This document shows positions 1 through 42,444 of a DNA stretch of 42,444 bases, piece by piece (position 1 is the first letter of the stretch; each line of letters opens with the position of its first letter). Position numbers and translations under genes: made by a program. The DNA lies in contig DYNH01000002.1 in assembly GCA_020721175.1 (NCBI GenBank), forward strand, positions 1-42,444, given 5' to 3'. The stretch is from Trichlorobacter lovleyi (GTDB taxonomy: Bacteria > Desulfobacterota > Desulfuromonadia > Geobacterales > Pseudopelobacteraceae). The notes under the pieces are model-generated. The model was not told the DNA's origin and did not search any database. It saw only the letters and a program-made list of their open reading frames with translations.

Positions 1-2
1 CT

Positions 3-50
3 GGACGCTGGAGCGTCTAAAACCGGTTCCCACGCAGGAGCGTGGGAACC
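3..50. repeat. REP-like palindromic element (two hairpins)
   Basis: GACGC-TGGA-GCGTC at 4-17 and a perfect 11-bp stem GGTTCCCACGC-AGGA-GCGTGGGAACC at 25-50; related copy at 8958-8978. Confidence 0.7.
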
Positions 51-121
51 ATAAAATGACCCGCAATTGGCTGCTCAAATCCAGAAACTAAAAGCAGTCG
101 TTACAAGTAAAACTTAGCAAA

Positions 122-171
122 TTGGAAGCCTGACCCCACTTTTGCCTGCAACTTGGAAGCCTGACCCCACT
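122..171 (+). repeat. Two direct copies of TTGGAAGCCTGACCCCACT
   Basis: 19-bp identical copies at 122-140 and 153-171; the reverse complement of 152-168 occurs at 1391-1407. Confidence 0.85.
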
Positions 172-176
172 CTTAC

Positions 177-308
177 CTCCAAACGTTTCCAGACGACTAT
201 ATCTTTTTAGGGTCAGTCGCTCGACAGTTCACGCAAGTTGGAAATGCAGTCCCTCCAATTTTAGGCTCTCAAATAGCTCAAGCAATTTTCAAGAGTTTTT
301 ATTGTTAA
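177..308 (+). pseudogene. 3' remnant of a C5-cytosine DNA methyltransferase (Dcm family)
   Basis: Manual translation LQTFPDDYIFLGSVARQFTQVGNAVPPILGSQIAQAIFKSFYC* matches motifs IX-X (LQ.FPD.Y.F.G...QVGNAVPP); no start codon, truncated at the 122-171 repeats; absent from the ORF track. Confidence 0.85.
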
Positions 309-408
309 GACTCGTATTTCTGAACGGTTCCAGACACTCTATTCAGGGAAATTCTTCCCTCGTTACGATTTCCATAAACTATATTCGTAAAAACAAGGAA
401 ACTGAAAC

Positions 409-466
409 TGCTAACCAGCGCCAAGACTGGCCCAAATACCTGCCGGTCAGACTTTGAACGTTAAAC
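409..466 (+). mobile_element. Degenerate attC-like site (58 bp)
   Basis: TGCTAAC (409-415), inner stem GACTGGC/GCCGGTC (425-431/442-448), then GTTAAAC (460-466, fits GTTRRRY). Confidence 0.4.
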
Positions 467-543
467 CCGAAAAACAAAATTATTCTTTATTCTTATCTAC
501 CTTCGTGCTACTGAAAATCGGATAAATTGAACAGGAGTTTACA

Positions 544-960
544 GTGTCACTCCCTCATCATCCGGCTATAGGCACAATAGTAATTTGTGATTTTGCAGGA
601 AAAATACCAGAAATGGCCTCACGCCACCCTGCGGTTGTTATCACCCCTCAGTTGCCGGGTAGAAACAGGTTGTGTGCCGTAGTCCCCCTAAGTACCACCG
701 AACCTGACAATATGATGCCTTACCACTATAAATTGCACTTCAATCCACTACTGCCTCATCCGTATACTAACGAATACTCGTGGGTTAAAGCTGACATGAT
801 TACAACAGTTTCACTAGACCGTCTACACTTCCTTCGGAGAGGAAAATCCACAGGAACTAGGTAATACGATATCCGAGTAATAAGTGAATACGACTTGAGG
901 CAAATTCAAAAATGCATCCTACATGCACTCCAGCTTTCTTTGTTGACATCCCAATTTTAG
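544..960 (+). pseudogene. PemK/MazF-family (YifN-like) endoribonuclease toxin with an in-frame TAA at 862-864
   Basis: GTG start after AGGAG; motifs GTIVICDF..PEM, PAVVI, VVPLSTT, WVKADMI..VS..RL; the frame continues past TAA as YDIRVISEYDLRQIQKCILHALQLSLLTSQF* to TAG at 958-960, giving a 138-aa family-sized protein. Confidence 0.8.
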
Positions 961-972
961 AATTGGTATTAT
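943..972 (+). promoter_or_regulatory. Sigma70 promoter overlapping the toxin gene 3' end
   Basis: TTGACA 943-948, 18-bp spacer, extended -10 TG-g-TATTAT (964-972). Confidence 0.7.
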
Positions 973-977
973 AAAGA

Positions 978-1100
978 TGTCACCCGCTCTGCTTAGGTAT
1001 TCGGGATTAAGTCCGCTTCGGCGGCCGCCATACTTATAGAGATTGCAATCTGGTATGGTGTCATTTTGGGGCGACCTTATATTTAGTAAGGTCGCCCTTT
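978..1100 (+). ncRNA. Putative structured small RNA (candidate RNA antitoxin)
   Basis: Lies between the promoter and a terminator hairpin, no ORF; stems CCCG/CGGG (983-1005), CCGC-UUCG-GCGG (1013-1024), CGCCAUACU/GGUAUGGUG with apical AGAU-UGCA-AUCU (1026-1060). Confidence 0.6.
1069..1100 (+). terminator. Terminator-like hairpin ending the putative ncRNA
   Basis: 11-bp perfect stem GGGCGACCTTA/TAAGGTCGCCC (1069-1079/1087-1097) followed by TTT; the U-tract is short. Confidence 0.65.
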
Positions 1101-1117
1101 GCTATTAATGCACTCAG

Positions 1118-1242
1118 GTCTAACTGCTCAATCAACTCGGACTTGCTTACTTTGGTGGCATTAGTTGTTTTTTACATATCAGTTATCCTTTCCTGTCCGG
1201 TGGCTTCTTTTCGCAAGCCGGTTATCTCGTTACTCGTTATTG
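1118..1242 (+). mobile_element. attC-like integron cassette recombination site
   Basis: R'' GTCTAAC (1118-1124); AAC-t-CGG-a-CTTGC (1134-1146) pairs with GCAAGCCGGTT (1213-1223) leaving two extrahelical bases; R' GTT at 1229 or 1236 (CTCGTTA is duplicated). Confidence 0.6.
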
Positions 1243-1300
1243 CCCTACGACCCCCTTTGGTGCCCGATTAAACATCAAGTAAGTCAAGAATCGAGCGCAC

Positions 1301-1399
1301 GAAAAAGAAACGGGGTCAGAAAAAGAAACGGGTCAGGAAACGGGGTCACCGCAAGGTAAACGGGGTCACAAGGTAAACGGCGCAGGAAACGGGGTCAGG
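1301..1399 (+). repeat. Imperfect tandem array of AAACGGGGTCA units
   Basis: Six related units starting near 1308, 1326, 1338, 1358, 1375 (degenerate) and 1387. Confidence 0.85.
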
Positions 1400-1470
1400 C
1401 TTCCAAGATGTTAACTTGGTCGCCGATCTTGCAATTTTTGAAGCCTTATCACGCTCTGTGACCTGACCCC
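1391..1470. mobile_element. 80-bp REPIN/MITE-like element with GGGGTCAGG/CCTGACCCC ends
   Basis: 9-bp terminal inverted repeats at 1391-1399 and 1462-1470; 17 bp shared with the 152-168 repeat. Confidence 0.55.
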
Positions 1471-1480
1471 GCTCTGACCG

Positions 1481-2449
1481 CTAGCACAGAATGCTTCTTA
1501 CCAGCCAGACAGTATACCCGACATAGCAGGCCAGCAACACAGCCCCTTCAATACGGTTAATTCTGCCAGGCCCTTTAAAACCGTAACTGAAAAAAAACAA
1601 TGAGATTGTCAGCGTTGCCATTACCATCATATCACGCGAAAAAACAATCTGGTCAAAGGCAAACGGGTGAATAGTCCCGGCAATCCCTACCACTGCCAGG
1701 GTATTAAACATGTTTGATCCGATCACATTGCCCAGGGCAATGTCATGCTCGTTTTTTCTGACTGCAATGATGGAAGAGGCTACTTCCGGTAACGAGGTTC
1801 CCACGGCCACGATGGTCAGGCCGATGAGCAGATCGCTGATGCCCAGACGACGGGCGATATCCACTGCCCCCCAGACTAGGATACGGGAACTGGCAATCAG
1901 TAGCAACAGCCCCGCAAACAACCAGAACAGAGCCATTCCAAGGGGCATTGCATTAATCTCCAGTTCATCCTCAATCTCATCAGCCAGGGCATCATCACGT
2001 CGCTTCATGCCCTGCCAGATGGTCCAGCCCATCAAACCGAAAAAAACAGCCAGGTGCAACCAGCCATCAAGCCGTGTCAACTCTCCGTCATGCATAATCA
2101 CCAGGGCAAATACGGTCACTACTGACAATATCGGCAACTCTTTACGAAGCACCTGTGAATGCACAGCAATCGGGCTGATCAGAGCAGTTAATCCGAGGAT
2201 CAGCGCTATGTTGGTGATATTCGAGCCGTAGGCGTTACCCAGGGCAATGCCGGGATTTCCATTCCAAGAGGATAGAACAGACACCATCATCTCGGGGGCC
2301 GAGGTTCCAAAACCTACAATTACCATACCGATCATAAGCGATGGCATACCAAAATAGCGGGCAACTGCGGCGGCTCCGTCAACAAAACGGTCCGCGCTCC
2401 AGACAAGCAACGCCAATCCTGCTACCACGGCAATTAACGGCAATGTCAT
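1481..2449 (-). CDS. Calcium/sodium antiporter (CaCA family, YrbG-like)
   Basis: 322 aa, hydrophobic; alpha repeats GTSAPE...GNAYGSNITN and GTSLPE...GNVIGSNMFN. Confidence 0.92.
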   Translation of the reverse strand: MTLPLIAVVAGLALLVWSADRFVDGAAAVARYFGMPSLMIGMVIVGFGTSAPEMMVSVLSSWNGNPGIALGNAYGSNITNIALILGLTALISPIAVHSQVLRKELPILSVVTVFALVIMHDGELTRLDGWLHLAVFFGLMGWTIWQGMKRRDDALADEIEDELEINAMPLGMALFWLFAGLLLLIASSRILVWGAVDIARRLGISDLLIGLTIVAVGTSLPEVASSIIAVRKNEHDIALGNVIGSNMFNTLAVVGIAGTIHPFAFDQIVFSRDMMVMATLTISLFFFSYGFKGPGRINRIEGAVLLACYVGYTVWLVRSILC

Positions 2450-2500
2450 ATCGTCTTCTTCTCCATTTATGGATGCATTACAAAATTAAGTTAAGCAATT

Positions 2501-2580
2501 ATCCGTTCATGGTGAGCTTGTCGAACCATGAACGGATGCCCTTCGACTGTTCGACAAGCTCACAGCTCAGGGCGAACGGA
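2501..2580. repeat. REP-like CCGTTC..GAGCTTGTCGAA family element
   Basis: 13-bp stem ATCCGTTCATGGT/ACCATGAACGGAT (2501-2537), then CCCTTCGAC..GCTCAGGGCGAACGG; degenerate relative at 5436-5535. Confidence 0.75.
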
Positions 2581-2600
2581 GTTTGTTAATGTTGCTCTGT

Positions 2601-2655
2601 AAGGCTTCCTATGTTTCGTTGTAACCTGCCGGAATCTATGCCGGTGTTAACTGTA
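2601..2655 (-). promoter_or_regulatory. Probable Na+-I (DUF1646-motif) riboswitch
   Basis: Minus strand CAGUUAACA-CCGG-CAUAGAUU-CCGG-C-AGGUU-ACAACGAAACAUAGGA-AGCCU: two hairpins plus a possible GUU/AAC pseudoknot; starts at the predicted TSS and precedes a Na+-coupled antiporter; family assigned from recalled consensus. Confidence 0.55.
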
Positions 2656-2661
2656 AGCACT

Positions 2662-2721
2662 TTTGTACACCCATTTTCCCCTGTTGGTCAACTTGACAAG
2701 CACTGTTTTAGTTGTAATTAT
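2662..2721. promoter_or_regulatory. Back-to-back divergent sigma70 promoters
   Basis: Minus: TTGACC (2691-2686), 18 bp, TACAAA (2667-2662). Plus: TTGACA (2693-2698), 17 bp, TG-t-AATTAT (2713-2721). Confidence 0.45.
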
Positions 2722-2760
2722 TCCAAAATCATATACAGCTTTTGATATACGCAGGAGATA

Positions 2761-4338
2761 ATGGTGATAACGAACCAAATCAAATATCAGATGAAAAAGC
2801 TTAGAGATTATCTGGCCCTGAAAACCAAAATGGTTAATCATCAGGGGATCATCCATGAGGTAGCTTCCGGAGTTGAGCATTCCTGGGTCTATTACCTGAT
2901 GCTGGTAATGGCTGGCCTGATCGCCCTGCTGGGGCTGTTGACAAACAGCGTGGCGGTGGTGATCGGCGCCATGCTGATCTCGCCGCTGATGGGTCCGATC
3001 ATCTCATCTGGCCTGGCCCTGACCATCGGCGATCTTCCCCTGGCACGACGTGCCTTTCGTACCATTGCTGTCAGCGTCATACTGACCATCCTGCTCACCG
3101 CCTTTGTCACCTTCCTGTCGCCCTTGAAAGAACCAACGGCTGAGATTCTGGCCAGGGTACGGCCCAACATCTACGACCTGTTTGTAGCGATGCTGTCAGG
3201 CATTGTTGGAGCAGTGGCGCTCTGCACCAAGCGTAATTACCTGATTACCGCCACCGGAGTGGCAGTAGCCACTGCGGTTATTCCACCTTTAAGTGTAGCA
3301 GGCTATGGCCTGGGCACCGGTCAATTCATGCTGGGACTGGGCGGATTTCTGCTGTTTTTCACCAACTTTGTGGCCATTGTACTAACATCGGACATGATCT
3401 TTTTCATTATGGGGTTTCGCACCAGCCATGTCGAGAGCATCAAATATTCACAACGCACCCGTCTGCTGATCATAACTGCACTGTTACTGTTTATCTCCAT
3501 CCCGCTGGTTCACACCCTGGTGGTTGATATCAACAAGCTAAACACTAAAAAACAGATTGAAAAGGTATTGAAGAAACACCTGAACAGGGAAAACCTTTCT
3601 CGCATGACCGGATATTCGTTCAGGCAACTTAAGGGCAAGACCGATGTCAGGACAACGGTCAATACAGTGAAATACATTGCCAAACCTGCTGAACAAGGCA
3701 TTGAATCAGAATTGGAAGCCAGTCTTGGGAATAAGATTGACCTGCATCTTGAACAGGTTCTGGTGGCATCGGAACAACTTCCTGAACAGCATGAAGCTGT
3801 GCTGCTGCCAGAAAAGCCCAGAGAAACCGGAGCAGAGATCAGTGCCAGGGCCGCAAAACTGGTCGGCACGGCTGAACAGCTTCTCTCTGAAGCCTTATCC
3901 CCCTTTACGTTAACCAACACCCGACTGGCCTTTTCAAGCGGCAGTCAACCGCTTGAAGCATCAGCAACCCTTCGCCGTGACTGGCCTGTCAGCAGTGATG
4001 AATTACTGCTTCTGACCAGACAGCTTGAGCAGGCTCTGGAGCAGCCGTTACACCTGGAGATAAAGACCGTACCGCTAGTGCCACCAGTCAGCTTCAACAA
4101 AGACAACAGCCTGACCCCAGAAAGTATTGCAGATCTGGCAGTGATCAAACAGTTGCCAGGCAATCCGGACAATTACCGCTATCAACTGCTGGTGACTGGT
4201 CGTAACAATCGTCTGATGGTTACCAGGCTGCACAAGCATCTGACTGAAAATCTTCAGGTGCCGAAACAGGCCATTGAAATCAGGAACAGAAATACGAAAG
4301 TACCGACAGAGATTGTCCTGCGTGTGTTGAGACGATGA
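2761..4338 (+). CDS. DUF389 / TIGR00341-family membrane protein with a long C-terminal domain
   Basis: Motifs NSVAVVIGAMLISPLMGPI, EILARVRPN, GVAVATAVIPPLSV, LLFFTN; RBS AGGAGA at 2753-2758. Confidence 0.85.
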   Translation: MVITNQIKYQMKKLRDYLALKTKMVNHQGIIHEVASGVEHSWVYYLMLVMAGLIALLGLLTNSVAVVIGAMLISPLMGPIISSGLALTIGDLPLARRAFRTIAVSVILTILLTAFVTFLSPLKEPTAEILARVRPNIYDLFVAMLSGIVGAVALCTKRNYLITATGVAVATAVIPPLSVAGYGLGTGQFMLGLGGFLLFFTNFVAIVLTSDMIFFIMGFRTSHVESIKYSQRTRLLIITALLLFISIPLVHTLVVDINKLNTKKQIEKVLKKHLNRENLSRMTGYSFRQLKGKTDVRTTVNTVKYIAKPAEQGIESELEASLGNKIDLHLEQVLVASEQLPEQHEAVLLPEKPRETGAEISARAAKLVGTAEQLLSEALSPFTLTNTRLAFSSGSQPLEASATLRRDWPVSSDELLLLTRQLEQALEQPLHLEIKTVPLVPPVSFNKDNSLTPESIADLAVIKQLPGNPDNYRYQLLVTGRNNRLMVTRLHKHLTENLQVPKQAIEIRNRNTKVPTEIVLRVLRR

Positions 4339-4362
4339 GAAAAGCAACACTGAAAGAAAATT

Positions 4363-4597
4363 GGTTATCTATTCAGCTTGCTACATAAATAGTGTCATTC
4401 CCGAGGGTGTAATCGGGAATCTGGTGTTGGTTATAAAACCATATCCCCGATAGATGCATTCGAGGATGACAATCTTTTTGAAAGAACCTCATATTTATAA
4501 AACAATAAAAGCCAAATCAGCGCCTTCGTTATCACTCAGGATGACGGCAATCCATCACTCAGGATAACAGCAATCTTCAATATGCTGAATAGTTACC
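4363..4597. mobile_element. MITE-like element carrying REP-like palindromes
   Basis: Imperfect TIRs GGTTATCTATTCAGC / GCTGAATAGTTACC (9-bp perfect core); internal GTCATTCCCG..CGGGAAT..GGATGAC palindrome at 4393-4471; 22-bp direct repeat at 4531-4552/4554-4575. Confidence 0.5.
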
Positions 4598-4633
4598 ATT
4601 TGCAGTAGGTTTATTAAGAGGGAGACTATCGTT

Positions 4634-5410
4634 ATGAAAGTGGGACTCATTGGATTTGGTAAAACCGGAAAAGCCGTTGCCTCAATTCTGCTGCAAAGTC
4701 AGGATACAAACCTGCAGTGGGTTGTACGTAGATCACACAGCCTTGAGCATCGTTCCGTACCTGAATTTCTCGGTATTGAGTCAAAGGAACCGGGGCTCAT
4801 CTATTCTAAAGAGGAATATTCTGCTACTGATCTGATCAGACGAATGCCCGTTGATGTCATTATTGATTTTTCTTCAGAAGACGGACTTGACTACTATGGA
4901 CAGGCTGCTGTTGAACAAGGTGTTGCCATTGTGAGCGCCATTTCTTCATACAACCCTGACACGATACAGATGCTTAAGCTATTTGGAGCTCAGACCAAAG
5001 TCCTCTGGTCACCCAATATTACCATTGGTATCAATTTTCTGATCATTGCTGCCAAAATCCTTAAAAAAATCGCTCCCTACACAGACATCGAAATTATTGA
5101 GGAGCATTTTAAGGCCAAACCTGAAATATCTGGCACAGCACGAAAGATTGCTCAGGCTCTTACCCTGCCTGAAGATGATATCAAGGTGGTCAGGGCCGGT
5201 GGTATAATCGGTGTACATGAAATTCTCTTTGGTTTCCCCTTTCAAACAGTTCGTTTGCGTCATGAATCAATTTCCCGTGAGGCTTTTGGTAATGGAGTGT
5301 TGTTTGCAGCACAACATCTTATCAATCAACCAGATGGACTTTACACAATGGAAGATCTGTTGATGCCATACTTTCAGTTAGACACCAAGCTGCCGTGCGT
5401 AAATAGCTAA
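4634..5410 (+). CDS. DapB-like NAD(P)-dependent reductase (4-hydroxy-tetrahydrodipicolinate reductase family), divergent
   Basis: GLIGFGKTG Rossmann motif, DVIIDFS, SPNITIGIN, EIIEEH...SGTA, RAGGIIGVH, HESISREAF. Confidence 0.8.
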   Translation: MKVGLIGFGKTGKAVASILLQSQDTNLQWVVRRSHSLEHRSVPEFLGIESKEPGLIYSKEEYSATDLIRRMPVDVIIDFSSEDGLDYYGQAAVEQGVAIVSAISSYNPDTIQMLKLFGAQTKVLWSPNITIGINFLIIAAKILKKIAPYTDIEIIEEHFKAKPEISGTARKIAQALTLPEDDIKVVRAGGIIGVHEILFGFPFQTVRLRHESISREAFGNGVLFAAQHLINQPDGLYTMEDLLMPYFQLDTKLPCVNS

Positions 5411-5417
5411 TATCATT

Positions 5418-5560
5418 AGGCTCTTTCAAAAGTATTCCGTTCATGGTTCGACTATTCTACAAGCTCGCGGCTTACCACAAACGGTATATAAATTGTTTGC
5501 AAACATATACCGTTTTCCCTTAGCTTGTCGAAGGGCAAAGCAGGACTTTTGCAAGAGGCT
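5418..5560. mobile_element. 143-bp MITE-like element containing degenerate REP-like hairpins
   Basis: TIRs AGGCTCTTTCAAAAGT (5418-5433) / ACTTTTGCAAGAGGCT (5545-5560), 14/16 match; internal CCGTTCATGGTTCGAC..AGCTTGTCGAAGGG related to 2501-2580. Confidence 0.6.
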
Positions 5561-5569
5561 CAAATTACC

Positions 5570-7813
5570 ATGAATCCCGACAATAGTTTTACATCATTAA
5601 GATCGATCCATCTCTCCCTGCGTTTTGTCATTCCGCTGGCCATTGCGCTGGCCCTTTTTGCATATGGAGTGGTTCCATTGATCGACAAACTGACCCTTAA
5701 GTGGTTTGCCCGAGATTTGGATATCCGTTCCCAATTGATCAGCAGCACACTTAATGATGCCCTGATTGACCTGGTTTTAAACAAGGAGCGCGGCAAGATA
5801 AACAAATTGTTGCTTAAGGCCACTCGTGATGAGCGTCTGCTGGCTGTCGGGGTCTGCAGCAGCGATCACAAGCTGTTGTATAAAACTGCTGATTTTCCCA
5901 AAGAAATAAGTTGTAAACCCTCAACAGATGAAGAAAAGGAAAAAAAATTCCTGATCGATCTTTCACAAGGGCCAGTTCACATCTCCAGAACCTCCCTTCA
6001 TTTTGAAAATTCGGAAATCGGCTCACTGGTGCTGGTGCATGATATGAGTTTTGTTGAACGCCGCAGCACTGATACCCGAAAGTATGTGATCATTCTGTTT
6101 CTGGTCCAGGGGGTAGTGATCTCGCTGATTACGGTATTTGTAGCCCACCTGAGCTGGCGTGGCTGGCTGGAGGGGGTGCGCGCCATGATGCGCGGAGAAG
6201 GGATACTGCGCCCATTCAGTCAACCGGCCAGCGCAGAGTTACAGCCTCTGGTGGGGGAAATGCGGTTACTTTTGCGCAACCTTGAAACAGAGAGACGTCA
6301 TGCTGACGACATGACTACAACCTGGAATCCGGCTGCCCTGCGTGCCCTGCTTAACAAACAGTTGACCGGTGATCAGGTGCTGGTGGTTTCCAACCGTGAG
6401 CCGTATATCCATATTAAAACCGAACAAGGGATTGCTGTAAATCGTCCGGCCAGCGGTCTGGTAACAGCGGTTGAGCCGGTTATGCGGGCCTGCTCTGGTA
6501 CCTGGATAGCCCACGGCAGCGGTTCTGCAGACAGGGAAACCGTAGACCGTAATGACCGTGTAGGTGTGCCGCCGAACAAACCAGAGTATAATCTGCGCCG
6601 GATATGGCTGACCGAAGAAGAGGAGCAGGGCTACTACTATGGCTTTGCCAATGAGGGATTCTGGCCGCTCTGCCACAACGCCCATGTACGACCTATCTTT
6701 CGCAGCAGTGACTGGCTTCAGTATCAAAAGATCAACCAGCGCTTTGCCGATGCCGTTGTCCGCGAGGCCCGCACGGATGATCCGGTGGTGCTGGTGCAGG
6801 ACTACCACTTTGCACTGCTGCCAAGCATGATACGACGGCAGTTACCAAAATCAACCATCATCACCTTCTGGCATATTCCCTGGCCAAATCCGGAATCTTT
6901 CGGTATTTGCCCCTGGCGGGAGGAACTTTTACAAGGCATGTTGGGTAGTACCATCCTGGGATTTCATACCCCGTTTCACTGCAAAAACTTTTTGGAGACT
7001 GTGGATCGCTATCTGGAAACAAGGATTGAGCATGAATCATCAACTATCTTCCATAAAGGTCAACTGACCATGGTTGAAGACTACCCGATTTCTATACAAT
7101 GGCCACCTGAATGGCAGGGCACTCTGCCTCCTGTTGAGCAGACCCGCACAGAAATCCTGGCTGAACTGAATCTGCCTTCAAGTCACGTAATTGGTGTCGG
7201 GGTTGATCGTATGGACTATACAAAAGGGATACTGGAGCGCTTTGCAGCAGTAGAAAGGATGCTTGAAAATCACCCGGAGTTTGTCGGGCGATTCAGCTTT
7301 GTGCAAATAGCAGCTCCTAGTCGTTCAACTCTTGAAGAATATCATGCATTTGAACTGCGTGTGCATTCTCTTGCAGCACGTATTAACAAAAGGTTTGACC
7401 GCGCGATTATTCTTAAAGCAGAACATCATACATCAGAACAGGTTAACCGATATTACAGGGCAAGCAATGTCTGCATGGTGACAAGCCTGCATGACGGGAT
7501 GAATCTGGTTGCAAAAGAATTTATAGCAGCCCGCGATGATGAACAGGGGGTACTGGTTTTAAGCCAGTTTACCGGCGCATCCAATGAGCTGCACGTGGCA
7601 TTGATAGTTAATCCGTATCATGTTGAACAGACAGCAGATGCCCTTTACCGTGGCCTGACAATGCCTGAATACGAACAAAAGGAACGGATGAAGAGTATGC
7701 GTTCTCTGGTACAGGACTTTAACGTATACAGGTGGGCAGGCAAGATGTTACTGGACGCCGCAAGGGTAAGACAAAGGGAAAAGCTGTCTGCAAGAATAGG
7801 ACGTTTGACATGA
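5570..7813 (+). CDS. otsA: Trehalose-6-phosphate synthase (GT20) fused to an N-terminal 2-TM extracytoplasmic module
   Basis: [52 protein letters not shown]; the start is more likely ATG 5570 than TTG 5525, which lies inside the MITE. Confidence 0.9.
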
Positions 7814-8562
7814 TTGATCTGTTCAGCCCATCCGGTATTTCAGTTCTAAGGGGCTTTATTACCAGTAAAACCCTTTTTGCCTTTGACCTTGACGGCACTC
7901 TGGCACCGATAATAGATGAACCTTCAGCGGTACAGATTCCTGAGGAAATCTTTACTGCAATGCAAAAACTTTCAGACATTGCAGTCACTGCTGTAATAAC
8001 AGGCCGCTCCATTAGCGATGCTGAAAAGCGACTATGCTTCAAACCCCATTATCTGATCGGAAATCACGGCTCTGAAGGATTGCCAGGTGTCAGTAAACAG
8101 GTATTTTCATCAACTGTGGAATGCTGGGGAACGCAGCTTGAATCATTACTTGAATCTGAAGACAAGGCTTCACTTTTTTTTGAACAAAAAAACAATTCCC
8201 TGTCAATTCATTATCGTAATGCTGTTAATCCGTTAAGGGCACAGAATGCGATCATTGAGCTGATTGATGTTCTTGATCCCAAACCACGCAGGGTTGGCGG
8301 GAAATTTGTGGAAAATCTTATACCGGAAGGATTACCGCACAAAGGAGATGCACTGCTTGGAGTTATGGAGGCTGCCGGTTGTAATCAGGCCTTTTTTCTG
8401 GGAGATGACGAAACTGATGAGGATGTGTTCAGGCTTCAGGACCCGCGTATTCTGTCCGCTTGCGTGGGGCTGGATCGTAAGACAGCAGCAAAATATTATC
8501 TGTCATCTCAATCAAAAACCGTTGATTTGCTAAATTATATCTGGTTATGCTGCATTATTTAA
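7810..8562 (+). CDS. otsB: Trehalose-6-phosphate phosphatase (HAD family)
   Basis: FDLDGTLAPI, TGRS, GNHG, SIHYR, KGDAL, GDDETDEDVF; ATG 7810 overlaps the otsA stop (ATGA). Confidence 0.9.
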   Translation: MIDLFSPSGISVLRGFITSKTLFAFDLDGTLAPIIDEPSAVQIPEEIFTAMQKLSDIAVTAVITGRSISDAEKRLCFKPHYLIGNHGSEGLPGVSKQVFSSTVECWGTQLESLLESEDKASLFFEQKNNSLSIHYRNAVNPLRAQNAIIELIDVLDPKPRRVGGKFVENLIPEGLPHKGDALLGVMEAAGCNQAFFLGDDETDEDVFRLQDPRILSACVGLDRKTAAKYYLSSQSKTVDLLNYIWLCCII

Positions 8563-8575
8563 CGTCTATTTTCAA

Positions 8576-8808
8576 AAAGTCAACGAATACAACGCCTTAA
8601 TTACATGCGATTTCTGGCTAGAGTCCTGTGAACGCAAAAAAATCGCATTTGCCGTCGACAACCCCTTGAAGGATATCGTCGACTCACCTTCATGATGCTG
8701 TACCGAGACACAGTAGCAGTCTCAGTCCTTCCAGCACCCTGGCGCGTTCTTTAACAAACAGGTACACTCCAGTCATGAAACCGCAAGAAGAGCCAAAAGG
8801 GCACCGGA
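8576..8808 (+). pseudogene. Frameshifted remnant of an IS3-like DDE transposase
   Basis: Manual translation across frameshifts: KVNEYNAL..DFWLE..E...NPL / EGYRRLTFMML.RD.VAVS / PSS.WRVL / KKSQKGTG. Confidence 0.7.
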
Positions 8809-8862
8809 GTAATTTGTATAAGCTTTAAAACATATACTGCGAAAGGCATCTTAATGCGGTTT

Positions 8863-8894
8863 ATGTAGGGGCAAGGCATGCCTTGCCCCTACAT
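8863..8894. repeat. GTAG-type REP, perfect 32-bp palindrome
   Basis: ATGTAGGGGCAAGGCA|TGCCTTGCCCCTACAT. Confidence 0.85.
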
Positions 8895-8957
8895 GCCAGA
8901 CTTTGATCTTTGTTACAGCACTAATGCCTCTACGCGGCGCAACGCGCTGTAACTACA

Positions 8958-9089
8958 TTCCCACGCAGCGCGTGGGAACTAGACCAACCCGACCTACAGT
9001 ATCATTGAAAAATGAAATTTTATACCGTTTGAAGTATAAAAACACTAATGTTGATTATGTAGGCTAGGTTAGTATGCCGCAACCCGACA
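8958..9089. repeat. Cluster of REP-like remnants
   Basis: TTCCCACGC-AGC-GCGTGGGAA (8958-8978); CAACCCGACCTAC (8985-8997); GTAGGCTAGGTT..AACCCGACA (9059-9089). Confidence 0.6.
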
Positions 9090-9120
9090 TGACTAACAGT
9101 ACACGGTCTCATGGTGCTGC

Positions 9121-9158
9121 AAATTAAAGCCGGCCACAACTTTATCAGTTTGACCGGC
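9121..9158 (-). terminator. Probable terminator of the alpha operon
   Basis: Minus strand GCCGGTCA..TGGCCGGC hairpin followed by TTTAATTT, downstream of rplQ. Confidence 0.55.
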
Positions 9159-9269
9159 AATAAGAAAAAAGATTTTTTTGATTACAAATTTGTGTACTGC
9201 GTATTAACTTGGTCGATTTTAGAAAAAATCGAAATTACTTATTTAATATTCTGCGAATATTTTATCGAA

Positions 9270-9629
9270 TCAATTTTCTTCAACTAATTCTATTACTGAC
9301 TGTGATGCGGCATCACCTAATCTGTTTCCAATTTTTATAATACGCGTATATCCACCTTGTCTGTCCTTATAACGTGGTGCTATGGTATTAAATAATTTTG
9401 TTACCACAGATTTTTCACGAATATATGCAGCAGCTTGACGGTGGGCATGCAAGCTTCCATTTTTTCCAAGAGTAATCATCTTTTCAGCAACAGATCTTAT
9501 CTCTTTCGCCTTTTCATCAGTAGTAGTAATACGCTCATAATTCAAGAGCGAAGTAACCATATTCCGAAACATTGCTATACGATGACTGGTAGTACGACCA
9601 AATCTTCTACCTGATTTATTATGACGCAT
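9270..9629 (-). CDS. rplQ: 50S ribosomal protein L17
   Basis: [19 protein letters not shown]; GGYTRI. Confidence 0.97.
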
Positions 9630-9679
9630 AATTTCAATTCCTTTCTACCAATGCTACATGAGAAATGTTTATACAGTTT

Positions 9680-10702
9680 CTATTCTTCTTCTTTTTGTTC
9701 CCCACGCAGGCGTTTTATAACTTCAGGATCAGGGAAGGTATCCAACTTCATACCAAAGGTCAGACCCATTTCAGACAGGATATCCTTTATCTCGTTTAAA
9801 GACTTGCGTCCGAAATTTTGTGTTTTAAGCATTTCTGCCTCTGATTTTGATACCAGTTCACCAATATGTTTGATGCCAGCATTTTTGAGACAGTTAGCAG
9901 ATCTTACGGATAGTTCCAGCTCTTCTACAGTACGATATAAATTTTCATTTATTTTGGCGTCATCTTCAATTGCATCTTCAGTTATTACCGGTTCAGACTC
10001 TTCATCAAAATTTATGAAAATGGTCATCTGTTCTTTAATTATCTTAGCTGCAAACGCAACCGCATCTTCAGGCTTCACACTGCCATCAGTCCAGACTTCT
10101 AAAGCTAGTTTATCATAGTCTGTCATCTGCCCGACACGTGCATTGGAGACGATATAATTGACCTTCATTATTGGTGAAAATATGGAATCAATAGGAATAG
10201 TACCTATAGGGGCCTTTTCATCACGGTTACGCTCAGCCGATACAAACCCTTTCCCCATTTTGACAGTCATATCCATTTCAAGCACTGCATCTTTACCGCA
10301 AGTAGCAATGTGCAGTTCAGGATTCATAATTTCTACATTATGTGGAACTATAATATCACTAGCCCTGATAACTCCTTCACCTTTATGGATCAATCGAATA
10401 GTCGCCTGATCATTGCCATAAAATCTGAGCCTGACACCTTTTAGATTTAGTATTATATCAGTTACGTCTTCAGTTACACCTGGAATTGAAGTGAATTCGT
10501 GCTGTACTCCTTTTATTCTAACAGATGTAACTGCGGCCCCTTGTAAGGATGATAACAAAACACGTCTGAGAGAGTTACCAAGTGTTGTACCAAAACCACG
10601 TTCAAATGGCTCTGCAACAAATTTAGCATATGTATTTGTAAGTGTTTCTTTTTCGACCTGTAATTGTTTCGGCTTTATCAGATCACGCCAGTTTTTAAAC
10701 AT
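9680..10702 (-). CDS. rpoA: RNA polymerase alpha subunit
   Basis: [23 protein letters not shown]; LSVRSANCL; [11 protein letters not shown]. Confidence 0.98.
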
Positions 10703-10764
10703 TCATTCCCTCCCATCAAGGGGTAAAAGATATTCTAAAGCGTAAACCAAAAAAGTTAAAAGCT

Positions 10765-11391
10765 CTACTTGGAGTAAAGTTCCACAATCAATTGTTCTTG
10801 TATAGGTGTAACTATATCTTCACGTACTGGTAAAGATTTTACTGTCCCTTTAAAAGAATCTCGATCCAGCTCTAACCATTGAGGTATTCCCCTACGTACA
10901 ACAGCATCAAGTGACTCATTGACACTTACGACTGAACGGCTCTTTTCACGCAACTCGATTTGATCGCCGGCTCTGACCTGCATTGATGGAATTGTAGCCT
11001 TACGGCCATTCAGAGTAAAATGGCCATGACGAGTTAACTGACGTGATTCTGCTCTTGATGAGGCAAAGCCCAGCCGATAAACTACATTGTCTAATCTTCT
11101 TTCTAACAAAGAAAGAAGATTTTCGCCAGTTACGCCTTTCATTCTGTCAGCGCGTACGAAATAACTACGAAATTGTTTCTCCAGCAGACCATAAAGCCTT
11201 TTTACCTTCTGCTTCTCGCGCAACTGAATACCAAAGTCTGAAGTTTTAGTTCTGCCTTGGCCATGCTGACCTGGAGGATAGTTACGTCGTTTTAAGGCAC
11301 ATTTATCTGTATAACAACGATCCCCTTTAAGGAAAAGCTCCATATTTTCTCTTCTGCACAAACGACAAGATGGTCCAGTATACCTAGCCAA
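10765..11391 (-). CDS. rpsD: 30S ribosomal protein S4
   Basis: [15 protein letters not shown]; [11 protein letters not shown]; LIVELYSK. Confidence 0.98.
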
Positions 11392-11441
11392 GGTTACCTC
11401 CTGTGATGATTATATATTTATATAATAAATTTGACTTAAAG

Positions 11442-11834
11442 TTAAACTCTTCTACGCTTCGGTGGACGACAACCATTATGCGGTATAGGTGTAATGTCAC
11501 GTATAAAACTTACGTTTAATCCTGTTGCCTGCAGGGCACGTAAAGCAGATTCTCTACCAGAACCGGGACCTTTTACAAGAACTTCAACATTCCTTAAACC
11601 ATGCTCCTGTGCTTTACGAACACAGTCTTCTGCTGCTACCTGAGCTGCGAAAGGAGTACTTTTACGTGATCCCTTGAAACCTTTTGCACCAGCAGTTGAC
11701 CAAGCCAAGACATTACCTACTGGGTCAGTGATTGTGATTATTGTATTATTAAATGTAGCCTGGATATGAGCTACGCCATTAGTTATGTTCTTTTTTTCCT
11801 TCTTTTTTCTGACGACCTTTTTCGGGGCTGCCAT
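11442..11834 (-). CDS. rpsK: 30S ribosomal protein S11
   Basis: [11 protein letters not shown]; [13 protein letters not shown]. Confidence 0.98.
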
Positions 11835-11865
11835 ACTACCTCCAGAAACGTTCTATGATTTAGAT

Positions 11866-12234
11866 TTATTTCTTCTTACCAGCCACTGTTCTGGCAGGCC
11901 CTTTTCGAGTACGAGCATTTGTCTTAGTGCGTTGACCACGGCAGGGCAAACCTTTACGATGACGTAAACCACGGTAACATCCAAGATCCATCAAGCGCTT
12001 GATATTCATTGAAACTTCTCGACGCAGATCACCTTCAACCTTGATATTTTTGTCGATTTCTTCACGAAGTTTCCCGACTTCAGCTTCAGTGAGCTTATCT
12101 GTTCTTGTACTTGGATCAATATTGGTAGAAGCTAAAATTGTTTGTGCAGTTGAGCGACCTATACCATATATATAAGTCAAAGCAATTTCTATACGCTTGT
12201 TTTTTGGTAAATCAATACCTGAGATACGTGCCAC
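11866..12234 (-). CDS. rpsM: 30S ribosomal protein S13
   Basis: ARISGIDLP; [25 protein letters not shown]. Confidence 0.98.
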
Positions 12235-12254
12235 CGTTCATCCTCCCCTTGTTG

Positions 12255-12368
12255 TTAGCCCTGACGTTGAGAATGTTTGGGTGTGTCACATATTACTCGA
12301 ACAACACCCTTACGTTTTATAATCTTACATTTATCACAAATTTTTTTTACGGATGCTCTGACTTTCAT
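12255..12368 (-). CDS. rpmJ: 50S ribosomal protein L36 (not in ORF track)
   Basis: Manual translation [37 protein letters not shown]. Confidence 0.96.
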
Positions 12369-12391
12369 TGTTAACCTTTCTTTATAAGCTA

Positions 12392-13138
12392 CTATAAATG
12401 TGTCAATATTTCAGGTCCATTATCAGTTATAGCGATTGTGTGCTCGAAATGAGCTGAAAGACTTCCATCGTAAGTAACAGCAGTCCAACCATCATCTAGT
12501 ACTTTTACAGAATGACTGCCAAAATTGACCATAGGTTCTATAGCCAGTACCATTCCTGTTTTAAGCTGAACACCACGGCCAGCTTTTCCGTAATTAGGAA
12601 CTTGTGGTTCTTCGTGAAGGTTCTTGCCAATTCCGTGACCGACAAAATCACGAACTACTGAAAATCCTGCGGATTCAACACGATTCTGAACCGCACTCGA
12701 AATATCAAACAATCTTCCACCAGTTACAGCCTTTGTTATACCGTCATACAAAGACATTTCAGTAACTTCAATTAATTTTTCTGCGCTGTTATTGACATTG
12801 CCTACCGGGACAGTTATTGCTGCATCACCATAAAAATCATCGTACAGAACGCCAAAATCTAGACTTAATATATCGCCATTTTTTAATGGTTTATTATTAG
12901 GCATACCATGAATTACACGATCGTTTGGTGAACAACAGAGTGCAAATGGAAACCCGCCATATCCCTTAAATGCTGGTTTAGCTCTATTTTTTTTAGTCTC
13001 TTTCAGAGCAATCTCTTCTAGCTCTATAGTGGTAATACCAGGAGCAACCTTATTCTTTAATATAGACAGAATTTTAGCTACTATATGACAGGATACTCTA
13101 ATCTTTTCGATTTCTTTAGGAGACTTAAGAATTATCAA
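12392..13138 (-). CDS. map: Methionine aminopeptidase, type I
   Basis: HGMP, GHGIG..LHEEP, AIEPM, SAHFEHT. Confidence 0.96.
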
Positions 13139-13785
13139 CTTCTATTTACCAAAATTGTATTAATTCTTTGTTGTATATCTGAAATAGTGCCATGTCCTGA
13201 AACAACATTCAGAATTTTGTTAATTCTGTAGTATTCAACCAACGGTTCTGTCTGTTCTTTATAAACTTTCAGCCGGTTTATTACCGTCTCCTCAGTATCA
13301 TCATCACGTTGTACGAGAGGAGTATTGCATACATTGCACAATCCTTCATTAACAGGAGATTCATAAAGTATATGATATCCTTTACCACAGGCAGGGCAGG
13401 TTCTACGGCCTGAAAGCCTTTTTACAATGACATCATCACTGACATCTAAAGCCAAAACATAATCAAGCTTCTGATCTAGTTTATCCAATATGGTGCTAAG
13501 AGCATCAGCCTGAGCTATAGTACGTGGAAAACCATCTAGTATAAAGCCATTAGTACAGTCATTTTGCTTAAGACGCTCTTCCACTATACCTAGCACTATG
13601 TCATCAGAAACCAGTTCTCCACGCTCCATCATACTCTTAGCCTTGAGACCAAAATCAGTGCCATTCTTAATTGCTGATCTTAACATGTCACCAGTAGAAA
13701 TATGCGGCATCTGGAAATTTTTAGAAATAAACTCTGCCTGAGTACCTTTACCTGCTCCAGGAGGTCCAAATAAAATCAGATTCAT
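13135..13785 (-). CDS. adk: Adenylate kinase (Zn-binding LID)
   Basis: GPPGAGKGTQ, LDGFPRT, CxxC..CxxC lid. Confidence 0.97.
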   Translation of the reverse strand: MNLILFGPPGAGKGTQAEFISKNFQMPHISTGDMLRSAIKNGTDFGLKAKSMMERGELVSDDIVLGIVEERLKQNDCTNGFILDGFPRTIAQADALSTILDKLDQKLDYVLALDVSDDVIVKRLSGRRTCPACGKGYHILYESPVNEGLCNVCNTPLVQRDDDTEETVINRLKVYKEQTEPLVEYYRINKILNVVSGHGTISDIQQRINTILVNRS

Positions 13786-13786
13786 A

Positions 13787-15100
13787 TTATCTTCTCCCCC
13801 TAATTTTTACACCTTTAAGGAAACCCTCATAATTGCGAGTTATTAAGTGAGACTCAATTTGTGATACAGTATCCATACCTACACCAACCGCGATCAGCAA
13901 TGATGTACCGCCAAAATAAAAAGGAAGATTAAACTTGAACCCGGAAACTAATATAGATGGGAGTATACATACCAGTGATATGTATATAGCACCTGCAAAA
14001 GTTAGTTTTGTAAGTATGCTATCCATATACTCAGACGTCTCTTTACCTGGTCTAATTCCAGGGATGTAACCACCATGTTTTTTGATATTTTCAGCTACAT
14101 CTGCCGGATTAAAGGTCACAGCCGTATAGAAATAACAAAAGAAAACTATAAACGCAACATAAAACACATTATAAAGCCAGTTGCCCGGTGATAGCATTTT
14201 AGCAAATGACTGTACAGCCGGGACATTGATAAAATTTGCTACAGTTGCCGGGAACATTATTATAGAAGATGCAAAAATAGGTGGTATGACACCTGCCATA
14301 TTTACTTTTAAAGGCAAATGTGAGGTCTGTGGACTTATAGTTTTAAGACCAGAAACTCTTTTAGCATAATGTATCGGGAGTCTGCGTTGTCCACGCTCAA
14401 CAAAAACTATCGCGGCAATAACAGCTACCATTAGTATCAAAACGAATAAAATAGAAAACAGTGATAAGTTTCCACTATTAATCAGCTTGAACGTATTTCC
14501 TACAGCAGAAGGTATTGAAACAACGATACCGGCAAAAATTATAAGTGAAATGCCGTTACCAATACCACGCTCAGTCATCTGCTCGCCCAGCCACATAATA
14601 AATGCTGTACCAGCAGTTAATGTTATTATCGTAATCAGTCGAAAAGACCATCCAGGAGTAGGAACTACCAGTTCGCCAGCAGGTCCACGCATACTTTCCA
14701 AACCAATTGCAATTCCGGCTCCTTGTACAATGCTTAATATGATTGTCCCATAACGTGTGTATTGCGTGATCTTTTTACGACCTGCTTCACCTTCTTTTGA
14801 AAGCTTCTCTATTGCAGGTACAACGACAGTCAATAATTGGAATATAATCGAGGAAGAAATATAAGGCATTATACCTAAGGCAAATACTGACATTCTTTCC
14901 AGCGCGCCGCCAGAAAACATATCAAAGAGGCCTAGCAGCGTTCCTTGTGCTTGCTTAAAAAAATGTGACAATGCTATAGTATCTATTCCCGGGGTAGGAA
15001 TATGACAACCTACACGGTACACAGCCAGCATCCCTAACGTATAAATTATTCTTTTTTTTAGTTCAGGTATTAGAAATATATTTTTAAAAGCTTCTATCAC
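13787..15100 (-). CDS. secY: Preprotein translocase subunit SecY
   Basis: [35 protein letters not shown]. Confidence 0.98.
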
Positions 15101-15543
15101 TCTTCAGTAACCTCGATGGTTCCACCCGCAGATTGTATTTTTTCAGCAGCCATTTTACTGAACTTATCAGCCTTGATAAAAAGCGTTTTAGTAATTTCAC
15201 CATTTGCTAAAACTTTTACCGGAAGATTTGACTTTTTTAAAATACCTTTAACATCCATCAATTCACGATCTACTGTGCTGTTGTCATCGAATATATTGAA
15301 CTGGTTAAGGTTGACTAATACGTACTCGTTTCTTGAAATAGGACGAAAGCCACGCTTGGGCAACCTGCGTTGCAAAGGCATTTGACCACCTTCAAAGCCA
15401 GGTTTTACGCTACCACCTGATCTTGCCTTTTGTCCTTTATGTCCTTTAGTAGCTGTCTTACCGTGACCAGACCCGGTACCACGACCAATACGTTTTCTAT
15501 TTTTTGTTGAGCCTAGCGCTGGTTGTAAACTATTTAGTTCCAT
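15097..15543 (-). CDS. rplO: 50S ribosomal protein L15
   Basis: [18 protein letters not shown]. Confidence 0.97.
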
Positions 15544-15559
15544 AATGGGTGTCCATCCT

Positions 15560-15736
15560 TTAAGTTACCTTAAGCATATGCTTTATTTTATTTACCATGC
15601 CACGTGTTTCTGGGGTATCTTCTCTTACAACTGTTTGATTCAGACGACGTAAACCAAGTCCACGAACTACACCGCGATGTTTATCAGGTCTGCCTATCAG
15701 GCTTTTAGTAAGTGTTATATTTAAAGTATTGCTCAT
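15560..15736 (-). CDS. rpmD: 50S ribosomal protein L30 (not in ORF track)
   Basis: Manual translation [58 protein letters not shown]. Confidence 0.95.
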
Positions 15737-15766
15737 TTTGAATCATCCTTATCAATTATAAATAAT

Positions 15767-16255
15767 CTACTCCGCAAGACCACGCCGTGAAATCAATTCG
15801 TCGGGGGTCTTTAACATACGCAGGCCTTCAAATGTAGCTTTTACAACATTATGCGGGTTATTAGTGCCTAAACATTTTGAAAGAATATTGCTGATGCCAG
15901 CAGCTTCAAAGATAGCTCTAGATGCACCACCTGCAATAACACCTGTACCAGCAGAAGCAGGTTTCATCAAAATACGCCCAGCTCCAAAATGTCCAACCAT
16001 CTCATATGGAATAGTCTGATTTTCGTTTACTGGTACTTTAATAATATTTTTCTTTGCTTGTTCTACACCTTTACGGATAGCCTCTGGAACTTCATTTGCC
16101 TTACCAAGTCCATACCCTACATGACCATTTGAATCACCAACTACAACCAGTGCAGAAAAACTGAACCGCCTACCACCCTTGACAACCTTCGCAACACGAC
16201 TGATGTGTACTACTTTGTCTGTAAGATTCAAATCGCTCGCATTAATTCTGCTCAC
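15767..16255 (-). CDS. rpsE: 30S ribosomal protein S5
   Basis: [22 protein letters not shown]; GTG 16255 is best spaced from GGAGG. Confidence 0.96.
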
Positions 16256-16281
16256 TACCAACCTCCCTGGGAGAGTAAAAC

Positions 16282-16647
16282 TTAAAAGTCAAGACCGGCT
16301 TCACGTGCCGCGTCTGCAAGAGCCTGTATACGTCCATGATAAAGAAAGCCATTTCGATCAAAAACGACTGATTTTATATTCTTTTCTAGTGCAGCTTTGG
16401 CAAGTGCCGTACCGACAGCAGCAGCAGATGTTTTATTACCAGTATAAACAGTATCAACCGTCAGCTTGTTACATGTAGATACAGCTGCCAATGTTGTACC
16501 AGTAACGTCATCAATGAGTTGAGCATAGATATGTTTCGAGCTCCTGAAAACATTAAGTCGTGGCCTGTCTGCACTGCCTCTTACTTTTTTACGCACCCTA
16601 ACTTGACGCTTCAGGCGAGTTATCGTTTTTTGTGATGTCTTACTCAC
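16282..16647 (-). CDS. rplR: 50S ribosomal protein L18
   Basis: [15 protein letters not shown]; [11 protein letters not shown]. Confidence 0.97.
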
Positions 16648-16672
16648 TTTTTACTCCTTACTATGTTAAAAA

Positions 16673-17212
16673 CTATTTTTTACCTGTTTTACCAGCTTTA
16701 CGGAGTATTGTTTCATTTGCGTACTTAATACCCTTACCCTTATAAGGTTCTGGTCCTCTGAAAGATCTTATTTTAGCAGCACTCTGCCCAACAAGTTCTT
16801 TGTCAATTCCTTTAACTGTAAGTTTTGTCATTTTCTCTACATCAACTGAAATTCCAGACGGCAAGGGATATACTACCGGGTGCGAGTAACCAAGACTTAA
16901 AACAAGGTCACTACCTTTCACCTCTGCACGATAACCTACACCGTTAATCTCCAGATCAGTCTGATAACCATTGGTAACACCGACTATCATGTTATTTAAT
17001 AATGTTCTGGTCAATCCATGTGCAGATCTGGATTTGATTGTATTATCTACACGATTGACAACGATACGATTACTCTCAATATCCAGTGATACATCAGATG
17101 TTATTTTACGTGACAATTCACCTTTTGGACCTTTTACAGTAATAAGCAGATCATTACAGGTGACATCTACATTTGATGGCACTATAATCGGTAATTTTCC
17201 GATTCGAGACAT
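16673..17212 (-). CDS. rplF: 50S ribosomal protein L6
   Basis: MSRIGKLP; PEPYKGKGI. Confidence 0.97.
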
Positions 17213-17248
17213 TTTAAAGGCTCCTTTATATGCAATAACAAAACAGGT

Positions 17249-17647
17249 TTACCAGACAGTGCACAAAAGTTCTCCGCCAATACCAGCGTTACGTGCGGAA
17301 GCATCTGTCATAATACCTTTAGATGTTGTCAGAATTGAGATTCCCAAGCCATTCTTTACGGTAGGAATTGACTTAGAGTCTATATACTTACGACTTCCAG
17401 GCTTGCTTATACGCACTATCTCATTAATTACCGATTCTTTTTCGTCAATATACTTGAGATATATCCGTAGATTGCCCTGACGGTTGTCCGCAATCACCTT
17501 ATAATTTTTTATAAAACCTTCTTGCTTTAACACTTGAGCAATATTTACCTTCAGGTTTGAAGAAGGTATATCTACTTTTTGCAGCTTAACCATATTCGCA
17601 TTACGTATGCGAGTTAGCATATCAGCGATGGGATCAGTCATTGACAT
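17249..17647 (-). CDS. rpsH: 30S ribosomal protein S8
   Basis: [13 protein letters not shown]; GGELLCTVW. Confidence 0.97.
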
Positions 17648-17676
17648 CGAAACGTGCTCCTCTATTTATTTAAGCG

Positions 17677-17862
17677 TTACCAGCTTGACTTTATAACACC
17701 TGGTATCTGTCCGGCAGATGCATACTTACGTAAACAAATCCGGCACATCTGAAACTTGCGATAAAATGCTTTAGGACGTCCACAAACAGGACAACGATTA
17801 TGCTGACGTACCTTAAATTTAGGCGCGCGCTTCGACTTGTTTATCATTGAAACCTTAGCCAC
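17677..17862 (-). CDS. rpsN: 30S ribosomal protein S14, type Z (Zn-binding)
   Basis: 61 aa, [21 protein letters not shown]. Confidence 0.96.
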
Positions 17863-17874
17863 GAAATCCTCCCA

Positions 17875-18414
17875 CTAGTTCCTGAATGGCATCCCCATGT
17901 ATTTTAAAAGGGCTTTACCTTCTTCATCATTCTTAGCTGTTGTAACTATTGACACATTTAAACCTTTAATCTTATCAATCTCATCATAGTTGATTTCTGG
18001 AAAAATCAGTTGCTCTTTTATACCTAAAGTATAGTTTCCCTGCCCGTCGAAAGCTTTTCCAGAAACACCTTTAAAATCCCTTACCCGGGCAAGGGAAATA
18101 TTTAAGAGACGATCCAGAAACTCATACATACGATCTTTACGTAATGTAACCATACATCCAATAGGCATACCTTCACGTAATTTAAAACTTGCTATCGATT
18201 TTTTAGCCTTTGTTATTACTGCCTTCTGACCAGTTATTTTACTTAGTTCATTAGAGGCAGAATCTAATATCTTGATATTCTGTATTGCTTCACCTAACCC
18301 CATATTAACAACAATTTTTACTATTTTAGGGATTTCCATAACATTTTTATAATTAAACTCATTACGAAGTTTATTGACAACATCCGTATGATAAAGCTCT
18401 TTCAATCTCGCCAT
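17875..18414 (-). CDS. rplE: 50S ribosomal protein L5
   Basis: Start MARLKELY at 18414; [17 protein letters not shown]. Confidence 0.96.
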
Positions 18415-18439
18415 ATCAGATAATCCTCTCAATTGAATA

Positions 18440-18760
18440 CTATATTGAACCTTCGCATTTAGCACAAATTCGCTGTTTTTCGCCCTTCTCCAGTATCTTT
18501 GTCTTTGTGCGTACCGGCTTAGAGCATTTTTCACAAAAAAGCAGAACATTAGATGAATTAATTGCCGATTCTTTTTCTGTAATTCCACCTAGCTCATTTC
18601 CACGTGCCCTTGCATGGCGTTTAACCATATTAATACCTTCAACAATGACTGAATTCTTTTTGGGAAGAACTTGAAGTATCTTACCAGTCTTGTTTTTTTC
18701 TTTGCCACAGATGACCATTATAGTGTCACCTTTAGCTACATGAAATTTCTTTGTTTGCAT
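18440..18760 (-). CDS. rplX: 50S ribosomal protein L24
   Basis: KGDT.MVI.GK.K; [10 protein letters not shown]. Confidence 0.96.
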
Positions 18761-18779
18761 CCTAATTCTCCAGTTTACG

Positions 18780-19148
18780 TTAAAGGACTTCTGGTGCCAG
18801 TGAAATTATTTTCATAAACTTTTTCGCGCGTAATTCTCTAGCTACTGGTCCAAAAATACGAGTTCCTACAGGTTCTTTTGCATTGTTTATAACGACACCA
18901 GAATTGTTATCAAATCTTATGTAAGAGCCGTCTGGACGTCCTAATTCTTTTGCTGTCCGAACTATAACGGCTTTAACTACATCACCTTTTTTTACTTTTG
19001 AATTAGGCAACGCTTCACGTACTGAACAAACTACAATGTCACCTACGCCTGCATATTTACGTTTTGACCCGCCAAGAACTTTAATGCAAAACAATTTTTT
19101 TGCACCTGAGTTATCAGCAACATCTAATATGGTCTGCATCTGAATCAT
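18780..19148 (-). CDS. rplN: 50S ribosomal protein L14
   Basis: VADNSGAK; [13 protein letters not shown]; SLAPEVL. Confidence 0.98.
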
Positions 19149-19172
19149 GCTCTTATCCTCTCAGGGTAGACT

Positions 19173-19430
19173 CTAGTCTGCTGTCTCGATTATCTGACGT
19201 AGCGCCCATCGTTTATCTTTACTAAGTGGTCTGCATTCTACAATCTGAACTTTATCTCCGGTCTTGCAGCTATTCATTTCATCGTGAACTTTATATTTAT
19301 CACTACGTTTTATATACTTGCTGTATTGCGAGTGTTTTACAAGCCGATCAACTTTGACGACTACGGTCTTTTGCATTTTATCACTAATAACAACTCCGGT
19401 TTGTGTCCGTCTGTGTCCAATCTCACCCAT
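19173..19430 (-). CDS. rpsQ: 30S ribosomal protein S17
   Basis: [14 protein letters not shown]; [11 protein letters not shown]. Confidence 0.96.
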
Positions 19431-19437
19431 GACAGTT

Positions 19438-19626
19438 TTAACCCCTGCTTTCTGTAAGAATGGTATTTATTCGAGCTATATCTTTACGTATTGTATAAAG
19501 TTTACCCGTATTCTCCAATCTGCCTGTGTTCAGTTGAAACTTCAGATTAAAATGCTCCTGTACCATATCAGAATATTTTTGCTTCAGATCGTCTTCTGAC
19601 ATTTTTCTCAATTCACTAGCCTTCAT
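19438..19626 (-). CDS. rpmC: 50S ribosomal protein L29
   Basis: MKASELR; FNLKFQ; [10 protein letters not shown]. Confidence 0.94.
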
Positions 19627-20038
19627 TTTCTGCACCTCTGGTTATAAACTTAGTGGATATCGGGAGTTTATGAGCAGCTAATCTGAATGCCTCACGTGCT
19701 ATTTCTTCAGTAACCCCTTCCATCTCATATAGCACTGTTCCTGGCTTAACAACACAAACCCAAGAGTCTGGAGAGCCCTTACCTTTACCCATACGTGTTT
19801 CAGCAGGCTTTGAAGTTAGTGGTTTGTCGGGAAAAATGCGTATCCATATTTTACCACCACGTTTAATGAAACGGGTCATCGCGATACGAGCTGCTTCAAT
19901 CTGACGTGAATCTATCCAACCACATTCAAGGGCCTGTAAAGCAAATTCGCCATATGATATATCAACGCATCTGCAGGCAGCACCTGTCATGCGACCCTTC
20001 ATCTGTTTTCTATGCTTAACCCTTTTCGGCATTAACAT
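19616..20038 (-). CDS. rplP: 50S ribosomal protein L16
   Basis: RQIEAARIA; RMGKGKG. Confidence 0.97.
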
Positions 20039-20056
20039 TTGTCATACTCCTGAAGC

Positions 20057-20689
20057 TTATTGTCCTGGTAAAACTTCACCTTTAAAGATTAATACTTTTA
20101 CACCTATAATACCGTACGTAGTCTTAGCCTCAGCAAAACCATAATCAATATCTGCCCTTAAGGTGTGCAAAGGAACTCTACCTTCTCTGTACCATTCAGT
20201 TCTCGACATTTCAGCCCCGCCCAGACGACCGGAACATGTAATCCGAATTCCCTTCGCACCAAATTTAAGGGAAGATGTAACGCTCTTTTTCATGGCACGT
20301 CTGAATGCTATCCTGCGTTCAAGCTGTAGTGCTACATTCTCAGCTACAAGTTGTGCATCAAGCTCTGGCTTACGGACTTCATTAATATTTATGAAGATCT
20401 CTTTGGAAGTAATTGATGCCAGATCTTTTTTCAACAGCTCAACTTCAGCACCTTTTTTACCAATAATAAGACCTGGTCTGGCAGCATGTATATTAATCTT
20501 AGTCTTATTAGCAGCACGCTCTATCTCAATCTTCGAGATTCCCGAATTATAAAGACGCTTTTTAAGATATTTACGTATTTTCAGGTCTTCATGCAGATTT
20601 TTAGCATAATCTGCTTCAGCATACCACTTAGAATCCCAAGTTTTTATAACGCCAAGTCTAAAACCAATCGGATTAACTTTTTGTCCCAA
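20057..20689 (-). CDS. rpsC: 30S ribosomal protein S3
   Basis: TTG start before [12 protein letters not shown]; [15 protein letters not shown]. Confidence 0.96.
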
Positions 20690-20705
20690 GACAACACCCC
20701 CAAAC

Positions 20706-21047
20706 CTATCTTGTTTTCGTATCAGACAGCACAACAGAAATGTGGCTTGTCGGCTTACGTATTTTACTAGCACGCCCCATAGCTCTAGGAACGAATCGCT
20801 TAAGAACTGCACCACCATCAACATATATAGACTTTACGAACAATTTATCTATATTATTTACACCTTTTTGCTCGGCGTTTGAAATTGCAGATCTCAATAG
20901 TTTATGAATTATATGTGCTGAAGGATTGGGTAAGAAAGTCAGTATATTCAAAGCTTCCTGAATAACTTTACCTCGAATCAAATCGGCAACCGTACGTGTC
21001 TTACGCGGTGACATTCGAATTAATGTCAATTTGGCACTTGATTCCAT
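20706..21047 (-). CDS. rplV: 50S ribosomal protein L22
   Basis: Start MESSAKL at 21047; SPRK.R.VADLIRG; PRAMGRA. Confidence 0.95.
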
Positions 21048-21063
21048 CCAGATAACTCCTTTG

Positions 21064-21342
21064 TTACTTCTTGACCTTACTTTTTTTATCAGCAGCATGA
21101 CCATGAAATGTTCTTGTAGGAGAAAACTCACCTAACTTATGACCAACCATATTCTCTGTAACGAAAACGGGTATAAACTTTTTGCCATTATGAACTGCAA
21201 ATGAGATACCGATGAACTCTGGTGTAATAGTCGAACGCCTCGACCATGTCTTCACAATTTTTTTTGAGTTAGGTCCTTCTGCGACAACTTTTTTAATCAA
21301 GTGTTCATCCACGAACGGACCTTTTTTTATAGAGCGTGCCAT
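21064..21342 (-). CDS. rpsS: 30S ribosomal protein S19
   Basis: [10 protein letters not shown]; MVGHKLGEF. Confidence 0.98.
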
Positions 21343-21367
21343 GTTATAACTAGCCTCTCAAACTGAA

Positions 21368-22192
21368 TTATTTGTTTCTCTTCTTTATAATGAAGCTGTC
21401 AGATGTCTTGTTTGAACGGGTTTTGTATCCTTTAGTTGGTATACCCCATGGTGTTACCGGGTGCCTACCGCCAGAAGTTCTTCCTTCACCACCGCCGTGA
21501 GGGTGATCTACAGGGTTCATGGCTACACCTCTCACCTTCGGTCGCTTACCTAGCCAGCGAGATCTGCCAGCTTTGCCAAGATTTACATTCTCGTGATCAA
21601 TGTTGCCTACCTGACCGATTGTTGCGTAACAGTCCTGAAGGATTAATCTGACTTCGCCAGATGGTAGTTTAACCTGCGAATATTTACCTTCTTTAGACAT
21701 TAGTTGCGCGAATACACCAGCACTTCTGACTAGTTGCGCTCCCTTACCTATTTTAAGCTCGATATTGTGAATAATAGTTCCCAGTGGTATTGATCTGAGC
21801 GGTAAACTGTTGCCAGGCTTTATATCGGCGTCTGGACCGCTTATTACTGTATCACCGACTTTTAAATCCAGAGGGGCGAGTATATATCTCTTCTCGCCGT
21901 CTACATAATTCAGCAGTGCTATTCTAGCACTCCTACACGGATCATATTCTATAGTTGCAACTTTAGCCGGAATACCACGTTTATCTCTACGAAAATCAAT
22001 TATACGAAGCTTCTGTTTATGTCCCCCACCCTGATGACGAGCAGTAACTCTACCGAAATGATTCCGTCCACCAGTTTTTTTTATCTTCACTAATAGAGAC
22101 TTCTCAGGAGTTGTACATGTGATCTCTTCAAACGTTGAACACGTTTGATGTCTTCTTCCAGCAGATGTTGCTTTATAACTCTTTATTGCCAT
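21368..22192 (-). CDS. rplB: 50S ribosomal protein L2
   Basis: [17 protein letters not shown]. Confidence 0.98.
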
Positions 22193-22224
22193 ACCTGAAC
22201 CCCGATTCAGTAATGTTTATTCGT

Positions 22225-22509
22225 TTATATTTCGAAAAAATCTATATTCTGGCCCTTCTCCAAGGTAATATAGGCTTTTTTCCAGTTTTGACGTTTACCA
22301 GATGTTCGTCCAAAACGTTTCACCTTACCACTGACATTGACCGTTCGTACTGATATAACATTGGTTTTAAATAAGGTCTCGACAGCCTTTTTAATCTCTA
22401 TCTTATTTGAACCTCTATCTACAACAAGGGTTATACTGCTGACATCATCTGTCTTTAAAGAAGTTTTCTCTGTTACCAGAGGTTTTTTGATAATAGAATA
22501 TATATCCAT
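22225..22509 (-). CDS. rplW: 50S ribosomal protein L23
   Basis: PLVTEK; WKKAYITL. Confidence 0.96.
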
Positions 22510-23129
22510 TATTGCAGTGCTCCTTCCACAAGTTGCACAGCTTCTTTAGTCATCACTATGTGCTTGTACTTTAGAACATCATACACGTTAAGTCCGTCAG
22601 CTTTAAGCAGCTTGACATATGGTACATTACGTGAGGAAAGATACAAATTTTTTGTAGGTTCACTCGTTATAATCAGAGTCCTGTCTAGGTCAAAGGTCTT
22701 CATAAAACTGGAAAACTCTTTAGTGGAAATTTTAGGAAACGATATTTGATCTAGTACAGTTATCCTGTCTTGTTTCAATGTAAATGATAATAAAGAACAT
22801 AATGCAGCTTTACGTGCTTTTTTATTTATTGAAAGATTATAGACCTTAGGCTGAGGCCCGAAAACTGTACCACCACCTGGGTATTGCGGAGCACGTGAGC
22901 AACCTTGACGGGCATTACCGGTTCCTTTTTGCTTGAACGGCTTTTTACCACCGCCAGAAACTTCAGCACGTGTTTTTGTTTTAACAGTACCTGCTCTTCG
23001 ATTCGCCAATTGGACTTTCAATGCCTGATGAATCAGGGACTCTTTAACTTCAACATCGAAAATCTGTTCGTTTAGTGTTACTTCACCTACTTTTTCACGG
23101 TTCATGTTGTACATATTTATTGTAGTCAT
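22509..23129 (-). CDS. rplD: 50S ribosomal protein L4
   Basis: [14 protein letters not shown]; GGGTVFGP. Confidence 0.97.
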
Positions 23130-23148
23130 TCTTTACGACTCCATCTTG

Positions 23149-23784
23149 TTACTTGGTGGCTTTAACACTATCTTTTATTAAAAGTATATTATTTTTCGAT
23201 CCAGGTACTGCACCCTTAATCATCATAAGGTTCTGATCTGTATCTACTCTTACTACCTGAAGTCGCTGCACTGTAACTTTATGGTTACCCATTTGCCCAG
23301 GCATCTTCTTGTTTTTAAAAACTCTTGATGGCGTAGCTGAGCATCCTATAGAACCAGGTGCTCTGTGAAATCTCGAACCATGTGAGGCTCTTCCACCTTT
23401 AAAATTATGACGCTTGATTACACCTTGAAAGCCTTTACCAATACTGGTACCTGCTACATCTATCAGATCACCTGGTGCAAATTGCTGAACAGTTAATTCA
23501 TCACCTATTACCAAATCGTCTGTACCTTCAAGTTTCATTTCACGTATATAGCGAAAAACGCCTTTACCTGCTTTTGTACAATGGCCTCTTTTTGCAGAAT
23601 TGACTTTTGAAGCGTTTAATAACTCAAAGCCGACTTGCAATGCTGAATAGCCATCTGATGCAACTGTTTTCTTCTGAAGTAAGATACACGGACCGGCTTG
23701 TACTACGGTAACAGGTACGCATGTGCCGTCTTCTAAAAAAATTTGAGTCATACCAAGCTTTTTAGCGATAATACCTTTATTCAT
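23149..23784 (-). CDS. rplC: 50S ribosomal protein L3
   Basis: KLGMTQIF; [13 protein letters not shown]. Confidence 0.97.
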
Positions 23785-23810
23785 AAAGACTTCCTATCTA
23801 GCTATAATCT

Positions 23811-24119
23811 CTACAACTTTATTTCGACATCAACACCAGCAGACAAATCGAGTTTCATAAGTGCATCTACAGTTTGTTGCGTTGGATCTAGAATATCTAT
23901 AAGTCTTTTATGCGTTCTAATCTCAAATTGATCTCTCGATTTTTTATCAACATGAGGTCCACGCAGAACACAATACTTATTTATTATCGTCGGTAAAGGA
24001 ATGGGGCCTGCCACCCTTGCTCCGGTTCGCTTGGCAGTATCAACTATTTCTGTAACAGACACATCAAGCAGCTTATGATCATATGCTTTAAGGCGGATTC
24101 TAATTTTTTGGCTCTGCAT
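23811..24119 (-). CDS. rpsJ: 30S ribosomal protein S10
   Basis: [10 protein letters not shown]; GPIPLPT; RTHKRLIDI. Confidence 0.98.
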
Positions 24120-24139
24120 CGAGATTCCTCACTTTGTAC

Positions 24140-25330
24140 TTACTCAATAATAGCACTGACAACACCAGCGCCTACTGTACGGCCACCCTCACGTATCGCA
24201 AACCTCAGACCTTCGTCCATTGCTATTGGTGTTATCAGGTTAACTGTCATCGCTACGTTGTCGCCTGGCATTACCATCTCGGTGCCTGATGGAAGTTCTG
24301 CTACACCGGTTACATCTGTCGTTCTAAAATAAAACTGAGGACGGTAACCATTGAAAAATGGTGTGTGACGGCCACCCTCTTCTTTGGTGAGTACGTATGC
24401 CTCTGCCTTGAATTTTGTGTGAGGGGTTATGCTGCCGGGCTTCGCTAATACTTGACCACGCTCTACATCTTCACGCTTGATTCCGCGTAACAAGGCTCCT
24501 ATGTTGTCTCCAGCCTGTCCTTGATCAAGAAGCTTTCTGAACATTTCTACGCCTGTTACGGTTGTCTTGGTTGTGTTTCTTATCCCTACTATTTCTACTT
24601 CTTCGCCTACCTTGATTATTCCGCGCTCTACTCTGCCTGTTGCTACTGTTCCTCGTCCTGATATCGAAAATACGTCTTCTACTGGCATCAGGAATGGACG
24701 GTCTATGGCTCGCTCCGGATCAGGGATGTAAGAGTCTACTGCGTCCATTAGTGCGTTTACAGAGTCTTCTCCAAGTTCGTCTTTATCGCCGTTTAAGGCT
24801 TTGAGTGCTGAACCTTTGATTATAGGGATGTCATCGCCAGGGAAGTCATAGCTGGAAAGTAGTTCACGTATCTCAAGCTCTACTAGCTCCAGAAGTTCTT
24901 CGTCGTCTACCATGTCAGCCTTGTTAAGGTATACTACCATGTACGGTACACCTACCTGACGCGCAAGCAGTATGTGCTCTCGTGTCTGCGGCATAGGACC
25001 GTCTGCGGCTGATACTACAAGTATCGCTCCGTCCATCTGGGCAGCGCCGGTTATCATGTTCTTGACATAGTCTGCGTGACCTGGACAGTCAACATGAGCA
25101 TAATGACGCTTGTCGGTCTCATATTCTACGTGGGCTGTTGCTATGGTGATTCCACGCTCACGCTCTTCAGGTGCATTGTCTATCTGGTCAAATGCCTTGA
25201 ATTCTGCCTGACCCTTGCCTGCAAGTACTTTAGTTATGGCGGCTGTCAGGGTTGTCTTGCCATGATCTACGTGACCAATTGTGCCGATGTTTACGTGAGT
25301 CTTGTTACGCTCAAATTTAGCCTTGCCCAT
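24140..25330 (-). CDS. tuf: Elongation factor Tu (str-operon copy)
   Basis: [21 protein letters not shown]; 396 aa. Confidence 0.98.
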
Positions 25331-25364
25331 TGACTGATTCCTCCTATTCTAAAATCAGCGGGTA

Positions 25365-27443
25365 TCACCCTTTTACTTTTGCGATAATTTCATCAGATAC
25401 CGATTTTGGTACCGGCTCGTAGTGATCAAAGGTCATTGTATATGTTGCACGGCCTTGTGTTGCCGACCTCAAATCAGTTGAATAACCGAACATATTAGCT
25501 AGTGGAACCATTGAACTAACGACTTGAGCACCTGCTCGCGAATCCATTCCCATTATCCGACCGCGTCTTGAATTTAAATCGCCTATTACTTCTCCCATGT
25601 ACTCTTCAGGAACAACTACTTCGACTGACATGATCGGCTCAAGTAGTATTGGTCCAGCTTTTTGACAGCCCTCTTTAAAGCCCATGGAACCAGCTATTTT
25701 GAATGCCATTTCGGATGAATCTACTTCATGATAAGAACCATCAATCAGTGTAACTTTAACATCTACAACAGGAAAGCCAGCCAAAACACCTGTGTCTGTT
25801 GCTTCCTGTATACCTTTATCAACTGCTGGTATATATTCTCTCGGAACAACACCACCCTTAATAGCATCAACAAATTCATAGCCTTTACCAGGCTCTGACT
25901 GTGGTTCAACTTCAAGCCAGACATGCCCATACTGACCACGTCCACCTGATTGCCTTACGAATTTACCTTCGACTTTAACTTTTTTGGTTATAGTTTCTCT
26001 GTATGCTACCTGTGGCTTGCCAACATTAGCTTCCACTTTAAATTCTCGCATCATCCTGTCAACTATGATCTCAAGATGAAGCTCTCCCATACCTGAAATT
26101 ATCGTCTGGCCAGTCTCTTCGTCTGTCTTTACTCTGAAAGAAGGATCCTCACTAGCAAGTTTTTGTAGTGACAAGCCCAGTTTTTCCTGATCTGATTTGG
26201 TTTTAGGTTCTATTGCTATTGATATTACAGGCTCGGGAAATTCAATTGACTCAAGTATTACAGCATGCTCTTCATCGCAGAGTGTATCACCGGTAGTTGT
26301 ATATTTAAGCCCGACTGCTGCCGCTATATCACCAGCGTAAACTTCTTTTATTTCTTCACGTTTATTGGCATGCATCTTAAGCAATCTGCCAATCCGTTCT
26401 CTTTTGCCTTTAGTTGCATTATAAACATATGAGCCAGATTGCAATACGCCTGAATAAACTCTGATGAATGTTAATTGACCAACAAACGGGTCAGTCATAA
26501 TCTTAAAGCCCAATGCAGCAAAAGGTTCTTTATCCTCTGCCTTACGCTCAACCTCGTTCGATGATTCATCCAAGCCTTTGATAGCAGGTATGTCAAGGGG
26601 GGAAGGCATGTATGCAACTACTGCATCAAGAAGATTCTGGATACCTTTATTTTTGAATGCAGAGCCACATACTACAGGTATAATCTTTATTGAAATAGTG
26701 CATGTACGGATCGCCTGAATTACTTCAGTTTCTGTCAGAGCTTCACCTGATAGGTATTTTTCCATCAAGACATCGTCATGGCTGGAAATCTCTTCTATCA
26801 GTTTTTCGCGCCACTCTTCAGCCTCTTCTAAAAGTTCTGCGGGGATATCTTCATCATGATACTTTGCCCCCAACCCTTCGTCTTCCCAGATTGTTGCCTT
26901 CATCCTTACAAGGTCGATGATTCCCTTGTAATTTTCTTCTTTACCTATAGGAATCTGTATCGGTACAGGATTGGCTTTCAGGCGATCTTTAATCATCTGA
27001 ATCCCGCGAAAAAAGTCAGCTCCTACACGATCCATTTTATTGATAAAAGCGATTCTTGGTACACCGTATTTATCGGCTTGGCGCCAAACAGTTTCTGACT
27101 GTGGCTCGACACCACCAACTGAGCAAAAAACTGCAACCGCACCATCCAGAACCCTTAATGATCTTTCAACCTCAATTGTAAAATCAACATGACCTGGCGT
27201 GTCTATTATATTAATACGGTGATCATTCCACGAACATGTAGTGGCAGCAGAAGTTATAGTTATACCTCTCTCCTGCTCTTGTTCCATCCAGTCCATTGTT
27301 GCAGTACCTTCGTGGACTTCACCTATTTTATGAGAAACTCCGGTGTAATAAAGAATACGCTCAGTAGTAGTAGTCTTTCCAGCATCAATATGAGCCATTA
27401 TCCCTATATTACGATATTTATCAAGCGGTGACAAACGTGGCAC
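25365..27443 (-). CDS. fusA: Elongation factor G
   Basis: [26 protein letters not shown]. Confidence 0.98.
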
Positions 27444-27472
27444 TTACTATTCCCCCGAGTCTTAATCTACAT

Positions 27473-27943
27473 CTACCAGCGATAATGAGCAAAAGCCCTG
27501 TTTGCTTCAGCCATCTTATGAGTATCTTCACGCTTTTTAACTGCAGCGCCTCTGTTGTTAAAGGCATCTAGCATCTCAGCAGCCATTTTTTCTGTCATGG
27601 TTTTCTCTGATCTAGCTGCCGAGTACTTGATTAGCCATCTCATAGCCAAGGACAAACGCCTGTCCGGCCGTACTTCAATAGGTACTTGATAGGTTGAGCC
27701 ACCTACACGTCTTGATTTCACTTCTAGTGTAGGTTTAATGTTGTCGAGACATTTTTTTAACGCCTTAACTGCTTCTTCACCAGATTTAGTCTCTACTATA
27801 TCAAGCGCTTTATACAGTATTGATTCGGCAACACTCTTTTTTCCGCCCACCATCAGGATATTTATTAGTTTAGCGACTGTTTTATCGCTGTATTTAGGAT
27901 CTGGCAAAATGATACGTTTCGGCACTTCACGTCTTCTAGGCAT
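27473..27943 (-). CDS. rpsG: 30S ribosomal protein S7
   Basis: [11 protein letters not shown]; [13 protein letters not shown]. Confidence 0.98.
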
Positions 27944-27978
27944 AACTTACCTCTCTAAAATTCTTGAACAACAAGTAA

Positions 27979-28350
27979 TTATTTCGGACGTTTGGCACCG
28001 TACTTGGATCTCGCTTGCTGACGTCCCTTGACACCAACTGAATCTAGCGTACCTCTGACTATATGATACCTAACGCCTGGCAGGTCTTTAACCCTGCCAC
28101 CCCGTATTAAAACTACAGAATGCTCCTGAAGATTATGACCGACACCAGGAATGTAAGAAGTCACCTCTATTCCATTAGTCAGCCGTACACGAGCAACCTT
28201 ACGTAGCGCAGAGTTGGGTTTTTTAGGTGTAGTTGTATATACGCGAGTACACACACCTCTTTTTTGAGGACAACTCTTAAGTGCGGGGGCGGTTGATTTA
28301 TCTCTTTTCTTTTCTCTACCCTGACGTATCAACTGATTGATAGTTGGCAT
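27979..28350 (-). CDS. rpsL: 30S ribosomal protein S12
   Basis: [11 protein letters not shown]; [10 protein letters not shown]. Confidence 0.98.
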
Positions 28351-28613
28351 ATATGTACTTTTCTCCCGGCATTAAATGCATTCCGCTTTAAAGCGCTTCA
28401 ATTCATTATAATAAATGAATAAAATTGATTGATATGTATTCTATACAACAACAAAATCTATAATTCAGATATTCTTAGTATTGAGCCTTATTCAAGATGC
28501 ATTAATATTGGTGGGGGATGGAATAGTTGAAGGGCCGGAATTTTACCGGCATCTCCATCCGCGTTTGCAGTATTAACAACTGCTATACATCTAGCTCTTA
28601 ATTTGAGAGGTTG

Positions 28614-28653
28614 AAATTACTAAAACTAAAACTTGCTGTCAACCTTTTTTTTT
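28614..28653 (-). promoter_or_regulatory. str-operon sigma70 promoter with UP-like A tract
   Basis: Minus strand A-tract, TTGACA (28642-28637), 17-bp spacer, TAATTT (28619-28614). Confidence 0.65.
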
Positions 28654-28662
28654 ATAACAACC

Positions 28663-28701
28663 AAAAAAGTGTGGAGAGAGATTAGTCGCGCCCCCTCCAC
28701 A
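28663..28701 (-). terminator. rpoC intrinsic terminator
   Basis: Minus strand GTGGAGGGGG..CTCTCTCCAC followed by ACTTTTTT. Confidence 0.75.
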
Positions 28702-28723
28702 GGATTGTTCCACTACTCTACTT

Positions 28724-31700
28724 TTAAATAGCCGCCTGCTTTGTATCTGCTTTTTCTTCTAAAACATCAGCATACGCTGTAGGCTGCTTACTAACTAAAG
28801 TCTGATTATATTCATCTTGGTGAAGTCTGAGGTGTCTGTAGCGTGCTATTCCTGTTCCAGCAGGAATCAAACGTCCCATAATTACATTTTCTTTTAAACC
28901 TCTTAAACCGTCTATTTTCCCTTCAATAGCTGCTTGTGTCAAAACTTTGGTTGTTTCCTGGAATGAAGCAGCCGAAATAAATGATTCTGTAGATAACGAT
29001 GCCTTTGTAATACCAAGCAGCAGAGGTTCTGCTGTTGCAGGACGTTTTCCTTCCGACAAGGCTTTATTGTTTTCCTCTTCAAACAACCAGCGTTCAACCT
29101 GATCATCAATCAACAAATTAGTATCACCAACATCCTTAATTCTTACTCTGCGGAGCATTTGTCTTACAATTACTTCAATATGCTTGTCATTAATCTTAAC
29201 ACCCTGAAGTCGATAGACTTCCTGCACTTCGTCAACAAGGTATTTAGCTAACTCCTTAACTCCAAGTACTCTCAGAATGTCATGAGGATTAGACGAACCA
29301 TCCATTAATGGTTCTCCAGCCCTTACATAATCACCTTCGTGTACACTAATATGTTTCCCTTTGGGAATAAGGTATTCTTTAGGTTCACCAAGATCTGGTG
29401 TTACAATAACTTTACGCTTGCCTTTTGAGTCCTTTCCGAAGTTTACTTTTCCGTCTATTTCCGTAATTACGGCGAAGTCCTTCGGTTTACGCGCCTCGAA
29501 CAGTTCTGCTACTCTAGGCAAGCCTCCTGTAATATCCTTTGTCTTGGTAGTTTCCCGCGGAATCTTGGCAATAATATCTCCAGCGCAGATAACAATATCT
29601 TCAGGTACGTTTATAATCGCTCCAACCGGCAGATAGTAACGCCCGATCGTTCCACCAGATTCCCCGATATCTTTAATGGCAATCCTAGGCCTTTTATCAT
29701 TATCTTTGGTTTCTACAATCTCTTTTCTTGAAAGTCCTGTAACTTCATCCAGCTTTTCCTCCATTGTAACACCTTCTACAATGTCAGCAAATTTTACTCT
29801 GCCACTGAATTCTGTTAGAATCGGCATAGTGAACGGATCCCACTCTGCAAGCGTTACCCCTGCGCTTGCAACACCATCAGGAGCTATCTTAAGCTTCGCT
29901 CCATACACAACACCATATCTTTCACGTTCTCTGCCGTCTTCTGACACAACGGCAATCTCACCATTACGGTTCATAACAATGTTAAATCCCTCAGCATTAA
30001 CAACAGTATGCAGATTTATGTATTTAACTATTCCATCATAGCGAGCTTCAAGAGATGTTTGCTCTGCAGCCCTTGACGCTGTTCCACCAATGTGAAATGT
30101 ACGCATGGTAAGCTGCGTACCAGGTTCACCGATAGATTGGGCAGCGATTACACCTACAGCCTCTCCCATATTAACAATATGCCCTCTGGCAAGGTCCCGA
30201 CCATAGCACTTGGCACAAATGCCACGTTTACTCTGACAGGTAAGCACTGAACGCATTTTAACCTTTTCAAGACCTGCATCTTCTATCTTTCTTACAAGAG
30301 TCTCGTCAATTTCCTGATTCGCTTCAACCAGTATTTCATCTGTTATCGGATCGTGTATATCATCCAATGCCACACGACCCAGTATACGGTCTCCTATATG
30401 CTCTATCACTTCACCGCCTTCAGTAAGAGAACTTACCATCAGGCCGTCAAGAGTTCCACAATCATCTTCTGTAATGATAGCGTCTTGCGCAACGTCCACC
30501 AAACGACGGGTAAGATATCCTGAGTTAGCTGTCTTCAATGCAGTGTCAGCAAGACCCTTCCGGGCGCCATGTGTAGAAATGAAGTATTGCAACACAGTGA
30601 GACCTTCACGGAAATTTGCAGTAATAGGTGTCTCAATGATCTCGCCTGAAGGTTTTGCCATCAAGCCCCTCATACCTGCCAACTGACGAATCTGCTGAGC
30701 CGAGCCCCTGGCACCGGAATCTGCCATCATATGAATAGCGTTAAATGATGGAATTTCTACAATCTTGCCATCACTATCTATAACAGTCTCTTTTGAAAGG
30801 TTTCCAAGCATCTCTTTGGCGATTTCCTCAGTTGCCTTTGCCCAGATATCAATAACCTTGTTGTAGCGTTCTCCGTCAGTGATAAGACCTTCGGTATACT
30901 GGTTCTGTATCTCCTGTACTTCTTCATTTGCTCGATTGATAATCGCCTGTTTTCCTTCGGGGATCACCATGTCGTCAATACAAATTGATATGCCGGCCAG
31001 GTTTGCATAGCGGAATCCGGTCTCTTTTAAACGATCTGCCAAAATAACCGTCTCTTTGTTTCCTGCAAGCCTGTAACAGATATCAATCAGGTTTGATAAC
31101 TCCTTCTTGTTCATAACCTTGTTTATGGCAGAAAACGGCACCTGAGGAGGAAGGATTTCACGTAAAATAATGCGCCCTACAGTTGTGTCTATCCGTTGTG
31201 GCTTTTCATCAGCATTTGCAGGACAATCGATCATTCTGACGGTCACACGTGCCTGCATATCTGCTTCACCATGATCAAATGCGATCCTTACCTCTTCAGG
31301 TGATGAAAAAATAGTACGCTCACCTTTGGCACCAATACGCTCTCTGGTCATATAGTAAGTTCCAAGAACCATATCCTGAGAAGGAACGATTATCGGCTTG
31401 CCATGCGCAGGTGACAGAATATTGTTGGTAGACATCATAAGTACCCGTGCCTCAACCTGGCTTTCAATAGAAAGGGGCAGGTGGACAGCCATCTGATCTC
31501 CGTCAAAGTCAGCATTAAAGGCTGTACAGACAAGTGGATGCAGTTGAATAGCCTTGCCTTCAATCAGTACCGGTTCAAAGGCCTGGATACCAAGACGATG
31601 CAAGGTCGGTGCGCGGTTCAACATTACAGGGTGTTCTCTTATTACCTCTTCCAGAACGTCCCAAACCTCAGGTTTTTCTTTCTCAACCATCTTTTTTGCA

Positions 31701-32896
31701 CTTTTGATAGTTGTAACGTAACCACGCTCTTCAAGTTTGTTGTAAATAAAGGGCTTAAACAGCTCAAGAGCCATTTTCTTCGGTAGTCCGCACTGGTGAA
31801 GCTTCAACTCTGGTCCAACTACAATTACAGAACGGCCAGAATAATCCACGCGCTTGCCAAGCAGGTTTTGACGGAACCTGCCAGACTTTCCTTTCAACAT
31901 ATCTGAAAGAGATTTAAGCGGCCGCTTATTAGGGCCTGCAATGGCTCGCCCACGCCTGCCGTTATCGAAAAGTGCATCAACCGCTTCCTGAAGCATTCTT
32001 TTTTCATTGCGGATAATAACTTCAGGAGCCTGGAGTTCTACTAGTCTTTTAAGTCTGTTGTTGCGGTTAATTACACGGCGATACAGATCATTAAGATCAG
32101 ATGTTGCAAAACGTCCACCATCAAGAGGCACCAATGGGCGCAAGTCAGGGGGTAGAACCGGAATACACTCCAGTATCATCCATTCAGGCTTGTTGCCCGA
32201 ATGTTTGAAGGCTTCAACCACCTTCAGCCTTTTTGCAACTTTTTTGCGTTTAGCTTCACTGGTAGACTCCGTCATTTCAATACGCAGTTGAACTGAAAGC
32301 TCGTCAAGTTCAAGCGACTTCAGACAGATACGAATTGCCTCGGCCCCCATACCGCCACCAAAGGCATCAACACCATACTCTTCCTGTGCTTTCAAAAATT
32401 TGTCTTCCGAAAGCACTTCACAAAATTTGAGAGGGGTCATTCCAGGTTCTGTGATTACAAACGCCTCAAAATACAGTACTCTTTCAAGATCTTTCAGTGT
32501 AATATCAAGCAGATTTCCAATTCTTGATGGTAAGGACTTAAGAAACCAGATATGAGCAACAGGTGTTGCCAGATCGATATGTCCCAACCTTTCACGACGT
32601 ACCTTTGACGGGATAACCTCTACACCGCATTTTTCGCACACAATACCGCGATGCTTCATACGCTTGTATTTACCGCAATTGCACTCATAGTCCTTTGTGG
32701 GACCGAATATCTTGGCGCAGAAAAGCCCATCACGCTCAGGCTTGAACGTACGATAGTTGATTGTTTCCGGTTTTTTTACTTCGCCGAATGAGCGCTCTCG
32801 AATCTTCTCAGGTGATGAGATGGAAATTCGTATAGCAGAAAAATGCAGGGGGTCTTTCGGTTTATCGAAGAAGCTGCCTGTGAAATAATCTTCCAC
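28724..32896 (-). CDS. rpoC: RNA polymerase beta' subunit
   Basis: [12 protein letters not shown] catalytic motif; Zn ribbon; 1390 aa. Confidence 0.98.
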
Positions 32897-32975
32897 GGTC
32901 TATCCTCCAGTATAATCTTAGATATTCATAGCGAACCGGATTGGTTCACAACAGCGGCTAAACAACCGCACTGCG

Positions 32976-35900
32976 TCATTCATCCCCTTCAAGCAGCTCA
33001 ACATCAAGGCTAAGGGACTGGAGTTCCTTTATCAGAACGTTAAAGGATTCAGGCAAGCCTGGTTCTAGCGTGTGCTTACCTTTTACTATAGCCTCATACA
33101 TTCGTGTACGTCCTGAAACATCATCGGATTTAACAGTTAGAAACTCCTGAAGAGCATATGAACATCCATAAGCTTCCATTGCCCAGACTTCCATCTCGCC
33201 TAGTCTTTGACCACCAAATTGGGCCTTGCCTCCTAAAGGCTGCTGGGTAACCAGTGAATATGGCCCAATAGAGCGGGCATGAATTTTATCGTCAACTAGA
33301 TGGTGCAGCTTTAAAACATACATTACACCAACTGTAACCTTATGCAAAAATGGTTCTCCAGTTCGGCCATCAAAAAGTCTTACTTGCCCGTTTGTGGCAA
33401 AACCAGCCCTGGTAAGCAGTTGTTTGATACGTGTTTCACCGGCTCCTTCAAATACCGGAGACGCCATAGGCACTCCCCTGCACAATCTGCGTGCCACCAG
33501 GAGCAGCTCCTCACGATTCATAGAATCAAGAATCCTTGTAAATTCCTCATTATCGTAGGTTTCTTTGATAAATTTTCTCAAATTATCTTCAGAAGTGTGT
33601 TCTTCGAGCATCTTTTGTATTTTCCAGCCAAGTCCCTTGGCTGCCCATCCCAGATGCGTCTCAAGAATCTGGCCAACGTTCATGCGCGAAGGCACACCAA
33701 GTGGATTAAGTACGATCTCAACAGGGCGTCCGTCTTCCATGTAAGGCATATCTTCTTCAGGCAGCATACGGGAAACAACACCCTTATTACCGTGACGTCC
33801 GGCCATCTTGTCTCCAACCTGCAATTTCCGCTTGATGGCGACATAGACTTTAACCATCTTGATTACACCAGGAGCAAGATCATCTCCACGCTTCAATTTC
33901 TGAACCTTATCTTCAAACACACCACGTATCAGTTCTATCTGCTCATTAAGCCTGGCTAGAACCTCAGACACCTTATCCTCTACATCTGCACCGTCTGCTA
34001 CAGATATGGTAGCCCAACGATCCATAGGCAGTGATTCAAGCAACTCTTCACTGATCTTTTTACCCTTAACAAGCACAGTAACGCCGTGGCGGTCTTCAAC
34101 CTTAGCAGAAACTGTCTTTCCAACAAGCAGTCGCTTAATCTTACCTCTTGCTGAATCACGAATAATACGAATCTCGTCCTGTTCGTCTTTACGAAGCTTG
34201 TCTTCCTCTATTTTTTCTATCAGCTCAGTACGGGCATCCTTATCATTTCCTTTACGTGAAAAAACCTTTGCACCGATTACAGTTCCTTCGACACCTGGCG
34301 GTACTGTAAGAGACGTGTCGCGTACATCGCCAGCCTTTTCACCGAAAATGGCACGCAGCAATTTTTCTTCAGGAGAAAGCTGTGTCTCCCCTTTAGGTGT
34401 AATCTTCCCAACAAGAATATCATTAGGCTTTACCTCAGCCCCTATCCTGATAATCCCGGACTCATCGAGGTCTTTTAGAGCTTCATCACCCAAATTGGGT
34501 ATATCAGATGTAATCTCCTCCTTACCTAGTTTTGTATCACGCGCTACGCACTCAAACTCCTCGATATGAATTGATGTATATCGATCATCTTTTGTAAGTC
34601 GCTCGGACACGAGAATAGAGTCCTCAAAGTTGTATCCACCCCACGGCATAAATGCCACTATAACATTCTGGCCTAAAGCCAACTCGCCCATATCTGTTGA
34701 AGGACCGTCGGCGATCACATCACCACGATTAACATTATCTCCAACTTTCACTACCGGCTTCTGGTTAATGCAGGTGTTCTGGTTAGAACGGGAAAATTTG
34801 ACCAGATTGTAAATATCTACGCCAGTACCGGTTTCATCAAATTCTTCTTCGTTAATTTTTATCACTATCCTGCTGGCATCAACTGCATCAACAATGCCGT
34901 TATGACGAGCTATAATTGAAACGCCAGAGTCTTTGGCAACAATTCGTTCCATTCCCGTTCCAACAAGAGGGGAATCTGCACGCAAAAGCGGTACTGCCTG
35001 ACGTTGCATGTTTGAGCCCATTAAAGCCCGGTTGGCGTCGTCGTTTTCCAAAAACGGAATCAGGGCCGCTGCAACTGACACCAACTGTTTTGGAGCTACA
35101 TCCATCAGTTCTATTTCGCATTTTTCAGGCTTCTTCAGCATGAGATCATTTTGCTCATCACGCTCATATCCAAAAGCCCTAGTCAAAACGAATTCTCCAC
35201 TTTTTCTTGCTGATACGAATTCTTCAATAAAAAATCCATCATCATCAAGCAAGACGTTAGCTTGTGCTATAGCGTGACCTTCCTCCTCAAGTGCGGAGAA
35301 AAACTTTACATCGTTTGTAACCTGTCCATTACGCACTATCCTATACGGTGTTTCTACAAAACCATGCTCATTTATACGCGCATATGTAGACAGAGACGCA
35401 ATAAGTCCGATATTCGGGCCTTCAGGGGTCTCAATCGGACAAACCCTTCCATAGTGGGTTGGATGAACATCCCGGACTTCAAAACCAGCTCGTTCACGCG
35501 TTAAACCACCTGGTCCAAGCGCAGACAGACGACGTTTGTGAGTAACCTCAGAGAGCGGGTTGGTCTGATCCATAAACTGGGAAAGCTGTGATGAACCAAA
35601 AAATTCTTTTACTACTGCAGATACAGGTTTGGAGTTGATTAAGTCATGCGGCATCAGATTTTCAACTTCCTGCAATGACATCCTTTCCTTAATGGCTCGT
35701 TCCATCCTGACCAAACCGATTCTGTACTGATTCTCAAGTAATTCACCAACCGCCCTAACACGGCGGTTTCCCAGATGGTCGATATCATCAATGACCCCGC
35801 GACCATTTTTAAGCTCAATCAGATAACGCACTATTTCAAGAATGTCATTACGGGAACATACCTCGATAGAGCCTGAATATGCTACCTCCAGTAACATTCT

Positions 35901-37523
35901 GTTACGCCTTACAGCCTCAATGCCTTTTCGATTTTCATCGAATCCGCCCTGTTCAACCGCATCATTCAATTTTACAAATTGATCAGTAAGATTAAGTTCA
36001 GCCAGTAACTCGCTACTATAGAAATCTGGCTTGATAATTATGGCGTTTAATTCTTCTGCAAGTTGATCAAGGATACGGTCAGAAATTGGAAGCTTTATAT
36101 CCAGCTTTTTCAGAGACTTTGTAATTTCAGCAGAAAGACGCGTTCTCAAAGCATGATCAACAGGCCTGGTACCTGAAAGCAAATTGCCGATCAACTGCTC
36201 TGTATGCCTGAATTCTGAACCTGAGAACATTGTAGGGCCATTAAGCACAGTGCAATCAGGCCAAACCTTAAGACCCAGCTTAAAATTCAATTTGATACGT
36301 CCAACAGCAGAAAGATCGTATCTTTCCGGATTAAAGAAAAGGTTTTCAAATAAAGCGACAGAACTCTTGAGTGTAGGTGGATCCCCAGGACGCAAACGCC
36401 GATAAATCTCTATCAGTGCCTCATCATTACTGGTAACCTTATCGGCAATCAGTGTATCACGAAAAGAAGATGTAACATTGAGACCATCTATATATAACAA
36501 ACTAAATTCACTAACTTCTTTCAACCTAAACTCATCAAGTTTCTCTTGAGTAAGTTCCTGATTACACTCTAGCAACACCTCGCCAGTTACAGGATCAATA
36601 ACATCAGATGAGGCAAATCTGCCCAAAATACTCTCTTCTGACGTTGGAATAGCTGTAACGCCATGATCAAAAAGCTTTTTAATTGAGGCCTTTGTAAACT
36701 TGCGATTAGCCTTAACAAAAACTTCTCCATTCTTATCACAAACGTCTACTACCGCCTTCTGCATGGTCAAAAGTTCAGGTTCAATACTTTTACGCAGTCC
36801 AGTGTTGCTAATTATTATTTTTTCACTTTTGTAATAATAATTAAGAAGATGCTCAACAGAATAGCCCAAAGCCTTAAGTAAAACAGTGGCCGGCATTTTG
36901 CGACGACGATCTATCCTGACATACAGGATATCCTTGTGATCAAACTCAAAATCCAGCCAGGAACCACGATACGGTATCACTCGGGCAGAATAGAGCACCT
37001 TACCGCTTGAATGTGTTTTACCCTTGTCATGATCGAAAAAAACACCAGGAGAACGATGCAACTGGCTGACTATTACACGCTCTGTCCCGTTAATGATAAA
37101 GGTGCCATTTTCAGTCATCAGAGGAATTTCGCCGAAATAAACCTCTTGTTCCTTGATATCCTTCACACCACGTGAGCCTGATTCTTTACCTGAATCCCAA
37201 ATTACAAGTCTTACTTTAACCTTCATCGGTGCAGCATATGTCATGCCACGTTGATGGCATTCCTCAACGTCATATTTGGGCTTGCTCAGATTGTAAGATA
37301 CATATTCAAGTGATGATGTTTCACTGAAATCCTTAATTGGAAATACAGACCTGAAAACAGACTCAAGTCCGATATTTTTACGTGATTCCAGCGGAATGTC
37401 AGATTGAAGAAAACGTCGGTAAGAATTTTTTTGGATGTCTATTAAATTAGGGATATCAATGATATTCTTAATAGCGGCAAAATTTTTGCGTAGCAGGTGG
37501 TTGTTGGCAATCAAGTAGGCCAT
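32976..37523 (-). CDS. rpoB: RNA polymerase beta subunit (1515 aa from ATG 37523, with insertions)
   Basis: [26 protein letters not shown]; [12 protein letters not shown]; [10 protein letters not shown]. Confidence 0.98.
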
Positions 37524-37633
37524 ACCTTCTCCTTCGGCAATTGACATAAAAGAGCAGAAAAAACAGACAGTAATTGAAATTACAGATATATAATCAAGAA
37601 CTGAATGCCGTGGGGAATTCATCAAACAGGACA

Positions 37634-37662
37634 AGCCAAGGCCGCACTAGACGACCTTGGCT
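37634..37662 (-). terminator. Hairpin between rplL and rpoB (attenuator/terminator-like)
   Basis: AGCCAAGG..CCTTGGCT stem; position analogous to the E. coli rplL-rpoB attenuator; weak U tract. Confidence 0.5.
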
Positions 37663-37686
37663 ACCTGTAGCTATTACACTGCACAA

Positions 37687-38064
37687 CTATTTGATATCTA
37701 CTTCTGCTCCAGCTTCAACTAGTTGTTTTTTGGCCTCTTCAGCTTCTGCTTTTGATACGGCTGTCTTGACAGGGTTTGGTGCGCCATCTACCAGGTCTTT
37801 GGCTTCTTTCAAGCCAAGACTGGTAAGAGTCCGCACTACCTTAATTACATTGATTTTATTAGCACCGCAATTTTTCAATATTACGTCAAACTCTGTTTGC
37901 TCTTCAGCAACTTCTGCAGCTGCTGCTGGTGCGGCGGCTACTGCCACTGGTGCGGCAGCAGACACACCAAATTTATCTTCTAGCTCTTTAACAAGCTCAG
38001 CAAGCTCAAGAACAGTCATCTTTTCAATAAACGAAATCACATCAGCTTTAGTAATGTCAGCCAT
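37687..38064 (-). CDS. rplL: 50S ribosomal protein L7/L12
   Basis: [12 protein letters not shown]; [10 protein letters not shown]. Confidence 0.97.
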
Positions 38065-38113
38065 GATATCCTCCAGATAATTTTAATAGTCGTATGATAT
38101 TAATTTAAAAGCT

Positions 38114-38635
38114 TTAGTTTTCTTTTTTTGCACGTATTGCATCCAGAACCCTAACAAGTGATGCAGGCAAAGCTGCCAGAACACCAACAAAATTAGTAGC
38201 CGGAGCCTGCATGGAGCCTAACATCTTTGAAATAAGAACTTCTCTGGATGGCAAATCAGCAAGTGACTGTATCTGATTAACATTGATAAGTTTTCCTGAG
38301 AGAACTCCAGCCTTGAGAGTAAATACGCCTTTAGATTCCTTTGCAAATTTTGAAAGTACCTTAGCGGCCCCTACAGGATCATTATATGATAATGCTACAG
38401 CAGTCGGGCCTGTCAGATACTCTGATAGACAATCTGAATCAGTATCTTTTGCTGCAATATCAAACAAGGTATTTTTAAACACCTTGTATTCAACACCAGC
38501 AGCTCTAAGCTCGTTACGCAATGTTGTAGCTTTGTCAACATTCATCCCACGAAAATCTGCAAGAAAAATTGCATTAGCACGGGTAAGCTTATCGTGCATT
38601 TGAGCAACCTGCTCTTGTTTTACTATTTTTTTCAT
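38114..38635 (-). CDS. rplJ: 50S ribosomal protein L10
   Basis: Start MKKIVKQ at 38635 after AGGAGG; [16 protein letters not shown]. Confidence 0.95.
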
Positions 38636-38679
38636 CTGCTTATCCTCCTTTCTTTTGGTATTTACGGAGTGTAATAATC

Positions 38680-38785
38680 TCCGTGCCAAAGCCAGGAGCG
38701 AAATTTATATTCGCAAACCCCAAGTCTCGGCAGGCAGACTGTTGAGTCTTTATGAACCATTCACCTGCTGTCTATGACTTTGACT
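38680..38785 (-). promoter_or_regulatory. L10 leader autoregulatory RNA
   Basis: Minus strand AGACAGCAGG...CCTGCCGAGAC between rplA and rplJ; boundaries approximate. Confidence 0.7.
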
Positions 38786-38795
38786 ATATTACAAA

Positions 38796-39497
38796 TCAGA
38801 TGCTTGATGTCACATCACTTATATCGAGATTAATCCCAGGTCCCATAGTAGATGAAAGAGAGATTTTTTTTATGTATGTTCCTTTTGCAGCAGGTGGCTT
38901 AGCCTTTAGCAATGCCTCAACAAGTGCGACCAGATTTCCTTGTAATTTATCATCATCAAAAGAAACCTTGCCTATCGGAGCGTGGACGATACCTGCTTTT
39001 TCCACCCTGAACTCTACCTTGCCTGCTTTTGATTCCTTGACAGCACGACTAACTTCAAATGTAACCGTGCCAACCTTTGGGTTAGGCATAAGCCCTCGTG
39101 GGCCCAAAAGCTTGCCAATCTTGCCTACAACTCCCATCATATCAGGAGTTGCGATTGCGGTATCAAAATCAAACCAACCACTCTGAATCTTAGTAATCAG
39201 TTCTTCTGAACCTACATAATCAGCACCTGCTTCCAGAGCTTCTTTCTCTTTTTCACCTTTTGCAAAAACAAGCACACGCACATTTTTACCTAAACCGTTC
39301 GGCAGAACTACTGCACCACGCACCATCTGATCTGCGTGACGCGGGTCTACGCCAAGTTTAACTGCTGCTTCTACAGTTTCATCAAATTTAGCATATGCTG
39401 CCTTTTTAACTACATCAACCGCTGTCTTCAGCGCATACACCTTACTGCGGTCAATCATATTCATTGCAGCGATATGTTTTTTTGCAGATTTTGACAT
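38796..39497 (-). CDS. rplA: 50S ribosomal protein L1
   Basis: KFDETVE; [16 protein letters not shown]. Confidence 0.98.
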
Positions 39498-39548
39498 GTC
39501 CGTCCTCTCCCCACTGAACCCTGTTTCCTTGATAGATCACAAATAATG

Positions 39549-39974
39549 TTATTCTACAATATCTACACCCATCGAACGCGCTGTACCTTCTACAGTACGC
39601 ATGGCTGCTTCTACAGAGGCAGCGTTAAGATCAGGCATCTTTTTCTTGGCTATTTCTTCAACCTGAGACTTGGTGAGCTTGCCAACCTTGTTCTTGTTTG
39701 GCACACTCGAACCACTTTCTATTCCTATAGTTTTTTTAATCAGAATAGGTACTGGTGGGGTTTTGGTAATAAATGTAAATGAACGATCAGCATAAACTGT
39801 AATCACTACTGGTGTAATTGTACCCTCTTCAGCCTGTGTCTTTGCATTGAATGCCTTACAGAACTCCATTATATTGACACCGTGCTGACCAAGAGCAGGT
39901 CCGATAGGAGGAGAAGGGTTTGCTTTACCCGCAGGAATTTGCAGTTTTATGTAACCGGTGATCTTCTTAGCCAT
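39549..39974 (-). CDS. rplK: 50S ribosomal protein L11
   Basis: [15 protein letters not shown]; GTARSMG. Confidence 0.98.
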
Positions 39975-40015
39975 TGGTATGCGCTCCTTTTATTCCTTAC
40001 CGCAAGAAAACGGTT

Positions 40016-40543
40016 TTAGCATTTCTCGACTTGCATAAATTCGAGCTCTACAGGAGTTGACCTACCAAAAATAGTAACAGCAACTCTCAGCTTGCCCTTG
40101 TCCGGCTTCACGTCCTCAACTACGCCGGTAAAGTTCAGGAACGGTCCATCAACAACCCGGACTGTCTCACCCACTTCAAATTCTATCTTGGGACGTGGTT
40201 TCTCTGCACCTTCTTCCATCCTGCGCGATATTTTTCCAACTTCCTCGTCAGGTATAGGAAAAGGGGTATTGCCACCTACAAAACCAGTGACCTTTGCGGT
40301 TTCCTTGACTATATGCCAAGTCTCGTCATTAAGCTCCATCTTTACAAGGATATAGCCTGGAAAAAACTTTCTTGACGAGGTCTTTTTCTCGCCTTTTTTC
40401 AGTTCTACAACTGTTTCTGATGGTATAAGAATTTCGCCGAAGAAATCCTGCATACCTTCGTTTTTCACACGCTCTGTCAGATTAAGTCTTACCTTATTCT
40501 CATAACCTGAATATGTGTGTACACCATACCATTTCTGGCTCAT
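40016..40543 (-). CDS. nusG: Transcription factor NusG
   Basis: WYGVHTYSGYE; FFPGYI; KOW motif GETVRVVDGPF. Confidence 0.97.
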   Translation of the reverse strand: MSQKWYGVHTYSGYENKVRLNLTERVKNEGMQDFFGEILIPSETVVELKKGEKKTSSRKFFPGYILVKMELNDETWHIVKETAKVTGFVGGNTPFPIPDEEVGKISRRMEEGAEKPRPKIEFEVGETVRVVDGPFLNFTGVVEDVKPDKGKLRVAVTIFGRSTPVELEFMQVEKC

Positions 40544-40557
40544 AAATTTGTTACCCG

Positions 40558-40740
40558 TTATCCCAGAACCAGACGCAGCAGCTTAGACAGAACAAGATCA
40601 CAGACGCCCAGATAAATAGAAATCATTAATACAATGAGTATAACTACACCTGTTGTCCCAACAGTTTCTTTACGTGATGGCCAGGTTACCTTGTAAAGCT
40701 CAGTTTTGACAGACTCAATAAAGGTCTTGATATTCTGCAC
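40558..40740 (-). CDS. secE: Preprotein translocase subunit SecE
   Basis: GTG start after AGGAG; EL.KVTWPSRKE plus one TM helix. Confidence 0.92.
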   Translation of the reverse strand: MQNIKTFIESVKTELYKVTWPSRKETVGTTGVVILIVLMISIYLGVCDLVLSKLLRLVLG

Positions 40741-40806
40741 AGCACTCCTCTTAATACTCACACTACGTCTGCTGCAAATAGTATCTAAATTTATTAGTTT
40801 GATAAA

Positions 40807-40883
40807 TGGCAGGCCAGGAGGGATTCGAACCCCCAGCATCCGGTTTTGGAGACCGGCGCTCTAGCCGTTAGAGCTACTGGCCT
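40807..40883 (-). tRNA. tRNA-Trp(CCA)
   Basis: AGGCCAG..CCGGT-CTCCAAA-ACCGG..GGTTCGAATCC..CTGGCCTGCCA cloverleaf. Confidence 0.97.
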
Positions 40884-40896
40884 GTAACTATTACAA

Positions 40897-41046
40897 CTAC
40901 TTAGTCTCTTTATGAGGTGTATGCTTACGACAAAAACGGCAGTATTTACTGAACTCAAGTTTTTGGGGAGTATTTTTTTTGTTTTTAGTAGTAGTGTAAT
41001 TTCTTTGTTTGCATTCAGTACATGCAAGCGTAATGATATCTCTCAT
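40897..41046 (-). CDS. rpmG: 50S ribosomal protein L33 (not in ORF track)
   Basis: Manual translation [49 protein letters not shown]. Confidence 0.96.
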
Positions 41047-41071
41047 TGCTCTTCCTCTTTATATCTGGACA

Positions 41072-41103
41072 CGGCAGCAGAAATCAGTTGATTTCTGCTG
41101 CCG
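41072..41103. other. Long perfect hairpin between tuf and rpmG
   Basis: CGGCAGCAGAAATCA-GT-TGATTTCTGCTGCCG. Confidence 0.7.
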
Positions 41104-41111
41104 GTTTTACA

Positions 41112-42302
41112 TTACTCAACAATAGCACTGACAACACCAGCGCCTACTGTACGGCCACCCTCACGTATCGCAAACCTCAGACCTTCGTCCATTGCTATTG
41201 GTGTTATCAGGTTAACTGTCATCGCTACGTTGTCGCCTGGCATTACCATCTCGGTGCCTGATGGAAGTTCTGCTACACCGGTTACATCTGTCGTTCTAAA
41301 ATAAAACTGAGGACGGTAACCATTGAAAAATGGTGTGTGACGGCCACCCTCTTCTTTGGTGAGTACGTATGCCTCTGCCTTGAATTTTGTGTGAGGGGTT
41401 ATGCTGCCGGGCTTCGCTAATACTTGACCACGCTCTACATCTTCACGCTTGATTCCGCGTAACAAGGCTCCTATGTTGTCTCCAGCCTGTCCTTGATCAA
41501 GAAGCTTTCTGAACATTTCTACGCCTGTTACGGTTGTCTTGGTTGTGTTTCTTATCCCTACTATTTCTACTTCTTCGCCTACCTTGATTATTCCGCGCTC
41601 TACTCTGCCTGTTGCTACTGTTCCTCGTCCTGATATCGAAAATACGTCTTCTACTGGCATCAGGAATGGACGGTCTATGGCTCGCTCCGGATCAGGGATG
41701 TAAGAGTCTACTGCGTCCATTAGTGCGTTTACAGAGTCTTCTCCAAGTTCGTCTTTATCGCCGTTTAAGGCTTTGAGTGCTGAACCTTTGATTATAGGGA
41801 TGTCATCGCCAGGGAAGTCATAGCTGGAAAGTAGTTCACGTATCTCAAGCTCTACTAGCTCCAGAAGTTCTTCGTCGTCTACCATGTCAGCCTTGTTAAG
41901 GTATACTACCATGTACGGTACACCTACCTGACGCGCAAGCAGTATGTGCTCTCGTGTCTGCGGCATAGGACCGTCTGCGGCTGATACTACAAGTATCGCT
42001 CCGTCCATCTGGGCAGCGCCGGTTATCATGTTCTTGACATAGTCTGCGTGACCTGGACAGTCAACATGAGCATAATGACGCTTGTCGGTCTCATATTCTA
42101 CGTGGGCTGTTGCTATGGTGATTCCACGCTCACGCTCTTCAGGTGCATTGTCTATCTGGTCAAATGCCTTGAATTCTGCCTGACCCTTGCCTGCAAGTAC
42201 TTTAGTTATGGCGGCTGTCAGGGTTGTCTTGCCATGATCTACGTGACCAATTGTGCCGATGTTTACGTGAGTCTTGTTACGCTCAAATTTAGCCTTGCCC
42301 AT
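41112..42302 (-). CDS. tuf: Elongation factor Tu (tRNA-linked copy)
   Basis: Same protein as 24140-25330 except the penultimate residue (V vs I). Confidence 0.98.
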
Positions 42303-42396
42303 TGACTGGTTCCTCCTATTCCGTACATGTAAAATGAGTTATTTTTTGATTTGTGCTTTCGCTACCAGGATTTATAAAAAGCGTAACATTTAAAAA

Positions 42397-42444
42397 TGGA
42401 GCCCACATCCGGACTCGAACCGGAGACCTCTTCCTTACCAAGGA
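42397..42444 (-). tRNA. tRNA-Thr(GGT), 3' part, truncated by the window end
   Basis: Minus strand CCTT-GGT-AAGG anticodon arm, GGTTCGAGTCC, ends GGGCTCCA. Confidence 0.9.

Follow-up and report, generated by a model that had tools for sequence, protein, structure and literature searches.

A conserved structured RNA accompanies a PemK/MazF-fold protein of the YifN type and probably acts as its antitoxin

Few families of RNA antitoxins (type III) are known, and the kinship between ToxN and MazF has so far been without a close intermediate. A PemK/MazF-fold gene in the 42 444-nucleotide stretch of Trichlorobacter lovleyi DNA analysed here (contig DYNH01000002.1; hereafter the window) raises the question of what restrains such a protein: annotations place its family among the type II toxins, but its companion is a structured RNA not catalogued so far, and no protein antitoxin is conserved with it.

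The gene, whose family is named 'YifN, PemK superfamily' in the sources, starts at GTG 544 and is interrupted by an in-frame stop codon (Table 1), beyond which read-through ends at the TAG of positions 958–960. The initial annotation of a PemK/MazF-like gene at this position was correct: the 138-codon read-through product matches Pfam PF02452 (E 8.5e-12), and intact relatives with 81–87% identity are 138 amino acids in length, one being of 160. The contig that covers this stretch in both public runs has the TAA as well, though the window itself may derive from those runs. The window copy is a pseudogene. Between positions 470 and 1230 the only ORFs of at least 25 codons are pemK and three of 28–31 codons inside it; there is thus no free-standing antitoxin ORF near the gene, as had been claimed.

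Table 1. Features of the window and of related loci (positions refer to the window unless a locus is named).
Feature	Position	Strand	Remarks
attC-like site, left boundary of probable integron cassette	411-466	+	CTAAC ... GTTAAAC, degenerate
Ribosome-binding site AGGAG	533-537	+	read from sequence, 5' of GTG 544
PemK/MazF-fold ribonuclease gene (predicted), pseudogene	544-960	+	138 codons, in-frame TAA 862-864
Sigma70-type promoter of RNA	943-972	+	-35 TTGACA 943-948, extended -10 TG-TATTAT 967-972
Conserved structured RNA body	978-1062	+	70.6 bits to covariance model; 5' end inferred from promoter
RNA P1	983-1005	+	helix with internal loop
RNA linker AUUAA	1006-1010	+	single-stranded
RNA P2	1011-1025	+	bulged U1012, cUUCGg tetraloop
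RNA P3	1026-1060	+	internal loop; apical loop GAUUGCAA at 1041-1048
Intrinsic terminator of RNA gene	1068-1100	+	11-bp perfect arm pair
Second attC-like site, right boundary of probable cassette	1119-1235	+	TCTAAC ... AACTCGG / CCGGTT ... GTTA
Na/Ca exchanger gene	1481-2449	-	ordinary neighbour
DUF389 protein gene	2761-4338	+	ordinary neighbour
DapB-like protein gene	4634-5410	+	ordinary neighbour
RNA copies upstream of pemK	L139:2839-2939, L140:2821-2921, L141:2846-2953, L142:2536-2634		model matches
Orphan RNAs in viral contigs	L224, L227, L230, L231, L242, L246, L250, L254, L256, L264, L266, L267, L270, L271
Promoter, short RNA and terminator behind yifN	L399:1400-1490	-	E. coli K-12, between yifN and ppiC

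A protein antitoxin was likewise sought in the homologues, of which 183 distinct loci had enough flank. At 21 of these no same-strand ORF ends within 250 nt upstream of pemK. Among the 150 (of 162) upstream ORFs scanned, none encoded a MazE, AbrB or PemI protein, 17 encoded an XRE/cI-type HTH protein and three an RHH/Arc protein, the other 130 being unrelated or without a Pfam family; no protein antitoxin is therefore conserved in the homologues, in keeping with the initial proposal. Some of the HTH or RHH/Arc genes abut pemK, several within 5 nt, and their products could be protein antitoxins. It is chiefly the HTH group that leaves room for a type II interpretation, and several of its members are phage repressors with S24 domains.

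Behind the toxin gene lies a short transcription unit. Its promoter, initially described as near-consensus, matches the consensus at 11 of 12 positions with an 18-nt spacer, and overlaps the end of pemK, the -35 lying inside the last codons. By itself this promoter is not above chance (three found versus 4.5 expected); the motif TTGAC recurs 57–82 nt 5' of the RNA linker in 158 of 173 distinct loci. The three-hairpin RNA of about 120 nt claimed for this stretch, cUUCGg hairpin included, is borne out by the fold of positions 978–1104 (-48.7 kcal/mol with the terminator included, z -4.39, 0/200 shuffles as low), and the stem length given for the terminator was also right. The window holds one covariance-model match and no tandem repeat between positions 495 and 1220. 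A scan of the window and 20 divergent loci against Rfam 15, including the pemK and abiF motifs named initially for such a scan, gave no match above the gathering threshold (best E 7.5). An extra U in P1 is common to the window and L143.

The RNA downstream of pemK is a real, conserved structured RNA family. With a profile of 87 proteins we gathered 222 homologue loci, many of them near-identical, and a covariance model trained on 96 of the 222 finds the RNA at 214 of them (78/80 GTDB, 62/62 viral and 74/80 metagenome loci). The eight loci without a match comprise five at contig edges, L220/L221 (counted as one event), in which pemK is C-terminally disrupted, and L068, in which the RNA was found 3 kb downstream of pemK. 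In the alignment of 97 RNA sequences 93% of helix cells are paired, compared with 33–43% in slid controls, and 20 of 23 base pairs show double (compensatory) changes, a figure reached by 0/500 shuffles in a control that ignores relatedness. The ten pairs of highest mutual information all belong to helices. Covariation, which the initial annotation had named as the check on the downstream structure, thus supports it. Within the helices G-U pairs outnumber A-C (138 versus 23), which favours the + strand as RNA.

In the consensus, P1 contains an internal loop and is followed by a YYAA linker; P2 bears a bulged U/A, and P3 combines an internal loop with an apical loop of the form GA-nnn-CAA. The invariant unpaired bases are the linker AA before P2 and the GA-nnn-CAA of P3. 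P2 is the variable region, an extendable stem rather than a single-stranded guide. Extended P2 loops have AAGGTCCGCCC in common at distant loci (L082, L085, L190, L194, L205, L207 and L059). No crossing pairs occur among the top mutual-information pairs, where invariant bases cannot covary, and the idea that the P1 internal loop pairs with the P3 apex in a pseudoknot is not supported. A -35-like hexamer stands at the equivalent position in 168/173 distinct loci (40/173 control windows), and a terminator-like hairpin follows the RNA in 164/173 (2/173 control stretches). L023 and L197 display a tRNA-like sequence directly 3' of the RNA in place of the terminator, while L111 (2418-2510) and L105 (217-312) hold second, diverged RNA copies with their own terminators, 0.5 and 2.7 kb upstream of pemK.

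Recorded hosts include alpha-, beta- and gammaproteobacteria, Geobacteraceae, Chlorobiaceae, Planctomycetota and Nitrospirae. Outside the training set, the model matched two genomes of the window's genus (31 bits), a Vibrio phage (28 bits), N. gonorrhoeae (25.7 bits) and, weakly, E. coli p5217 (16.9 bits). The RNA was not found by the model in 150 other genomes of the phylum and the protein profile matched in 2/40 relatives, indicating a patchy, mobile module. Neither blastn of the RNA against INPHARED phages nor a search of E. coli genomes with an RNA variant gave a match. The distant homologues (~31–33% identity) on the E. coli IncF plasmid (L395), in X. citri (L396) and yifN had no significant model match, so the statement that no toxin occurs without this RNA is limited to the closer family. 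Protein and RNA identities correlate (rho 0.68), a value that we set aside as evidence because linkage alone yields such a correlation.

The initial annotation presented an RNA downstream of the toxin as the architecture of the module. This is indeed the usual layout, on the same strand as pemK, but it does not define the module: the RNA is convergent to pemK in four loci (L048, L106, L107 and L394) and, with its terminator, precedes it in the classic type III order in four others (L139-L142, one clade, 4/62 viral loci). A broken pemK with an intact RNA was found in the window and in 10/222 loci, about six events (L022, L036/L046, L072, L074, L134 and the L083/L084/L198/L206 group). The reverse case, an intact close homologue lacking the RNA, was not found. 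The decayed toxin half and intact RNA of this genome are what is expected on disarming of a toxin-antitoxin pair.

An RNA-first scan of viral contigs returned 49 hits, 47 of them true by the model (L229 and L244 were dropped as non-matches); pemK lies directly upstream in 33 and is absent within 1.5 kb in 14 (Table 1). These orphans, 13 of them distinct and one without an upstream flank, are possible antitoxin decoys or leftovers. Several follow phage repressor or integrase genes, the L256 orphan appears to retain a 3' stump of pemK, and a recognizable -35 is kept in only 6/14; some may be silent leftovers. In L254 (659-1369) and L266 the orphan lies opposite a convergent gene of the DUF3800 family (PF12686), which is known to have ncRNA partners of its own. 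A second, looser DNA pattern was rejected as an RNA finder, with pemK at 8/120 hits and most others due to chance.

The predicted structure of the intact protein P0002 (87% identical to the window protein; pLDDT 91.6) has MazF as its best fold match with both Foldseek and VIA (Z 14.4, rmsd 2.1, 111 residues), compared with Z scores of 11.3 for Kid, 9.7 for CptN, 6.7 and 5.8 for ToxN and 6.0 for AbiQ. On this model the fold appears closer to type II MazF than to CptN or ToxN/AbiQ, and an extra basic beta-hairpin (residues 97–109) is predicted in family proteins of about 140 amino acids. Arg28 (95/99 aligned relatives) and Ser50 (99/99) coincide in the alignment with the HRP and PCT motifs of MazF, residues whose roles we take to be catalytic. 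The window and its three closest relatives have His28 and Ser26 in place of the family's Arg28 and Lys26 (window codons 26–28, positions 619-627). This sub-clade (3/99 aligned relatives) persists as intact genes and, judged from its substitutions, may be inactive as an RNase. Outside the catalytic pair, W80, K82, D84, R93, R106 and Y108 are nearly invariant and family-specific; together with the basic hairpin that they include, they are candidate RNA contacts. The family comprises 182 clusters at 50% identity with E<1e-30, 791 with E<1e-10 and 1262 at E 1e-3. NCBIfam gave only sub-threshold MazF matches, PADLOC no match for 6/6 family members, and a sequence search of the PDB only weak matches to E. 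coli MazF/ChpA (E ~0.009).

E. coli yifN (b3777) is a distant member of the family, matched by the profile in two pieces (E 1e-10 and 2e-7); it is frameshifted in K-12, with intact alleles in two other strains, and WP_000996685.1 is an intact natural allele. TTGACA stands at its stop codon, followed by a short RNA and then a terminator. RNA-seq and Northern blot have revealed an sRNA encoded behind yifN, on the strand of that gene, namely ecr3777(d+), 79 nt in length, between ppiC and yifO, which is listed there as also seen by Conway 2014 (PMC4681348). By eye, the probe printed beside ecr3777 mismatches the yifN stretch and that printed beside ecr2775 matches it exactly; the probe labels in the parts of the paper concerned appear to be shifted. 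All five named RNAs are given there as positive, and the passages on ecr3777 contain no link between the sRNA and control of a toxin (PMC4681348). Downstream of the plasmid homologue L395 (31% identical) there is a different short unit with promoter and terminator, and 56 nt of this unit match 4016/5426 E. coli genomes, in the stretch behind yifN; with the L395 protein as query no viral loci were found. The yifN locus thus has the same layout as the window, but its 79-nt RNA gave no match to the covariance model, and ecr3777 would on sequence grounds be a sister family of the window-type RNA. It supports layout and expression in a sister family, not function.

The attC-like site placed initially 5' of pemK is present as a motif at positions 411-466, ending 78 bp before the pemK start, and a second one, omitted at the time, lies at 1119-1235. 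Both are taken as attC-like on the basis of the consensus motif and arm pairing. Forced R-box closure of the left site gives -4.1 versus -6.1 kcal/mol for the free fold; the arms of the right site pair with extrahelical bases under forced closure, again less stably than the free fold. Pieces resembling 411-466 are present in other contigs, and the left arm of the right site recurs in many contigs that are unrelated, with a summed depth >1000 over positions 1113-1143. The unit of pemK and RNA, which holds no other free-standing ORF, is a probable integron gene cassette. An integron integrase search gave no TIGR02249 match over the cut-off in this 85%-complete assembly. The nearest relative, L143 (88%), is by inspection flanked by two different attC-like sites. 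Short repeated GGGGTCAG/CTGACCCC elements and a GGTTCCCACGC palindrome occur at positions 117-183, 1301-1398, 1391-1471 and 25-50 of the window, the GGGGTCAG/CTGACCCC elements lying on both sides of the cassette in inverted orientation; these resemble REP-type repeats.

Among known systems, the module resembles ToxIN, AbiQ, CptIN and TenpIN in its MazF/Kid-related RNase fold, its RNA partner, the lack of a protein antitoxin and its carriage on plasmids and phages, ToxN being described as a MazF-related RNase inhibited by RNA (PMC3401426). Unlike in the ToxIN class, the RNA is a single non-repeated three-helix molecule, with no tandem array and no pseudoknot signal, and is usually a downstream transcription unit of its own; only L139-L142 have the RNA-terminator-toxin order of that class. 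One toxIN locus with a downstream toxI under its own promoter has already been noted (PMC3401426), a precedent for the downstream order. Pairing with a short structured RNA and presence in prophages are shared with AbiF-AbiFr/RCd22, where AbiFr neutralizes AbiF in cis and trans and where, in contrast to the PemK fold found here, AbiF is a HEPN nuclease with its RNA upstream (bioRxiv 10.1101/2025.04.15.648962, PMC13064643, PMC12737573); our loci had no Rfam abiF match.

In NCBI records these proteins go by the name 'type II toxin-antitoxin system PemK/MazF family toxin', and the fold, PF02452 and the catalytic Arg and Thr/Ser positions are common to MazEF, PemIK and Kis-Kid. They differ from MazEF and PemIK in having no MazE, AbrB or PemI neighbour (0/150) and in their length of ~140 amino acids with the predicted extra hairpin. 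A survey of the MazF family discarded such singlet toxins (PMC3879964), and NGO0516-0517 of N. gonorrhoeae is described as an ordinary pemIK pair (PMC1931599), which is not tied here to L397. A structured RNA associated with one protein family is also the pattern of the Rfam pemK motif, which the window and the 20 divergent loci do not match, and of the DUF3800, drum and skipping-rope motifs (PMC5737381). DUF3800-I, drum and skipping-rope RNAs, of unknown function, can precede or follow the partner gene and have either orientation to it, and the DUF3800-type motifs, which likewise occur on both sides and strands, have 3' terminators (PMC5737381). The pseudo-ToxI of phage PhiTE, an antitoxin-like RNA carried without a toxin, is a precedent for orphan RNA decoys and a candidate parallel for the 14 viral copies (PMC3475682); unlike it, these are whole single-copy RNAs in prophage accessory slots and possibly leftovers. 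No earlier description of the module was found in open-access full text, while motif-survey supplements and subscription journals could hold the motif. The six (of eight) Fremin 2021 table files searched contain no PemK-dominated proteobacterial motif, and the Brewer 2021 supplement file and the 2026 gLM2 preprint nothing on it. The module is likely to be a toxin-antitoxin family of type III that is new and whose toxin has the MazF fold of type II systems.

Our main reading, with a probability of roughly 0.7, is that the RNA is an antitoxin made in excess from its own promoter and binding the PemK/MazF protein directly, as suggested by the fold kinship with ToxN, obligate pairing, free placement and one-way loss. 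The comparative results support the candidate RNA antitoxin of the initial annotation. The protein would be a toxic ribonuclease. Made constantly from a strong promoter of its own, the RNA would exceed the toxin without the read-through terminator of ToxIN; its invariant linker AA and P3 loop GA-nnn-CAA would contact the protein, and the two YAA-at-helix-end elements could fill both sites of a MazF-type dimer. A stop in host transcription, as on phage infection, or loss of the mobile element would let the RNA decay and free the RNase.

A ribonucleoprotein with some other job, its protein part binding or maturing the RNA and the complex having a third target, as in phage sensing or gene control, would suit the large invariant RNA core, the invariant W80, K82, D84, R93, R106 and Y108, the His28 sub-clade kept as intact genes and the variable placement, likewise a trait of DUF3800-I, drum and skipping-rope RNAs (PMC5737381). 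We consider it unlikely, however, as the catalytic Arg and Ser are retained (95/99 and 99/99), the RNA occurs without the protein and not the reverse, which fits a toxin-antitoxin pair, and the variable P2 is a stem and not a guide. It is quite improbable that the system is type II, its protein antitoxin being encoded upstream (HTH/RHH) or elsewhere and the RNA a regulatory passenger such as a 3'-end sRNA or stability element. The 20/150 upstream HTH or RHH/Arc genes, several within 5 nt, and a fold nearest type II MazF speak for this, but 130/150 upstream ORFs are unrelated or without a family, 21/183 loci have none, several HTH genes are the phage repressors noted above, the window cassette holds no other ORF, and a passenger is not expected at 214/222 loci in four placements.

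Antisense control of type I, with the RNA pairing to pemK mRNA, would explain a small RNA with its own promoter beside a toxin and convergent to it in four loci, and duplex z falls below -2 in 4/40 loci. Over the 40 loci, however, mean duplex z against the own mRNA is -0.22, not above shuffles on average; the RNA mostly lies on the same strand without overlap, and what is conserved is structure and loop bases, making this reading very improbable. It is scarcely credible that the element acts as DNA, as a recombination or replication site with no RNA: its location on mobile elements would agree with this, and the RNA gene is known here from sequence, but a promoter (168/173) and a terminator (164/173) bracket the RNA, and G-U exceeds A-C by 138 to 23.

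If the RNA is the directly binding antitoxin, the module would add to type III a family free of repeats and with a canonical MazF fold, account for many 'orphan' PemK genes and show what E. coli yifN and its orphan sRNA do. The RNA copies that stand alone in prophages are candidate counter-defences based on RNA. More tentatively, and at less than even odds, the entire YifN branch within the MazF/PemK superfamily, with yifN in about three quarters of E. coli genomes among its members, may have replaced its protein antitoxin by structured RNAs of at least two families, each a single RNA with its own transcription. Such a branch would still connect type II MazF with type III ToxN today, defending prophages and cassettes against phages and countered by RNA-only decoys of phages.
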